Positions 1 to 64,000 of a stretch of 64,000 bases of DNA are shown piece by piece (the first letter of the stretch is position 1; each line of letters starts with the position of its first letter). The stretch is from the IMG/VR virus record IMGVR_UViG_3300023238_000004; one strand, 5' to 3'. Made by a program: the position numbers and the translations under genes. Source of the DNA: a virus. Below the pieces are notes generated by a model. That model had not been told where the DNA came from and made no database searches. It worked only from the letters and a program-made list of their open reading frames with translations.

Positions 1-2
1 TT

Positions 3-3000
3 GATCATAAAGAGTTTGAAGTCGGTAGGGCATTTAAGGAAAAAGCTAGCGATGATTTCTTTGTAGTAGACGAGATCTACTTAAAGATTAGAGCTAAGAA
101 AGAAGTTGGATCAAGAGACTATGCCCTTGACGTAGTCGGGTGGAGCGATGACAACCTATTGAACGTAACTTCTCAGGTTGGTGGATTCTTACAAAACACA
201 ACTGGAACCGGAGTTGTACCAGTTGAGTCGGGATGGAACAATTTAGACAACGAAGGAATCTCATCAGAATCACTCTCCGAGCAGGATGAATACTATGAAT
301 ATGAAACGGTTCAGGGTCATGGTTCGGATCACTATAAGATATCTCCAGCTATTGTTGACTCGACTAGCTATAGAGATTACGAAGTTCCACTGGTAATAGA
401 AGTAGACGAGTTCAAGCTTGGGCTTCAAGATAGATCGAGTGCTTCGTTCTTCGAGAAGCTTTTCCTCGATATTTATCCTCTACCTAGCGGTGCTAGTATT
501 TCTAGTGCCGAACTATGTGTAAAATATACTCCTTCTAACGCTCTTCAATTTACAACCCTTGCTGGTGGTATTTCAAGAATTGAGCTAGATAGAAAAGAAG
601 GAAAATTCTTCCCAACGACTAGAACTGTCAATGACTTGCCAGTGAACAGGGAGGCTACGTCCTTAATTGAAAGCGTTCCACACGGATATGAGAGTCCCGC
701 CACCCTAAAGAGCAACTACGCTAGAAGATGGCGTGGTGTTGAGGGGATTACAAGCGGCCCATTCGATACGAATGCTTTCGACTTTGGATTTGAGAGCCAT
801 CAATTAGACTCTCCGTTCTTACTGGGGCACTTTGACTTCACTAACATTAGTGGGGACTCTGTATTCTCAAGACCAATGAACGACCTAAGTACGACTGTTG
901 GTACTTCTGTTGGAATCTCAGCAGAGCAAAATGTAGGCTTTAGATTCAAGAGTCCTACTTTAGTAAATACAAGCAATACATATCAGTCTATTGATTGGAA
1001 CGGCAAGACCGTAGACGCTTACGATAGCGTTACTAGACTTGCTAATAACATCTCATTTCCTGCACAGGACTTCTCAGAGGGATTTGCCTTTTACTTGAGG
1101 TTCTCTCCAGATGAAAACGCAACCGGCACTCCTACCGTATTGCTCAAAGATGGAGTTTCTATTGCATTCAATCATGACACTAATCAGTTCTCTGCTACCG
1201 TTTCTGGTGGCGGATCTGTAAGCTCTAGTGCCCAGCCCGATGCGGTCTTCCCCGCTTCTGTCGTGTTCACATATAACGACGCAGGTTCAGGAAAAGCTAA
1301 GCTCTATGTTAAGTATGAAAACAAGGATATCGAGAAGTCTCAAATTCCTAGTTTCTCAAGGGTTGATACTCCTGGTCAAATTCTTGTAGCTCCAGCTAAT
1401 AATCTTTATCATGAAATTGGAATCTCTGCTGGTAATGGCTCTGGCGTAAACCTAGTCGATGGCGACGAAGTTTCGCCCAACCCTCTTTACAAGCAGCAAA
1501 CAGTACAGAGTTTCTTAAACGCACAATCAGTTCATTGGACTGACTCTAATGGCGTATGGAGTGACGACTCCTACGTCTTGCCGAGCTATATCGACGGAGA
1601 CACATTAGATTGGAACCTAGGGGCATTTAACTGGAAACAGTTCACCCCTCACGAATTCGACATGTTCACGCAGCGTATCGGAAAAGACGCAATCAACTTT
1701 AGACTAGTTGGGGACGGAGTGCCCTATGCTAACAAGACAGATTTGCCCTTCCCATCTGATATTGACTCTTCCGTCAGTTACCACACTCAGGCAGAGAATG
1801 ACTTCCTTAGGATTAACCTAACAGACTCTCTTCCTAATTTCTATTCAGCCTCTCCGAGAATTGCCAAAGCTCTTCCTCGTGGCTATCACTTCGACGAGAA
1901 GTCTATTGTAGTTGACAGTATTATCAGTTACGCACAGTCTGGAGAGATTGTGTGGCCAGATGGAAACGTTGGCCCTAAGCTTATCGTATCTGTTTACACT
2001 AGAAACCAAGAAGACGAAGAGATTGGTACTCACAATTGGGGTCTTGTTAATAGAAAATCCCACTACTTGAATCCTAACAATAGGTGGTCCAAGCTGGAGA
2101 GCACGTTTGACCTAGAGTCTCTGCTTGATGAAAGCGAGAAGTGGTCCGTATTCCCAGAAGAGAAGAGGCTAAGCGAATTCAATCACAGGTACTTTTCTAA
2201 AGACGCCGACGAGATGTTCTTACAGTATGACCTTGTGACTCCGTCTGGCGACGAGTTTGAAGTTAACTTGAATATCCACTCAGCTAATTTGAGAATGGAG
2301 AACGCTTTCATTAAGCCCACGTTAGTAGATCAGGCTTTGAATGTATTCACTAGTGGAGAGTCTTACTCGTACTCACCAATGCCTCTGTATGTTGACCCAA
2401 TTGGTCTCGAAATAGAAAGCATGAATCTATACATGTCTGGAGTTCCAACTCCAGTAGACCTTGGTGCTGTTAATCTTTCTACTTCTGGTGCTTACTTTGA
2501 GACTTCTCAAATGTCAATGCACTTAGTAAACAAAGAGACAGTAGAAAACAGTGGACTACCTATTGCGACAAGTGGGAACTATCGCGTTGAAGCGGAAATG
2601 AACTTGGTTTCGTTTAATGACGACCCAGTTCTCCCTTCCGAAATGTTCCTGCCTCTCCACATGTTTGGTAGTGCCACTAATGCAGATCTTTCAAGAAGTA
2701 TTTCTATGACTGCCTATAGCTCTTTATCTAGTAGCCAGGGCGCCCTAAGTGGCGTCTTGCCTATGAAGATGGTTGCTTCTCGTGGCTTCCAAGATGTATT
2801 TGCCGATAACGCTATGCCGCTATTCACAGACTCCCCTACGGAGTTTGGAGATAGTATGAACCTAGTGCTGTTTGGAAGAGAGAACGAAGGGTTGAAAACA
2901 GACTCATTCATGAACTTGTATAACAAGTGCTTCCCAGCGGTTTACTTAAACGGCAGCGGAGATTCTTACGTTTCTTGGAACAATAGAAACGTTGGACGAA

Positions 3001-6000
3001 ACACCGAAGAGATTGACGAGGGGCTATTGACTGTTCCTTCTATTGATCTTATTAGAGGTACGCAAACTATTTGTTGGGGCGATTGCTCTGCTGTAGATGA
3101 CAACCCATGCGTTGAGCAAGACATCATTACTCACGATACAAATTGGGCCAACAAAGAGTGCGTTGACGGCGGTATCCTTAGACCTAGTACGACATATCGA
3201 AACTCAGGCGAATTCGCCTTCGGCAATGAGGACGCTGGTACATACAACGGACACTTCTACGGCTCCAGAAAATATCAGGGACTATTCCCCAACACTCCTT
3301 ATACGATTACTGTTGTCGGCAAGACCGGAGACAAGAAATCTATCGCCCTTCCTCCTAAGTTTGAAGAGTGGGAATACGGTACGCTTGGAGATATTGACTT
3401 TGAAGGATTCAAGCATGTTGCAGAAGAAAGACACGAGGGCGATCTTTACGGGAAGTGCGTGAAGGTTAAGGGTGAGATCATGGGAGTTGGTGCTCCAGGT
3501 CACGACTTGGGTATCTACAAAGAGGCCGGTGCTATCTTCCTCTATAGAAGACAAGAAGAAGAAGGTGGAGAAAAGAAGCCTTGGGATCTTGAGACTAAGC
3601 TTACACTTCCTTCTGGGTTTATTGGTGACTGGTACTACGACAGGGGTGGAAAGATTTCGTTCCCAGGTATCGGTACGATCCCAGAGAAGCAGTGGAACAT
3701 TGGACAAGAGGGTCGAGAGCTTGGTCACTCGTTTGATATCGCTGTAACTAAAGATAGAGAAGTCATTGTAGCGGGTGGCCCTGGTGCTAAGTGGGACACT
3801 AGAGGCTTTGAAGAGATTGAAACATCTGGCGTTAATGTCGCTATCATGGTGTTCAATAATGAGTTCTCATACGATCAAGACCAAATTAAAGAGATAATGG
3901 ACAATATTGACATCCACAATTTCCTTTACAGATACTTTGCAGAGCCAGCGGTAAACATTAACTTAAAGATCATCAGTTGCATTCCAACAGGAATCTTTGA
4001 CCAAAGTGTATACACCGAGCCTGGAATTGAAAATCTGATTGTAGGAACTATCCCTAGGGCAATCCCTAGCAAGCCAGAAGACCCAGCGGTAACCGCTGAG
4101 ATGCTTAGTGGAATTAAGAGTAGCTTCTTTGAGGCTTTCCCTTATGATGAAACACAGGTCAACAATAATATTCCTCCTATTGTTGGCTTCTACGTTGACA
4201 ATAGTAGGTCTCTTGGTAGACCGGTAGTTGAGCCAGCTATCGATCAGTTCGTCAACTTCTACAAAAACTACTCATTCCAAAGTGGAGTGAGAGATTTCTA
4301 TGACAATCCTGCAAGCGGATACATTTATGAGTACACTCCAACAGACGAAGACCAGGGTGAAGACTGGTTCAAGATCTCCAACAATCTTGTCAATAACTTA
4401 CTCGACACTGGAAACCTATACGATGGTGGACATCACACCCTCATTACTTCTGGTATTGGCCTTGAGTTCGCTGATGAGCAAGCTATTGACTTTAACCTAA
4501 GCCCAGAAAGTGGCGGTAGAGTTTATGTTTTTGAAAAAGAGTTTGGCGATTGGAGCTTAATGCAAGAGATCAAATCTCCCGTTTCTGCACCTGACAAACT
4601 ACCAGCAAGATTTGGCCACGCCGTTTCTATCAGTGACGACGCCTCTGTTTTCTCTATAGGTTCTCCTTTTATTAGAGAGTCGTGCTCGATGTATCAATTT
4701 GCAGACGGAGAGAGAAACAGGCTATATGACAACATTGGAAGATGGTTAAAGTTCAGAAATGACGCAACTGTTACTCTTGGACAGTACTACAATAGACTTG
4801 CCGAGTATCAGGAGCTTGAGGTTGCATCTGGAGTCAGAGAAGCTGGAATGTCTATCTATGCAGATCTAAGCAGAACAGATAAGTTCAAAGCTAGATCAGA
4901 CTATGATTTCTGGAGAAATAACCACATTCAAGAATACAGAAAGGTTTTCAAGTATGGACTTGATGATATTGAGCGTGGACTAGAAGGCACATTCACAAAG
5001 ACAATGCGTCAGAATGCCCCCAACCCTAGACTTGGTTACAGCACTGCTGTTAGCGAGGATGGTCAGACTGTGGCTTTTGGTGCCCCTACCGACAGCATTG
5101 GTCAATACGAAGATGCCGCATTCTACTTCTTACATAAGGATGGAGAGTATCTATCTGAAAGTGGAGATCCAGAGTTCCCTAGAAGCCTGTGGGCCTCTAA
5201 TGTAAATGCTGGTGCCGTTAGAATGTTTGAGAAAGGTCAAGACTTTGAGCCCATCTCTGAGAGAAATGTGCTTGAGTACAACAAATTTGGAAACTTGAGT
5301 AATACCATAAACAACACAGGAGGATACGACGACGAAGGTAATGAGACAAATAGTACTGCCATTAGTCAAAACGAACACTACGACAAGACTGACTTTGGTG
5401 ATGTTTCAATTCCTAAGGATGTTGGATCTATTTTCATTATCACGCCTGAAATTGACGCTGCAAACGACGAAGTCATTGAAGAGATTAAGCGATGGATGAG
5501 CCTTGGCGATAGAAGGCTCGTTTTAGTAGGGGATGACCCTGTGTGGGAAAAGAACGGAGCATACGCAAAGTCTAACGAAATCATTAACAAGATTCTTGAG
5601 AAACTAGATTCTCGAATGAGACTACATCCAGCTAGAAACGAAAGAGAGGCCCTTATTGCTAATACCTCTTGTTCTGGTGAGATCGCCCCTAATGTTATCA
5701 AGTCTTACAAGCCTCAGGGTAGTAACAGTAGCAACGTAGAAATTGAAAATCACTTGTTTGGATACGGCGTTGCCGATATTCGGCTTCACGTTCCAAACGC
5801 AATCTTCAAAGAAGACAACTGGGGCAAAGATCATAGCATTGTAAATAATAAAAGGTATGGAAACTGTTCTTTTTACAATCCTAAGTGTGGACCTCCCATT
5901 GCCCATAACGGAGACTTGAGAGCTAGATGGATTGAGAGAGAGATTAAAGATCCACCCGACCCAGAAGCCAAAGATCCGTACACATACTGGGAGAGAAATC

Positions 6001-9000
6001 TACCCTTTGAATTTTATAGCAATGGACTTCCACCTGTAAAACCTGAGGATGCTGTTGACATCGCTAAAGATCTTAGTCTGGGTGGTCAGGGCGAGCAGCC
6101 TAGACCTCTTATGGTTGCTGCTGAGTTTACAGAAAACTACGGAATTATTCCAGCTAAGCCTGAAATTATTACAATAACACCTATAACTGAAACCACTTGT
6201 TTTCAGTCTAATACTTCTAATACTTACTACTTGTTTGACGACAACCACGTAGATGAGTTGGCTTTTTATTGGATGCAAGGTAGTGGTAATCAAAACTTCC
6301 TAGACACTAATATTGGAAGCAATCAAAGCGAAGGACGATTTTATAATCCCGAGTCGTTCAATGAAAGGGGCGCACTGCTACAAGCAGACGGAACGCTAGA
6401 CATTCAAGTTACAAGAGAAGAATTGACTGAAAGATTCCAAGTTGGAGATCCTGTCAACTATGTAGCTAAAGAATCAATTTCTGGTTCTGAGGTCTACTTA
6501 ATTGCTGGTACTGCCACTGAAAACCAAGTCGCCCTAACTACCGATAATGACGAAAACATTTCATTCTACGATAATCTTGTTAGAAATGCAAACTGCGATA
6601 ACGCATTTATCATTCAACTTGGAGGATGGACGGCTAGAAGCTCGTTTGCTAGTGCCGGAGAAGGTTCGTTATTAGGCAAGGTCTTTGATGCAATGGGTCA
6701 TAATTTAGTAGAGAACTGGGATGGCCCCATTATTCCTGCTTCTAAGGATGTCCTTTGGATCGCGAATGCAGACGGAGAGCCTGCCGCCCAAGACATTACT
6801 AAGATTAAAAATTGGTTAGCACTTGGAAAGAAGAAGCTTGTTATCACATACGAAGAACAAGAAGAACAATCTTCTAAGGCTTATAGGCTTTGCGAAAGCT
6901 TAGGACTTACTATGAAGCCTTGGTATCTTCCAGGTGCAAACAAGTTCCCAACAACAAGGGAAAGAATCTACGTCTCAAGAAAGAAGCTAGAAGTTCTACT
7001 GGACGACAAAGATCAGTCTATTGCTAGTTGTGACGGAAGCTTCTCTGTAGAGAACTTCACGCTTAACGCGACTTACTGCCCTGTCGATCTAAGATCTGGA
7101 GGAAAAGCTGTTGTATGGCAAGACGGAACTGTGAAAGATGAAAGACTTCAAGTCACAGAAGAGTACAAAGATATTTGGAGTATGAATACTGGTGTTGCTA
7201 AGGTTCAGTTTCCGGCTACTCCTGGCTCTGGATATAGGATCTTCTACAATTGGATTGCAGATAGACCAGAAGAGAAACAAGAAATCGATCTGTATGCAGG
7301 AGATATTCTCCACAAGATTAAGCCTGAAACAAGGGCCGGTAATCCGGCTACACTTATTGCTAGGACTGGCACTCCCATTAGAGACTATGACGAAAATAGA
7401 GATCTAAAAATTGTAGACTACGCATCTACTAGAGCTATTAAGCTAGAATCGCCCTCTTTTGGTACTGCTGTGTCAGAAGGCTATTTAGACGTTCAAGTTT
7501 CTAGCGACAAAGACTACCTTAGCTTGTTCTTCACTGGAAATAGAGACAAGATCAAGGTTAACGGAAATCAAGTGCCCACAACCTATAAACTCCTTTCTGT
7601 TTCTGGAGCCCCACTTCCTATCAACGAAGTGACAGAATACTTTACTTCGGAAAGATGTGAAACAAGAGAAATTGGATTTACGGAAGAAGTCACGCAAGAG
7701 TATGTTCCTCCTAAGGCCGTTCTGCTTCCTGCTACAATTAAGCCTATCATGAACGACAACACTAGATACTGCTTGACAGATATTTCTTGTGGTGGCAAGC
7801 TTGTGGCTGACGGTCCAGTTGTTATTGCAGAAGAGCCAGAGCACTTCTCAGACGGTGCTACTGGAAACTCAAGATCTAAAATTTTACTTATCTCTGATTC
7901 AACAATCGTTAATGGTTGCCTAGAAGAGACCGGAACTGGAGAGCCTTCGCTTGTAAGTGGAGTGCCAACCGTTCCTAATAATACAATGCTCGCCAGAGTT
8001 AACTCATTCCTGAATAGTTTGACGACAACTGAGACAACTCTGGTGGGCAACAAGACAGAACTTAATCTTGGGTATAAATATACCGAAAAGATTGTTTCTC
8101 CAGAGAAAGGTAGTCCAGCTATTTATTCTCTTAATCAGTCCAATATGGGGACTAAGTTTGGAGGTTTTGCTGGTGGTTCGCTAGAAGAGTTTGGCCACGA
8201 AAAAGATTACCAGCAGGGCAAAGTGGTTCAGAATGTTCATGAGAAAATTGATGAATTTGAAGAGGCTGAAAAGGCTGTTTTAGGAGAATTTGATTCTACT
8301 GTTCAAGGTTTTTCTAGTCCTAGATTTTCATACAACGGATATGTCGACGCTCCTATGAGCGGTAATCCATTTTCTGATTTACTAAGAGACACCGGAAAAG
8401 ACTTTTTAGATTATGATTTGCAATCTGGTTCATATCCAGGCGACCTATTTGGTCACAGTCTTGATATTCACAATAGCAAACTTGTTGTTGGTTCTCCATA
8501 CTCAGCCTACACTGGCGATTTACAGACAATTTCTGGCGTTTCTGAATTAGGTATAGAGGGAGGTGGTGGATCTGCTTACGTCTTTGAAAAGACTATACAG
8601 TTTGGCTGGGACGTCTCTAAGAAGTTAAAGCCAGAAGAGATAAGAAGCTTCGATAACTCAGATAGATTTGGATGGAGCGTTTCGATGGACGGCGACTTTG
8701 CGGCTATCTCAGCTCCAGGTCATGACTTTGGAAATTCAGTTGAATACACCAAGGGGGCTTTCGTAAGAAAAGAATTTAGTGCTGCGTTTGACATTGGTAC
8801 ACGTTCTGTTTCAAGCCTAGGCCCTGGTGAGACTCCAGCTTCTAACAACACTGGTGCTATCTTTACCTTTGAAAATAGACTATATGATTGGTCTAATAGG
8901 GCCAAAGACTGGACTTTCGCAGAAAAGCTTGTGCCTCACGGGTATGCTTCTGGTGAAGATACCTCTAGCTTTGGAAACTCTGTATCAATCTCAAGATTTG

Positions 9001-9659
9001 CTAGAAGAGACAGTGACTACTCAATGAGCGTAGGATCTCATAGACACACAAGTGGACTAGATGGATCTTACTCTCAAGAGAGTGGCGGTGGTGCTTCTTA
9101 CACATACGATGCTATGCTTAGAAATCAGCCTCCAGCTACTTTTAGTGAAGAATCATGGCTCAAGGCTAGTATTTTTGGACTAAACAGAGAGCTAGACGAA
9201 GTAAACCTTGAATTAGATCAATTAGGAGCATTTAACACCAACGAAGAAGTGATTGCCAAGGGTTTGATTTATTCAGACGCTAAGGGGCAAATCTTCTTAG
9301 AAGCTTCTGGTCAAGATCCTAGAGAATTAAGCTTTATAGTACAAAGACCATACATTGAAAGGATTGAAGGAGAAATTGTTCATGGTACTCCAGTCGAGGA
9401 GTTTATGCCTTTAACTTCTTACACCGACCCGTTTGACCTTAGCGGAAGCGTCAATTTGTTTATGCTTGGCCAAGAGTCTGACATAGTGTATAATAACCTA
9501 GACCTGTTCACTTATTCCGCCTACTCCGCCGAGTCTGGAGTCAGCCTGTTAGTCAAGGGTGATGCCCCAACTTTGACAGACAATTCATTGATTCTTTACG
9601 GAGGATCTGGATACGGAGTTCTTGATACTAATTTGGACCTTAGAGTTAGAGGAAAATAA
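3..9659 (+). CDS. Giant (>3200 aa, 5'-partial) putative virion/tail adhesin-like protein with FG-GAP/integrin-alpha-like repeats
   Basis: The frame is open from base 3 (DHKEFEVGRAF...), so the TTG at 159 is not the real start. Repeats such as LGHSFDI, RFGHAVSISDD, LGYSTAVSEDGQTVAFGAP, LFGHSLDI..KLVVGSP and RFGWSVSMDGDFAAISAPG are each followed by GxxYxF-like segments. Confidence 0.7.
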   Translation, partial: DHKEFEVGRAFKEKASDDFFVVDEIYLKIRAKKEVGSRDYALDVVGWSDDNLLNVTSQVGGFLQNTTGTGVVPVESGWNNLDNEGISSESLSEQDEYYEYETVQGHGSDHYKISPAIVDSTSYRDYEVPLVIEVDEFKLGLQDRSSASFFEKLFLDIYPLPSGASISSAELCVKYTPSNALQFTTLAGGISRIELDRKEGKFFPTTRTVNDLPVNREATSLIESVPHGYESPATLKSNYARRWRGVEGITSGPFDTNAFDFGFESHQLDSPFLLGHFDFTNISGDSVFSRPMNDLSTTVGTSVGISAEQNVGFRFKSPTLVNTSNTYQSIDWNGKTVDAYDSVTRLANNISFPAQDFSEGFAFYLRFSPDENATGTPTVLLKDGVSIAFNHDTNQFSATVSGGGSVSSSAQPDAVFPASVVFTYNDAGSGKAKLYVKYENKDIEKSQIPSFSRVDTPGQILVAPANNLYHEIGISAGNGSGVNLVDGDEVSPNPLYKQQTVQSFLNAQSVHWTDSNGVWSDDSYVLPSYIDGDTLDWNLGAFNWKQFTPHEFDMFTQRIGKDAINFRLVGDGVPYANKTDLPFPSDIDSSVSYHTQAENDFLRINLTDSLPNFYSASPRIAKALPRGYHFDEKSIVVDSIISYAQSGEIVWPDGNVGPKLIVSVYTRNQEDEEIGTHNWGLVNRKSHYLNPNNRWSKLESTFDLESLLDESEKWSVFPEEKRLSEFNHRYFSKDADEMFLQYDLVTPSGDEFEVNLNIHSANLRMENAFIKPTLVDQALNVFTSGESYSYSPMPLYVDPIGLEIESMNLYMSGVPTPVDLGAVNLSTSGAYFETSQMSMHLVNKETVENSGLPIATSGNYRVEAEMNLVSFNDDPVLPSEMFLPLHMFGSATNADLSRSISMTAYSSLSSSQGALSGVLPMKMVASRGFQDVFADNAMPLFTDSPTEFGDSMNLVLFGRENEGLKTDSFMNLYNKCFPAVYLNGSGDSYVSWNNRNVGRNTEEIDEGLLTVPSIDLIRGTQTICWGDCSAVDDNPCVEQDIITHDTNWANKECVDGGILRPSTTYRNSGEFAFGNEDAGTYNGHFYGSRKYQGLFPNTPYTITVVGKTGDKKSIALPPKFEEWEYGTLGDIDFEGFKHVAEERHEGDLYGKCVKVKGEIMGVGAPGHDLGIYKEAGAIFLYRRQEEEGGEKKPWDLETKLTLPSGFIGDWYYDRGGKISFPGIGTIPEKQWNIGQEGRELGHSFDIAVTKDREVIVAGGPGAKWDTRGFEEIETSGVNVAIMVFNNEFSYDQDQIKEIMDNIDIHNFLYRYFAEPAVNINLKIISCIPTGIFDQSVYTEPGIENLIVGTIPRAIPSKPEDPAVTAEMLSGIKSSFFEAFPYDETQVNNNIPPIVGFYVDNSRSLGRPVVEPAIDQFVNFYKNYSFQSGVRDFYDNPASGYIYEYTPTDEDQGEDWFKISNNLVNNLLDTGNLYDGGHHTLITSGIGLEFADEQAIDFNLSPESGGRVYVFEKEFGDWSLMQEIKSPVSAPDKLPARFGHAVSISDDASVFSIGSPFIRESCSMYQFADGERNRLYDNIGRWLKFRNDATVTLGQYYNRLAEYQELEVASGVREAGMSIYADLSRTDKFKARSDYDFWRNNHIQEYRKVFKYGLDDIERGLEGTFTKTMRQNAPNPRLGYSTAVSEDGQTVAFGAPTDSIGQYEDAAFYFLHKDGEYLSESGDPEFPRSLWASNVNAGAVRMFEKGQDFEPISERNVLEYNKFGNLSNTINNTGGYDDEGNETNSTAISQNEHYDKTDFGDVSIPKDVGSIFIITPEIDAANDEVIEEIKRWMSLGDRRLVLVGDDPVWEKNGAYAKSNEIINKILEKLDSRMRLHPARNEREALIANTSCSGEIAPNVIKSYKPQGSNSSNVEIENHLFGYGVADIRLHVPNAIFKEDNWGKDHSIVNNKRYGNCSFYNPKCGPPIAHNGDLRARWIEREIKDPPDPEAKDPYTYWERNLPFEFYSNGLPPVKPEDAVDIAKDLSLGGQGEQPRPLMVAAEFTENYGIIPAKPEIITITPITETTCFQSNTSNTYYLFDDNHVDELAFYWMQGSGNQNFLDTNIGSNQSEGRFYNPESFNERGALLQADGTLDIQVTREELTERFQVGDPVNYVAKESISGSEVYLIAGTATENQVALTTDNDENISFYDNLVRNANCDNAFIIQLGGWTARSSFASAGEGSLLGKVFDAMGHNLVENWDGPIIPASKDVLWIANADGEPAAQDITKIKNWLALGKKKLVITYEEQEEQSSKAYRLCESLGLTMKPWYLPGANKFPTTRERIYVSRKKLEVLLDDKDQSIASCDGSFSVENFTLNATYCPVDLRSGGKAVVWQDGTVKDERLQVTEEYKDIWSMNTGVAKVQFPATPGSGYRIFYNWIADRPEEKQEIDLYAGDILHKIKPETRAGNPATLIARTGTPIRDYDENRDLKIVDYASTRAIKLESPSFGTAVSEGYLDVQVSSDKDYLSLFFTGNRDKIKVNGNQVPTTYKLLSVSGAPLPINEVTEYFTSERCETREIGFTEEVTQEYVPPKAVLLPATIKPIMNDNTRYCLTDISCGGKLVADGPVVIAEEPEHFSDGATGNSRSKILLISDSTIVNGCLEETGTGEPSLVSGVPTVPNNTMLARVNSFLNSLTTTETTLVGNKTELNLGYKYTEKIVSPEKGSPAIYSLNQSNMGTKFGGFAGGSLEEFGHEKDYQQGKVVQNVHEKIDEFEEAEKAVLGEFDSTVQGFSSPRFSYNGYVDAPMSGNPFSDLLRDTGKDFLDYDLQSGSYPGDLFGHSLDIHNSKLVVGSPYSAYTGDLQTISGVSELGIEGGGGSAYVFEKTIQFGWDVSKKLKPEEIRSFDNSDRFGWSVSMDGDFAAISAPGHDFGNSVEYTKGAFVRKEFSAAFDIGTRSVSSLGPGETPASNNTGAIFTFENRLYDWSNRAKDWTFAEKLVPHGYASGEDTSSFGNSVSISRFARRDSDYSMSVGSHRHTSGLDGSYSQESGGGASYTYDAMLRNQPPATFSEESWLKASIFGLNRELDEVNLELDQLGAFNTNEEVIAKGLIYSDAKGQIFLEASGQDPRELSFIVQRPYIERIEGEIVHGTPVEEFMPLTSYTDPFDLSGSVNLFMLGQESDIVYNNLDLFTYSAYSAESGVSLLVKGDAPTLTDNSLILYGGSGYGVLDTNLDLRVRGK
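9486..9495 (+). promoter_or_regulatory. GTGTATAATA motif (putative late-type promoter) inside the 3' end of the giant gene
   Basis: Exact match to the motif at 21085, 45751 and 57682; lies ~165 nt upstream of the next ATG. It could be coincidental because it is within coding sequence. Confidence 0.4.
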
Positions 9660-11452
9660 TGCCGATTCTAGTAAGATATCTTAACGACCCCAATCAGAAC
9701 TGCGTACTTAGGCCTGCACCTATTGTTTCAGTGTCTCCTAGTCCAAATAGGACAAAAGACGGAACCAATAGTTCTACCTATCAGATCACTCTAAAGGGGC
9801 ACATTCTTGCTGACCTTGGTTTCCCTCTAGCTAGGGATACTAGAAACAATGGACTATTTGACTACCATGACTCTGTAGGTGCTGGACCTTATGTTCCTGC
9901 AACAGCCAATGCTGGCCCATATCTATCTTTTGACACGAGGCAGAGTCATTCGTATTCTGTAGACATCGTTACAGGTGCGGTTACAGACAATAGGCCAGAT
10001 AGACAGTACGTTCCATATGAATCTGCGGTTGATGCTATTCTGTTTAAGCAGAAAGTAATTAGGGCTCTCTTTTCTAAAGACGGCCAAAGGCTAGAGATCA
10101 GTGCTATTCACACTGATGAGCCTTCTATTATTTGTTACCCTAGATTTGTTAGCTGTGATTTTACAGACGGCATCTATGTTGATCGATGTGAATACACGAT
10201 CACGCTAGAGACAGACGTTCTATACGACAAAGACCTCAAAGTTGACCTTGATGGCAACCCTTTGTATCTTGAGGGCATGGTTGTAGCTTCTGGAGGCATG
10301 ACCGATTCAGAGATCATGGAAGCTTCTGGTCGCTTCATTGACACATATTCAGACAATTGGTCTTTAGAGGCCGAAGATGGCCTTGGTGAGTCTGCCAATT
10401 TGACAAAGAGCTATAGAATTAGTAGAAGTATTTCTGCTACTGGTAAAGACTATTGGGCTCCGACTTCTTTAGATAGAAATGGAACAGAGGGCGTAGAGAA
10501 AAGACACGCATGGGAACAAGCTAGAGACTATGTTCAGTTTAGACTTCAAGATGAGCCGTTAACCTCTGGCTATCCTAATGTTATGGGTAGATTTGGTAGT
10601 GGCCTTCTTGATCTAGTTGAAGCATATGAAGGATTTGACCATAAAAGAACAGAGAGTATCTCTATTACCGATGGAACATACTCAGTAACAGAAGACTGGG
10701 TTCTTGCTAGTGGTAAGGCCTATGAGAACTACAACATGTCGGTCTCCACGTCGATTGACGACCCATTTGTCAATGTCTCAATACAGGGCGAGATTAGGGG
10801 CCTAGGCTGCGTTACGCCTTCTGGGTCTCTCTATGGCGGAATGGACGACAGAGCCGCTCAGACGCCCTACCAGAGTGCCCTATCGAAGTATTACGACGTT
10901 AGTTCCAGCGGTAGGTTTGGAGTTGGCTCTGATATCTTCAAAAGGGCGAATAATTCAGTTGCCGTAGAGCTTAATGCACAGCCTCAAAGCATTGCTTTAG
11001 CAACTAATGAGTTCGATGGTAGTATCACGTACTCCTTAGACTTCAACAATAGGCCAACAAACATTATCTCTGGAGTACTCACTGAGACAATTAACATAAG
11101 TGATACATATCCTGGCGATATTTTTGCCGTAATCCCTGTAATTGGAAGGGCAACTGGTCCAGTACTGCAAGCAATTGGCGGTAGAAGTGAATACACTAGG
11201 GATCTTAGTATTGATTTAATTATGGACTACACAGATATTCCATACGGATCAGGACGTAATTCCTTATTGCTTAAAAAGCCCAGCGTACTTGAGCCAACAA
11301 AAAGTCAGCTTAATCAGCTCGTTAAAGAGCTTAGTCCAGAGTTTGAACCTGGAGTTAGAAAGTGGTTCGTTTCTCCAATGACTGAAAGTTGGACTCCAAA
11401 AGAAGGAAGATATTCTTTTAGTATTAGCTGGACGTATGAATTATCGAAGTAA
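9659..11452 (+). CDS. Putative structural (tail/baseplate-region) protein, 597 aa
   Basis: Long ORF coupled to the giant gene by a TAATG overlap; predicted beta-rich composition; no family recognised. Confidence 0.6.
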   Translation: MPILVRYLNDPNQNCVLRPAPIVSVSPSPNRTKDGTNSSTYQITLKGHILADLGFPLARDTRNNGLFDYHDSVGAGPYVPATANAGPYLSFDTRQSHSYSVDIVTGAVTDNRPDRQYVPYESAVDAILFKQKVIRALFSKDGQRLEISAIHTDEPSIICYPRFVSCDFTDGIYVDRCEYTITLETDVLYDKDLKVDLDGNPLYLEGMVVASGGMTDSEIMEASGRFIDTYSDNWSLEAEDGLGESANLTKSYRISRSISATGKDYWAPTSLDRNGTEGVEKRHAWEQARDYVQFRLQDEPLTSGYPNVMGRFGSGLLDLVEAYEGFDHKRTESISITDGTYSVTEDWVLASGKAYENYNMSVSTSIDDPFVNVSIQGEIRGLGCVTPSGSLYGGMDDRAAQTPYQSALSKYYDVSSSGRFGVGSDIFKRANNSVAVELNAQPQSIALATNEFDGSITYSLDFNNRPTNIISGVLTETINISDTYPGDIFAVIPVIGRATGPVLQAIGGRSEYTRDLSIDLIMDYTDIPYGSGRNSLLLKKPSVLEPTKSQLNQLVKELSPEFEPGVRKWFVSPMTESWTPKEGRYSFSISWTYELSK

Positions 11453-11454
11453 TC

Positions 11455-11991
11455 ATGATTTGTACTAAATGTAACACAGACAAACCAGCTACAGACGAAT
11501 TTTTTCAAGTTCGAGCTGATACAAAGAAGTTTCGCAAACAGTGTCGTGACTGTAGAAGTCTGCACACTAAAGAGTACCACGACCAAGATAGGAAACTTGT
11601 AAACAAGAGAAACAGAGATAGCTATGCAAAAAATGCTAAAGCCAGGATATCCAAGACGGTTGAGTATAAAAGAAAAAAAAGGAAAGAATGTCCTCAGTTT
11701 AGAATAGAGGATAGCCTAAGAACTAGGGTTTGTCGTGCTTTGAAAGGGCTACCCAAAGTAGACAATACAAAGGTCTTAATAGGATGTTCTATGAAAGAGC
11801 TAAGACAGCACTTAGAATTACGATTTACTGAGGATATGACTTGGGATAATTACGGAGATTGGCACATGGGCCATATTAAGCCCTGCTGTCAGTTTGACTT
11901 GACAAAACCAGAGCAGCAAAGGAAGTGTTTCAGCTATAAGAACTTACAGCCATTATGGGCCGCAGATAATTTAAGAAAAGGTGGAAAATAA
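11455..11991 (+). CDS. Free-standing HNH homing endonuclease with N-terminal CxxC zinc motif
   Basis: CTKC...CRDC at the N-terminus; C-terminal MTWDNYGDWHMGHIKP...NLQPLWAADNLRKG; paralogous to 36418-37161. Confidence 0.8.
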   Translation: MICTKCNTDKPATDEFFQVRADTKKFRKQCRDCRSLHTKEYHDQDRKLVNKRNRDSYAKNAKARISKTVEYKRKKRKECPQFRIEDSLRTRVCRALKGLPKVDNTKVLIGCSMKELRQHLELRFTEDMTWDNYGDWHMGHIKPCCQFDLTKPEQQRKCFSYKNLQPLWAADNLRKGGK

Positions 11992-12554
11992 TGACCATTC
12001 TTCAAGGCCCTATTGAAAGCGGATGGGTAGTCGCATCTGGTGAAGGTAATTTTTACGATCAAAACATACAAGGTAGCGGAGGTCAAGATATAGATCTTCA
12101 CGCCACTAGTGGTCAAGTGCCTAGGTTCTATTCTGGTATAAATAGACACTATCCTAGTCCAGAAACCCACGAGTCGGGTGTTCTTCACACTTATCCTGAA
12201 AATTCTGGGTCTTATGAACAGATACTAGGCAATTCTGGAGAAGTCCAGGGTATTAAAGACTCTTTTCTTTCTCCACCTAGAGACATTTCCTACAGCGAAG
12301 AGCCTTACTATGCAAATCTTGGTGTATTCTTTCCTTACATACACCACTATCCAAGGTGGGTTCCGCCTGCGACCAGTCTCTTCTCGACGATAGAAGTGCC
12401 TGTGCCGTTTAAGGTGGATTATTCTCTTACCTTTTCGCCCACAAATAGCTATAATAGATATAGCGAGAGAGACGTAGACTACGATGCCGTAGATAGTAGC
12501 GGAGACCCGATTTTTACAGACGAAGCAGGAAAACCACCAACAAGGTTTGGATAA
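11991..12554 (+). CDS. Hypothetical structural-module protein, 187 aa
   Basis: ORF overlaps the HNH stop (TAATG) in the + strand block. Confidence 0.6.
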   Translation: MTILQGPIESGWVVASGEGNFYDQNIQGSGGQDIDLHATSGQVPRFYSGINRHYPSPETHESGVLHTYPENSGSYEQILGNSGEVQGIKDSFLSPPRDISYSEEPYYANLGVFFPYIHHYPRWVPPATSLFSTIEVPVPFKVDYSLTFSPTNSYNRYSERDVDYDAVDSSGDPIFTDEAGKPPTRFG

Positions 12555-12568
12555 TACAGAGGTAAAAT

Positions 12569-15500
12569 ATGAGTTCAGATTTAGGATATAGCGTTAATCC
12601 AGCATCAGGTGCTTATGGAAGTAGCTGGCCTGGGAGCGGTGCGGTTCCAGAGTCATACTCTGCCGCTGGATGGACATTGAACAACGAGGGGTTTACACAA
12701 CAAACCTTCTTAGGTGGTTCTGTCAGGAATTTTTCTGCCCAGGGTGCTTTTGGGGACTCTAGTTCTATGTTAAGCGTCTCTCTTGTGGATGACGAGTTTA
12801 ATACTTCTGATGGCTTCGGCCTTGGTATTGGTGACGACGTTTATCACAATGGCGTTGAAGATGAATTCAATCCGCCTCCAGTTGGGTCTCCTGTGTTCTT
12901 TAAATTTGGAAAGGGTTTTGCAACCATAGAGCAGTCTTGGAGAAAGACCTTTGACGACATCTATGACTACCACACTTTCAATCCTATTCTTGAGCTACCA
13001 ATAAGAGAGGTCTCTGGCGTACTACAAGAGCTTAATCCTGGGGAATATGTAGATATAGAAAACTCGGATATCTCTGGATCTGGTGGTAATGGTCGAACTT
13101 ATACGGTTGTCGACAAGTCTAGCATAACCTATGACAACCACAATGCGGTTGGTAGCGGCCACTTCGTCTTTGGCGGAATCCTGCAAAGATATAAAGAGAG
13201 CAACAACACAGAAGGCAAGAATCTTTATGACACAACCGTCGTTGACCCAAGAGAAATCTTATCAAACACAACTTTGATTCTTAACAATTACTCTGATTCT
13301 ACTCTTAATTGCCCAAACCTAATTAACATTTTTGGCTTTCTTGAGTACAACCCTACGACACAGCTTCGTAACAGGATGAATACGTTCTATGAGAATAGCG
13401 GAATTCTAACAAAGGACGTTCAGTCTAATGGTACTGTTATCTATAGGGGTGGAGTTGATCCATTTACTATGGATTCTATTCCACAATACACAGATAGTTA
13501 TGCTAGATCTGATTGGCTAGGAACTATCTTTGGTAGAATTGGACCTGGAGCCGTTAGAGATTCTATAATTGACAGATTGTTTGATACAGACGGTGATGGA
13601 AATAGAAATCTTCCTAACGAATTTCCATTCACTGGAACGTCTTATTGTCGTAGATGTGAAAAGGGCGTGCCGTTCTACAGGATTGTTCAGGGTATCAACG
13701 CACTTATGGGATTTGCTGGACCTCTTCCAGAAGAGTATGAAGTTAAGAACTTCGGAGGTAGAATTAACTTCCGAGGATTTAACTACGTTGTCGACTTTAC
13801 TGGTCTGCCATCAGAGAAGATTCCTCCTATGTACTTCTTTGACTTTGACCAAATGACACTGATGGAGTTCTTGCAAGAGTTTTGTGAGACCATTAGTCAT
13901 GACCTGTATGTGTCACTGCTTCCTGTTATTGACCACCCAGGCTGTGACTACTACTACAAGCAAAACAAGAGAGCAATCGAAAACAATGAGCCAGAGAACC
14001 TAATCGCTGGAATTATTCGTATTGACACTATTGATAGAAGTGTTAAACCTGAGTATGGTGCTATTGATAAGTTCATTAAGAACTTAGAAAAAGACAATAT
14101 CAACGTAACGTCCAAAGAAGTTGGGTATGAATTATCCAACATCTCGACAGACAAGTTTATCGTAGGTGCTCAAGAAGTAGAAATGCACTACTTCACGACA
14201 AATGGAGATAGAGACCACCTAGAAGTCCGCAAGTCTCAAAATGGACTACCAAATAGACTACAGCAACAAATTAGTGAGCAGTGGCACCTGTCGAATTCTT
14301 TGAAACAGCAAGTGCTGCCATTCTATGGATTTTTGGGCAAGGATGCAATCACTATTCCTCGTGGCTATGGTTCGTTTCAACAGATTATGCTCGACACAAC
14401 TAGCTTGAATGCCAATGGCGTTGGGAATTACTATGTAGCTACAGAAATAGAACTACGTGCCGCGTCGGTCTCTTTTGAGGCTTGGAAAGAATTCTTGTTA
14501 CAGTACAATGACCTTTATATGGAGTCTACAGAAGAAGACGACATCATCCAAGGAAGTTTACTTAGAACGTCTGATCCTAGCAATCCAGCTTTTGATATTT
14601 CTGTTCCTACTAATCTTTCTAATAACTATGCCGTCACTGTGCCTAGGTGTATTTTTAGATCAGAAAGAAACTACATGGGAGAAGATGGTCTTCCTGCTTC
14701 TCCTTGTAATCCCCCTTTCGGATACCCTTTGTATTACAAGAGGGGTTTAAAGATTGGACTACCTGAGGCTGGACTTGCTGCATTCTATAATTCTGGTAAC
14801 AGGATTGTTACTAGCTTGCAGAAGTTTGAGTCCACAGGTAATAAAAACTGGAAGGAGCTTGTTAACAGCACTCTTAAAGAGTCGCTAAATGATAAGCGTC
14901 CAGGCATCTCTCCAGAAGAGAAGGCTTTTATAAAAGAAATTAAGTCTATCTTAAATAACGCAAACTCAAAAGCAGAAGACGTTATTGCCCTTATTCAAGA
15001 GAAGCTTACTAAGCACGAATCTGTGTTTAAATCTGTACCAAGGCTTTCAGAAAAACACACAGACAACGCCCTAAAGATCTATAACTTTGTCAAAGGGGTT
15101 GCAGATCAAAATTTAGGAAGAAAATTCTTGGTCAAGATTCCTAAGGAAACCAACTCTTTCTATTCAAATGTTATCGGCCTAAAGTCGACGAGCAAACTAG
15201 CCATCCCTACCGTAGCTTCTACGGCAGACGATGAGCGTGTAAACGAATTGCAATGGGGTCCGTTTGGATTTATGCCTAGGAAGATCTCTGACAACATTGG
15301 CGTACTTTACGACAGTCAGTATAATTTCCAGCTTTATCAAATGAGACTCTTCACAGAGACCCTTAATGAGAATGTCCACAAGGCCTACTTGGACCTGGGC
15401 ATTGAAAATGGCGTATCTTCTCTTGTTGGAAATTATTTAGATGGTGCTTCGTTTGTGTTTGATAGACGATATGGAGCCTTGCAGTCTGACTACAACGGAG

Positions 15501-17428
15501 TAAACGACAAACACGAGTTTAACTATAGACCTGAGCCACAAGGTGGTTTCTACGAATTCGGCTTGTTTAACAATCTACTAACGGATGAGCACCACAGGCT
15601 AATTCCAGACACGTCGAAGTTGCCCCTTGGCACTCAGCAGGCTCTTATGCCTAGAGACTTGACCAACTTCTTAACGGAGCAAAATAGAGTCACTTGTTAC
15701 GCAAGGTTTGACAATAGTCAGTTCTTGAACTTTAGCAAGATGCCAGAAGGTTCAATAGCTCAACAAGCAGTAACTAGAGAGGGGTATATTATCCCAGATG
15801 TTACCAATCAGCTTGAGAACATGGAAGAAGACCAAATGTCTGATTTCCCTAACCAGGAATACACAGAAGAGGGCTCCCCAGATAGAACCAAATTTGTTGC
15901 TTTTGTTAAGTGTGAGCTTGATGAAAGATTCTACATGCCCCCAAGAGTCAATTACAACGTTAGAACAGAAGTTTTTGCCAGAGAAGTAGATGACATTGGA
16001 AAGATTACTCCACCTAGTCAAATTTGGAGTGAATCAAAAGGCAAGTTCGTAGACTCATATCCAATCTACAAGTCGCACTTTATCCCTTCTAGCGGAGATG
16101 GCACACCCGATAGTCGAGGAGGGGTAGACGGAACAGACGTATTAGAAGAAGACTTCATGAGATACTGGGACATCTTGCAAAGCGGAGAGTTGGTAAACAC
16201 CGCCCCTGCTAACCAAGACTCTAACCACGTGTATGCCCTTATTACTTTACCTGCCCAAATCCAAAGTACAATTGATTCAAGAATGAAAGATGGCCCATTT
16301 CAAACTTATCAAGCTGGTGCCATTAAGCACTTCTTGGCTATGGATACAGTCAAGGGTGTAAATGGACTAGAGAAGCCAGCTATTAAAGGCAAGTCCCCAA
16401 ATTTCCTTCCTGGTGATACAGACATAATTAACGTAGAAGGTGATTTCACTTCTAATACTGATCCTATGGCAAACGCATTCAACGCACACAGAGCGGCCCT
16501 GAAAAGTCTATCTGCTAATTCGTTGTCTGTTCTTAACATGACTAATCCATCTCCTGTTTATCCAGACTTAGTCGTTATTCCTTTGATGTCTCAAGAGAGG
16601 TGTTACGGCCCTTGGTTGTCTTCTCAAGTAGAGTCTGATAGTAAAACATACGCTGAGATCCCAGGTAAGGTGGACTTTATTAAGGATGAAAACTTAGCAC
16701 CATGGAACTACGCTGGTTATCAACTGATGGACGAAGCTGGTAAGCTACAAGCACAGTTCTCAAATAGCCTACAGTTATTCACAGAGAATGGTAGTTTAAG
16801 TTATGAAGGATTACCATCTGGTAACACTCTTTGTAGTTCGCTTATTGAAGGTGGCCCATTGGTTACTAATATCGACGTGTCTATTGGTGCTTCTGATGGA
16901 GTCAATACTAACTACTCAATGAACATTTATACGCCAAGGTTTGGTAGACTTCAAAAACAAAGACAAGACTTGATTTCTCAGATTTCAAGACAAAGACAAC
17001 AGATCACAGACGAAAGAAATGCTCTTATCAGAAAGGGCATGGGCAAGGCTCAGAAGTCTGTTAACTATGCCGTTATGAAGCAAAGCCTAGATTCTATCAA
17101 TGGTGCTTCAAGGTTTGCAGACTCTTGGGCAGAGAGGGTGCAAAGGGGAGAAGACCTTGGAATTACAGAGGTTGCAGCACTAGAAGAGACAACTACTACA
17201 CATGTAGGCGAAGACGGAAAATCTGGACAAAAGAAAAGAACCGGATTTAGTGACACCAGTAGACCATCCGTAGCCACAAGGGCTGCTATAGACAAGGCTC
17301 CAACGGAAGCAGACAAGAGAAACGTGAAGGCAAACTCAGCAACTAGGGCTCCAAGTCCTCCTGCTAGTAGATCAGTTCACCCGTCTCTTCCTGCTGGAAA
17401 GCCAGTTAACACTCACTTTGAAGTTTAG
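12569..17428 (+). CDS. Large putative virion structural protein, 1619 aa
   Basis: Long ORF with AGAGG RBS; structural-block context; no family recognised. Confidence 0.6.
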   Translation: MSSDLGYSVNPASGAYGSSWPGSGAVPESYSAAGWTLNNEGFTQQTFLGGSVRNFSAQGAFGDSSSMLSVSLVDDEFNTSDGFGLGIGDDVYHNGVEDEFNPPPVGSPVFFKFGKGFATIEQSWRKTFDDIYDYHTFNPILELPIREVSGVLQELNPGEYVDIENSDISGSGGNGRTYTVVDKSSITYDNHNAVGSGHFVFGGILQRYKESNNTEGKNLYDTTVVDPREILSNTTLILNNYSDSTLNCPNLINIFGFLEYNPTTQLRNRMNTFYENSGILTKDVQSNGTVIYRGGVDPFTMDSIPQYTDSYARSDWLGTIFGRIGPGAVRDSIIDRLFDTDGDGNRNLPNEFPFTGTSYCRRCEKGVPFYRIVQGINALMGFAGPLPEEYEVKNFGGRINFRGFNYVVDFTGLPSEKIPPMYFFDFDQMTLMEFLQEFCETISHDLYVSLLPVIDHPGCDYYYKQNKRAIENNEPENLIAGIIRIDTIDRSVKPEYGAIDKFIKNLEKDNINVTSKEVGYELSNISTDKFIVGAQEVEMHYFTTNGDRDHLEVRKSQNGLPNRLQQQISEQWHLSNSLKQQVLPFYGFLGKDAITIPRGYGSFQQIMLDTTSLNANGVGNYYVATEIELRAASVSFEAWKEFLLQYNDLYMESTEEDDIIQGSLLRTSDPSNPAFDISVPTNLSNNYAVTVPRCIFRSERNYMGEDGLPASPCNPPFGYPLYYKRGLKIGLPEAGLAAFYNSGNRIVTSLQKFESTGNKNWKELVNSTLKESLNDKRPGISPEEKAFIKEIKSILNNANSKAEDVIALIQEKLTKHESVFKSVPRLSEKHTDNALKIYNFVKGVADQNLGRKFLVKIPKETNSFYSNVIGLKSTSKLAIPTVASTADDERVNELQWGPFGFMPRKISDNIGVLYDSQYNFQLYQMRLFTETLNENVHKAYLDLGIENGVSSLVGNYLDGASFVFDRRYGALQSDYNGVNDKHEFNYRPEPQGGFYEFGLFNNLLTDEHHRLIPDTSKLPLGTQQALMPRDLTNFLTEQNRVTCYARFDNSQFLNFSKMPEGSIAQQAVTREGYIIPDVTNQLENMEEDQMSDFPNQEYTEEGSPDRTKFVAFVKCELDERFYMPPRVNYNVRTEVFAREVDDIGKITPPSQIWSESKGKFVDSYPIYKSHFIPSSGDGTPDSRGGVDGTDVLEEDFMRYWDILQSGELVNTAPANQDSNHVYALITLPAQIQSTIDSRMKDGPFQTYQAGAIKHFLAMDTVKGVNGLEKPAIKGKSPNFLPGDTDIINVEGDFTSNTDPMANAFNAHRAALKSLSANSLSVLNMTNPSPVYPDLVVIPLMSQERCYGPWLSSQVESDSKTYAEIPGKVDFIKDENLAPWNYAGYQLMDEAGKLQAQFSNSLQLFTENGSLSYEGLPSGNTLCSSLIEGGPLVTNIDVSIGASDGVNTNYSMNIYTPRFGRLQKQRQDLISQISRQRQQITDERNALIRKGMGKAQKSVNYAVMKQSLDSINGASRFADSWAERVQRGEDLGITEVAALEETTTTHVGEDGKSGQKKRTGFSDTSRPSVATRAAIDKAPTEADKRNVKANSATRAPSPPASRSVHPSLPAGKPVNTHFEV

Positions 17429-17434
17429 GATATT

Positions 17435-20400
17435 ATGGACCATACAATTCAAACAAACGACCCAATTATGAAGTTGGTCGGTATGCAGATTTTTGATCTG
17501 GATACCCTGGAAGATTTTGCTAAGAGTCATCAAACTGGTGCTCAATTTGCCCCTTATATTACAATAGACCCATTAGGTGCCACTTGCACGCCTGGAGAGT
17601 TGTATGGTGGTGTCTTGACTGGCGTTGCGGAGATTATGAGATGGGATGATGACGATAGAGCATACGAAACAACTGCCCTAAATACCTACCCCGTCGTAGA
17701 CGAAGCTGTTAAGCCTGAGGCTGAATGGGCTTCTATTGCTAACGACTTAGTACTTAGAGAGAAGTATAGACACGAAAGCGATTCCGAAGATTACTTTAGT
17801 GATTACAGTTTTAACTTAGACCAAGCCGAAGACCTGGTGGGAGATATCAAGAATAGTTGCTCAGGCGATGCCGTTTGGCACCCAGAGTTATACTACGTTG
17901 TGGGCGGAAGGTTTGTGCAGAAGTTTGCCCCAAGGCTTTCAATTTCCCTGTTTGATTCTTCTAAGAGTCCTATGGCTCAAGAGATTGCGACTTACGCACC
18001 CTTCATCGCAGATATCCCTAGAACCAAAGGGGGCTTGAAGTATGGAGCTAGAGAAACAGAAAAAAGAGAAGACAAAGACGGCATCGCTAGTTACAGGCCT
18101 GTTATAGAGGGTGGGCGTGCAAATCCAGACAACCTTCGTGCTGGTGAACTAGACGTTACATACAACAGAACAATAGGAAAGTTCGAGGCTGGTACTAGAC
18201 AGGTTCTCGTAAGACTTACAACAGATATTCTGAGTGTTAATTCTCCTGGGTTCGATCCTGATACCGTACACTCCCTAGATCACGACCAAGTATACAAGAA
18301 AGACGCTCCGTTTAACCAAATTGGAGACTGGGATAAGGGGTCAAGTATTGGTAGTGGAATTCCCGTCAACATCCAAAAGGGAAACCCATACCTGTTCGGC
18401 CCTAACTACGTTAACAGATACGACAAGGATGACGAGTATCGAAAAGAAGAGATTAGGATCACTAACAGAACGCCGAGAAACTTTCAAGCAAATCAGCTTG
18501 TAATGTGTAGCTTCTTAGACGGCGAGTGGATTCCACAAGACCTGGGACAAGATGGTGGCATTGCCGCTAAGTTTAGCGTTCAGAGATGGCAGTTTCAAAA
18601 GCTTGTCGCTGGTGCTGACGATTTCTTTAGAGACGAGAGATACTTAAACGCCTCTGCCCCAGACTACACTAAGCAAAGAATTGATCCTCAAAGCTATGAG
18701 ATCATGATGCGTAATAGATTCTACCTAGGCCTAAAGAACTACTTGGGCGGGAGCACTTCTCCCGTTCCAGATGGTAGCTATCCAGTGGACTTTTTAACAG
18801 ACTTAGATCCGCAGGTATTTGGTGCCCTTGGGTATATGAACCTGGGCAATAATGACGATGCAGTACTAGATAGTGAAGACCCTAAGAATTGGGATTTTAT
18901 TCCTTCTAATCGCTATACTCAAATCACAGCGTTTGACCAAATGGGCAACTTCGCTGGCGGAAAGAACAAGGCAAACGTAATCGCTAGAACTAACGCTATC
19001 GCCCCCATAGACACCACCAAGGAAGACTCCGATCCATTCGCTCCTTATGAAATGATGGAGTACTGGGGGCCTACTTTCCCTCGTGGTTTTAACTCCGAAG
19101 ATGTGCAAGGGCTTTCTAGCGTAAGAAAAAACGTAACACTTAGACCAATGCCCGGCTATGGCTCCTACTCTACCAATGACTTCTTCTTTCAAGAGACAGA
19201 GTTTGAATATGTGGCTACAACTGGAGAGCCTGCCCTAGTAGACAATTTGCCCGATAGGAATGTTTCAATTTCCTACGCTGGTAAGGGTATGTTTTTCAAC
19301 AGTAGAGACAAGACGGCCCTCAACCTGCCAGCAGAAGTGGGTACAAACGGCCCACCTAATCAGGATAGATGTTCTCCAATCGAGAGTCTTTCTGCTTTAG
19401 ATGACACCGCTAATGAATCGAAAAATCTAGTAGACGCATTCGAGCTTGCTACTAGAAGAGATTATGCAACCGGAGAGCAAACTAGGTTTAATTGGTTGTA
19501 CAGACATGACGAAGACGATCCAGTTGGTGGCATAACGACACCCGTGTATGGTTTTAGACCTAATAGCCCCAGTTCAATTGATTTTTATCCTTTAGCTGCC
19601 GAAGTTGTTTCGTCAACTGACTACAATCGTGGTGGAACAAGTTCAGAGCCGGGTGTCTCTCTTGAGTATGGTATGCTGCCCTTGATGGCTAGAAATACAG
19701 AAATTAGGAATGCCGTCTGGCATAAGGACTTTATTACCAACGGAGTAGACCACCTTCTAGGTTCTGACCACCTGTTTATTAGAAATCGCCATGTAGGAAA
19801 ACGAGACTTCGTTCAGTACTCCTATAATGGGTTTGCTAGTGCTCCAGACCCTTCTAAGAAGAACTACACCCTTCCTTACTTTGGTTACGTTGAGAAGAGG
19901 TCTACTGGAGACAATAAGATCTCTCTACCGGCCATTTGGCCAGACGAGCAAGATGAAAACGCCAGTTGTGTTGGTGTTATCGCTTCTAGGTGCCGAATTT
20001 CCTTTAGGGGTGACGGTTTGAAGTTCAACTTAGATCAACAGTTTGGCTTACAGACTGACACTAGATCTACTTTAGGCACCGCTGGTAGTTTTAATGCCAT
20101 CGGCAACATATTCTCTGCTTCCACACAGGGTACGCAGTCTAGCTCTAATAGTTATCCAAGATGGGGAGGATTAAGCGATGAGCCCAATAGGTTCAAAACA
20201 ACAGCCCTTCACATGAAGATGTTTGACGCTTGGCCAGAAGACCAGACCATTTATGACGCTAGATACTTCTCTGTGTTTCATTTTAACCCAGGTTCTTTAT
20301 TAAGTAGGCCAGACCAAGCGGAAGAAGAGATTACGGTCCCTGGCGTTGCTCCATTCAAGCCTGACGTTTTAACGGAATCTGTTGACTTTAGGGTTCCTAC

Positions 20401-21085
20401 TTATCCAGACAACACTCCAGCTAAGCATGGGGATGTAATTGATGGGGATGTCATTTTGGCAGACGAAGAAAACTGGAGAGTTAACACAATGAGAAGGGGC
20501 ATGATGCTTTCAGACGGAGGCTTTAGGTACTACAAAACCTCTTGTGGCGTCAAAGAGTCTTCTATCATCGATGGAGGCACCGGCTATGAGGATCAAGAGA
20601 TATTAGAAGTCTCTGGTGGCTCTGGAAAAGACGCGACTGTCAAGATTTCAGTAGATGCTTCTGGTACTATTGTCAGCATGGTAGCTGAAAACAGAGGAGA
20701 AGGCTATATTCCAAGTGATTTTGGAGATCCCTCAGACCCTACAACCTCTAAACTTAGCTTAGTAGGCGGAAAGGGCACTGGATCTGACGTAAAGATTACA
20801 AAGGGCATAATGCACAGGGTAGAATACCTAGATGAAGGCCCAAAGAACAGATCTCAAGGCTATATTCGATTAACAGATGGGAATGGAGACGGCAGAGGAA
20901 ACGCCGGGGAAGGCTTCGTAGAAGGACCAAGAGAACAATTCTTAACCATTGAAGAGCAAAGCGATACAGGTGAGTACGATATGTTCTTCTATTTTCACAA
21001 CGACATTACTCATACAGTCCATGATGGTGGTGGTAGAATGCTCATTGAGCCCCAAAGGGTTTCAATGGAGATTACCGCCCTTTAG
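17435..21085 (+). CDS. Large putative tail/baseplate protein, 1216 aa
   Basis: The C-terminal IIDGGTGY...SGGSGKDATVKISVDASGTIVSMVAENRGEGY segment resembles the Gly-rich GxGY repeats of phage tail/baseplate proteins. Confidence 0.55.
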   Translation: MDHTIQTNDPIMKLVGMQIFDLDTLEDFAKSHQTGAQFAPYITIDPLGATCTPGELYGGVLTGVAEIMRWDDDDRAYETTALNTYPVVDEAVKPEAEWASIANDLVLREKYRHESDSEDYFSDYSFNLDQAEDLVGDIKNSCSGDAVWHPELYYVVGGRFVQKFAPRLSISLFDSSKSPMAQEIATYAPFIADIPRTKGGLKYGARETEKREDKDGIASYRPVIEGGRANPDNLRAGELDVTYNRTIGKFEAGTRQVLVRLTTDILSVNSPGFDPDTVHSLDHDQVYKKDAPFNQIGDWDKGSSIGSGIPVNIQKGNPYLFGPNYVNRYDKDDEYRKEEIRITNRTPRNFQANQLVMCSFLDGEWIPQDLGQDGGIAAKFSVQRWQFQKLVAGADDFFRDERYLNASAPDYTKQRIDPQSYEIMMRNRFYLGLKNYLGGSTSPVPDGSYPVDFLTDLDPQVFGALGYMNLGNNDDAVLDSEDPKNWDFIPSNRYTQITAFDQMGNFAGGKNKANVIARTNAIAPIDTTKEDSDPFAPYEMMEYWGPTFPRGFNSEDVQGLSSVRKNVTLRPMPGYGSYSTNDFFFQETEFEYVATTGEPALVDNLPDRNVSISYAGKGMFFNSRDKTALNLPAEVGTNGPPNQDRCSPIESLSALDDTANESKNLVDAFELATRRDYATGEQTRFNWLYRHDEDDPVGGITTPVYGFRPNSPSSIDFYPLAAEVVSSTDYNRGGTSSEPGVSLEYGMLPLMARNTEIRNAVWHKDFITNGVDHLLGSDHLFIRNRHVGKRDFVQYSYNGFASAPDPSKKNYTLPYFGYVEKRSTGDNKISLPAIWPDEQDENASCVGVIASRCRISFRGDGLKFNLDQQFGLQTDTRSTLGTAGSFNAIGNIFSASTQGTQSSSNSYPRWGGLSDEPNRFKTTALHMKMFDAWPEDQTIYDARYFSVFHFNPGSLLSRPDQAEEEITVPGVAPFKPDVLTESVDFRVPTYPDNTPAKHGDVIDGDVILADEENWRVNTMRRGMMLSDGGFRYYKTSCGVKESSIIDGGTGYEDQEILEVSGGSGKDATVKISVDASGTIVSMVAENRGEGYIPSDFGDPSDPTTSKLSLVGGKGTGSDVKITKGIMHRVEYLDEGPKNRSQGYIRLTDGNGDGRGNAGEGFVEGPREQFLTIEEQSDTGEYDMFFYFHNDITHTVHDGGGRMLIEPQRVSMEITAL

Positions 21086-21094
21086 TGTATAATA
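21085..21094 (+). promoter_or_regulatory. GTGTATAATA putative late-type promoter
   Basis: Intergenic, ~28 nt upstream of an ATG with an AGGAG RBS; no recognisable -35. Confidence 0.65.
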
Positions 21095-21122
21095 ACACAG
21101 AACAACATACAGGAGAAACAAA

Positions 21123-21848
21123 ATGGCAGATATCAAATTTTATGCAACAGAACAGAACGCAGCCAACGTAGGTGGCGTACTAATCACACACGAAGAAGGT
21201 TCTGGCCTTGGCTTCTATGGCAATGGGTACGGTGTTTCTGTCCCTATTGGTGGAACTCAAGACAGCACTTGGTTAACTAACTCAGATGGGACAGCTAGTG
21301 AGAGGGTTCGCCTTCAAAACACTAAGGCTGTAGACTTTGTAAATAAGGACAAAGTAGCCATCAACGGACAAGCTCCTGTGGGCCTCGATAAGCTCACCAA
21401 CGGCCAGTGCCCACTAAACATCAGGTTTGAGCACGACGAGGCTGTACGGGTGCAAAACTGCAAGCTGAGAGTGTTTGACAGGAACAACATCGCCAATCAG
21501 GCCAGTGGTGTCACTACTTATGTTTACGAAGCTCGACACCCAGCATCAGATGAGAACGCGGGAGTCCTAGATCAAGCAGGTAGAGACGCTTTGACTTGGT
21601 ATGAATTCGATCCAGTTGACGACATGTCAGACATGCCCTTGACTTCGTCTCCAGGCGTTAGCGGTGTTAATACCACATCAGACGACGACTATGACTTCAC
21701 TGGTCCCCAGGGACAACAAGTGCTTTCGTTCCAAGGACTTAGCCATACAAGCCTAAGACACGACTGGTATGTGGGACTTAGTTCTCAGCCTGACAGCATT
21801 GGAAGTAAAATAAATTATGCTCTTTATATTTCAGTAGAATACCTATAG
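21123..21848 (+). CDS. Putative structural protein, 241 aa
   Basis: Strong AGGAG RBS, own promoter, last gene of the + block. Confidence 0.65.
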   Translation: MADIKFYATEQNAANVGGVLITHEEGSGLGFYGNGYGVSVPIGGTQDSTWLTNSDGTASERVRLQNTKAVDFVNKDKVAINGQAPVGLDKLTNGQCPLNIRFEHDEAVRVQNCKLRVFDRNNIANQASGVTTYVYEARHPASDENAGVLDQAGRDALTWYEFDPVDDMSDMPLTSSPGVSGVNTTSDDDYDFTGPQGQQVLSFQGLSHTSLRHDWYVGLSSQPDSIGSKINYALYISVEYL

Positions 21849-21968
21849 GAACAAAAACATAAGATTGTTTAGATAGTTTTTTGAATTTTAGCTTAAAGAA
21901 TATCAGGATTCTCAATAATTCTTTTAGAGTGGACCCTCACTATGTTGGGGCTAGCGATTTAGACGCAT

Positions 21969-22005
21969 AAAAAAAGGGAGGCCCCTCACGGAGTCTCCCT
22001 TTTTT
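21969..22005. terminator. Bidirectional intrinsic terminator
   Basis: A7-GGGAGGC...GTCTCCC-T6 hairpin between the convergent gene blocks. Confidence 0.85.
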
Positions 22006-22019
22006 CGTAGACACTTGGC

Positions 22020-22352
22020 TTAGACGTAACCGCCTGATGCCTTGTCCCACTTGACCCACCCGCCGTCTGGCAGATACTTATCGCCATCCTTCTTCTTCGG
22101 GAATAGGCCCTTACCATCTTTGTTAGCACCGAATGCCAACTTAGCTCCACACTTGTTACATCGTAACTCGTAGTAGTCGTTTCCGTCTACGGTACGCTTT
22201 ACAAATCGCAAGTCGTCGCTACCGCACTTGCCGCAGGTTGAAACGTCAAAGATCTCTTGAAACTCTGCAATCTGACCAAATAGGTCTTTAGCGGAGTTAC
22301 CTTCAAAACCGACGTTAATTCTGCCGTTGGCAGTTGTGTAATTCAACTTCAT
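22020..22352 (-). CDS. Zinc-ribbon protein, 110 aa
   Basis: CGKC...CNKC pairs. Confidence 0.65.
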   Translation of the reverse strand: MKLNYTTANGRINVGFEGNSAKDLFGQIAEFQEIFDVSTCGKCGSDDLRFVKRTVDGNDYYELRCNKCGAKLAFGANKDGKGLFPKKKDGDKYLPDGGWVKWDKASGGYV

Positions 22353-22367
22353 TCTTTTTCACCTAAA

Positions 22368-23117
22368 CTATTTTTTGATATTTGTTGGAATGTCTTCTTT
22401 CTCGTCTCTGTACTTATGTAGTTGGTCAATACTAATACTAGCATCGGCCTTAGACAGAGCGTCGCCATCTTTTACCTTGATGACTTCCGATAAGAACTTC
22501 TCACGATCAATTTCAAGCTTATCAGCTAAAAAGCCAATAAGATTGTTTTGCTTATCAGTCGCAAGGTTGTCGCCCTTAAACTCACCATCCGTTTCTTTCT
22601 TCGCCTCTTCGGTTCGGACAGAATCACGGACAATTTGTTTGGCGTCTTTGTTTGTGATCTCGTCAGCCGAGACACGATTGATGCCTAGTGCCTTTCTCAA
22701 GGCCCTGGCTTCTGCTCTTGTACTGGCAATAGCGGATGGATAGATGGCAAACTTATCGTCAGTATTATCAACATAAGATTCGCCCACCTCTCTAAACACT
22801 GTGCCGTCCTCAAATTCAACTTGGAAGACAATAGTTGCACGGCCAGGATGATCCACATTCGTTGCGGGGAACACTGTAGTAGGCCCACTTGATACAATCC
22901 TGCCTAGAACTAGGTTTGCCACACGTCGAAGCCCTGCCACCTTGGGCATTGGGTCTCCCTGCTCTGGCTGCACCAGTTCAGTTTCGTCAAATAGGCTCAT
23001 CACCCAACCAGCCCACTCTACAGAGGTTGGGTCTGGGGCAGATTCGCCGTTAACTACTAGTTCCACTTTGTCATCGCTCACTACTGTGTCGCTGAAAATC
23101 TCTTCCTTCTCACTCAT
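22368..23117 (-). CDS. Putative single-strand annealing protein (Rad52/Sak-like fold)
   Basis: GLRRVA...beta-hairpin...AIASTRAEARALRKALG pattern plus a short C-terminal helical module (ATDKQ); resemblance judged by eye. Confidence 0.45.
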   Translation of the reverse strand: MSEKEEIFSDTVVSDDKVELVVNGESAPDPTSVEWAGWVMSLFDETELVQPEQGDPMPKVAGLRRVANLVLGRIVSSGPTTVFPATNVDHPGRATIVFQVEFEDGTVFREVGESYVDNTDDKFAIYPSAIASTRAEARALRKALGINRVSADEITNKDAKQIVRDSVRTEEAKKETDGEFKGDNLATDKQNNLIGFLADKLEIDREKFLSEVIKVKDGDALSKADASISIDQLHKYRDEKEDIPTNIKK

Positions 23118-23886
23118 AAGTTATCACCTTTAATTGGGAGTCAATTGTTCCTTCTGAAATCTGTGTAAGAACTTGAACCAAGTCCGTCTCTAGCTGAGCC
23201 AGTTTAGACAGGGCCATCGAACTACTTCGGTTTTCAATCCTGATAAGTTGATATCCTTTACTTAGGAGTACTCCATCTTTCTCAGTATCGAAGCCCACTT
23301 GCTTTCTTAGAGCCTTTTCTCCCCAAATCGGTGCGAAGTGAGAGAGTCCATCTATTTCTATTATAGTCCTTAACGCAGGAATGTACAAATCTATTTCGTA
23401 ATTTTTTTGCGGAATCAGATCTTTCTTGTGAGCCTGGAATCTGTAGCCAGCACCAGCTACGAATTTCTGCACCTCACGCTCAAGCTTAGACCCCTCGATA
23501 GCGGCCTTCCTAATTTGTGCGTGACCCTTCTTCCGCATGTCTTCTCTTTGTGCAGGGGTCATCTTCTTCCAATTGGCCTCAGCCTGCTTACGACGCTTCT
23601 CTTTCTCGGCTTCGTCCATATTGTTCCAATATCGAACAGCAGAATGGCTAATAGCAAGCCTCTCTTCTTTTGTTCTCTTTCTGCCCTTGGTTGGGTGCTC
23701 AACATTGCCCTTCTCTAGTGCGTTCTTCTGGGCTTCTGCTTTGCTTCGTAGTTTCACTCCTTCTTTCTTTAAGAGCCTACGAATCCTATTGGGGTTTGTG
23801 TTGTTCTTTCTGGCAATGTCGTATGTAGACTCTCCGTCTTTATACGCTTGAATTACCTCTGTTTTGTTTAGGTCTGTTTTAGTCAT
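23110..23886 (-). CDS. HTH/NUMOD-containing Vsr/DUF559-like PD-(D/E)XK endonuclease, probably a homing endonuclease
   Basis: N-terminal HTH (STYDIARKNNTNPNRIRRLL), basic helical repeats, C-terminal YEIDLYIP...IIEIDGLSH. Confidence 0.7.
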   Translation of the reverse strand: MTKTDLNKTEVIQAYKDGESTYDIARKNNTNPNRIRRLLKKEGVKLRSKAEAQKNALEKGNVEHPTKGRKRTKEERLAISHSAVRYWNNMDEAEKEKRRKQAEANWKKMTPAQREDMRKKGHAQIRKAAIEGSKLEREVQKFVAGAGYRFQAHKKDLIPQKNYEIDLYIPALRTIIEIDGLSHFAPIWGEKALRKQVGFDTEKDGVLLSKGYQLIRIENRSSSMALSKLAQLETDLVQVLTQISEGTIDSQLKVITYE

Positions 23887-24319
23887 TGATAATATCCACT
23901 ACGTCTTCTAAGTTTTCACATGTCACAACGTCGTGTCTACAAAGCTTACGCTTTACATAGTCAACGTCTGAGCCACCAGCGAGAATGGTGACGTTCTCAT
24001 CTCGTAGGTATTGCAAGTAACCAAATAAATCTCTGTTCTTCTCAAGACCGAAGTAATAATACAGGTCTCTATTGTTAATCTCGTTTGACACGCTCTTGAT
24101 ACCATCAAGGAATGTAACCACTAAAGAGCCCTTAAAATGACAAATATCAGTAGAATTGAAGATGCCAAAAGTTCTTTCTTCTGAACAGCGGCCCACATCT
24201 TGATAGAACAGGCTCGCATCCTTAAACTTTCGGGAAGACACCGCCTTGTTCGCGGCTTTATAAGCAGGAACAGAGACTCTACTGTCTCCTATGTTCTCAA
24301 TAAATACTCCAAAATTCAT
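23879..24319 (-). CDS. Hypothetical protein, 146 aa (possibly a glycosyltransferase-associated fragment)
   Basis: ORF coupled to its neighbours; no clear motif. Confidence 0.5.
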   Translation of the reverse strand: MNFGVFIENIGDSRVSVPAYKAANKAVSSRKFKDASLFYQDVGRCSEERTFGIFNSTDICHFKGSLVVTFLDGIKSVSNEINNRDLYYYFGLEKNRDLFGYLQYLRDENVTILAGGSDVDYVKRKLCRHDVVTCENLEDVVDIIND

Positions 24320-24438
24320 GAGGCCTCCACTGTTACTGTGACTTTGATATCGCCCTTTAATTTATCAAGCCAAGGATGCACATCCTTGTATTTACATGGA
24401 CAGAATTTAGGTCTGTGACCAGTTCCGCAAATTATCAT
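24316..24438 (-). pseudogene. 40-aa remnant of a YspA/SLOG-family gene
   Basis: Translates MIICGTGHRPKFCPCKYKDVHPWLDKLKGDIKVTVTVEAS*. The N-terminal (G/F)TGHRP motif is typical of YspA-like SLOG proteins. AAGGA RBS upstream and ATGA overlap with the next gene. Confidence 0.55.
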
Positions 24439-24460
24439 TTATTATCCTTATTGTTGTAAG

Positions 24461-24470
24461 TATTATACAT
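24461..24470 (-). promoter_or_regulatory. ATGTATAATA variant of the GTGTATAATA promoter motif
   Basis: Intergenic, ~23 nt upstream of the ATG at 24438. Confidence 0.5.
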
Positions 24471-24494
24471 CAAGTCTTTAAAACCCCCATCTTC

Positions 24495-24857
24495 TTAGTA
24501 TCTCATTCCTTTTGGATCAAAAGCTCGTGATCTCTTCATTGGTTTTGTTTGAAAGAAGTCCTTGTCTACTCCCAAGATCTCTCCTAAGATTAAACCCCTA
24601 CCCTCGTGTCCGATCTTGAAATAGCGACACCAACCTTCATCGCTATGTTCGTAGGTGACAAATCTTTCCTTTGGAAAAATCCATCGCCCCTTTTGCTCAT
24701 TGATGGTTGGCTTTAGCTTGTTGTCAAACTTGATATCAATTCCATTGAACCCAAACTCAAAGCCGCTTGTCATGACTTGTTGCTTCGCCTTGAACACGTC
24801 TGGATGCTCTTTCAAATATCGAAATGTAGTTTCGTGCATATACATTACTCTATTCAT
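24495..24857 (-). CDS. Hypothetical protein, 120 aa
   Basis: ORF track; TAATG overlap with the upstream gene. Confidence 0.55.
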   Translation of the reverse strand: MNRVMYMHETTFRYLKEHPDVFKAKQQVMTSGFEFGFNGIDIKFDNKLKPTINEQKGRWIFPKERFVTYEHSDEGWCRYFKIGHEGRGLILGEILGVDKDFFQTKPMKRSRAFDPKGMRY

Positions 24858-25195
24858 TAGTATGTCACCTTGTTGTTTTCTGATATTTTTTTACACATAC
24901 GGATAAACGCTCCTTGGTCTAGGGACATTTTCATGTTATTTACATACTTATGAACCCACTGAACGTTGCCCTCCTTTATGCCTGTTAGATAGCCACAAGA
25001 GATGTCTCCATAATCAACACTTTTTCTAGTACGACAGACGCATCTGCATTTAAGGTCTGATTTTTGGTATCTTCTTTCTGCCGTCTTACCACAAGCAGAA
25101 CAAAACACCTCGTATATCTGAAAACCATTGTGGGACTTTTTAACGAACTTTCCTACGGTCTTAGTCCCAAAGACTTCTCCTGTGTGACTCTTCAT
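24857..25195 (-). pseudogene. Internally deleted HNH homing endonuclease
   Basis: The N-terminal Cys-rich DNA-binding part (CSACG...CRC) joins directly to the C-terminal GNVQWVHKYVNNMK...FIRMCKKISEN. The SxDRIDS catalytic core seen in 45025-45711 is missing. Confidence 0.65.
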
Positions 25196-26961
25196 ACTGC
25201 TACCTTACCAAAGTCAATCTTGTCAAGGGGGTTGTATCCTACGAGTCCCACCTTGTCGTGGGTCCAGTTGAAGATATCAAACTCATTAGGGGCCATTAAG
25301 TTTTGAACATTAGGGTCCAATTCAATAGAGGGCAAGGGTTGCGGCTCTCTTTGGACTTGCTCAATAGCTCCATCTAGTTGATTTTCATAGATATGACAGT
25401 CAACAAATACGCCTGATAGATTGCCCACTTCCAACCCGGCATCTGCGGCCAATAGGCTTAAAAGTAAGCCATAAGAAGCGATGTTGAAGGGCACGCCTAA
25501 CATCAGATCTGCACTACGCTGAGCCCAGAAGAGATTGACCTTGTTATCGATGACTGTGACATTCCAAGCATAGTGACAGGGTGGTAGGGCCATCATGTGG
25601 ATCTGATTGGGGTTCCATGCGGAACAGACCATTCGTCTGTCCATAGGGTTGGTGCGAAGAGTCTCAACGATGTTGGCTAGTTGATTAGTGCCAGTCTTAA
25701 TCTTTGGCCTAGTATCTAAGTTTTCTTTTCTATGGAAACACCATCCACCATGGGTCTTTGTTTTGCTCTTTATAGAAGCTTCTACTGTTTTGACATTTAG
25801 ATTGTATTTTCTACAGAATCTAGCTAAGCCATACTCGTTAAAGAACGTATTGTTGTTTGGGTCTACAGCGTCAAAATAGTATTGTTGGCTAGTATGATTA
25901 GCGTTGTCTTCTCTAGTGGTCCATTGACACCCCCTAAGTCCATAAAAGCCTAGTCCATTAATGTCTTTGTCTAAGTGGTATCCAGACCAATTATCTAATT
26001 TAAACTTCCATCCGTTTACTCTTTGAATGTCTCTTAAAAAGTTCTCGAATATTAGCCAGTTATTGTGAACATAGATTCCGTAAGCACCATAATTTTTATA
26101 ATCTTTGTTGCTTTTATCATAGCATCTTTGGATCATTTGTCTCCATTGGTTTTTTATCGCCTCTACCGTGGATTCCTTATCTTCTTCATAGTGAAGATCT
26201 GGAATCTCAACATCTTTATACTCTCCCATGCAAGCGACACCGCATACCGATGGATAATATGGATCGTAGATTTTCCCTTCTTGTACTTGTGATTTACACA
26301 AATTATCTTTTACAAATCCACTAGTATGAAACTTTACTGAGAACCTACAATTGCAATGCCTGTCTTTGCCGTCGTATGATACTACTGTGTATATCCCATT
26401 TGTCCCATTGAATTCTTTGCCAACTAGATCGAATGGACAATTTTCACTCAGTGAGACCTTAATTGTCTTATTTAGTCCTGTTGTTATTTGTGGAACTGGA
26501 GCATAGTCTCCATCAAAATTAATCCAATTCGCACCATATATGGGACCAAGGCAATTAAGTTCTTTTTGGGCGGCTTTCTTTCGAGAGTTGTATTCTGCAT
26601 TAGATTCTTCATGACTCATTGTGTCGTCGTGAGAGTATTCCTGCATATACTGGTGCCCCTCTACCGCCTCGGGGTTACACCATTCTGACCAAATCTTACA
26701 GTTTCGGTCTTGAAACCACTGCTTGTCTGTGATCCCTTTGATAAATCCTTCAAGTTCGACTCTGATTGCTTTCCAAGCCATCTTTTTCGTCGTAAGTAAA
26801 GGAAACCCATCCCGCATTTCGTGAGAAAAGAAAACGTTAGGTACAGCTTTAGTCCTAATACCCCCATCTACTGGCTCCCATGTGTTACCGACTTTTCTGA
26901 CTGGAGACTTCCACTTGCCGTCTTCCAAAACCCTACTTACCATATCAATGTATTGTTTCAT
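25192..26961 (-). CDS. thyA: Thymidylate synthase with an in-frame HNH endonuclease insertion
   Basis: GFPLLTTKK, LGPIYG, RRMVCSAWNP, ALPPCH, QRSADLMLGVPFNIASY and DCHIY motifs; 589 aa. Confidence 0.95.
   Translation of the reverse strand: MKQYIDMVSRVLEDGKWKSPVRKVGNTWEPVDGGIRTKAVPNVFFSHEMRDGFPLLTTKKMAWKAIRVELEGFIKGITDKQWFQDRNCKIWSEWCNPEAVEGHQYMQEYSHDDTMSHEESNAEYNSRKKAAQKELNCLGPIYGANWINFDGDYAPVPQITTGLNKTIKVSLSENCPFDLVGKEFNGTNGIYTVVSYDGKDRHCNCRFSVKFHTSGFVKDNLCKSQVQEGKIYDPYYPSVCGVACMGEYKDVEIPDLHYEEDKESTVEAIKNQWRQMIQRCYDKSNKDYKNYGAYGIYVHNNWLIFENFLRDIQRVNGWKFKLDNWSGYHLDKDINGLGFYGLRGCQWTTREDNANHTSQQYYFDAVDPNNNTFFNEYGLARFCRKYNLNVKTVEASIKSKTKTHGGWCFHRKENLDTRPKIKTGTNQLANIVETLRTNPMDRRMVCSAWNPNQIHMMALPPCHYAWNVTVIDNKVNLFWAQRSADLMLGVPFNIASYGLLLSLLAADAGLEVGNLSGVFVDCHIYENQLDGAIEQVQREPQPLPSIELDPNVQNLMAPNEFDIFNWTHDKVGLVGYNPLDKIDFGKVAV
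25693..26508 (-). mobile_element. In-frame HNH homing endonuclease domain (~272 aa) inside thyA
   Basis: WRQMIQRCY...YKNYGAYGIYVHNNWLIFENF...LDKD...CQWTTREDN plus a C-terminal NUMOD1-like HTH. No C/S1 or HN/C intein termini; AT-richer than the flanks. Confidence 0.85.
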
Positions 26962-27142
26962 CTTATCCTCCTAATTCTTCCACGATGTCGTTCATACTGT
27001 CTGTAATGTCATTCACGTAGTTTGTGAAGTAGTCTTCAATCTCTATTTCCGTAAAGTAGCGAGGATGATTTTACTCCTTCGTGATCTACATTCAAAGACC
27101 CAGCCATGACTTCTAAAATTGTGTATGGAGCCATGTTAACTC

Positions 27143-27595
27143 CTAACCTGCTTGAATGATTTCTTCAATAACTTCACCTAGATCTTCTCTAAGCTCTACT
27201 CCATACTCTTGGCATGTTATTTCTAAATTCTTTCTTCGGAAATACCCCTGGGGGCACACAACAGCAAGAAAAACATCTCTCTCAAGAGCTTGACCTAGTT
27301 CCAACAGTGTTACTGGAGACTTGGTATTAGGATCAAAATAAAACAAGATGTACTCAACCCGTCTCAAGTAGTGCTGTTCCCATAGAATTTGTGCTTCTAG
27401 TTCAGGACTGTCTTCTGTCCAGCTACTATCCCAGTCGTCCCTTCTTGGGTCGTAGACGTTGTACAGGTGGCCAATTTGTGCCCCTACTCTCTTTTGCCAC
27501 TCTTCTGCGACCCCCATTTCAATGGAGCCAGCTAGAAATACAGAGGGCAAGCTTTCGTCTCTCTCTGTGTCTGTTCCTGGTTTAATTACGGGCAT
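27143..27595 (-). CDS. Nucleoside 2-deoxyribosyltransferase-like protein
   Basis: VFLAGSIEMG...WQ...PRRDDWD...QILWE...TLLELG pattern. Confidence 0.75.
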   Translation of the reverse strand: MPVIKPGTDTERDESLPSVFLAGSIEMGVAEEWQKRVGAQIGHLYNVYDPRRDDWDSSWTEDSPELEAQILWEQHYLRRVEYILFYFDPNTKSPVTLLELGQALERDVFLAVVCPQGYFRRKNLEITCQEYGVELREDLGEVIEEIIQAG

Positions 27596-27726
27596 CTTTC
27601 ACCTTTGGCCATTCGTTGTAAATGTCTGTCGCCCCGCATACTTTGTTCTTAATCTTTCTGGCGTGTCTTTTCTCCACGGCCACTATTACTTCATGAATCT
27701 CTTGCTTTTGTTTTTTTTTCTTCTTT

Positions 27727-28008
27727 CTAGGCAGAGTGCTTCTTCCTTGTGACCCATTGAATTATTCTCTCTATAGTGGAGGGTTCTTTGTGTTTGCCAA
27801 TGTCAAAGGCGTGATTAGCAATGTGAATCATATCTCCACCACCAATTAGTGCGATCTCCCTAAATCCAGCTTCCATGTCTTTTGTAAAAGGTATACCAGA
27901 CATGTAGAACTTAGTACCGTAGGCTGGACACATCTTGTGCGTCCCTTCTCTACAGCAGCCTCGACACTTGTCAAAGTCTTCATGCCAAATATCAAGTGGT
28001 TTTTGCAT
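27727..28008 (-). CDS. Hypothetical protein, 93 aa
   Basis: ORF track; Cys cluster CRGCC...C. Confidence 0.5.
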   Translation of the reverse strand: MQKPLDIWHEDFDKCRGCCREGTHKMCPAYGTKFYMSGIPFTKDMEAGFREIALIGGGDMIHIANHAFDIGKHKEPSTIERIIQWVTRKKHSA

Positions 28009-28801
28009 CTTGGTTTCTCGCTAATACAGGAACATACCCCTTCCTAAGAATCCAGTTAAAGTACTGAAACATCCCCTGACTAGCATCACCCAGCCGAGAA
28101 GTGGCGTTCATGTCTTCTCCATACTTACTTCCATTTAACGAGCCCCAAAGTTCTTTGTTGTCTTTTGGGTGCTTAGGAACGTAAGTGTTACAATTTGCCG
28201 TATTCCAAGCTGCGTAAGAGATATTGATATCCTCCCCATAGTTCAACGGTAGAACATCTGGAGCATCTATCCAGAAGGCTTTCAAGAGGGTCTTGTGGAA
28301 GAACCAACAGTGTCCACCAAAGTCTACCTGTTCTATCTTCTCGTTTTGACTTGGCCAACCAACTGCGTCATAGCTTTCGGGCATTGGATAGTTGTTGCTC
28401 TTTATCCTCACTCCACGAGTAGTCAAAACAGCTTGATTACCAATCTCTTCAATTGTGTCAATGCAGTTCTCAATCCAACACTTACCTGGGATCGTGTCGT
28501 CATCTGCGACACACACGTAGGAGGTGTCTGCATTAAGAGCGTAGGCAAACCTAGCCCACACACCCATGTTGCTATTGGCGATAGCCGACTTGGAGCCATC
28601 TACAACATAGCGATCAAAGGAGTCTTCAATTGTGTTCTTGCCGTCGTAGTTGCCCCAGAAGAGAAACTTGGGCGTTCCCGTCGACTGGTTTCTGTAGGCT
28701 TCGTATTGTTCTTTTGCAGCGTGGGGTCTCTTAAACCCGTTCATCACCACTGTTACCGATGTATCTGGCATCTTTTTCTCCATAAGGGCCGTTTTCGCCA
28801 A
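27992..28801 (-). CDS. GT-A fold (family 2-like) glycosyltransferase
   Basis: VTVVMNGFKR N-terminal strand, VCVADDDTIPG acidic motif, YGEDI. The true start may be ~30 nt downstream. Confidence 0.7.
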   Translation of the reverse strand: MAKTALMEKKMPDTSVTVVMNGFKRPHAAKEQYEAYRNQSTGTPKFLFWGNYDGKNTIEDSFDRYVVDGSKSAIANSNMGVWARFAYALNADTSYVCVADDDTIPGKCWIENCIDTIEEIGNQAVLTTRGVRIKSNNYPMPESYDAVGWPSQNEKIEQVDFGGHCWFFHKTLLKAFWIDAPDVLPLNYGEDINISYAAWNTANCNTYVPKHPKDNKELWGSLNGSKYGEDMNATSRLGDASQGMFQYFNWILRKGYVPVLARNQDAKTT

Positions 28802-29567
28802 TCTTTTCGAGTAAGGCTGTCACTCTATTATAGGGAGAATGGCCCGATTCGACAACCTCTTTTTGTAAAAATACCGGATTTCCCTCTCGCTGAATCAATC
28901 CACACTTTCCACCGTAGTAGGCCGCGTCGAAAAACACTTGATTAGACTTTGTTACAATGATCTCTTCGTAGTTTTGGTAAAGCTTTGACAATACCGCAAT
29001 GCTCACATACTCATCAACTTGATTAGAAGCTTTCATATCAATAGAGTTTGTTAAGACGTGATACGTCTCTCTATCTTCAAACAACGGACTAACCAAGTCA
29101 AGTTCTTGTTGAGAGTCTACAATAAATAGCGTCTCTATGGCATATCTTGGAACTTTAAGTCCAGGTGTATCCTTTAGGTAAAAATCAGCACAAGGGGCGA
29201 CAACGTCTATGTCTGGCAGCATTTTGTAGTTTTGAAAACAGTAATGGTTCTCCATCATGTCGTCAATAACCTGTAGGTGCTGTGGCGTGGCTCCGGTGAC
29301 GTTAATTACAGTCTTGATCCCCTCTCCTTTGGTTCTCTTTGCAATGTCTTTAGTCAGCATTAGATAATGAGTAAAAAAGATATCTGGCTTAAAGTCATCA
29401 AAGACATCAAAGGCACTTTCTTGGTTATTCCAAAACTTTACCTCGTTGCCCTCTTCTCTTAGGAACTTAGCAATATAGATCGCCTCAGTTGAAATTTCTG
29501 ACGAATAGTTGTGTACCAATGTTCTCATATCTATCTTTAACCCTGTGGTATGTTTTGATGTTGTCAA
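28731..29567 (-). CDS. Glycosyltransferase-like/associated protein, 278 aa
   Basis: AFDVFDDFKPDIFF segment resembles GT-B N-domains; cluster context. Confidence 0.5.
   Translation of the reverse strand: MTTSKHTTGLKIDMRTLVHNYSSEISTEAIYIAKFLREEGNEVKFWNNQESAFDVFDDFKPDIFFTHYLMLTKDIAKRTKGEGIKTVINVTGATPQHLQVIDDMMENHYCFQNYKMLPDIDVVAPCADFYLKDTPGLKVPRYAIETLFIVDSQQELDLVSPLFEDRETYHVLTNSIDMKASNQVDEYVSIAVLSKLYQNYEEIIVTKSNQVFFDAAYYGGKCGLIQREGNPVFLQKEVVESGHSPYNRVTALLEKIGENGPYGEKDARYIGNSGDERV
28827..28855 (-). promoter_or_regulatory. Sigma70-like promoter TTGTCG-N17-TATAAT
   Basis: Exact 17-nt spacer; preceded by GG, as in the copies at 37178 and 43925. Confidence 0.7.
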
Positions 29568-30276
29568 TTTTCACCGCCTTGTCTTTTGTCATTACTTGGT
29601 GAAGATTGTATTTAGTCTTATTGAACTCATTCAAGGCCTCAAAGATCAGTTTGTTCTTAAAGGCTTCTGTAGAGACAATCCTTCTTAGGGACTCTATTGT
29701 CTCTCTGCTGTGCAAGTAAAAGATCTCGGACCACAAGTCGGTTAACCCATAGGACATATTCGTAACAAGTCCATTTTCATCACATACGCTGCCAATCTCT
29801 AACGTAGACTTTTTCTTGCCACGCTTATGACTTAGGATGTATGGCACCTCTTCGTGTATCTTAACCAGTTCAGGATATAGAACCAACTCCCCGTTGCAAA
29901 CCAATAGCGAATCCGAAGACACGTTGTTTAAGCACAATCTGAGAGTCTCACAGCAATTGGTCTCGTCGAAGAGTTGGTTCTCTACTATCCTGATGTTTTG
30001 GTTCTTATACTTCGTCTTTATGTGTCTTGAGACACGGTCAGCTTCAAAGCCGCAACAGACTATGATCTCATAGTTCTTATGTACGGCTCTAATCGCTTCA
30101 ATTTGAATGTCAAGCAAGCAGTGCGACCCGACGCAAAGTAGTGATGGCGGACCATAGGACTTCATCCTATAGCCAGGCTTGGCAGACAAGATAGCAATTG
30201 TTACCTTGTCCCCTTTCTTTCTATTCTTTTTATCGCCTCTCGCTGACGTTATAGAGTTGACTCTGTTTCTTGGCAT
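29485..30276 (-). CDS. Sugar-phosphate nucleotidyltransferase-like protein (GlmU/MobA-type NTP transferase fold)
   Basis: IAILSAKPGYRMKSYGPPSLL resembles the LAAGxGxRM...PKxL motif; also IIVCCGFE and LLVCNGELV. Likely start is MPRN at 30276. Confidence 0.7.
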   Translation of the reverse strand: MPRNRVNSITSARGDKKNRKKGDKVTIAILSAKPGYRMKSYGPPSLLCVGSHCLLDIQIEAIRAVHKNYEIIVCCGFEADRVSRHIKTKYKNQNIRIVENQLFDETNCCETLRLCLNNVSSDSLLVCNGELVLYPELVKIHEEVPYILSHKRGKKKSTLEIGSVCDENGLVTNMSYGLTDLWSEIFYLHSRETIESLRRIVSTEAFKNKLIFEALNEFNKTKYNLHQVMTKDKAVKIDNIKTYHRVKDRYENIGTQLFVRNFN

Positions 30277-30277
30277 G

Positions 30278-31015
30278 TTAGAACTTCTTATAGAGATTGG
30301 CAGTCTTTGCTCCATCCAAAAGACTATCCTCGAAATCTTGGTACGTCTTTCCATCACTCATTTGATAGAATTTTAGAGCAGAGGACATAACCATTACACT
30401 GTCAGACTTGGAGGCGACAATGAAAACCCCATAGTTTACAGAGAAATCATATTCGATTGCTCTCATTAGATCTTCTGTCCACGGAGTCACTGGAGACATA
30501 GAGAAGAACTTCCCTTTGACATATCTCAATAGTTCCGCATCAATCTCTGGCTTGGTCAGATCGTCGTGGTACTGGATAACGCGGAACTTCTTCTTACCCA
30601 TCCATTCGTGGACCATCTGAGAGACAATATCCTTATTGTCATAAGTGCCCCTATGTGCCAAAATCACGTCAACACTTTCGTAGTAGAAAATGCTTCTGAG
30701 ACTAGTTTGTAGTTCAAGCAATTGAGGCCTAGTGTACTCATCAACGTCTAAGATTAGTGTGAAACTTGGACGTAGCTCTTCTCTAATCTTTTCTAGGTTT
30801 GCTTCGCCCCAGCTTGGAGGCCTATAAGAAGGACAAACCCCTTTGATGACATAGAATTCCTTTTCATTGTCAGTGGCTTCTGTGACCTTGTCTGCTGCAA
30901 AAGATTCCAGCCTCTTGGCCTTGCATCCAGACTGATTGTCTCCATCGTATACGGCGAACACGCAGTCTTTACAGATGGTCTCTAGTGATTGTTTACCTTG
31001 TGGCTGTAACGTCAT
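30278..31015 (-). CDS. Hypothetical protein with N-terminal Cys cluster and a possible degenerate GT-A domain
   Basis: CKDC...C...C followed by alpha/beta pattern; cluster context. Confidence 0.45.
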   Translation of the reverse strand: MTLQPQGKQSLETICKDCVFAVYDGDNQSGCKAKRLESFAADKVTEATDNEKEFYVIKGVCPSYRPPSWGEANLEKIREELRPSFTLILDVDEYTRPQLLELQTSLRSIFYYESVDVILAHRGTYDNKDIVSQMVHEWMGKKKFRVIQYHDDLTKPEIDAELLRYVKGKFFSMSPVTPWTEDLMRAIEYDFSVNYGVFIVASKSDSVMVMSSALKFYQMSDGKTYQDFEDSLLDGAKTANLYKKF

Positions 31016-31406
31016 AGTTGAATCCGTTGAGTGTTAGAGTTTCAATTTGTAGTCCAGATCTGCGAATGATCTCTTTTACTGTTGGGACTGACAAGAGAGA
31101 ACGGCAAGAATACACAATGGTGTTGAAGTCTTGGTCGTTCATCTTCCCCTTGATAAGTGCCCGACACAGCATCCTAGCATCTACTCCATTAAACCTTAAC
31201 AGCCCACCACGTCTAAGTTTGCACGATAGGGCGGTCAAGAATCCGATTGAAGCCTCAAGGGGCAGACTTGCAAAACAGTTCTGTACTGAGATCTCTTCAC
31301 ACTCGTTGTCTGAAATGTGGTCAAGATTAACATCTACGCCTGTCATATAGACAAACTCATACCCGGTTGGTCCCTTCTCGCCTGGGTTCAAAATCATTAG
31401 TTTCAT
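30993..31406 (-). CDS. Truncated methyltransferase-like protein, 137 aa
   Basis: DHISDNECEEI...KLRRGGLL pattern resembles the C-terminal half of class I methyltransferases; no SAM-binding GxGxG seen. Confidence 0.4.
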   Translation of the reverse strand: MKLMILNPGEKGPTGYEFVYMTGVDVNLDHISDNECEEISVQNCFASLPLEASIGFLTALSCKLRRGGLLRFNGVDARMLCRALIKGKMNDQDFNTIVYSCRSLLSVPTVKEIIRRSGLQIETLTLNGFNYDVTATR

Positions 31407-32398
31407 AAACTTGCCTCGTATGTTTTGGTGAAGATTTCATTCCACTCTTGAACAAATCTGTCCGAAGAGCATTTATCAAGAACTGTCTGCCTAGCGGCCT
31501 TTCCTAGTTTCTTGGCGTAGTCAGGGTCTCTAGCGAGCCTGTCAAGAGCCTTAGAAGCTTCCTCTGAGGTATTGGCGATTAAACCATTAACGCCGTCCTC
31601 GACGAACTCAGAGATCCCACAGGTGCCAGTAGTGACAACTGGACACTCACAAGCCATCGCCTCTAGGAGACTCATCGGCATTGGGCTGTCCAGGGTTGTG
31701 TTCAGATAAGCTTGGCACTCGCTGTAATAGAACGCCAGTCTTTCTGAATTGCCCTCACTAACAAACGTGTCATTGATTTGATCGCTGTTTTTTCCAATAA
31801 CAGTCATCATGTACTTTTCAGTATTGTAAAGCTCTTCCCACATCTTGTAGTTTAAGCAATAGTCTCTAGCCTTATAGTCGTTTGCTACTGTTAAGATGTA
31901 TTTGCCCGTCCTTTCTGTTTTTGGACTAAAGACATCTGAGTCAACACAGTGATGAATCACATTGTTGTTTTTCTGAATACCAACACTAGACCAAACATAG
32001 TTTGAATGATGCGTAATGAAGATATTAACATCACCAATCATGGCCCCCATTTGATTCAAAGCGGATTGGCTCAAGTCAATTGTGGGCGTTGTGTGCTCAA
32101 GGGCAATGATGGGGATCTGTAGCTTTTGATTGATCTGATTGGCTAGATCAAACTGCCCAAACCTGTTCTGTGACAAGATCAAGTCGTACCCATCGTAGGG
32201 ATAGAACTTGTCTAGTGGCATAAGGTGATAGTTGTCTAGTCCATAGTCTTCAACCGCCCCCATACCCTTAATGTTTGCAGCATAGAAGTTGTGACCAGTC
32301 TTGGCCAACTCTGTCTCGTATCTACGGTGAGTACAAAACGTTAATATATTTAATTTTTTCTTAGGTTCTCTTCTAACGTAATTAACTACATTTGTCAT
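31403..32398 (-). CDS. GT-B (family 4-like) glycosyltransferase
   Basis: YLNTT..SPMPMSLLEAMACECPVVTT...EFVEDGVNG motif. Confidence 0.85.
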   Translation of the reverse strand: MTNVVNYVRREPKKKLNILTFCTHRRYETELAKTGHNFYAANIKGMGAVEDYGLDNYHLMPLDKFYPYDGYDLILSQNRFGQFDLANQINQKLQIPIIALEHTTPTIDLSQSALNQMGAMIGDVNIFITHHSNYVWSSVGIQKNNNVIHHCVDSDVFSPKTERTGKYILTVANDYKARDYCLNYKMWEELYNTEKYMMTVIGKNSDQINDTFVSEGNSERLAFYYSECQAYLNTTLDSPMPMSLLEAMACECPVVTTGTCGISEFVEDGVNGLIANTSEEASKALDRLARDPDYAKKLGKAARQTVLDKCSSDRFVQEWNEIFTKTYEASL

Positions 32399-32474
32399 TG
32401 TTTTCTGTTATCCTTTTACATAGTTCCAAAAAGTAATCTTGATCGTGAGTCCATTTCATATAATTCACATGCTT
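32382..32474 (-). pseudogene. 3' stub of an HNH endonuclease gene
   Basis: Translates KHVNYMKWTHDQDYFLELCKRITENNDKCS*, matching the C-termini of 24857-25195 and 45025-45711. Contains the AAGGA RBS of the 32398 start. Confidence 0.65.
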
Positions 32475-32475
32475 G

Positions 32476-33582
32476 TTATGCTAGAAGTAGCTCCTTCATT
32501 GTGTTGCCGACCAATTGGTGCGAGAAGTCCTTCGCCCTCTTTAAGCCTCTGGATCTTCTGTCCACTCTGTTCTCGTAGTAGTGTCGCATTGTTCTCTTGG
32601 CTTCGCTTTCGTCTATCTGCCTCCAGGTATCCCTAGCGGTAAACAAGTCTGGGAATGCAGCATCAACAGAATCGCACACAGAAGACTGACAAGAAACACA
32701 GTAACCAACCTCGTCTTCATCCCACTGAATGTACTCGCTAGTTCCAGGTAGGTCTGTCACAATGGGAGTATTGCCAAACGCCATCGCATCAAAGGCTGGA
32801 ATCGACCAAGCTTCTCCGTGTGAGAAGTTAAGGAAGCAATCACCATACTGATGAAGAGACATTATTTGATCTTCTGTGCTATGGCCGGTGATAACAAATT
32901 CTTTGTGATAGTCTTCTTTGTTTGAATACAGCCTAGATCTAATCTTTATGTTATTACAAAGCCCTTCAATCTGATGTTTAACCTTTTCTGCTGGGATGTT
33001 GAACTTATTAAGCTTCAATATCAGAGAAACAGGCTCAGACCTATCGAACTCGGAGTGAAAGCACCTAACCACCGATTCGATGTTCTTTCGATCATTAAAA
33101 TCAGAGATACAGTAGAATTTAAACGTGTGGTCGGCACCTGGAATCTTAACTTCTGGATATGACTTAGCATACTTAGTAGGATCACAACAGTGATGCACAA
33201 CAGAAGCCTTAAAGCCTTCCATAGACAAGTCACTCCTAAGGCCGTCGTTAGGAACCCAAAGTTCATCTACTAGTTGTAGGTGACTGTTCCAGTCTAAGTG
33301 ATTGGTCTCATATGTTTCAGAAACAAAGTAGGCTATGTTCTTCTTATACTTAGTAGTGCCCACTAGATGGTGGGGCAATACATGTTGCACACAATGAGTA
33401 GCGTCGTGACAATCCTTACGCTCAAACTCTACCAACTCCGGTGGAGTATTAACTTGTCCGGTAAGGTCAATGTTGCGACACACAACATCAACACCAGCGG
33501 CGTCGAGAGCTAAAATGTTGTCAAGTGCTGCTCGCCCCCACCCTGTCGGCTCATTTTGGTGACCCAAGTATAGCACTTTCAT
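32476..33582 (-). CDS. GT-B (family 4-like) glycosyltransferase
   Basis: MKVLYLGH...GWGRAA; SHGEAWSIPAFDAMAFGNTPIVT. Likely start 33582. Confidence 0.8.
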   Translation of the reverse strand: MKVLYLGHQNEPTGWGRAALDNILALDAAGVDVVCRNIDLTGQVNTPPELVEFERKDCHDATHCVQHVLPHHLVGTTKYKKNIAYFVSETYETNHLDWNSHLQLVDELWVPNDGLRSDLSMEGFKASVVHHCCDPTKYAKSYPEVKIPGADHTFKFYCISDFNDRKNIESVVRCFHSEFDRSEPVSLILKLNKFNIPAEKVKHQIEGLCNNIKIRSRLYSNKEDYHKEFVITGHSTEDQIMSLHQYGDCFLNFSHGEAWSIPAFDAMAFGNTPIVTDLPGTSEYIQWDEDEVGYCVSCQSSVCDSVDAAFPDLFTARDTWRQIDESEAKRTMRHYYENRVDRRSRGLKRAKDFSHQLVGNTMKELLLA

Positions 33583-33701
33583 TTTTGAGCTTCCACTATT
33601 TTTTTGCAGACCCGAATGAAGTCTGACTGATTCATGTCCATTTTCATTCTGTTTACGTCTCTCGTTACCCATTGGCAATTTTCCTTTGTATGGAGATATG
33701 G
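33579..33701 (-). pseudogene. 3' stub of an HNH endonuclease gene
   Basis: Translates (PYLH)TKENCQWVTRDVNRMKMDMNQSDFIRVCKKIVEAQK*; its TGA overlaps the ATG of the downstream GT (ATGA). Confidence 0.7.
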
Positions 33702-33715
33702 TTACTTCTCGTATT

Positions 33716-36421
33716 TTAGATTCTCTTTTGTTCCCAATAGTTCCTCTTCTCTGCTATCTTGAGCATTTCCCGGTAAGCTAGATCAAAGTTAAAGGGTATT
33801 CTTACCACCTTACCATCAAAACCTGCCGAACTCTCATTCTCATAAACCTTAGAGGTAGAAGAAGTCCTACTCTCATACATAAGGTCTCTAGTAAGACGAG
33901 ACTCAAACTGAGTGTTAAGTCTGTCAGGCTCTCCTAGTGCATTTACAATCAACCACTGAGCCAATTGCTTGTGCGTAGTCTGCGGAGGAATCTCTGGTTT
34001 TGGTTTTGGTTGGTGAATTCTTGGTGCAGACTCCCAAGTTTTCTCTACTGGTTCAATCTCGAATGAATCGAATACCTTTGCAAGTATGTCTCCAGTCTGA
34101 TCCCACTGATAATGCTTCTTAAATCTGTCTAAAGTTATGTGCCCCAAAGCGATCCTGTCTTCTTTGTCGATATCGAAGAACCTACCGAAAACCATCGCGG
34201 TGTCTTCGTTATCTGGAACGGCCCTATAGCATCCTGTCTCTAGTTCTTTGTATAGAGCTTTGGGCTTCAAGGGCACTCCGGCTAGATTGCTAACAACACT
34301 GCTCATAGCACTGTAGTCAACAGAAACAACGGGGATACCACAAGCAGCCGCCTCTACTTGTGGAAGGCCAAATCCCTCGCTGTTAGCATATTGAACATAT
34401 AAGTCAAAGCAATTCATCACTTCTGACAACTGTTCATAGCTAGCACCCTGCTTAACATTGCACATGGTGGCGTTGTATTTACCAGTGAAAGGCGATTCAC
34501 AGATAGCCCCCGCAAACAATGAAGCAAATGTCTTGTTGGTCTCTGGGCAAATGTAAGTAAAATAAACACTTGAAGAGACACAGTTCTGCTGTAGTAACTC
34601 TGGGATATCCCAACCTAGGTCTGGATAACTTGTGTGACAGTACAGCTTGTACTCATTAGGATTCTCTTGTTGCCCTAAGAACAGAGCCCACGCCTCAAAG
34701 AGATCTGGGTAAAGCTTGCGTCTTTGATTACGCATAACCGTGCCCACAATCTTTATATCCTTATCTAGCCCCAGGTTTTCTCTACAAACAGCTTGGTCCA
34801 TTGGCTTATACGCAGGATTAGCAGATGGAGGGGCTGTCCCAACATAGTTGATCTTCCCTCCAGACTGTTCCTTCATAACGTTGCCAGACCACTCAGAGTA
34901 AGACAGAACTGCGTCAGCACTCGCATAAGTACTAATCCACTGTCTAGCTTGTGGTGCTGAGTCTGCCGTTGGCATAATTACCCACTTGAACATCTTCCTA
35001 AAGGGAGATCGCTCTACAAACTCGCAATTATGAATACAAAAAGAAGATACATAGGTATTGTCTTCTTCTACTTCAAAGTTATGAACTTGTTCTCCATAGG
35101 ATTGTTTAATAACCTCTTTAACAGTTAACCAAGCGTAGCCATTTTTAATTCTTGTCGCTTTAGCTATTTCTTTATTGAGGAGGTTGTCATAAATAGTCTT
35201 AAATCCCTCTAAGCTATTAGACCTAAAAGAGAATATGTATCTAAAATAATCTTTGTCGATTCCTTTGATATTATTTTTATTTAGATTGAAGGATGGCAAT
35301 ATTCCAATCCTTAGGCACATCCTAAATACTTGGTGTGCTAATTGCTCACTCTTTGTGCAGTAAGAAGCTCTTTCCTTGTAATAACCTCCGTCACCCCTAA
35401 ATAAGCCACACAAAAACGACCTTATACACTCGTTATTTGAGAAAAACACCTCATCAGAAAGCTTCTTGTCTCCAGCCAAAGAACCGCAAAACTTTAGACA
35501 ATCTTGTGATATTCTTTTGCCGTAACACCTTACTATTGCCGTATTCCCAAGTATCTTTATTTTAGCTTCTTTATCATAAAAAACCTTAACAAGAGAGATA
35601 AAGTCATCAATATGACTAGACTCATTAGCATTAAAGGTTAACTGAATACCTTTGTATTTGTTGTCCTCTTTTAAGCCCTCGTACATTATGCAGCCTTCGG
35701 CCATATAGTAGCCTAAGAATCTACAAAAGTCATTCTTGTGATTTTTATCTCCCTCTTTGTCAATTGGGTAAACCAATATGTCGTTTTTCTCAATGCCTTG
35801 GGAGTCTACCCATTCTAAATTTTTAGGTGAAAACTTATGCACTGGTAGGCTTTTCTCTCCATTTCTTTTTAAGCAATAGACCGGATGATCGTCTGTTAGT
35901 TCTACATTAAATGGGCAATTTTGCACATTAATAGTGTGGAGATCTCCGAAATAACTCTTTTTAAATGTGTTTATTACTCTTCTATATCTTCCTTCGTGTG
36001 TTAAGACCAAGTCATCGACTTTTATGTCTTTGATCTTCTTGATGGAGTTTTTACATACGATATTAGTATTAGGAGTTAAGCACATCCAGAAGTCTCTGAT
36101 ATCAAAGACAATGTCTGGCTTAAAGTCTAGGCAAACTTCTTCAAAGATGAACTCGCCAAATTGATTGAAGGGACTTGAGTCGTATGACTGCATCTCTTCT
36201 CTACTAGCTCTAGGTTGAAACTCCTTGTTTGGTTGTACTCCATAGTACCTCCAAGGCAAAGATAGCCCCCTAGGATCGTTTCTTTGACCATAGGCGGCTA
36301 ATTCGGCTAGTTCGTATTTTCCTGTGGAGTTTAGATACTCCATGATTTCTCTAGTGTAGGTAGCATAACCAGTGTTTAGAAAGGTCGCCTCACTACAGAA
36401 GAGGATTCTTTTTTTTCTCAT
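33716..36421 (-). CDS. GT-B (family 4-like) glycosyltransferase containing a LAGLIDADG intein
   Basis: ILFCSEATFLNTGYA N-terminus; NSEGFGLPQVEAAACGIPVVSVDY motif; intein between FWM and CEF. Confidence 0.88.
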   Translation of the reverse strand: MRKKRILFCSEATFLNTGYATYTREIMEYLNSTGKYELAELAAYGQRNDPRGLSLPWRYYGVQPNKEFQPRASREEMQSYDSSPFNQFGEFIFEEVCLDFKPDIVFDIRDFWMCLTPNTNIVCKNSIKKIKDIKVDDLVLTHEGRYRRVINTFKKSYFGDLHTINVQNCPFNVELTDDHPVYCLKRNGEKSLPVHKFSPKNLEWVDSQGIEKNDILVYPIDKEGDKNHKNDFCRFLGYYMAEGCIMYEGLKEDNKYKGIQLTFNANESSHIDDFISLVKVFYDKEAKIKILGNTAIVRCYGKRISQDCLKFCGSLAGDKKLSDEVFFSNNECIRSFLCGLFRGDGGYYKERASYCTKSEQLAHQVFRMCLRIGILPSFNLNKNNIKGIDKDYFRYIFSFRSNSLEGFKTIYDNLLNKEIAKATRIKNGYAWLTVKEVIKQSYGEQVHNFEVEEDNTYVSSFCIHNCEFVERSPFRKMFKWVIMPTADSAPQARQWISTYASADAVLSYSEWSGNVMKEQSGGKINYVGTAPPSANPAYKPMDQAVCRENLGLDKDIKIVGTVMRNQRRKLYPDLFEAWALFLGQQENPNEYKLYCHTSYPDLGWDIPELLQQNCVSSSVYFTYICPETNKTFASLFAGAICESPFTGKYNATMCNVKQGASYEQLSEVMNCFDLYVQYANSEGFGLPQVEAAACGIPVVSVDYSAMSSVVSNLAGVPLKPKALYKELETGCYRAVPDNEDTAMVFGRFFDIDKEDRIALGHITLDRFKKHYQWDQTGDILAKVFDSFEIEPVEKTWESAPRIHQPKPKPEIPPQTTHKQLAQWLIVNALGEPDRLNTQFESRLTRDLMYESRTSSTSKVYENESSAGFDGKVVRIPFNFDLAYREMLKIAEKRNYWEQKRI
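35027..36082 (-). mobile_element. Intein (352 aa) with LAGLIDADG endonuclease
   Basis: Starts CLTPNT; block B LTDDHP; FLGYYMAEG and FLCGLFRGDG; ends VHNFEVEEDNTYVSSFCIHN with +1 Cys. Confidence 0.92.
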
Positions 36422-37161
36422 TGTTCTATTTTATTTCCTTTTTTGAAGTTATCAATAGCCCATAGGGGTTGTAGGTTTGTGTAATGCCATGCTATTTTTA
36501 GTTGATCTTCCATGCCATTAGAAGCAAAATCAAAGCTGCTTAATGGCCTTATATGATCTACATGCCATTCTCCATAATTTTCCCTAGTCATACCATCTTG
36601 GAATTTAGATTCTAAATAGTCCCAAAACTCTTCCGTTTTAAGCCCTATGTAGTCAAACGTTTTTAACTTCTTCTTTTGGCCCCTTAGTCCTCTTGTTATA
36701 CTATTCCTCATATTCCTGTTCATTCTTTGTATTGGGTCGGCATTGCTTTTCCTACTCTGTGCTAAGCATTTTTCTGGATTGTTCTTTCTCCAGGTTCTAT
36801 TTCGCTCCCTCCTTGCTTCTGTGTTGTTTCTACAATACTCTTGTATCTTTTCTTGATTTTTGAGGTAGTATTCTCTTGCACTCCTTTTTCGCCTTTCTTC
36901 ATACTTAGGATAACTTTCTTTCACCATTGCTTTATTACACTCTTTACAATAGCTAGGTTGACGTTTTCTATTACCTTGAGGATCTTTTTTATTTGTCTTG
37001 CACTTAGCACACAAAGTACTCACAGGTTTTCTAGGTCTTGGAGTATAGTACAAATCCCTAAGGCACCTTTTACATGTATTATTTTTGCCGCTTTTGTGAC
37101 GTTTGCTATTTCCAAAACGACTTTCATCAAGATATTCTTTGCATCTTCTACAGGTTTTCAT
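36418..37161 (-). CDS. Free-standing HNH homing endonuclease with CxxC repeats
   Basis: MKTCRRC...; GMTRENYGEWHVDHIRP...HYTNLQPLWAIDNFKKG; AGGGAG RBS supports a start at 37161. Confidence 0.85.
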   Translation of the reverse strand: MKTCRRCKEYLDESRFGNSKRHKSGKNNTCKRCLRDLYYTPRPRKPVSTLCAKCKTNKKDPQGNRKRQPSYCKECNKAMVKESYPKYEERRKRSAREYYLKNQEKIQEYCRNNTEARRERNRTWRKNNPEKCLAQSRKSNADPIQRMNRNMRNSITRGLRGQKKKLKTFDYIGLKTEEFWDYLESKFQDGMTRENYGEWHVDHIRPLSSFDFASNGMEDQLKIAWHYTNLQPLWAIDNFKKGNKIEQ

Positions 37162-37177
37162 TTTTGCTCCCTTGTCT

Positions 37178-37206
37178 ATTATAGTCAGAAGGTTTGGAAA
37201 AGACAA
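37178..37206 (-). promoter_or_regulatory. Sigma70-like promoter TTGTCT-N17-TATAAT
   Basis: Intergenic, immediately after the DnaE C-terminal gene; 17-nt spacer. Confidence 0.75.
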
Positions 37207-37207
37207 C

Positions 37208-39190
37208 CTAAATATCTGAAATTTTTTCAACGATCAGACTTCCGTCGCCCTTCTCTGAACTTCCGTAGATCATCACGTTGTTTCCTTCAAATAAGCTGTA
37301 CTTATTGTCTTCTCTCGCCTCTGGAAAGACCACAACGCTGTCAATTGAGCAGGTTTCGTCCTCAATGGTCAGGAAGGACATCTCTTTTCCCTTACTTGCC
37401 CCTTCTTTCTTAACCTTCGTGTTAAACACTCGGGTAATGTTTGCGGCGATTGTTAGCTTCTTGCCCTTTTTCCCGTCTGCTAGTTCCTTACAGGTTGTAT
37501 TGCCGCACATGTCTGTGGTTTCAATCTTAGACATAGAGACAGGGCAACCTAAGAACTTCACTTCCTGGTCAATGATCCACTCTGGATCGTCTTCTAGGTC
37601 GTAGGGTGGGTTCTGTAGCATCTTAATCTCGTTCAAGATAATCTGCTTTCTGGACTCTTTACTGGTCCCGCCGCCCTCTTTTTTTGTAGGTGCTAGATCT
37701 CTAAAGCAAGACTGCAAATCCTTCCATCTTCTCTTAGGGTAGTTTTCTATTACCCAGTTGGTCTCAGCCTTCGTCAAGATACGAAAGATCTCATAGTCAT
37801 ATAAGACCTTGTTTCTCGTAACCTTGTCTTTGATTCCACGGAAGAACCCAATAGACCCAAGCGTCTTGAATACCGTAGAGTTCACCTTAGGAGAGAAGAA
37901 CAACAAGATCTCCATCCACGATGTGTTCTCAATCTTTTTATTTAGATGTACAAATAGATCTTCAACAGCAATGAAAGCCTTGTCCCCATTCTTTCCGGTC
38001 AAAGACTTAATGTCCTTAATGCCAAAGTAAATGGTGTCTCCAACGCAATTGAATTGACGTTTGAAGTTAGCAATACTAGGAGTTTTCAATTGAAGATCAA
38101 AAAGCTTAGCTTCTGACGCTAGTTCATAAACCTCTTGGTGAGCGTCCTGCTTGTCTTTTGCGTAACGAAAATAGGCTACAAAGAACTGTTTGATATAGTG
38201 TGCCTTGAAATAAGCACTCCAATATGAATCCAATCCATAGGCAACCGCGTGAGAATTACTGGTGGCTATTTTATTAGCATAAAAAAGATGGCTATCACTA
38301 TCAACCTCAATGTCCATAGTGGGCATTGTGCCCAAGCTTTTTATTCTAACTATTTTACTAGATTTCATGTCTACACAATCTTGAACAACTATCTCGTGAA
38401 AATATAACAGAATATCAGAAAGAGGTCTAATAACACCATCTTTGCACAAGAATTTATGCTCCATTGTGCATTTTATAGTTTTACCACACTCTAGCTCTAA
38501 CTCATAGACCTCTAGTGACCCGTGGTCATAAGTCTCTAAGACTTTTACGTATTGGTCAGACAATAAACAGGGAGATAGTACAAAATCTCCAGCTTTAATT
38601 TCTGATAGCTGCTTTTCACCGTCTGGTGTTTGTACTACTGAATCCTTCGTAATAGACTTGTTAAAACTGTATCGAGCAGACTTCTCAATCCACCCGAAGA
38701 TTTCTTCTGCGTCTTTGGCTTCAACCGTCCCTACTTTCTCGCAACCAATGATAAAGTCTTCCTTGACCTTTGCCATCACGTCTGCTTTCTTTTTACCAAT
38801 GGCCTTTCTAAGAACATCAGCCTCTGACTCAGAGAAACCCGCAAGCTCTTTGGCTATAATCATAGCTTGTTCTTGATAGATCAAAACCCCGTAGGTTGGA
38901 GCTAAGAATGGCTCAAGAGAAGGATGTAGATACTCAACGGGTTCTAGTCCGTGCTTTCTGTCTACATAGTGCTGGGACATAGACTTGCCCTGATACATAG
39001 CTTTCAAAGAGCCAGGACGAAGAATAGAGATCAGAGCCGCAAGCTCTTCCATATTTTCTGGCTTGACTTTCTTGGACCACGATCTTCCAAGATTGCTTTC
39101 AAGTTGAAAAATACCCTTGGTTCTACCTTCCGCGAAAAGCTTCCAGACTTCTGGATCATTCATCGGAATATTATCAATGTCAACTGTCAT
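37208..39190 (-). CDS. dnaE: DNA polymerase III alpha (DnaE), C-terminal piece (fingers/HhH/OB) with a mini-intein
   Basis: GIFQLES, ILRPG, TYGVLIYQEQ, LRKAIGKKK, YSFNK|intein|SHAVAY, IYFGIKDIK, OB-fold MSFLTIEDET..IDSVVVFPE. Confidence 0.92.
   Translation of the reverse strand: MTVDIDNIPMNDPEVWKLFAEGRTKGIFQLESNLGRSWSKKVKPENMEELAALISILRPGSLKAMYQGKSMSQHYVDRKHGLEPVEYLHPSLEPFLAPTYGVLIYQEQAMIIAKELAGFSESEADVLRKAIGKKKADVMAKVKEDFIIGCEKVGTVEAKDAEEIFGWIEKSARYSFNKSITKDSVVQTPDGEKQLSEIKAGDFVLSPCLLSDQYVKVLETYDHGSLEVYELELECGKTIKCTMEHKFLCKDGVIRPLSDILLYFHEIVVQDCVDMKSSKIVRIKSLGTMPTMDIEVDSDSHLFYANKIATSNSHAVAYGLDSYWSAYFKAHYIKQFFVAYFRYAKDKQDAHQEVYELASEAKLFDLQLKTPSIANFKRQFNCVGDTIYFGIKDIKSLTGKNGDKAFIAVEDLFVHLNKKIENTSWMEILLFFSPKVNSTVFKTLGSIGFFRGIKDKVTRNKVLYDYEIFRILTKAETNWVIENYPKRRWKDLQSCFRDLAPTKKEGGGTSKESRKQIILNEIKMLQNPPYDLEDDPEWIIDQEVKFLGCPVSMSKIETTDMCGNTTCKELADGKKGKKLTIAANITRVFNTKVKKEGASKGKEMSFLTIEDETCSIDSVVVFPEAREDNKYSLFEGNNVMIYGSSEKGDGSLIVEKISDI
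38255..38656 (-). mobile_element. Mini-intein (134 aa), Ser1 ... Ser-Asn, +1 Ser
   Basis: SITKDSVVQTPDG; CTMEHKF (block B); MDIEVDSDSHLFYANKIATSN. Removal restores FNKSH. Confidence 0.88.
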
Positions 39191-39341
39191 ATTTTTCCCA
39201 CACAATCAAGCAGTAATCAATGTCCGTATTTGGGACATAGCCGTCATCCCACCAGTAGTCTAAGTTACAATCTGGACACTGGCCACCATTCCATGTTTTG
39301 TCCTCAAATTCACATTCACATCTTGGGCAAGTTATGTCCAT
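39180..39341 (-). CDS. Small zinc-ribbon protein, 53 aa
   Basis: MDITCPRCECEFEDKTWNGGQCPDCNLDYWWDD...; AGGAG RBS; below the ORF-track cutoff. Confidence 0.6.
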   Translation of the reverse strand: MDITCPRCECEFEDKTWNGGQCPDCNLDYWWDDGYVPNTDIDYCLIVWEKYDS

Positions 39342-39350
39342 TCCAATCTC

Positions 39351-40046
39351 CTATTCTATGTATAGTCCACCATTAGCAAACGCCTTGTCAATCTTAGGGC
39401 TAAGTGTCTTATACATTGCCCTTCTAGTTTTAAGGAATTTAATAATGATGTTTGCCGTATCTTTTACGTCTTGAAGAGCGTCGTGAGCGTTCTCGCTTTC
39501 CATGCCCATTCGCTTTCTGACGTTGTCCATACTAATAGACTTGATGGTAGGGTCACTCTCGGTCCACAAGAACATGTCGTCCATCATGTCGTATTTCTTG
39601 ATAGGATTAAAGAACTTGTTCTGGCCCTTCTTGTCATCCCAGCCTCCATATAACTTTGCCATTCTGTTAATAATTGGCATATCATAGTTGATAATGTTGT
39701 AGCCAGCAGGAATAGGAGCAAACCAAGTCGTACCCTTCCAGTTGTGCTTGTTTACGAAGGCTAAGAACTTAGTCCACACAGCCTTTGGCTTAGGTGCCTT
39801 GGCGATCTGTTCTCTAGTCTTTCCCGTGACCTTCAAAGCCTCTTCCTCAAGAGGTGCCAGCCCCGCCGCAATAGCCTTGTCGTCATCTGTTTCTGCCCAG
39901 ATTTCACTGTTAAACTCGCCCCCCACTTTCTTCATTTCAAGAGTTCGTCCATGTAGGGCGATTGCAGCAAGCTGCGTTGGTTGACACGTATGTGGATCTC
40001 TGCCACCGGTTTCAAAGTCAAATACGATGAAGTCTCTATCTGCCAT
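39351..40046 (-). CDS. dnaQ: DnaQ/epsilon-like 3'-5' exonuclease (DEDDh)
   Basis: IVFDFETGG, AGYNIINYD and HDALQD motifs. Confidence 0.88.
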   Translation of the reverse strand: MADRDFIVFDFETGGRDPHTCQPTQLAAIALHGRTLEMKKVGGEFNSEIWAETDDDKAIAAGLAPLEEEALKVTGKTREQIAKAPKPKAVWTKFLAFVNKHNWKGTTWFAPIPAGYNIINYDMPIINRMAKLYGGWDDKKGQNKFFNPIKKYDMMDDMFLWTESDPTIKSISMDNVRKRMGMESENAHDALQDVKDTANIIIKFLKTRRAMYKTLSPKIDKAFANGGLYIE

Positions 40047-40194
40047 AATTGTTTATCTCCTTTTGTTTGTCCCATGTTTGGAGTATACTTAAAAATTTTC
40101 TACACTTTCTGTTCAATCTAAAGCCATTTGGGCTTTTATACATCAGATTGTACATCTTCCTCATTTCGTCCTGAGAATAAAACTCTATAATATC
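40036..40194 (-). pseudogene. Possible 3' stub of a LAGLIDADG-type endonuclease gene
   Basis: Translates DIIEFYSQDEMRKMYNLMYKSPNGFRLNRKCRKFLSIL...*; resembles the MY....LxRK..F tail of phage LAGLIDADG enzymes and contains the AAGGAG RBS of dnaQ. Confidence 0.4.
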
Positions 40195-40204
40195 TTAAAA
40201 CTGG

Positions 40205-40705
40205 TTAATAACAAGCTAATAAAGAATGGTTATCTGAAACAAATACGCAAAAATTATGCTTACCATCAACCATGCTAACTTTTTTAGACTCGTAATAGTC
40301 ATACAAATAACCCTCGATTAAGCTATTGTCTGTAATTATGAACTTGGGAATCTCACCATAGTTGTCTAGCATAACCTTGTTGCAAAGTACCTTTAGAGCT
40401 TCCGTAAACACGCCGGGATCTCCATCTTGATCGTAAACAGTCATGTTTGCATTTCCAGCGTAAAATAACAAATTCTCTATATCTTTGTTCACTTTCGGAG
40501 AATTTCTCTCCCAATCTAGTTTGCTGCTCATGTGTTCTTCTCCTAGGGGTGTCTCGAAGAGGTCTACGTTCTCTTCTCTGAATTGTTTTAGTTTCTCTTT
40601 CTGTGCCGCCGCTTCTGGGTGATTTGGATGATCCCTGACAGCCTGCACTTCTTGTCTGTAGATCTGTCTCACAAACTCGTCTTTGTTACTGCTATTGATT
40701 TCCAT
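40205..40705 (-). CDS. Hypothetical protein, 166 aa
   Basis: ORF track; an internal RBS+ATG (MSSKLDW) suggests a possible fusion of two ORFs. Confidence 0.5.
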   Translation of the reverse strand: MEINSSNKDEFVRQIYRQEVQAVRDHPNHPEAAAQKEKLKQFREENVDLFETPLGEEHMSSKLDWERNSPKVNKDIENLLFYAGNANMTVYDQDGDPGVFTEALKVLCNKVMLDNYGEIPKFIITDNSLIEGYLYDYYESKKVSMVDGKHNFCVFVSDNHSLLACY

Positions 40706-40904
40706 CTAGTTTCTCCAATTTTGCGTATCCAAATATCGCCCTATGTAATAGCTCAAGCGGCCATCCCCACCAGGGCACGTAAAACTCACAAGTAGAAATC
40801 TCTCTGCATGGGTTCTTACCAGCGATTGGCTGACCTTCTCTTGTCCTAAGCCACCATCTGCATAGCCACCTTGGTCTAGAGTTTCCTAGTCTGCATTCGT
40901 TCAT
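40692..40904 (-). CDS. Hypothetical protein, 70 aa
   Basis: GGAGG RBS; Trp/Cys-rich. Confidence 0.5.
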   Translation of the reverse strand: MNECRLGNSRPRWLCRWWLRTREGQPIAGKNPCREISTCEFYVPWWGWPLELLHRAIFGYAKLEKLDGNQ

Positions 40905-40992
40905 CTTTGTCCTCCGATTTTCTTTCCGTCTTTGTCAATGACCACAACTTTGTCGCCTTCTTTGACTATCTTGGTTTCGTCTTGGCTCATGT

Positions 40993-41247
40993 CTACCTCG
41001 TTTGTAAATATGGGTCGGTCTCTTTACACAGATCAAGAACACGTTCTTCCCAGCCCTTATAGTATCTACGGTTGGGTGTGCTATTCTCCATGATTTGTTT
41101 GATATCTTTCAAGGTAGAGTTTTGGAACTCGACCATAAGTCTGGCGATCTCTTCTGTGTCGTCTGACCACCCCTCCCCAAGCTCTTCGTCTTTCTTTCTT
41201 ATTAGCTCAAGAGCTTGTTTCTTTGCATTCATCTTTTTTTTCTCCAA
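40993..41247 (-). CDS. Hypothetical protein, 84 aa
   Basis: ORF track. Confidence 0.5.
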   Translation of the reverse strand: MEKKKMNAKKQALELIRKKDEELGEGWSDDTEEIARLMVEFQNSTLKDIKQIMENSTPNRRYYKGWEERVLDLCKETDPYLQTR

Positions 41248-42085
41248 TTAGTTCTTGGATTTCCATAAGCTTATCAAGCAACATGAGACCCAAGATATCA
41301 AATTTAACGTGACCCAGTGCTTCTAGGTCGTTCATTTCTAGTCCTGCAATCATTTCGCCATTCTTTTCTGGCAACATAGGACAAACCTTGTCAAGAGGCT
41401 CCCTAGAGATAACCACACCAGCGGCGTGTTTACCTTGACTCTTGAATGTGCCCTCAAGTCTAATAGCCTGATCGAAGTATGGAGCATAGTCACCTTTTAA
41501 GTTTCCCTCTTCATCTAAGTGGCACCACTGACGCAAGCTTTCTGGGTCATTGATGAGGGTCCATCTGATAATAGAACGATCCTCTTCATCCATCAATTCA
41601 AGTTGGTCAGAGATAGCCGCTTCATCAGGGATTGGCTTAGTCATAGCGTTCATTTCATTGAAACCACAAGCTTTGTTCATACGCAAGACTTCCTTGAGAG
41701 AACTTCTACCTTGAAGTCGCCCATAGGTAATCATCTGGCTAACGTTCTCTGCTCCATACCTATACTTGAGATAGGCAATCACTTCATCACGCTTATCTCC
41801 TGGAACGTCGATATCAATATCGGGCAGGGATACGTGTCCACGACCATAATCTAAAGACTTATTAAAGTCAGGTCTATCGGCCTTGTCGTAAATCCACAAT
41901 ACATAGCTATTATTTAGGTTTCCTTGACTATAAAATTCTCTATTTGAAATTAAAAATCTGTAGTATTCTACACATTGATCTATAGTAGAAATCAAATCAA
42001 GTTCATTTTGAAGATGAGGATTACGACGCACCTCCACAAGCTTGTCTTTGTTATGATTTATTCCAAAGTCTGTAATTTTTGCCAT
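41207..42085 (-). CDS. dnaE: DnaE catalytic (palm) piece
   Basis: SLPDIDID (two catalytic Asp), QMITYGRL, QGKHAAGVVIS, KFDILGL (third Asp). Confidence 0.92.
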   Translation of the reverse strand: MAKITDFGINHNKDKLVEVRRNPHLQNELDLISTIDQCVEYYRFLISNREFYSQGNLNNSYVLWIYDKADRPDFNKSLDYGRGHVSLPDIDIDVPGDKRDEVIAYLKYRYGAENVSQMITYGRLQGRSSLKEVLRMNKACGFNEMNAMTKPIPDEAAISDQLELMDEEDRSIIRWTLINDPESLRQWCHLDEEGNLKGDYAPYFDQAIRLEGTFKSQGKHAAGVVISREPLDKVCPMLPEKNGEMIAGLEMNDLEALGHVKFDILGLMLLDKLMEIQELIGEKKDECKETSS

Positions 42086-42292
42086 TTTGATTCCAATCTT
42101 ATTTTTCCTGATAAATAATCTCTAACTTCTAGTATTTGAGGTAGAGATCCATATCTTAGTTCGTAAAGCTCTTGATTTTTCTTTTTGTTAAGGTTTCCCT
42201 CGTAAGGAAGCTCAAACCTTATTATTTCAATATTCTTTCTTAAATAAGAACAAACTCCAAAACATTGTCTAGGGTAAAACTTCTTATATTTT

Positions 42293-42568
42293 TTATTCCA
42301 TTGTTTCCCTATGCATAAAATCTTCAAAAGTAAATTCCTGAAAAGATACATTATCAGGAGTGTTTCTCCCCGAATTATAGAATCTCTGAAACAGTAAGTC
42401 ATACTCAATAGGGTCAATCTTTGTGATTCTAATAAGGTAAGAAATCAAACAACCAGCAGCAGAGTTATGCACAGCTAACCCTTCTACGTTGTAAGTGTGG
42501 GAGTTCTCGACGGTTAGATCGTTAACAAGTCCAGAGTATTTAATTTTTCTTTTCTTTTTTATTTGCAT
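42293..42568 (-). CDS. dnaE: Split-intein C-half (35 aa) plus a short DnaE extein
   Basis: MQIKKKRKIKYSGLVNDLTVENSHTYNVEGLAVHN|SAAGCLISYLIRITKIDPIEYDLLFQRFYNSGRN; IntC spans 42464-42568. Confidence 0.9.
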   Translation of the reverse strand: MQIKKKRKIKYSGLVNDLTVENSHTYNVEGLAVHNSAAGCLISYLIRITKIDPIEYDLLFQRFYNSGRNTPDNVSFQEFTFEDFMHRETME

Positions 42569-42579
42569 GGTGCCACTTT

Positions 42580-42714
42580 CTAGCTTTGAGGTAATTTGTC
42601 TTTAACTTCTACGATTGTTTTCTCATTTATAATAAAGTCTGGAAAATACATCCTAAAGACACCATTTTCGTCTTCATATTCAATTGGGTTGTTATAATAG
42701 AACCCCGACCTAGA
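42580..42714 (-). pseudogene. Remnant of a PD-(D/E)XK endonuclease between the split-intein halves
   Basis: In frame after the IntN stop: SRSGFYYNNPIEYEDENGVFRMYFPDFIINEKTIVEVKDKLPQS*, with a YxPDF...IVEVK motif. Confidence 0.65.
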
Positions 42715-43896
42715 CTATATTTCTGTGATTTCGTCAAATTCTGTCAAGTCTTTTGCTGTAACCCAGCCTCTATTGCTCGTTAAGAACTTGTGATCTTCTG
42801 TACACCGAATAATTTTGCCGTTTTCCATGGTCATTTCAATTATTTCTTCATCCACTAGATAAGAAAGTGTATCTGCAACAATTTGCGAACCACCAAAAGC
42901 GTCTACAACGCTTTCTCCTTTCTTTATTATAGAGATTGGTTTCAATAAGCCGTTAGACATTCTCACCCTCGTGTCTGGCAAAAAGCACCCTCTTCCTGGT
43001 CCGCTGATCCAGCCCTTGCTTTTGATGAAGTTAATGATGTCCCATACAATCAAGAAATAACCAAACAGCTTCGCCCCCTTAATAACTCCAAACTCTTCGT
43101 TGAATTGGTCTAGGTATCTTTGCTTGGCTTCTTCTTTTTCTACTTTGCCCGTCTTCCCAAGTAATTCATTCCAGCCTTGTCGGCATAGCTGCTTTAGATA
43201 CTCTTCCTCGGACTCTCCATTTGGAGTGGGGAAGGTTGGCAACATTGGCTTCTCAAGAATATCATACTCTGTACAAGAGTCTACAATACTGCAAATATCC
43301 TCACAAACAACTGCGTGATCCTTGTTAGGTACGCCAAAGCTATCTTCTGTGAAGAACTTGATATAGGGTTTTAGTTCGTCTTGAACTTTACCCTTACCAA
43401 TATACTTCATCATGTCGGGAAGGGGCACCTTCAACCCAGAGCATAAAGAAATTCTATGAATATCTACCTCTGACTTGTCCGTGTAGAAGTAATTCTTAAT
43501 CTTCCCGCCCTTCAAGTAATTATCGCCACCTGGGCACAGTGGCGTCTGTTGCTTACGTCCAACATAGATCAAGTTACCACGTTTGCAGTACTCTTTGATG
43601 ACAGTCATTTCATCTTGGTGCTGAATAGCCGACACAATTGCGATAAGGTCAAACCAGCCATCTTTGTTTTTAGAAAACAGACTAAACCCATCAAAAGAAC
43701 ACCCAATGATTGGCTTTATACCAGCTTTCTTACACTCTTGAAAGAATCGGACAGTGCCCGAGATACTCTTGTAATCAGAAATACCACATGCGGTATATCC
43801 ATTGTCTTTGCATTTCTTAACTAAGGCCTTGGGTTTTGAGAATCCTAGTTGTAAGCTGTAGTGCGTGTAGTTACACAGTGGTGCGAAATTTTCCAA
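42715..43896 (-). CDS. dnaE: DnaE N-terminal piece (PHP domain to GPGRG) plus split-intein N-half (90 aa)
   Basis: THYSL, GIKPIIGC, YFLIVWD, GPGRG|CFLPDTRV...CTEDHKF...AKDLTEFDEITEI*; IntN spans 42718-42987; GGAGG RBS before a TTG start. Confidence 0.92.
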   Translation of the reverse strand: MENFAPLCNYTHYSLQLGFSKPKALVKKCKDNGYTACGISDYKSISGTVRFFQECKKAGIKPIIGCSFDGFSLFSKNKDGWFDLIAIVSAIQHQDEMTVIKEYCKRGNLIYVGRKQQTPLCPGGDNYLKGGKIKNYFYTDKSEVDIHRISLCSGLKVPLPDMMKYIGKGKVQDELKPYIKFFTEDSFGVPNKDHAVVCEDICSIVDSCTEYDILEKPMLPTFPTPNGESEEEYLKQLCRQGWNELLGKTGKVEKEEAKQRYLDQFNEEFGVIKGAKLFGYFLIVWDIINFIKSKGWISGPGRGCFLPDTRVRMSNGLLKPISIIKKGESVVDAFGGSQIVADTLSYLVDEEIIEMTMENGKIIRCTEDHKFLTSNRGWVTAKDLTEFDEITEI

Positions 43897-43924
43897 TTTT
43901 TCCTCCGGTTGGTTGTCCTATTCT

Positions 43925-43953
43925 ATAATAGTCGTCGGCGACGTAATCGACAA
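43925..43953 (-). promoter_or_regulatory. Sigma70-like promoter TTGTCG-N17-TATTAT
   Basis: Intergenic, upstream of the first dnaE piece. Confidence 0.7.
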
Positions 43954-43977
43954 CCGAAAACCATCAAAAATTTTTGA

Positions 43978-45021
43978 TTATCCTGGGCTTTCGTAGTAGT
44001 CCACTTTGAATCCAGGCTTTTTAAGCTTTTTAGTAGCAGCGTCTATGCCGTATGTCTTTATCGTGTCTTCTACGTGTTTACACTTCATCTTTCCCGTCTC
44101 TGGGTCTATTTTACTAAACTCGCAAACGTACTTACATTTCCAACTATTTCTAGCAGAAGATACTGGCCTAGGCTTTTTAGTATTGCTAATTTCTTCAAAC
44201 TTTTTTCTTAGATGTTCAAGAAACATTTCGTCATCTTCTTTTCCATACATCATAGAGAAAGGTCCGCCGTCTCTTAAAAAGAGTATAGTCATTACTCTAT
44301 TTTCTACTTCTGGATATAATCTGGATAACGCGTGGTTGTACAACAATAGCTGAGGGTCTTTTTGCAGCTTTGCGTAGTCTTTAACTTCTCCAGTAGCAAA
44401 GTCTTTTCTTTGGCCACTTTTGTAGTCTACAACCTCTATAGTGTTGGAGTCTGGCAGCATTACCGAATCTATCGTTCCCTTGATAGATAGTTGCATTTTT
44501 TTACCTTCATGCTCGAAGTGTGCCCAGTCCTTCTCTATGGGTAAATCAAAGTGCTTCTCAATCGCTAAAACATTACTAGTTCTTGGGTCATATTCTTTTT
44601 TCCAGTTTTTAAGTCCTACATACACAAGTTTCTCTACGAACTTGAAAGTATCTTTAATGGTCTCATCGTCAACCTTTTCAGAAAACTTTGGTTTATTGAA
44701 ATCTAGTTCTGGATGAGAGGCCCCATAGTAGTCATAGCTTCTCCTAATAAGGTCATCTACAAATTTGTCTGTATGCAGCCCCTTTTTAGTAAACTTTACC
44801 AATCCTATCGCGTCATCGATAAAAGATTGCTTATCTCCGTCTTGTAGTATTTTTTTACACTTACCTAATATCTCCATAACTCGATGCGTGCAGGTGCCAA
44901 GGACCGCCTTAAGACCACTTGCGTTTTGATACCCAAGTCCATATATTTGATAGTATTGCATCTCACAAAAACTATGACAACCTAAAGAACTGCTTCTAAA
45001 ATAAGGAATTAGTATCCCCAT
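43978..45021 (-). CDS. PD-(D/E)XK (RecB/Cas4-like) exonuclease with Cys cluster
   Basis: CHSFC near the N-terminus; IKGTIDSV...EVVDYKSG; QLLLY; C-terminal WKCKYVC. Confidence 0.8.
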   Translation of the reverse strand: MGILIPYFRSSSLGCHSFCEMQYYQIYGLGYQNASGLKAVLGTCTHRVMEILGKCKKILQDGDKQSFIDDAIGLVKFTKKGLHTDKFVDDLIRRSYDYYGASHPELDFNKPKFSEKVDDETIKDTFKFVEKLVYVGLKNWKKEYDPRTSNVLAIEKHFDLPIEKDWAHFEHEGKKMQLSIKGTIDSVMLPDSNTIEVVDYKSGQRKDFATGEVKDYAKLQKDPQLLLYNHALSRLYPEVENRVMTILFLRDGGPFSMMYGKEDDEMFLEHLRKKFEEISNTKKPRPVSSARNSWKCKYVCEFSKIDPETGKMKCKHVEDTIKTYGIDAATKKLKKPGFKVDYYESPG

Positions 45022-45024
45022 GTT

Positions 45025-45711
45025 TCACTCCTTGTGTTTAAGTATTAGCTCACACTGTTCATATAAGTATTCTAGTGTAAACTGGTTTTTCATTATGTTG
45101 ATATCTTTGTGAACTAACCAAATGTTGTCTTTGGTGTACCCTTCTTCGCTGTCTATCCTATCCACAGAGACGGTTTGACAATTTTGCTTCTCTTTTGTTT
45201 TCTTAAAAGCTATTGGCGTCTTGGTCATCGCACACAAGCCTCCTTGCTCTTCATACTTGTCCCAAATGTCTTCAATCGTTATGTTAAAGTCTATATTTCT
45301 TCTTTTTGCTTGACATTTTACAGAATGAAAAAACCTACCAGGAATTGTGTGGTGAGATCTTTGCCTATTGTGGAAATCCTCTTGTTTTTGACTATAGGTT
45401 TTTTCTCTAATGGTGATTCCGTGTTTTTCTAGTGCTTTTCTAACTATAGACTTTCTTTTGAATCCTCCTAGCTCAGCCACCTCTTTCAATGTCATGTTTT
45501 TGTCTACATAGTATTCTTCTAAAAATTCTTTTGTGAAAGTTTTAGAGCTATCATACACGTGACCTCTGCTAATGCCATGACGACTCAACGCCTGAGACAC
45601 AGAGTTTGAAGACTTGATGCCAGTCTCTTTGGTTATGACTTGGATGCTTTTAAGTTGATTTACATAGTGTTCTTCAAGAAAATCTTTGGTTAACATGTCT
45701 TTTGGTCCCAT
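45025..45711 (-). CDS. HNH homing endonuclease, apparently intact
   Basis: Two FTKEFLEExY HTH repeats; QGGLCAMTK...SVDRIDSEEGYTKDNIWLVHKDINIMK. Confidence 0.85.
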   Translation of the reverse strand: MGPKDMLTKDFLEEHYVNQLKSIQVITKETGIKSSNSVSQALSRHGISRGHVYDSSKTFTKEFLEEYYVDKNMTLKEVAELGGFKRKSIVRKALEKHGITIREKTYSQKQEDFHNRQRSHHTIPGRFFHSVKCQAKRRNIDFNITIEDIWDKYEEQGGLCAMTKTPIAFKKTKEKQNCQTVSVDRIDSEEGYTKDNIWLVHKDINIMKNQFTLEYLYEQCELILKHKE

Positions 45712-45751
45712 TTTAATTTCTCCTTATTTAGAATTGGGAACTTCTACACAT

Positions 45752-45781
45752 ATTATACACCCAAAGTTTTATTTATGTCAA
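45752..45781 (-). promoter_or_regulatory. Promoter TTGACA-N18-TATAAT, also carrying GTGTATAATA
   Basis: Consensus -35 and -10 upstream of the HNH gene with an AAGGAG RBS. Confidence 0.7.
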
Positions 45782-46623
45782 ATTAAATAATTTGACCTGG
45801 CAAACTTCTCAACTAACGCACAAGCGTCTGTAAGTGCTAGATCTTGGTTGTTGATTACTGCGTCAAAGTTGCCCCAATCATAGACATCGGCGTCTAACGC
45901 CACCTCGCTAGGGTGGTCATCTTGAAACATTTCTCTGTCAAGCCTGATGACATAACCACCAGCATCTTTAATTGCTTGTACTTCATCTGGGAATCTAACG
46001 TCTGTTACGATGGCTAACCCTGATTGCTCTGCCTTGATCTTGTTGATCGTGGCGTTTACCCAGATCGGGCCGTGCATCTTTCTTCCAATTTCTGTACCAA
46101 AGAACTGCAAGAACTCTCTACCTGTCATCATCCCTTCGGAATGCAAAATTAAGCCTAGTCCATTGGCGATATCTTGGTGTATCTCTTCGGCACCGTCGCA
46201 AAGCAAATTATCAGAGTTTGCATTTATTGTAGAGGGCGTTATTACTCCTGGCATATCTTCCCATCGTAGATGGGTAGTCTCCATCTTCTGTGCGTCTGTG
46301 CCATAAGCAGAACTTGGTTTAAGTTCAAACAGATTGATAGCAGCTTCTTTCAAAGAGTCTGCAAAGCTATAGTTCTTCACAAAGGGGAAGATTCGATTCT
46401 CTGCCGCCTCTAGGAAGGTATAGTCTTTACGATAAAGGTCCAAGACTCCCCAGTCTTCTTTTCCATTCTCAAATTTTGTCAAGACGTTTAGCTCTCCAGT
46501 CTCCAACATATTGAAGTCTGACACTACTCCTCTTTGTTGCAGGATAACACCATTCAGGTGATTAGCCGAAGAATTCTTTCCGCTCTGTTTTCTCCCGCTG
46601 ATTCCGATGATTTTACAACTCAT
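45778..46623 (-). CDS. Deoxynucleoside monophosphate kinase
   Basis: IIGISGRKQSGK, SFADSLK, GREFLQFFGTEIGR, VTDVRFPDE, HPSE. Confidence 0.88.
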   Translation of the reverse strand: MSCKIIGISGRKQSGKNSSANHLNGVILQQRGVVSDFNMLETGELNVLTKFENGKEDWGVLDLYRKDYTFLEAAENRIFPFVKNYSFADSLKEAAINLFELKPSSAYGTDAQKMETTHLRWEDMPGVITPSTINANSDNLLCDGAEEIHQDIANGLGLILHSEGMMTGREFLQFFGTEIGRKMHGPIWVNATINKIKAEQSGLAIVTDVRFPDEVQAIKDAGGYVIRLDREMFQDDHPSEVALDADVYDWGNFDAVINNQDLALTDACALVEKFARSNYLI

Positions 46624-46722
46624 TTTTACCTCCTTTTTTGTGTGAATAATTCTGTAAATTTGTGGCTCTTTCTCGGCAATCTAAAGTTATTACTTTTGTA
46701 AAATGTTTCATAAAATCATAGA

Positions 46723-47055
46723 TTATACCTCTACCCTTGTTTTGAAGCCATGCTTGGCTGACGTTTTGTTAAATTTCAAAGCAGCACAGGCCACTACATC
46801 TAATCCATAGTGATCTGCTAAGATCAAGGTAGAAACAATTACGTCTCCAATTTCATCTGCTAAATCAGAGAGTCCTTCTTTTCCACCTTTCATTCCAATT
46901 CTCGCCCTTTCGAGCTTCTTCACTTCGTTTAAGACTTCTCCAGCCTCACCTCCCATCTCACAAGCTTTGAATAAGGCACTTTTCTCTTCGCCTCCCCATT
47001 CATTTGTTCTTGTTTCAATAGCTTCTATCAGTAATTGTAATCTGTCTGAAATCAT
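46723..47055 (-). CDS. MazG-like nucleotide pyrophosphohydrolase
   Basis: GEAGEVLNEVKK...LADEIGDV...KFNKTS. Confidence 0.82.
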   Translation of the reverse strand: MISDRLQLLIEAIETRTNEWGGEEKSALFKACEMGGEAGEVLNEVKKLERARIGMKGGKEGLSDLADEIGDVIVSTLILADHYGLDVVACAALKFNKTSAKHGFKTRVEV

Positions 47056-47225
47056 ATTGCGAAAACTCCTACTATCACGCCAACGAAAAAACCTAAGGCT
47101 AGCACCATTAGGCTGTATAAAAGAAAATTGTGTGTGCTCATGTCCCTACAGTTGAGAGGACATTTATAATCCTTGGTTGAGGATTGATATGGATTTATAG
47201 GTTCGTTTTCATATCCGTGAGGCAT
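47052..47225 (-). CDS. Small single-pass membrane protein, 57 aa
   Basis: MPHGYENEPINPYQSS...LLYSLMVLALGFFVGVIVGVFAI*; overlaps both neighbours (TAATG, ATGA). Confidence 0.6.
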   Translation of the reverse strand: MPHGYENEPINPYQSSTKDYKCPLNCRDMSTHNFLLYSLMVLALGFFVGVIVGVFAI

Positions 47226-48256
47226 TAGTATAGCCCTCTTAGGTCTTTAAGGATTGTGCTTTTGATTTTATCTGGAGCCATTTGGGCTACGTCTCTTCTT
47301 GTGGGCACCTTAGGAAAGATAAGCCTAAACATTCTGTCGTACTTACGCTGAATCTTGATCTTGGCTTCTCTTCCAGGTTGGTCGTGGTCTGTCAACACCA
47401 CTAGCGTGGTGATACCCATTTCGTCTAGTAGGGTTTCATGCCTAGGTGATAGCTCTTTGCCTAGCATACTGATAGCATTGAACACACCACACTCGTGCAA
47501 CCTCCAAACGTTGCCCTGGCCCTCACTAAGAAAGGCACAGTTAGTCTCTCTTATCTTCTCAATGGCTCTGTGGTGATTGTAGAAGTAGTTTCTCTTGTTG
47601 AACCCAGGCTCAATTACAAACTTAGGATCAATATAGTCAAGGGTAGACCTACCAATAGCCCCAACTTGGACAGTACCATCTTTGTTATGGATAGGAATGA
47701 CGGCCCTATACTTCATAAGGCCGTTGACTTTGCAGTCTCCTACGCCAAAATGATCGATGGTGGCGGGCTCAAATCCACGATAAACGAAGTACTCCGAAGG
47801 AACCTGCGTTTCCCACTCCCTGCCGGGCTCGTCTGCGACTTCGTCGGTTGGTTTGTAGAACTTGTCGACCAAGCCAAAAAAGCTGTCAGGGGCCTCCTTG
47901 TGGATCTCTACGGTGTCGATGTCTCTGGTGTCTAAATTCAAGACTCTGAAACACCAACCTAGGGTCTCTCCAAAGCTAACCTCTTTTCCTTGCTTTTTAG
48001 AGAGCACTCCGCGAATAAGGCCAAAGATATCACAACTGTAGTCAGAGTGACATTCGTGAGTCCAGCACTTCCACATGTTCTTTTCAACACTATAAGTGAA
48101 AGCACTAGGATTATCACTATCATCATGGATAGGACAACAACCAATATAGCTACCGCCGTCCTGTTCAACTTCAAGCTCTAAGTTAGCAAAAACCATCTCT
48201 AGGTTTTTGTACATAACTGATTTAAGCTGATTCAGATCCGTTTGCTTCGATTTCAT
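47225..48256 (-). CDS. dnaG: DnaG-like DNA primase (CHC2 zinc finger + TOPRIM)
   Basis: CPIHDD...WKCWTHEC; FLSEGQGNV; LTDHDQPG. Confidence 0.88.
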   Translation of the reverse strand: MKSKQTDLNQLKSVMYKNLEMVFANLELEVEQDGGSYIGCCPIHDDSDNPSAFTYSVEKNMWKCWTHECHSDYSCDIFGLIRGVLSKKQGKEVSFGETLGWCFRVLNLDTRDIDTVEIHKEAPDSFFGLVDKFYKPTDEVADEPGREWETQVPSEYFVYRGFEPATIDHFGVGDCKVNGLMKYRAVIPIHNKDGTVQVGAIGRSTLDYIDPKFVIEPGFNKRNYFYNHHRAIEKIRETNCAFLSEGQGNVWRLHECGVFNAISMLGKELSPRHETLLDEMGITTLVVLTDHDQPGREAKIKIQRKYDRMFRLIFPKVPTRRDVAQMAPDKIKSTILKDLRGLY

Positions 48257-49679
48257 CTAGGTCGTCCTCATTTACAAGTCCTGTGTCGTTTTTGATTTCT
48301 ATGTGTGCGTCGTTCCTGGTTCCTATTTCCAAAAGCTTCGCTTGGTCACCAATCATGTTCATATTGATATAGTTACCATCGACTAGTCCTGGCCCATGCC
48401 TAGCGGCGAGAACGACAGCTTTACGGTTGCCATTCTTTGTCCCGTCTTGGGCTATCTCTTCCTCAGACTTGTTCTTGAAGATCGTACACGAAGTACAAAG
48501 CCAAACCAATCTGTCAGATCCACTAACCGCGTCGGTGCTTTCCTTACTGATACCATCCCTATTCAATTGAACGAAGGCTAGGCAGGGAATGTCAAGCTTG
48601 ACACATAGATCGTGTAGGGCCGTAATCTGGAAACCAAGCACTTGATACTCTTGAATGTTACCGCTGATACCCTCAGCCGACATCATCTTCAAGTAATCAA
48701 ACACCAATAGACAGTCATTTGTATTGCCCTCTTCATCTTGTCCAACTTCGTGCATCACCCATCGCTTAACGATGTTCAGGATACTACTAAAGGATTTACC
48801 AGCAACACTAACGTAGTGGTAGGGCAAAGCTTCTAGCTGTCGACCTGCGGCAATGACCTTTGACTTCATGTTTTGGTCTTCTGAGAACTTGCCCGTCTCA
48901 ATCATCTTAATAGGCACACCACTAAGGCTAGCCAAAATACGATTGATGTGATCCTCTTTGCTCATTTCCGTGTCGAGCATCAAGGTGGGTGTTCCATCTA
49001 GTGCTGCATTAACGGCGACGGCGTCACCAAACACAGACTTACCAGTCTTTGGTCTAGCGGCAATTAGGTTAACAGTCTTTCTTCTTAACCCGCCCCCGAT
49101 TGCTTCATCGTAGTGCTTGAAGTGTGTTGGGATACCAACTAGGTCGCAAGGGTTTTCTTCTAGGTAGGTTAGATGGTCCATGACCCCACTACCAAGTACG
49201 ATAGTCTTGTCAGTAGATTCACCTTGCCTCACAAACTCTTCAACGGGCCTCTCAAGGATATTGATAATCTCATCAATAGTCTCGCTACCGTTGATATTTG
49301 AGACTGTAGCCTTAATACTATCTGCCGTAACACAGATAGACCTCGCATACTCAAACTTCTTAACCTGAACGGCAAAGCTAAAAACATTGGCCTTGTTTAC
49401 GAAAAAGTTAGATAGCGACTTGATGTAGCTTAGTTCTTGTTCTGTCTGAATAACGTCAAGTAAGTTTAGACCTTCTGCGGCAGACAAGATTGCGGGCAAG
49501 TCTACTTGTTGTTCTGCTTCGATTACTCTCTTCAAACACTTATAGATCACTTGATTGCTAGTAGAAGCAAAGGAGTTTTCTGACAGAACGTCGTGTACCT
49601 CTACATAAGCCTCTGATCCGTACTGTAGAAGTCCAGCCAGTACGGCCCTCTCTGCACCATTGTCACATAAATTTTCCAT
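48222..49679 (-). CDS. dnaB: DnaB-like replicative helicase
   Basis: AERAVLAGLL, IAARPKTGKS, LDTEM, VFDYLK, VQLNR; likely start 49679. Confidence 0.9.
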   Translation of the reverse strand: MENLCDNGAERAVLAGLLQYGSEAYVEVHDVLSENSFASTSNQVIYKCLKRVIEAEQQVDLPAILSAAEGLNLLDVIQTEQELSYIKSLSNFFVNKANVFSFAVQVKKFEYARSICVTADSIKATVSNINGSETIDEIINILERPVEEFVRQGESTDKTIVLGSGVMDHLTYLEENPCDLVGIPTHFKHYDEAIGGGLRRKTVNLIAARPKTGKSVFGDAVAVNAALDGTPTLMLDTEMSKEDHINRILASLSGVPIKMIETGKFSEDQNMKSKVIAAGRQLEALPYHYVSVAGKSFSSILNIVKRWVMHEVGQDEEGNTNDCLLVFDYLKMMSAEGISGNIQEYQVLGFQITALHDLCVKLDIPCLAFVQLNRDGISKESTDAVSGSDRLVWLCTSCTIFKNKSEEEIAQDGTKNGNRKAVVLAARHGPGLVDGNYINMNMIGDQAKLLEIGTRNDAHIEIKNDTGLVNEDDLDEIEANGSESA

Positions 49680-49687
49680 ATTCTCTC

Positions 49688-50122
49688 CTATCTTCCACCG
49701 CCAACACAATTTTCACAACGGTAATAAGCCCTACTACTGGTCATCAAACCAGGAGAAATCTCTTTGGGCTGGTGACACACAGAGCAGTTTACCTTAATCA
49801 TCTCTACTTTCTTGCGAACACGAGGCATTGGGTCTTTCTTGATCTGTGTCTCTTCTTTTCTTTCTTCTCCAGCATCCACCCAAGTATTGCTACTGGCCTG
49901 GACTGGAACAGATTTTCTATCTTCCTTATCGTCTCTGTTGACGGTGAAGTCATCATTCACGATTCTTTTGGTCATCGCTGGCGGCTCTTCATACACTGGG
50001 CCAGTGTCTTCTGTTTTGTTAGACTTGGCGTCGACGGCTTGAAGTCTGGCAATCAGTTCCTTCATTTGGTCTTGCGTAAGAATATCAAGGACCACGTTTA
50101 TTAGTTCTTGTTTCGTTATCAT
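49688..50122 (-). CDS. Hypothetical protein with C-terminal CxxC...CxxC zinc ribbon
   Basis: CSVC...CENC. Confidence 0.6.
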   Translation of the reverse strand: MITKQELINVVLDILTQDQMKELIARLQAVDAKSNKTEDTGPVYEEPPAMTKRIVNDDFTVNRDDKEDRKSVPVQASSNTWVDAGEERKEETQIKKDPMPRVRKKVEMIKVNCSVCHQPKEISPGLMTSSRAYYRCENCVGGGR

Positions 50123-50595
50123 TTTCTTGACTTCTCCATTAGTACCTCTCCACGTTTCTTGATGTTGAGAGATTTAAGTTCTAAGATCTGATACTTAGAC
50201 TCAGCTATGAGTCGTAGCTCTTCGACCTTTTCGGCGTATATGTTTTCGCGAATCACAATTGGTTTCTTTGACTCGTGCTTAGTGTACTTGTCAAAGCCAG
50301 ACTCTTTCTCGTATTTGCTTACGATCTTTTCTAGCTGACTGTTGCACCAGTTGAGTATAACCCTTTGCTTGTTCGCACAATCCTGAATGTAAGAACAGTA
50401 TCCAAACAAAAAGTAGGCCCCATCGAGTAATTCTTTGGAGCCCATCCGTCTTAGGTCTTCTGCGGTTAGGTCCGCGTATGATTTATACTGTTCTTTGTAT
50501 GTCGAGTCTGTAAAGTGATTGCACTCAATAAACTCGTCAATTTGAACTAGATACTTGTCAAGTTCATCCTGGGCGTAATTGCTCTCTCCACTCAT
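50119..50595 (-). CDS. Helical/coiled-coil protein (possibly a UvsY-like recombination mediator)
   Basis: All-helical pattern close to recA; the UvsY resemblance is only suggestive. Confidence 0.4.
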   Translation of the reverse strand: MSGESNYAQDELDKYLVQIDEFIECNHFTDSTYKEQYKSYADLTAEDLRRMGSKELLDGAYFLFGYCSYIQDCANKQRVILNWCNSQLEKIVSKYEKESGFDKYTKHESKKPIVIRENIYAEKVEELRLIAESKYQILELKSLNIKKRGEVLMEKSRK

Positions 50596-50986
50596 CTTCT
50601 GCTCCTGAATACTTGAGTACGATTAGTTCGATGTCATTAAGTTCACACCAACGTGCCTTGTCTTCGTCTCTGTTTAAGCCTTGAAGAAAAGCAGCCTTGT
50701 TCTTATGAAAGAAGGGCGTGTACTCATAATGCTGCTGACCGTGAACCTCTATGGCTAGCCTTAAATTTGGTAGGAAGAAATCGAAGTACAACACTGATTT
50801 CTTTTCAGCTATGACGCTGCCTGGAAGCTTTACTTCTTCCAGAACAACGTAGCTGTGATAGATACTAGATATGATTTCTCTAGCTTTTAGATGGTACTTA
50901 GACCTGTTCTTAGTAACCGTGTTTGAAGTATTGTACTTAGCGAGGTTCCAACTGTATTCTCTACCGTTAAAACCTAGTACTCTCAT
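50564..50986 (-). CDS. Vsr/DUF559-like endonuclease
   Basis: LYFDFFLPNLRLAIEVHGQQH...RDEDKARWC. Confidence 0.75.
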   Translation of the reverse strand: MRVLGFNGREYSWNLAKYNTSNTVTKNRSKYHLKAREIISSIYHSYVVLEEVKLPGSVIAEKKSVLYFDFFLPNLRLAIEVHGQQHYEYTPFFHKNKAAFLQGLNRDEDKARWCELNDIELIVLKYSGAEDEWREQLRPG

Positions 50987-52086
50987 GCAAACAACTCATT
51001 CATTTTCTCGTTCATAACAGGAATGAACTCAGGATGATCTTGGAAGAATCCTTGCAGCTTAGCCATACCCTGGAATTTGAAGGCCTTGTCGATATTCTCT
51101 TGCTTAGAGGTATCAGTGCCCTTCTCTTCTAGGTACTTGGCAACCAACGGATGCTCTGGATCTTCTGATAGGGCACAAACTGTATACCAACCAGAGCCAG
51201 AGATTAACCTGTATTCACAAGCAGCTTCTAGCATTTCCTTTACATCGTCAATTCCAATGCCATATCTAAGCCATCCAACAACTTTAGTACCAGGGATAGC
51301 CCCAGTATTAGACGTTAGGACTTCCCAGTTTAGACACTGACCAATGTCAGACTCACCCTCTTTGCCCTTCCAAGGTGTCTTGAAATTGATAACAAGGTTT
51401 GTACCCACTTGGTATTGGAACATGTTGCCGCAGTCCGTCATCTTAGTCTTACGAGAAGGTCCGGTGTCTGCAATTTGGTGAGCAATACAAATCAGGATAA
51501 TTCCGTTCTTTGTAATGTAGTGACTAGAACGCTTAAAGAATTGAGCAAGCAGTCTTGGCAGGCTATTTCTAGTCTGTGCATTAAGCTTGTCTTCCATTTC
51601 GTTCTTTGGGACCAAACTAGATAGCGAGTCAATCAAGATTACGCAACCCGGCACAGTCTTACCATAACGCTCAGCAATGTCCAAGAACATTTCGCCAGTA
51701 ACGGCAACCTTGTCTGTAGATTCTACAATCTTCAAAGCTGCAACATCAAGACCCTTGACGCCATCGAAGTTCTGGCTGTTAAGTCTACCTTCACTGTTGA
51801 GGTAAACCACTAGCTTGCCCTTCGCTTGACACTTGGCCGCGAAGTTAAGGGCCGCTGTTGTCTTTCCAGTCTTAGGTGCCCCTGCGATACCTACTACTGT
51901 TCCTTCTCTGATGCCCCCGTTAAGTGCAGAGTCAAGGGCTGGAGAAACGCTAATGGTTTTTAGCTCTTGGATTTCTCCCAAGACTTCTGAACCACTCTTG
52001 ATAATGTCGCCGTACTCTTTCAATAGGGCGTTAGAAGTATCATCGTCAAACTTCTTCTTCTTTTCTACTGATGATTTTTTCGCCAT
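50983..52086 (-). CDS. recA: RecA/UvsX-like recombinase
   Basis: SPALDSALNGGI, GAPKTGKT Walker A, ILIDSLSSL. Confidence 0.88.
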   Translation of the reverse strand: MAKKSSVEKKKKFDDDTSNALLKEYGDIIKSGSEVLGEIQELKTISVSPALDSALNGGIREGTVVGIAGAPKTGKTTAALNFAAKCQAKGKLVVYLNSEGRLNSQNFDGVKGLDVAALKIVESTDKVAVTGEMFLDIAERYGKTVPGCVILIDSLSSLVPKNEMEDKLNAQTRNSLPRLLAQFFKRSSHYITKNGIILICIAHQIADTGPSRKTKMTDCGNMFQYQVGTNLVINFKTPWKGKEGESDIGQCLNWEVLTSNTGAIPGTKVVGWLRYGIGIDDVKEMLEAACEYRLISGSGWYTVCALSEDPEHPLVAKYLEEKGTDTSKQENIDKAFKFQGMAKLQGFFQDHPEFIPVMNEKMNELFA

Positions 52087-52588
52087 CTTTACCTCTTAGC
52101 TTGTTAAGTATAGAGCCCTTACCCGCAGGTCTAGCTTTTCTACGAACAGGATTGTCTTTTACTTCCAGTGTTTCTTCTTTTCTATTCTTCTCTTCTCTAA
52201 GAAGCCTTTCGTGATGCTTCTTAATGATGGGCTCAATAGGAGGGTTGATCTTCCAACCTCTGCCGTTTTGAAGACCAATGACTAAGTATCTATTGAAGTC
52301 GGGTGACTTGATGGCAGCTAGTACAGCTTCTTCGCTGTATCTTTTAGCAAGGGCTCTCGCCGCATTCATCTGCTTCATCCAAATCCAGTGATTAGGGTCG
52401 CCCTTGGTCCAGAATTTGTATCCTGGTTTCTCAAGGTTCATCCTCTCTGCCCTTCTAAGAACTAGATACTCTGCTACATAAGCCTCAAAAGTACAATGCT
52501 CACCCGTATGAATGTGCTTGTACTTGTACTTATCAGACTGCTCTTTCTGATACTCTTGATTGAACAGCTTCGGCTTTTCTTTAGCCAT
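52046..52588 (-). CDS. Hypothetical protein, 180 aa
   Basis: ORF track; basic. Confidence 0.6.
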   Translation of the reverse strand: MAKEKPKLFNQEYQKEQSDKYKYKHIHTGEHCTFEAYVAEYLVLRRAERMNLEKPGYKFWTKGDPNHWIWMKQMNAARALAKRYSEEAVLAAIKSPDFNRYLVIGLQNGRGWKINPPIEPIIKKHHERLLREEKNRKEETLEVKDNPVRRKARPAGKGSILNKLRGKDGEKIISRKEEEV

Positions 52589-52590
52589 TG

Positions 52591-52833
52591 TTAGTCCTTG
52601 TTTTTAGGTTCCCATTCCCATCCGTAAATCCAGTACATCTTCTTCTTACTCCACCACGAGGGCTCATAATAAAAAGCAACACGTAGGTTTTTTCTGTTGT
52701 ACCATCCGACCAGTTCTCTGTCTGCGTTGTTTGAACAAGCAAACCCCTTGTCGAAAAGGTGTACATCTTCAAAGGTCTTTTGATCTTCTACTGATAGGTA
52801 TTCTACCAAAATTTCTTCTACTTCCATATCCAC
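52591..52833 (-). CDS. Hypothetical protein, 80 aa
   Basis: ORF track; GAGG RBS. Confidence 0.5.
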   Translation of the reverse strand: MDMEVEEILVEYLSVEDQKTFEDVHLFDKGFACSNNADRELVGWYNRKNLRVAFYYEPSWWSKKKMYWIYGWEWEPKNKD

Positions 52834-53243
52834 ATAACCTCTCTAAAGCAGTTTTCAATACCGTCTTCAAATGAATCCATGACCTGAAAGGCGGGCAGTT
52901 GAATTGTTGTTTTTAATACCGAGTTGTTTAACACGGTTCCAATGGTCATCGTTTGTGTCGTTGCGACCCCAGGCGAACCCAGGGCTGACTTACTCAAATA
53001 CAAACCATCGCCCTCTACGGGCTGTCTGTATACACTAGACCTATACCTAAGGCCCACTTCTTTTACTTTCAATTGCCTTTCTTTGCCCCGCTCAATGATC
53101 TTGTACCAATCATCGAATTCGTTAAAGAAATAAAGAGAGTCATCAGACAGAGTAACGACGATCCAGACCTTAGTCTTATCTTTTCGATACTCTGCCTTCC
53201 ACTCTTCAAGGCTGCTTACAAGTCTGTGATCTTGACTGTGCAT
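52818..53243 (-). CDS. Hypothetical protein, 141 aa
   Basis: ORF track. Confidence 0.55.
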   Translation of the reverse strand: MHSQDHRLVSSLEEWKAEYRKDKTKVWIVVTLSDDSLYFFNEFDDWYKIIERGKERQLKVKEVGLRYRSSVYRQPVEGDGLYLSKSALGSPGVATTQTMTIGTVLNNSVLKTTIQLPAFQVMDSFEDGIENCFREVMWIWK

Positions 53244-53521
53244 CTTTTTTGCCTTCTTGTTGATCCAGAGCTTCTCTTAAAGTCGTCACCACGCATGGTA
53301 GCGGCCTCTGTTGCTACTACGGCTCCACCCTTCTCAGGGTCTCCGTACCTAGCGAACTGTCCACCAGCCTTTGTCTTCATGATCTTAACATGTTCCACGT
53401 AGGTGTTGACGGTTTCTTCTGATCTCTCCAAGAACGCAGAAATAGCTTTTACGCTCTTGTGCATCCAGTTCTCATCGATATAGAACTTGTCTGCCTTACT
53501 CAGTGGTCCTGGTTTAGCCAT
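53216..53521 (-). CDS. Small HTH-like protein, 101 aa
   Basis: SVKAISAFLERSEETVNTYV resembles an HTH. Confidence 0.5.
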   Translation of the reverse strand: MAKPGPLSKADKFYIDENWMHKSVKAISAFLERSEETVNTYVEHVKIMKTKAGGQFARYGDPEKGGAVVATEAATMRGDDFKRSSGSTRRQKRCTVKITDL

Positions 53522-54014
53522 TTAGGATACTCCTGTTTGCTCGCCAGTAGATAGGCTCTCTCTTGCTCTTTAGGAACTCAACATAGTCATTGAAGCAAGC
53601 TTCTGTGCATGTTTTGTAACTAAAGAAGTCCTTGAGGTTCTTATTTCTACGAGAAAAAGGACCAGCAGGGTTGTATAGGGAGCCATTATACAGGGCTAAC
53701 GAATACTTGATAGACTCTGACCCATCACTGTTAGTGGTTACGGTCTTCTTTGCGAAGTAGGGCTCGCTCTCTAGTACTTCTTTGGCATCAATTCCAAAGT
53801 AAAGAGTCCCCTGCTTTCTTTGCTCGCCCACTACAAAGTTCTTCTCTTCTTGTCGTAGGGTCACTTCGGCAGTTGAAGGTTGTTGTGGTGCTGGAGTCAA
53901 TTCTGGCTCCACAGTCTCCTTTGAATCTACAACAGGGCTTGGCCTTACAGGCTGTGCTGGTGTTGTAATTGCGTCAATAGAAGCTTCAACTGTCTTTTCT
54001 GTACTTTCTTGCAT
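53514..54014 (-). CDS. Hypothetical protein, 166 aa
   Basis: ORF track. Confidence 0.55.
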   Translation of the reverse strand: MQESTEKTVEASIDAITTPAQPVRPSPVVDSKETVEPELTPAPQQPSTAEVTLRQEEKNFVVGEQRKQGTLYFGIDAKEVLESEPYFAKKTVTTNSDGSESIKYSLALYNGSLYNPAGPFSRRNKNLKDFFSYKTCTEACFNDYVEFLKSKREPIYWRANRSILNG

Positions 54015-54739
54015 TAGTATTCTCCGTCGTCGTCGTAAAGGAAGGCGTCATCGTTATTATAGCCGGAATCGCCTTCGAGAGCCGATAAAACTCTGCCCAA
54101 AATGCCATTTCGTTGAATATCGCCGTAATTTAACTTGGACACGCCCACGCCCTTCACGCCCTCAAGACGCCCCATGCAAAAGGCTAGTCCACTCTGACCA
54201 TGTAAATCGGTCTGGTTCGTATCTCCATTGATAAGAACCTTTGTGTTTTCGCCCATACGGGTGATGAACATCTTGATCTGATCGGAAGTACAGTTCTGTG
54301 CTTCGTCAAGGATCATGTAGGCGTTGTTAAAGGTCGCCCCTCTCATCAATTCCAAAGGCTCATATCTAATAGAGCCCTCGTTCATGAATTTGCCGTAGTT
54401 AACTTTCTGTAGGAACCACTTTAGGTTCTCTTCCATGGGAGCAAGGTGAGGCATTACCTTTTCACTGACATTGCCAGGGAGGGCACCAAGTTCTCGACCA
54501 GTACAGACTAGGGGTCTGGTAACAATGATCTGATCTACCTCTCCAGTGTACAGCTTGTTAGCTGCCATACCAGAGGCGATATAGGATTTACCACTACCTG
54601 CGGGACCAGAACAAAAGATGATATCATTCTCGACAATTGTGCGAATGTAATCCTTTTGATTCTTAGACTTGGCAGATAAGCCACGAGGCTTTTGTGAAAC
54701 TTCCTTTTCTTGGTTTCTAGCTTTACGTCTTGTTGTCAT
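54014..54739 (-). CDS. phoH: PhoH-family ATPase
   Basis: GPAGSGKS, LGALPG, MRGATF, ILDEAQN, GDTNQTD. Confidence 0.93.
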   Translation of the reverse strand: MTTRRKARNQEKEVSQKPRGLSAKSKNQKDYIRTIVENDIIFCSGPAGSGKSYIASGMAANKLYTGEVDQIIVTRPLVCTGRELGALPGNVSEKVMPHLAPMEENLKWFLQKVNYGKFMNEGSIRYEPLELMRGATFNNAYMILDEAQNCTSDQIKMFITRMGENTKVLINGDTNQTDLHGQSGLAFCMGRLEGVKGVGVSKLNYGDIQRNGILGRVLSALEGDSGYNNDDAFLYDDDGEY

Positions 54740-54751
54740 GTTTACTCTCTG

Positions 54752-55321
54752 TTAGTGTCCACTTGAGCCGAACCCTTTTGCTCCACGATTGGAGTCAGAT
54801 AGGGCTTCCGCCTCGATCAATTTGAATCTTGGCACTCCCTGAATCAAGATCTGTGCGATCCTGTCTCCTTTCTCAACCTTGTATAGTGGCGTCCCTTCCT
54901 CTCTGTGTGCCATTTGAAGACACACTTTGATTTCTCCACGATAGCCGCTGTCAATGACGCCAGCAAGCACATCAATGCCGTGCTTAGCAGATAGGCCAGA
55001 ACGCGGCCAGATGAGCCCCACATAGCCCTCTGGGATCTCCATAGAGATATCGGTGCAAACTAGATTGGGGCCATCATACAGCACCACCTCTTTGCTTGCA
55101 TAGAGGTCAAAGCCTGCATCTGATTCATTTGCCTTAGTGGGCAAAGTTGCCGTATCTGACAGTTTAATGACTGCCAGTGGTGCGGGTTCAAACACTTTGT
55201 CTACAAACCCATCTATTTTCTTATTTGCCCCTTCAAGAAAGCTATCGATCATCCCGTTGGAGTCGATCTTTCCATTTTTAATGAATCCGTCAAACATTCC
55301 TGTGTGCATATTTCCTGACAT
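54752..55321 (-). CDS. dut: dUTPase (trimeric)
   Basis: AGFDL, PRSGLS, GVIDSGYRGEI, RIAQIL, RGAKGFGSSG. Confidence 0.95.
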   Translation of the reverse strand: MSGNMHTGMFDGFIKNGKIDSNGMIDSFLEGANKKIDGFVDKVFEPAPLAVIKLSDTATLPTKANESDAGFDLYASKEVVLYDGPNLVCTDISMEIPEGYVGLIWPRSGLSAKHGIDVLAGVIDSGYRGEIKVCLQMAHREEGTPLYKVEKGDRIAQILIQGVPRFKLIEAEALSDSNRGAKGFGSSGH

Positions 55322-55329
55322 ATTCTCTC

Positions 55330-55920
55330 CTACTTGTCGTCGTCTGTAAAGACTTCCAATGTGGCTTCGTAAATGTTAATAAGTTGTGGGCTCATGCCAA
55401 AACGTTTGGCGTTGTGTTTGATAGACTTTCTGATGTTACCATCGTTATGTCTTTCACTAGATGCCTTCCAGTCGCATAGCATTTCACTGTGGTCTAGCAA
55501 GCTCATGTTGTTGATGGAGCTTCTAAGGGAAGCAGCATAGTCTTTGAGTGTTGCTACCAACTCTGGCTGTGCTTCTTCATTTAATGTTTTAACATGCTCA
55601 TCCACTAGGTCTGCTTCTTTGCTGTCTACCGAGGGCCAGTGTTCTGGGTGGTGTCGGTTCTTAGCATAGTGGTGATCCAGTGCAGGACCAAGCTTAGCTT
55701 TGCTCTCGTCATATTCTGGACTCCCGAATGTAAGTTGACTAAGAAGGGGAGTCATTTCTGTGAACAACTCAACCTCTGGACTCTCTAGTTTACTCTGATC
55801 GTGCTTCTCACCTCTTCTTATTAAAGAGCACACGAACCTATTAAGGTAATTCCTTACAGTTTCGATGTGTCTAAAGGTATGAAAGCTTGCTGCTTCTTCC
55901 TCTTGTGTTAAATTAGACAT
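55330..55920 (-). CDS. HD-like His-rich protein (DUF5662-like)
   Basis: HIETV...HDQSKL...HHYAKNRHHPEH...EMLCDWKA; GGAG RBS supports a start at 55920. Confidence 0.6.
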   Translation of the reverse strand: MSNLTQEEEAASFHTFRHIETVRNYLNRFVCSLIRRGEKHDQSKLESPEVELFTEMTPLLSQLTFGSPEYDESKAKLGPALDHHYAKNRHHPEHWPSVDSKEADLVDEHVKTLNEEAQPELVATLKDYAASLRSSINNMSLLDHSEMLCDWKASSERHNDGNIRKSIKHNAKRFGMSPQLINIYEATLEVFTDDDK

Positions 55921-56076
55921 AACTTCTCCTAAGATAGTCTTCCGTCTTGACAGAACCCGGCTAGAGTCTCGCAAGTCAAACTCGACATTTGTTATATTGT
56001 AGCTAGTTGAGCGACTTTTGAACCGATAATTCTCGGTTTTTTTTCAAAATAATTTTATGGAAGCTTGTTAGTGGAC

Positions 56077-56119
56077 AAAAAAAGGGGCTCGGTGTCGCTT
56101 TAGACACCAAGACCCCTTT
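56077..56119 (-). terminator. Intrinsic terminator
   Basis: GGGG.TC.GGTGTC/GACACC.GA.CCCC stem with an A7 tract on the + strand (U-tract on -), just downstream of 56135-56659. Confidence 0.75.
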
Positions 56120-56134
56120 CTCAATTCAAATAGA

Positions 56135-56659
56135 TTAAACAGTGGTTTCTTCGTCGCCTTCTGGGGCTGTCACGTCTTCAACTACTGGTACAACATCGGT
56201 CTCTTCACCTAAGTTGTCAAGTTCACCTCCTTCGACAACCTCAACAGGCTCTTCATCTTTAACAGTTACAATCTCAAGAACTTCAATCCCAACAAACGAC
56301 GCAGGGGCCGGTGCTGTTAGATCTCCAACTTGATAAGAAGCAGATACAGGATCGCTATCGAACACACCATCATTAGCAATCACTGTTTCCGTAATGCTTG
56401 TATTCTCAGGAACCTCAACTACAACTTCTGTCTCAGCAAAAGAAACTGTCTGCTCTAAGACCGTCTCTTGAGTACTCTCGTTAATCACAATGACGCTGTA
56501 CTCAACAACATCGCTAGATGGGGACTTACCCCAATAAACTCTCAACTTTGCTTTCTTCATAGAACAACTCCATAAGTAAATGCCCACAACATGAGGGGGC
56601 TTGGGAGGGAACAACCCCTCGACTAAGTGCCGAGCTAGGTATCTTATTCGTCTAAACAT
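56135..56659 (-). CDS. Acidic protein with a fibronectin-III/Ig-like beta pattern
   Basis: LRVYWGKSPSSDVVEYSV...TVIANDGVFDSDP... Confidence 0.5.
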   Translation of the reverse strand: MFRRIRYLARHLVEGLFPPKPPHVVGIYLWSCSMKKAKLRVYWGKSPSSDVVEYSVIVINESTQETVLEQTVSFAETEVVVEVPENTSITETVIANDGVFDSDPVSASYQVGDLTAPAPASFVGIEVLEIVTVKDEEPVEVVEGGELDNLGEETDVVPVVEDVTAPEGDEETTV

Positions 56660-56661
56660 GC

Positions 56662-57096
56662 TTACCTCTTAAAGAGAGACAATAACATAACGTATACAAC
56701 GCCAACAATAGAACCAGAAATCCACAAGTTGGCATTTAGGTTTGAATCTTTTTTAAGTTCAGTGTAGGACTTTAAGTGACAATATGCGGCAAGAATACCA
56801 CAAACTTGTCTAAAGAATATGTTAAACACAACGCCCATGTGGGCGATAGTTGGGTCTAGTTCTTGTCCTGATAGATAGGTGTGAGACCACGCAAATCCCC
56901 AGTACAGGTTGTTTACAACGCTTCCTAGGAAGGCGATAACAACGCCGATAATCAACCACTCCATAGGGTTACTTGGGCCTGCCTTAAATACTCTTAGTGC
57001 CTCTTTGCCCCAAATACACAACACCGCAACGGCAAACACCACAGTTGGAACGGTTAGGGCAAGAGAGATTAGTGCTGATATGTCATTAAACATCAA
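56662..57096 (-). CDS. Multi-pass membrane protein, 144 aa
   Basis: About four hydrophobic segments. Confidence 0.65.
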   Translation of the reverse strand: MMFNDISALISLALTVPTVVFAVAVLCIWGKEALRVFKAGPSNPMEWLIIGVVIAFLGSVVNNLYWGFAWSHTYLSGQELDPTIAHMGVVFNIFFRQVCGILAAYCHLKSYTELKKDSNLNANLWISGSIVGVVYVMLLSLFKR

Positions 57097-57346
57097 GTTT
57101 TTCTCCAGATAGTATCTCTAGTGTTCGTTTGTGTAGGTCTCGAATGCTACCTAAATTTTCCGCAGAGACTTCCATAAATCTATCTGTCACCTCCCTAGTC
57201 GTTTGACACTGCTCTTTGCAACTTTCTTCGTATGAAGACATTAAGGTTTGTACCGCCTTGGTCTTTTTTTGCTCGCCTTTATGAAGGACGTATACGGAAA
57301 AGAGCACTATTCCAACCATAATCACCACAGAAATCAATAATTCCAT
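57086..57346 (-). CDS. Single-pass membrane protein with coiled-coil tail (holin-like?)
   Basis: N-terminal TM helix, charged C-terminus. Confidence 0.55.
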   Translation of the reverse strand: MELLISVVIMVGIVLFSVYVLHKGEQKKTKAVQTLMSSYEESCKEQCQTTREVTDRFMEVSAENLGSIRDLHKRTLEILSGEKLDV

Positions 57347-57666
57347 TAGTTCTCTCCCTTATCCAATTCAAGCCTATTACAAATCCTATTCATGAGACTC
57401 TTCAAGTCCTCTTTCCAAGACGCGTCGGCTATCATTTGTGTGGTCTTTGTCGTCTTTTCTTGGTCTTGTCTCTCTAGAATCTTTGTAATACACTCAATAG
57501 ATTGTCTGGAAATGTCCCTGTTTTCTTCTTCTAGTCTTTTATTAGAAGCGGAAAGAGATTTCACCCATAGCATCAACACAATCAGAGCACCACCGGAGCC
57601 AGTAATTAAACTGACCCAGTAAGGATCTGCCGATGATGTTTCGGCTTCTGCGATTATGTAAAACAT
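57346..57666 (-). CDS. Single-pass membrane protein with coiled-coil tail (holin-like?)
   Basis: YWVSLITGSGGALIVLMLWVK TM segment; GAGG RBS. Confidence 0.55.
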   Translation of the reverse strand: MFYIIAEAETSSADPYWVSLITGSGGALIVLMLWVKSLSASNKRLEEENRDISRQSIECITKILERQDQEKTTKTTQMIADASWKEDLKSLMNRICNRLELDKGEN

Positions 57667-57681
57667 GATTGTACCTCATCT

Positions 57682-57691
57682 TATTATACAC
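57682..57691 (-). promoter_or_regulatory. GTGTATAATA putative late-type promoter
   Basis: Intergenic, 16 nt upstream of the ATG at 57666; no -35 at canonical spacing. Confidence 0.6.
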
Positions 57692-57694
57692 CAA

Positions 57695-60600
57695 CTATGC
57701 GTACTGAGTTTGGCAAGCTCCCCCTGAACATGCCGTTGTTTCCTCTATTTTGGTATTATCCTCTTCTTCTACCATTCCTGAATAATCGATGTCCTTGTAC
57801 TCTCTTTGAAGGTCACACCAGTATTTCCAATTATTTACGTCCTTTAGACAGTATGTCATCTTTTTGACATCACCATCGAAGTATCTTTCCGCAAACTGTT
57901 TAGACCTTCTAACCCAATCATGTTGACTCCAAAGCTTTTTATAGCCTTCTTCTGCTGCAAAAACAATGAATGGGGGCACATCTGCACCTTCTTCGATGCC
58001 ATTTCTTAGCTCTTTAAGCTCTTTTTCTGCCTCTTCTAACTTACCATAGTCGACCTTCCTTACACCAAGGGCCGCTTCACAAGCACTCCAAAGGTTGCCC
58101 TCAAAGGCATGTAATCCATCGGTAATCATACCAGAAGCCATTACAGAAGCATCTCCGTACATAGTAACTAGCTCTCTGGGGGTATAGATCGCCGTAAAGG
58201 GGGCCTGTTGGTAGTCCTTGTCGCCACTAATGGACAACAGGCTGATACCAGCAAAGTACTCTCTATTGGCGTAAATATACTCAGTTACGTCTTCCCACTC
58301 ATCGTCTTTAACAGTAATGGTGTTAGAAACATTGTGGGATAACCAAGGCCTAGTACATCTTTCTTCTACTTTACCTGCCTCTACCCAGTGCTGTTGTGTC
58401 GATTTGACATAATCTAGCAACTGAATAGCACCAATGTCATTCTTTGTCTTTGCTCCCTTAGGAACTTCTACACAAAATGCGATCACATTGTCTGTTCCGT
58501 TGGCTGACCAAACGGACTTTTCCACGGCCAAGGGGTTCGTTTTGGTAAAGAAGGCCAGTGGAGCCTCCAGGTAGTTGCTCTGAGTGCGTCGGATGTATCT
58601 TTTGGCATGGTGGGGGTGAATGCCGCTAGAAGTCCCTAGGACGCAACTGGTGGTCCCTGCGGGCTTCACGCAAGTTGCCCTTGCGGTTGGGTTAATCCCA
58701 ATAGCTTTGGCAATACGCTTGTTTTCTTCTAGGATTACTCTTGCCCCTTCCTTTTGTACCTCTGGATCAAACAATACGTCTGGATTATCCATCATGCCAG
58801 TAACAGAAATACCAAGTAGGGCTTCTTTTTCTAGGATTCGCTTACTAACGTCTCCAAGGTAGCCCATGTCAGTATAGCCAGCCTGGGCAGTCCCAATGAT
58901 GGCCCCAGCTTTGCAAGCACTATAGAACCTTTCTGGGGTGTTGCAATGCTTGCCGTTAATCTCACAAAGGTTACACTGCTTAGTTAATACGTTGTTGAAT
59001 GTGCATTGGTTCTTTTCTTCTTCGTATACGCAATAGGTGGTGTGCAAGCCTTGTAGCTTTGTCACAGATTGAATAATTTGCCTTCTACCTTTACTTTTCG
59101 ACCTAAGTTTGACTGCATTTGGTATTTGAAGATACCAAACTGAACGTCTCCTTTCTCCAATATTTGTAATTGAACCAGCTTCGGACATTAGGTTTACACT
59201 AGAATTAACCCCAACCTTGGTCAAAAGAAGTTGACAATCTCTAATTTTACTCTCTTCGCCGTATAGTCTACATCCATCATTGGCTTTTGATCCATCTGCG
59301 TCAATCCACCCACTAACAAACTCCAATATGCAATGTTCATCCCAGGTAAATACATCTCTAGGTAGCCCTTGAGAGTATTTGAGGTCACAACTAAATTTGT
59401 TATCTAGATCTGTAAAGGTTATATGAGCGTGTTCTAAAGCGTATTTTTCATTCGGGGGCTTAGTTTCACTCTGTTTTCCTCGTAGGTTTAGCTTAAAGTC
59501 GTCTCCAAATAGGGTTGCAAAAGGAGAATGATTAGGTCTAGCCGTCCCATCTCCTAAGACAAAACCATACTCATAGGCATACTCTTCCCACCTACCTCCA
59601 GGGTTTACACAATTAACCCTGGGCGTCGATATTTTATACTTTTCACCCGTCAGCAGGTCTTTAGTCTTAACAACCCTATATTCTTGTTCAAACCTGTTTT
59701 TAACTAGCCATTCGTGATTATCGGTACAGTCTAGATAAGACCCATCAGAAAGTTCTACTCTGTATAGTTCTCTATTTTCACCTGTCACAAATGGGTTTAC
59801 GGTTTTCCAGGAGTCACCATTCCAAATTTTACAATCTTTACCTACGAGATTTTTGATGTTATCAATGCCGTCCTTGGTAATTAGTTTTGTATCTCCAGAA
59901 ACACAAGCCTGCCATCCGCTTTCTCCGGTCTCTACGCATACTGGGTAGAAGCCAATCTCTACACAGGGATTTACCATTAAGTCTCTATGGTCTACCCAAA
60001 CAAACCCAGGCTCTCCATACTGTTTAACGAATCCCATTAGAGTCTGGAATTCTTCAAATGTCGTTTCGCCTCTAACTAGCACAGCCGAATTGTTTGAACG
60101 TCCACGCTGTGGGTTGTCAATGAACCAGTTCCCAGTCTTGGCTTTCGCCATTTCTTCGTCATCTGGGCTGAATAAACAAATAGTAGCACTACGTCTGATA
60201 CCACCAGAGATAACAGCATCGCTAGCGTGCATGATGATATCATAACAGTTGATTGACTTAAATCGAGTCTGTCCTGCGGCAAGGGCATCGGCAAAAATTA
60301 GTTTGATCTTATTGAGGGCTTTTTGTAAAGGTTCGGGGCCTGGAGCCTTCCCCCTGCCGCTACCAACCTTAGCACCTTCTGGTCTAATTTCTGAGAGATC
60401 AAATTCAACATTGTATCCCTCATACTCTGGGAAGTCTCCTCCCCCATAGACACTACTAATGAAAACCCCTAGTGTATCTGCCCAGCCCTCTATGGAGTCT
60501 TCTGCCGTAAAGACTTTAGTGTGTCGACCATCGTTGTCGTTCCATTTCTTTGAGAAGCTAGGTAGTCTATCAATATGATGGTCTTGTACTGAGAACCCAG

Positions 60601-61822
60601 TGCCACAGCCACACAAAAGAAGCCATAGGCACTCTTGAAAGAACCGTGACCTATCACAAAAACTGGCGATACAATTACCTGTTGGAGTTCCATTTGGTAA
60701 TACGAAAGATTTTGTATTTTCTACTTCTAGACACCACGTCTCTTCTACTTTCCCGTTTTCAACCCCTATAAGCTTTGTATAGGCAGAAGTCTTGGTATTT
60801 GTTTGATCTTGGATTCTAAACCTAATAGTGAAAGGTCTAGTACCGAAGTTTGTTTCTTGTCCTGTTAAGTCGGTTTCTGATACGATAAAGACTCCAGCAA
60901 CAGGGAAACACTTTCTAATAAACGCTATATGGTCCGCCTCTGACGACTGAATATAGTCACAAAAGCTACCGTTTTTATTGGTGTTCTTCGTACCGTCTGC
61001 CTGTAGATAGCCAGACACAAACGCCCTAATTAGCTCTGGAGAGTCTTTCTTTGGATCTGGGCTGGTCTTTTGGTATCTTCCAGTATAGCAAATAACATCC
61101 CCTCCTAAGGAATCAGAAGAAGATGACTTAAAACCACATCTAGTGAACCTGTCTTCAAAGTCAGAGTCTTTTCCGCCAAGCCTAACCATTGAGTAGTCTC
61201 CATTTATGATTCCGTCTCCATAGGTAAAACCATAACACCAATAGAGCCTTTCCTCTGGAGTAGCCTTCTCGTAATCAAACTCTTGAAAAGTGGGAACCTG
61301 TTTTAACAACTGGTCTCCCACCTTTAATCCATCTGTTATGGAGCCGTCTTTAAGTAACCACCTATGGTTTTCGGTAGCTTTTACCGAGAAGTAATTTGAA
61401 GACTTTTTGAAGTGTAGGGTATCAACCTTTGCTTTACCGTAGTTTTTAACGGTAGCGTTCTGCCAACTACCATCGTGAGACAGAACCTTTAGAATTTGAC
61501 CATCAAAACATTCGCTAAAAGCTTTTACCCCTTCCGAGGTTACAAATTGTTGGGTCTTATCAAAACAATTATACATCTTAGCGTTATTCTTCTCGATGTC
61601 GATACCACCGAACTGTAGGGCACGCTGCGACCCTAATACAACCTTTTTCTTGGACTGCTCATAAGCCCACTTCAAGTCTTCTGAAATCTCTGGATACTTT
61701 CTTAGCTGCATATCCAGCACTCTATCTTGGGATTCTACCCAGGTCTCTCTTCTTTTTAGGTCCGGTCTGTAGTTAGCATACTTGGACGTAAATGTGTAAT
61801 CTTGTAGAGCCTTAATTGACAT
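57695..61822 (-). CDS. nrdJ: Ribonucleotide reductase, monomeric class II-like (NrdJ/RTPR), with two inteins
   Basis: SQRALQFGG, YN|C, LLLCGCGTGFSV, GGIRRSA, NPCVEI, QA|CNLCEIN, VKPAGT; GAGG RBS supports a start at 61822; no NrdB in the window. Confidence 0.85.
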   Translation of the reverse strand: MSIKALQDYTFTSKYANYRPDLKRRETWVESQDRVLDMQLRKYPEISEDLKWAYEQSKKKVVLGSQRALQFGGIDIEKNNAKMYNCFDKTQQFVTSEGVKAFSECFDGQILKVLSHDGSWQNATVKNYGKAKVDTLHFKKSSNYFSVKATENHRWLLKDGSITDGLKVGDQLLKQVPTFQEFDYEKATPEERLYWCYGFTYGDGIINGDYSMVRLGGKDSDFEDRFTRCGFKSSSSDSLGGDVICYTGRYQKTSPDPKKDSPELIRAFVSGYLQADGTKNTNKNGSFCDYIQSSEADHIAFIRKCFPVAGVFIVSETDLTGQETNFGTRPFTIRFRIQDQTNTKTSAYTKLIGVENGKVEETWCLEVENTKSFVLPNGTPTGNCIASFCDRSRFFQECLWLLLCGCGTGFSVQDHHIDRLPSFSKKWNDNDGRHTKVFTAEDSIEGWADTLGVFISSVYGGGDFPEYEGYNVEFDLSEIRPEGAKVGSGRGKAPGPEPLQKALNKIKLIFADALAAGQTRFKSINCYDIIMHASDAVISGGIRRSATICLFSPDDEEMAKAKTGNWFIDNPQRGRSNNSAVLVRGETTFEEFQTLMGFVKQYGEPGFVWVDHRDLMVNPCVEIGFYPVCVETGESGWQACVSGDTKLITKDGIDNIKNLVGKDCKIWNGDSWKTVNPFVTGENRELYRVELSDGSYLDCTDNHEWLVKNRFEQEYRVVKTKDLLTGEKYKISTPRVNCVNPGGRWEEYAYEYGFVLGDGTARPNHSPFATLFGDDFKLNLRGKQSETKPPNEKYALEHAHITFTDLDNKFSCDLKYSQGLPRDVFTWDEHCILEFVSGWIDADGSKANDGCRLYGEESKIRDCQLLLTKVGVNSSVNLMSEAGSITNIGERRRSVWYLQIPNAVKLRSKSKGRRQIIQSVTKLQGLHTTYCVYEEEKNQCTFNNVLTKQCNLCEINGKHCNTPERFYSACKAGAIIGTAQAGYTDMGYLGDVSKRILEKEALLGISVTGMMDNPDVLFDPEVQKEGARVILEENKRIAKAIGINPTARATCVKPAGTTSCVLGTSSGIHPHHAKRYIRRTQSNYLEAPLAFFTKTNPLAVEKSVWSANGTDNVIAFCVEVPKGAKTKNDIGAIQLLDYVKSTQQHWVEAGKVEERCTRPWLSHNVSNTITVKDDEWEDVTEYIYANREYFAGISLLSISGDKDYQQAPFTAIYTPRELVTMYGDASVMASGMITDGLHAFEGNLWSACEAALGVRKVDYGKLEEAEKELKELRNGIEEGADVPPFIVFAAEEGYKKLWSQHDWVRRSKQFAERYFDGDVKKMTYCLKDVNNWKYWCDLQREYKDIDYSGMVEEEDNTKIEETTACSGGACQTQYA
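58976..59905 (-). mobile_element. RNR intein 2 (310 aa), LAGLIDADG, ends in Gln
   Basis: CVSGDT; CTDNHEW; YGFVLGDG and FVSGWIDADG; ends FNNVLTKQ with +1 Cys. Confidence 0.9.
60674..61567 (-). mobile_element. RNR intein 1 (298 aa), LAGLIDADG, ends Gly-Asn
   Basis: CFDKTQ; ATENHRW; YGFTYGDG and FVSGYLQADG; ends TWCLEVENTKSFVLPNGTPTGN with +1 Cys. Confidence 0.9.
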
Positions 61823-61861
61823 ATTTTCCTCATTGAATTTTACTTTGTTTCGGTGTGTAGA

Positions 61862-61897
61862 CAAAATAAGGCACCGCTCCGTTCAAGGCGGCACCTT
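61862..61897 (-). terminator. Intrinsic terminator-like hairpin upstream of nrdJ
   Basis: On the - strand, AAGGUGCCGC/GCGGUGCCUU (two G-U pairs) followed by AUUUUG. Confidence 0.55.
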
Positions 61898-61921
61898 TTC
61901 TGTTATTTGAATTTAGGGGTT

Positions 61922-62248
61922 TTACTCATCAAAGAACTTGCTCATGACCCACTTCACGATCACTTGAACAAGAATTTGAAACGCCACTGCTGCAAGTAAG
62001 GCACCCAGGAAGCCATGTTCTTCTTCTCTAGCCTTGTATAAACCTGCCTCAATAAAGGCAGAACACTCTCTTCTTCTCTTCCACTTGCTAAAAATGTTAA
62101 GACCGCAGCCATCACAGCTTGCCATCTTACTCCAATCTTCTAGGAAGTCTACTGCTCTTCCCGCTACCGCACTTTCGTTTGGATCACTTCCGAACTCTTT
62201 TTCAGCCTTTGACCTAATGCCTTCAAACTTACTCATCACTCTCTCCAC
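61922..62248 (-). CDS. Hypothetical protein with C-terminal TM helix, 108 aa
   Basis: GFLGALLAAVAFQILVQVIVKW hydrophobic segment. Confidence 0.6.
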   Translation of the reverse strand: MERVMSKFEGIRSKAEKEFGSDPNESAVAGRAVDFLEDWSKMASCDGCGLNIFSKWKRRRECSAFIEAGLYKAREEEHGFLGALLAAVAFQILVQVIVKWVMSKFFDE

Positions 62249-62711
62249 CTAAGGACCACGCGATAGCACTAAACCTTTCTGTCAGTGCCAATTTCTTCTC
62301 GTCTGTCAAAGGTGTATCAAACTCGCCCAGCACAGACTCCATAGCTTCCACTACAAGGGAACCAACTTCGCCCCCATAGTTGTCTTTCAGTTTCTTTCCG
62401 AATACCTCTTTGCTAACAGATGAATAAATCTGTAGGACAGATTGTCCCTTAGCTTCGTACTGGGAAATCCTATCTGAAAACTCTTCGTTGAAAATGGCGA
62501 AAGACTCTTGGTCTTGCTTCTCTGTAATAGTTTCACGCCATGGTGTAACCAAGGTAATCATTTCGTCACTAGGTCTTTCAATCTCCATCACTTGTCTAAT
62601 AGACGGTTCTGGAGTAACGATGACCGAGACAAGGCCCTTTTCAATCAAAGGGATAGAGCAACCTAGGATTATTATAGCTGTTCCGAGGATAATTCTCAAT
62701 CGCTTTTTCAT
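62229..62711 (-). CDS. Exported/membrane-anchored hypothetical protein, 160 aa
   Basis: Basic N-terminus plus hydrophobic stretch containing a Cys (signal/lipoprotein-like). Confidence 0.55.
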   Translation of the reverse strand: MKKRLRIILGTAIIILGCSIPLIEKGLVSVIVTPEPSIRQVMEIERPSDEMITLVTPWRETITEKQDQESFAIFNEEFSDRISQYEAKGQSVLQIYSSVSKEVFGKKLKDNYGGEVGSLVVEAMESVLGEFDTPLTDEKKLALTERFSAIAWSLGGESDE

Positions 62712-62713
62712 AA

Positions 62714-63124
62714 TTACTCTCCTTTTTCTGCGGGAGCAATAATGCCGTCAATAGAGGCAACACTCTCATCTTTGTCGTCTTCATTTAGATCGTTGCAATA
62801 CTCATCAACCATCTTGTTAAGCAAAGACTTCATGTCCTCTGCGGACTCTTGCATTCCATTGTCAACAAGAACATTTACAAAGTCTTCCCATTCTGAAACG
62901 ATATGGGCAAGCTTAGATCTTGCTGGCTTAACTGGTGCAACAGGAACCACTTCTACTTCAACCTCAGGCGTTGGACCCGATGGCATAGGCATTACTGGTG
63001 GTAATTTGTCAACTGCTTCCTTGCCCTTAAACATCTCCGTAATAGAATCGTATCCGAAGATCACTGGAACAAGTAAAACTAGTCCAATAACAACGCACAC
63101 TCCTACTAAAATTGGTGTAATCAT
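62714..63124 (-). CDS. Membrane-anchored hypothetical protein, 136 aa
   Basis: N-terminal TM, Pro-rich linker, helical C-terminus. Confidence 0.55.
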   Translation of the reverse strand: MITPILVGVCVVIGLVLLVPVIFGYDSITEMFKGKEAVDKLPPVMPMPSGPTPEVEVEVVPVAPVKPARSKLAHIVSEWEDFVNVLVDNGMQESAEDMKSLLNKMVDEYCNDLNEDDKDESVASIDGIIAPAEKGE

Positions 63125-63999
63125 TATCTCTTTTCCTCAAAGTCGTATGTGTCGATTAAAAACTGTACGTCCATGTCTTTGATTCCAAATCTTCGACTAA
63201 CGACAACATTGTCTTTAATCTCAACGAAGACAGGGATACTTTTGTTGCCCTCTCTAAGTCCTACATAGAAATCAGTAACGAGTGGATCGTCAATGTCAAG
63301 CACTCTAAAATCAGCACTTGCGATTTTCGAGAACTCTAAGCCCTCTACTTTCTTTTCGTATTCTTTAAGAGTCGTAGATTTGAACCGCTTACAAGGTCCG
63401 CACCATTCAGCAGAGAACATAATAACTTGATAAACAGTGTTGTCTACAGTATTTTTCTCTCTTTCTTTTCTAACAAACTCTTTCAATGGCTCTGCATCGC
63501 TAATAGCCTCAGCTACCACTGGCTCTTTTGTGAGTGTCTTCTCGTGACACTTACAGTTTTCACCACATGGGCAAGTTCCAGCCGCAGCTTGTTCTGGAGT
63601 ACAGGTACAACCAACGGCCTTTTCTCTTTCTTTCATTAGCTCTTCCAAACCCTCTCTAAGAATAGGTGCGTCAATGACGACCTCCTTATCAAGTTCTAGT
63701 TGCATTTGAGCCATTCTTTCTTCAATTGCGGCAATTCTGTCATCAGAAGATCTATTGCCGTGATACTTACAGTAAAGCTTTACCGCTCCACCGTCAGTAG
63801 GCATTAACCCAGTTCCCTTGCAAGCACAAATCTTTGGATCTGGGTCCATTCTTTGAACTTCGTCGATCACTACCTTTTTAATGAACTCTTTTTCAGCCCT
63901 ATTAAAAGCAGTTACGACAAGAGGATAGTATTCAGTGTAAGTACTATTCACAAGTCCAGTATCTACCTCAACAACTGCCGCTGGAGTTTGATCCCCAGG
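63124..63999 (-). CDS. Multidomain thioredoxin-fold protein (5'-partial)
   Basis: Frame is open to the right edge; CACKGTG...CKYH, Cys-rich CTC...CPCGENCKC, C-terminal FSAEWCGPCK. Confidence 0.75.
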   Translation of the reverse strand, partial: PGDQTPAAVVEVDTGLVNSTYTEYYPLVVTAFNRAEKEFIKKVVIDEVQRMDPDPKICACKGTGLMPTDGGAVKLYCKYHGNRSSDDRIAAIEERMAQMQLELDKEVVIDAPILREGLEELMKEREKAVGCTCTPEQAAAGTCPCGENCKCHEKTLTKEPVVAEAISDAEPLKEFVRKEREKNTVDNTVYQVIMFSAEWCGPCKRFKSTTLKEYEKKVEGLEFSKIASADFRVLDIDDPLVTDFYVGLREGNKSIPVFVEIKDNVVVSRRFGIKDMDVQFLIDTYDFEEKR

Positions 64000-64000
64000 A

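Follow-up and report, generated by a model that had tools for sequence, protein, structure and literature searches.

Fractured genes, in which a split intein divides a phage gene into separately encoded parts, are the closest described systems. Dassa et al. 2009 (PMC2677866) reported fractured DnaE loci (DnaE-1 to DnaE-3) with split inteins at non-cyanobacterial sites. Endonuclease loss is step III of their model, gp41-7 is an endonuclease-less case, and the endonucleases that they describe are only GIY-YIG and Vsr-like. The locus described below is one ordinary example of this large, already known class. Its new details are the endonuclease, a zinc-ribbon plus TnsA-like type, and a second, recent insertion of 516 nt before the PDIDID motif. 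An earlier note on this DNA had presented the intein as a candidate new trans-splicing tool. This novelty was overstated, since the 2009 account already holds fractured DnaE genes with non-cyanobacterial sites and endonuclease loss, and since the allele family is very common in metagenomes.

The window, i.e., the whole stretch of DNA analysed, comprises 64,000 nt of the IMG/VR virus record IMGVR_UViG_3300023238_000004. At 42293-43896, on the minus strand, a naturally split intein divides the gene for DnaE (Pol III alpha), with the following parts.

42988..43896, minus strand: DnaE N-extein, 303 aa, with PHP and DNA_pol3_alpha positions 1-65; terminus GPGRG
42718..42987, minus strand: IntN, 90 aa, CFLPD to DEITEI, with Cys1, block B CTEDH and the acidic tail DEITEI
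42715..42717, minus strand: TAG stop closing the IntN ORF, present also in the sister contigs L001-L003
42569..42714, minus strand: gap of 146 nt with the endonuclease stump, retaining the PD...ExK core YFPDFIINEKTIVEVK
42464..42568, minus strand: IntC, 35 aa, MQIKKK to VHN, with the basic N-terminus MQIKKKRKIK, block F DLTVE and block G VHN
42344..42463, minus strand: C-extein stub, 40 aa, SAAGCL to NVS, DNA_pol3_alpha positions 66-101

The N-extein matched the Pfam profiles PHP (E 1.4e-14) and DNA_pol3_alpha (the NTPase/palm profile), the latter at positions 1-65 and ending exactly at GPGRG. Positions 66-101 of this profile begin exactly at Ser+1, and positions 65 and 66 abut across the intein. 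Alignment to the Pol III alpha structures 2HPI and 2HNH placed the C-extein stub at E. coli DnaE 364-398 and the insertion point at G363|S364 in the palm GS motif, with Ser+1 being the Ser of this nucleotide-binding motif. The intein is inserted precisely and in frame at a conserved host site, which is contiguous (GPGRGSAAGCL) in 74 related phage loci without the intein. The earlier note's proposal of a split intein at the DnaE GRG|S site, distinct from the cyanobacterial one, with halves of 90 and 35 aa separated by 146 nt, holds at these coordinates. The two halves lie in different frames, as it had also noted, because 146 is not a multiple of three. At the DNA level, the whole region gave no match to cultured phages, and the best protein-level match was <35% identical.

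All the residues expected for splicing are present. Cys1, the class 1 nucleophile, directly follows GPGRG and is invariant in 26 alleles. Block B contains the TxxH motif (CTEDH), in which T63 and H66 are invariant and which aligns with NrdJ-1 and DnaE inteins from the PDB. IntC carries the block F Asp and the C-terminal His-Asn|Ser+1 (DLTVE ... VHN|S), aligned with six alleles. The invariant IntN columns across the 26 alleles are C1, F2, P4, I18, Y43, E47, C62, T63, H66, and T70. Cys1, T63/H66, the block F Asp, and HN|S also align with the contiguous same-site inteins of the metagenomic P0018 and of Lactococcus phage 949 ORF116, which supports the assignment of the two ORFs as halves of one intein. 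These ORFs are separate, on the same strand, and split at the canonical endonuclease-insertion point, which coincides with the position of the endonuclease domain in the phage 949 intein. The predicted opposition of an acidic IntN and a basic IntC was borne out by net charges of -6 and +3, respectively, with +6 in the first 12 residues of IntC. The possibility that the halves merely hold the DnaE fragments together, with ligation lost, appears very unlikely, because all the catalytic residues (C1, TxxH, HN, Ser+1) are present and invariant across alleles. Moreover, the break lies within the GS motif, where backbone continuity should matter for nucleotide binding.

The best PDB match of IntN was the NrdJ-1 split intein (PDB 8UBS, E 1.6e-6), followed by the cyanobacterial DnaE inteins 1ZD7, 4KL5, and 2KEQ (E 5e-4 to 2e-3). 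The gp41-1 and NrdJ-1 split inteins likewise have Ser+1 and similar sizes, so that Ser+1, which had been put forward as a distinction of the present intein, does not set it apart. Searching a representative library with IntN gave 1843 matches; of the best 150, at least 81 interrupt DnaE at this site. An IntN of this kind also forms the end of helicase and polymerase N-fragments grouped in PHROG families.

The sequence of the split is well supported. Two other assemblies, JGI 3300023240 and ENA ERZ27315896, match the window over 41700-43100 with 100% identity; this excludes an assembly error, which the earlier note had asked about. The independent assemblies L104 and L105 carry the TAG at 42715..42717 with 100% identity, and an identical 91-aa IntC protein is encoded on 16 contigs, which come from several samples and include 13 of 50-200 kb. 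A really contiguous intein, with the TAG being an assembly or sequencing error or coding for an amino acid, is thus scarcely credible. In addition to the identical JGI and ENA sequences, the three sister contigs share the stop, and IntN ends at this point in at least 50 allele clusters from other phages. TAG is an ordinary stop here, because TAA, TAG, and TGA all end long ORFs of the window (22, 16, and 13 of 51, respectively). Recoding or read-through was rejected also because the frame of IntC differs and another TAG lies in frame farther downstream, so that read-through cannot reach IntC.

Beyond the TAG, the IntN frame continues through YFPDFIINEKTIVEVK in the gap. This stump of 40 codons, which retains the last ~38 nt before the IntC ATG, matched Pfam DUF7487 (positions 169-197 of 220, E 3e-4) and also TnsA-like N and PDDEXK_3, in agreement with the PD-(D/E)XK fragment that had been recognized at this place. 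The segment homologous to this peptide is the C-terminal third of the intact, free-standing endonucleases at the same site. Such intact genes, encoding 266-339 aa, lie between the intein halves of L082, L083, L087, and L097-L102, whereas the window has only the stump, as in the endonuclease-loss stage of the fractured-gene model. In sister contigs, which are ~99% identical over the flanking DnaE, the stump is 95 nt longer; relative to one of them, L002, the window has a 95-nt internal deletion near 42600-42606, flanked by TTAAAG microhomology. The L002 stump matched residues 181-258 of the intact 266-aa endonuclease of L087 with 42% identity (E 2e-19), and the L082 endonuclease also matches the stump. 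Because the upstream Glu and the zinc ribbon are missing from the window stump, although PD and ExK are kept, it cannot be active. The endonuclease is therefore dead, as had been proposed.

The intact family has a PD-(D/E)XK core with invariant E160, P196, D197, E207, and K209, and a C4 zinc ribbon in which Cys57 is invariant and Cys25, Cys28, and Cys60 nearly so. The AF2 model of an intact member (pLDDT 89) gave TnsA as the top Foldseek matches (probability 0.99-1.0, E ~0.02, no match reaching E <= 0.001). Bax1, RecU, and lambda exonuclease came next, and Vsr stood only at rank 49. Searches with the endonuclease sequence and profile against PDB chains, including I-Bth0305I (PDB 3R3P), gave no match. 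In EDxHD/Vsr-like endonucleases such as I-Bth0305I, the catalytic motif is a composite E, D, x, H, D in which His serves as the general base, and a zinc site is lacking (PMC3239194). Membership in that group was rejected, as the family has no invariant His and instead has ExK and the C4 zinc ribbon. It is a zinc-ribbon plus TnsA-like PD-(D/E)XK type, outside the families described in the 2009 study.

Among the 48 split loci in IMG/VR with this intein at this site, 34 have a full endonuclease, 6 have family remnants, and 6 have gaps of <150 nt; the other two have gaps of 719 and 1017 nt with no family match. The gaps between the halves form a series from ~1060 nt down to 20 nt, and together with the longer stumps of the sister contigs they place the window at a late stage of decay, as suggested earlier. 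The search of relatives thus yielded both contiguous versions (P0018 and phage 949) and intact-endonuclease versions (such as L082 and L087), and the latter, lying between the halves in other phages, agree with the fractured-gene model that the earlier note had invoked. The four shortest recognizable remnants all keep the final ...(K/E)A(R/K)(K/R)xH codons directly before the IntC ATG. L155 has an in-frame IntN-endonuclease fusion. We tentatively suggest that the zinc-ribbon plus TnsA-like ORFs may be an undescribed homing-endonuclease family tied to one split point, with their 3' end kept as the IntC start region, and that the window and its relatives may form a series of gain, in-frame fusion (as in L155), decay, and loss.

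The intein halves are under purifying selection in related phages, with dN/dS of 0.04-0.11 between endonuclease-less and endonuclease-bearing relatives; in comparisons with the next alleles, synonymous changes have reached saturation. Within this lineage itself, selection is not measurable because IntN and IntC of the window and the sister contigs (e.g., IntC of L002) are 100% identical.

The locus is most probably a fractured gene: a mini-intein split by insertion of an endonuclease gene, which has decayed to a dead stump, and whose halves would splice in trans. A mini-intein would have resided between Gly and Ser of the nucleotide-binding GS motif of DnaE (E. coli G363|S364). A free-standing homing-endonuclease gene, encoding a zinc ribbon and a TnsA-like PD-(D/E)XK domain, would then have inserted at the usual endonuclease site of the intein and split it. 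In this lineage, the N-terminal ~170 codons of the endonuclease were probably lost first and a further 95 nt later, and the surviving 3' end may carry the translation start region of IntC. One transcript would give two polypeptides, whose acidic IntN and basic IntC are predicted to associate. In favour of this, no terminator-like site was seen on the coding strand between IntN and IntC; against it, no convincing Shine-Dalgarno sequence was seen for IntC. Trans-splicing would join GPGRG to SAAGCL and so rebuild the active-site GS motif. The anatomy, the homology to intact versions, the persistence in the population, and the purifying selection on the halves in related phages are observed here, whereas association, splicing, and polymerase function are inferred.

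The spliced product in this genome would be only 359 aa long (303 and 40 DnaE residues and a 16-aa tail) and would have to assemble noncovalently with two further DnaE pieces, because the gene is broken a second time. The elements of this break and the remaining pieces are as follows.

42293..42343, minus strand: foreign tail FQEFTFEDFMHRETME, 16 aa, plus TAA stop, truncating the C-extein ORF; absent from L001-L003
41837..42352, minus strand: ~516 nt of extra orphan DNA, GC 28-34%; absent from sister contigs
41207..42085, minus strand: DnaE piece 3, 292 aa, an 84-aa orphan extension followed by HVSLPDIDIDV to KFDILG (rest of the palm)
37208..39205, minus strand: DnaE piece 4, 665 aa, fingers, OB fold, and a cis mini-intein after FNK

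Piece 3 matched Pfam DNA_pol3_alpha positions 98-260 (E 1.5e-32), and piece 4 matched DNA_pol3_finger (E 5.5e-50) and Intein_splicing (E 2.3e-5). The insertion, which the earlier note had passed over, interrupts DnaE two residues ahead of the catalytic PDIDID and is the source of a new stop, a 207-nt spacer, and the 84-aa N-terminal extension of piece 3. It is the reason why the C-extein ORF ends after 40 DnaE residues and the 16-aa tail; in L001-L003, which lack the insertion, this ORF runs on for 281 aa. Divergence forms a gradient around the insert. The visible duplication at the break is limited to the three codons (N/H)VS, and the 84-aa extension was rejected as a decayed duplicate of the extein because neither its protein nor its DNA aligned better than shuffled sequences did. 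At the same site, L064 diverges in frame, and its contig ends 120 nt later.

The origin of the insert was searched for widely. No homologues of the insert or its peptides were found in IMG/VR, the phage collection, the rest of the genome, Pfam, or PHROGs, and the peptides matched only themselves in an index of 5.8 billion proteins. In the ESM Atlas, they gave clusters of LAGLIDADG fragments at 0.82-0.84, which is below the threshold and is not evidence. The insert does not resemble a group I intron, with no Rfam match and no excess RNA structure (z +0.5). A group I intron or other RNA was rejected for either DnaE break, as nothing in Rfam matched when E values up to 10 were allowed; the two breaks had folding z-scores of +0.5 and +0.55, and no tRNA was found there.

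The second insertion might have killed DnaE recently, and the intein halves might be intact merely for lack of time. The early stop of the C-extein ORF, the absence of homologues of the 84-aa extension and the 16-aa tail, and the lack of the insertion in sisters ~99% identical in upstream DnaE, which makes it young, fit such a dead gene. We nevertheless consider it unlikely, because the exact allele on the 16 contigs from several samples shows that the phage persists, and the 175.8-kb genome, rated 100% complete, encodes no Pol III alpha other than this DnaE. Open frames and motifs are also kept in all pieces. Furthermore, in an unrelated phage, G001, the break in DnaE likewise falls at Pfam position 100, and the C-part, encoded 5 kb away, bears its own ~80-aa extension. 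A split yet working enzyme has a precedent in Aeh1 NrdA, as reported in PMC3045599. The position of the break, adjoining the catalytic aspartates, raises the question of how many pieces a replicative polymerase tolerates.

The fractured-gene model gains a well-documented example from this locus. For a single site in a phage polymerase, public data hold all stages: the mini-intein in one piece, the intein with a LAGLIDADG-like domain inside it, the split form accompanied by a free-standing endonuclease, the fusion of IntN to the endonuclease, endonuclease stumps that are frameshifted and truncated, and near-complete loss. Purifying selection acts on the intein halves throughout, which supports the idea that the split intein is kept by host need and that the endonuclease is expendable. 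In this family there are many natural split inteins that combine Cys1 and Ser+1 with a 35-aa IntC and could be screened as trans-splicing tools, although nothing yet marks this particular intein as special in this respect.

Compared with the contiguous inteins, the present intein shares the GRG|C...HN|S point and alignable splicing blocks with phage 949 ORF116 (NC_015263) and P0018. The phage 949 intein is a single polypeptide with LAGLIDADG-like motifs in mid-sequence, and P0018 is a contiguous mini-intein without an endonuclease. Like the Ssp and Npu DnaE inteins of cyanobacteria, the present one is a Pol III alpha split intein that has Cys1 and pairs an acidic IntN (~100 aa) with a basic IntC (~35 aa). 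It differs from them in its site (the palm GS motif versus before CFNK in the fingers region), in its +1 residue (Ser versus Cys), and in its halves, which lie in cis 146 nt apart rather than at separate loci; sequence similarity to them is limited to block B. NrdJ-1 and gp41-1 interrupt other host proteins at other sites, and orthogonality to their halves is plausible because identity is only modest.

Aeromonas phage Aeh1 NrdA provides a model for the second break: as reported in PMC3045599, an essential enzyme gene is cut without an intein by a mobile insertion, the MobE homing endonuclease, with new terminal peptides at the break. Unlike in that case, no endonuclease gene is recognizable in the 516-nt insert. 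The fractured genes of Dassa et al. 2009 (PMC2677866) are closest in overall arrangement, with an N-part fused to IntN, a free-standing endonuclease gene, and IntC fused to the C-part on one strand, mainly in phages, and with the endonuclease 3' end overlapping IntC. The present locus departs from them in having a C4 zinc ribbon and an E...PD...ExK TnsA-like domain in its endonuclease family, and a partly deleted stump where theirs have a full or absent gene.

The split DnaE locus on the minus strand was re-read from its ORFs, Pfam matches and CFLPD, CTEDH and VHN|S motifs, and the coordinates, lengths, frames and motifs in the earlier note were all right.

Features of the split DnaE locus
43896-42715, minus: DnaE N-extein plus IntN ORF, 393 aa; PHP domain first, then Pol III alpha profile positions 1-65 (Pfam), the last of which falls at GPGRG
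In frame after GPGRG, minus: IntN, 90 aa; starts CFLPD, has CTEDH, ends DEITEI
42717-42715, minus: TAG stop of the IntN ORF
146 nt, minus: gap between the IntN and IntC ORFs
42568-42293, minus: IntC plus C-extein ORF; the first 35 residues are IntC (MQIKKK to VHN), then SAAGCL, profile positions 66-101 (Pfam)

The two matches to the Pfam Pol III alpha NTPase/palm profile adjoin exactly across the insert, and GPGRGSAAGCL is uninterrupted in the polymerase of 74 of 78 related IMG/VR loci. Among solved structures, the NrdJ-1 split intein was the best match to IntN (E 1.6e-6), ahead of cyanobacterial DnaE inteins. Alignment with alleles, including the contiguous metagenomic mini-intein P0018 and the contiguous intein of Lactococcus phage 949 ORF116, showed that Cys1, T63, H66, the block F Asp, His-Asn and Ser+1 all line up. 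The claim of a naturally split intein is thus borne out by splicing residues that align with contiguous inteins of the same site. The split point coincides with the internal LAGLIDADG-like domain of the phage 949 intein. That intein (L096:3215-7504, NC_015263; GRG|C...HN|S site, LAGLIDADG-like motifs) is not annotated in its record, where the ORF116 gene is labelled 'DNA polymerase'. IntN had 1843 matches among 1.84 billion cluster representatives; in at least 81 of the best 150, the element likewise follows G-x-(G/A)RG of a DnaE. At least 50 of these end within ~10 residues of the end of the window's IntN and so are split as well.

The insertion point, counted out on a HMMER alignment with solved chains of Pol III alpha, is between E. 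coli G363 and S364 (Taq G425 and S426). This site is the hG[GS] motif of the Pol-beta-like nucleotidyltransferase palm, a motif in contact with the incoming nucleotide. As had been proposed, it differs from that of the cyanobacterial split DnaE intein, which lies far downstream, before CFNK. A separate cis mini-intein (38255-38656, minus; Ser1, ending TSN|S) is present in DnaE piece 4, a further ORF 3' of the C-extein, after FNK and three residues after the cyanobacterial site.

The split arrangement is not an artefact. A contiguous intein broken by assembly error was not seen: window positions 41700-43100 were 100% identical in the independent assemblies, a 102-kb JGI contig and an ENA MEGAHIT contig. 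The same TAG occurs in three sister contigs with 99.6-100% identity across N-extein, IntN and IntC, and the exact 91-aa IntC protein was found on 16 contigs. Read-through of the TAG would meet a second TAG and never reach IntC, which is in another frame; long ORFs of the window terminate in TAG, TAA and TGA alike.

The peptide after the TAG gave weak matches to DUF7487 (positions 169-197 of 220), TnsA-like N and PDDEXK_3. In the sister contig L002 this stump is 95 nt longer, and TTAAAG microhomology flanks the window deletion. At 42% identity (E 2e-19), the L002 stump aligned with residues 181-258 (of 266) of the L087 protein. L087, L082, L083, L099 and L101 each have an intact ORF between their IntN and IntC at this DnaE site (266, 302, 339, 276 and 318 aa, respectively); PDFIINEKTIVEVKG matches the L082 sequence exactly. 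Loci with an intact endonuclease and loci with a contiguous intein (P0018, phage 949) were both present, and gene order in the L097 phage is that of the window. The intact family comprises at least 91 clusters, every one unnamed. It has four conserved Cys as two CxxC pairs (C57 invariant; C25, C28 and C60 nearly so), and E160, P196, D197, E207 and K209 are invariant. The best structural matches of an AlphaFold model (pLDDT 89) were TnsA (probability 0.99-1.0, E about 0.02), with other PD-(D/E)XK nucleases next and no match in this search reaching E 0.001. Vsr ranked 49th, and membership of the Vsr-like family was rejected, as the intact family lacks the EDxHD signature. With neither the zinc ribbon nor the first catalytic Glu, the window stump cannot be active. 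Homology of the stump to the intact same-site endonucleases argues that the gap holds a dead PD-(D/E)XK homing endonuclease, as claimed. A 228-aa ORF two genes upstream of DnaE (45025-45711, minus), a possible additional free-standing homing endonuclease, resembles an HNH-type endonuclease in its C-terminal half.

Of 80 IMG/VR loci fetched by IntN alignment, 55 have the element at the DnaE site and an IntC that could be located; of these, 48 are split and seven continue in frame.

Gaps of the 48 split loci
800 nt or more, holding this endonuclease family: 34/48 (25 distinct IntN sequences)
800 nt or more, other content: 1/48
150-799 nt: 7/48 (6/7 with frameshifted or truncated remnants of the family)
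20-87 nt: 6/48

The 146-nt gap of the window falls at the late end of this series, in agreement with the late decay stage proposed. The four loci whose recognisable remnants are shortest all retain the endonuclease gene's 3' end, ...(K/E)A(R/K)(K/R)xH, directly upstream of the IntC start codon or overlapping it; it may be kept because it carries the IntC translation start region. The dN/dS of the intein halves was 0.04-0.11 between endonuclease-less loci and endonuclease-bearing relatives, so both halves remain under purifying selection in these related loci; for the window itself the ratio is uninformative, the sequence being identical to its sisters and saturated against the next alleles. 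One of the seven in-frame loci, L155 (3501-4625), has IntN and a full-length endonuclease of this family fused in a single ORF (374 aa from Cys1), with IntC as a separate, overlapping ORF; it is a possible intermediate between free-standing and intein-internal endonucleases. The endonuclease family and its natural decay series are the parts most deserving specialist attention.

No terminator-like site was found between IntN and IntC on the coding strand, and the halves are therefore probably co-transcribed. The expected charge asymmetry was present (net charge: IntN -6; IntC +3, its first 12 residues +6). The acidic IntN tail would associate with the basic IntC head, and trans-splicing would restore GPGRG-SAAGCL.

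The window DnaE is broken a second time. The IntC ORF of the sisters goes on for 281 aa and includes PDIDIDV. In the window, 516 nt are added (about 41837-42352, minus) that are absent from sister contigs ~99% identical in upstream DnaE. The insert falls two residues before catalytic D401, i.e., before PDIDID, adding a 16-aa tail and TAA to the C-extein, a 207-nt spacer, and an 84-aa extension with a new start ahead of HVSLPDIDIDV. Its GC content is 28-34% (flanks 40-46%), and gene callers placed an 89-97-aa ORF without family inside it. It had no homologues in any collection searched, Rfam gave no match, and there was no excess of RNA structure.

Identity of the window to L002
IntN and IntC: 100%
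66 nt starting about 130 nt upstream of the insert: 89%
63 nt immediately upstream: about 65%, estimated from the codon display (BLAST covered just 21 nt of this segment, placing them on an unrelated part of L002)
First 300 nt downstream: 90%
Further downstream: 96-97%
Start of piece 4: 99%

Identity thus drops toward the insert and rises again past it, a dip that resembles a co-conversion tract from recombination with a divergent donor. DnaE of an unrelated phage contig (G001, with L082; L093/L094/L095) is likewise interrupted at Pfam position 100, its C-part lying 5 kb upstream of the N-part and bearing an N-terminal extension (roughly 80 aa) of its own; by analogy, a split there may be tolerated. 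The genome (175.8 kb, rated complete) has no Pol III alpha other than the window DnaE, which comes in three or four polypeptides. A related DnaE (L064:5125-5237) diverges in frame exactly at this point (YIS, then FPDDTNL...) ~115 nt before the contig ends, through either an insertion or a chimeric contig end. Elsewhere in the polymerase gene cluster lies another recent indel (40046-40993, minus): between the 84-aa ORF and a dnaQ-like gene, the window has ~750 nt, including a 166-aa ORF (40705-40205), and L002 only ~200 nt.

The observation is confirmed and its interpretation by the fractured-gene model is supported. The arrangement is that defined by Dassa et al. 2009 (PMC2677866), who listed three split-intein DnaE loci with new insertion sites and proposed endonuclease loss, with gp41-7 as the example locus. 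The literature search returned no mention of DUF7487 and no TnsA-like homing endonuclease together with split inteins. The window locus belongs to an already known kind, the fractured genes; only GIY-YIG and Vsr-like endonucleases were found in those of Dassa et al., whereas the family described here matches TnsA-like PD-(D/E)XK nucleases and lacks EDxHD.
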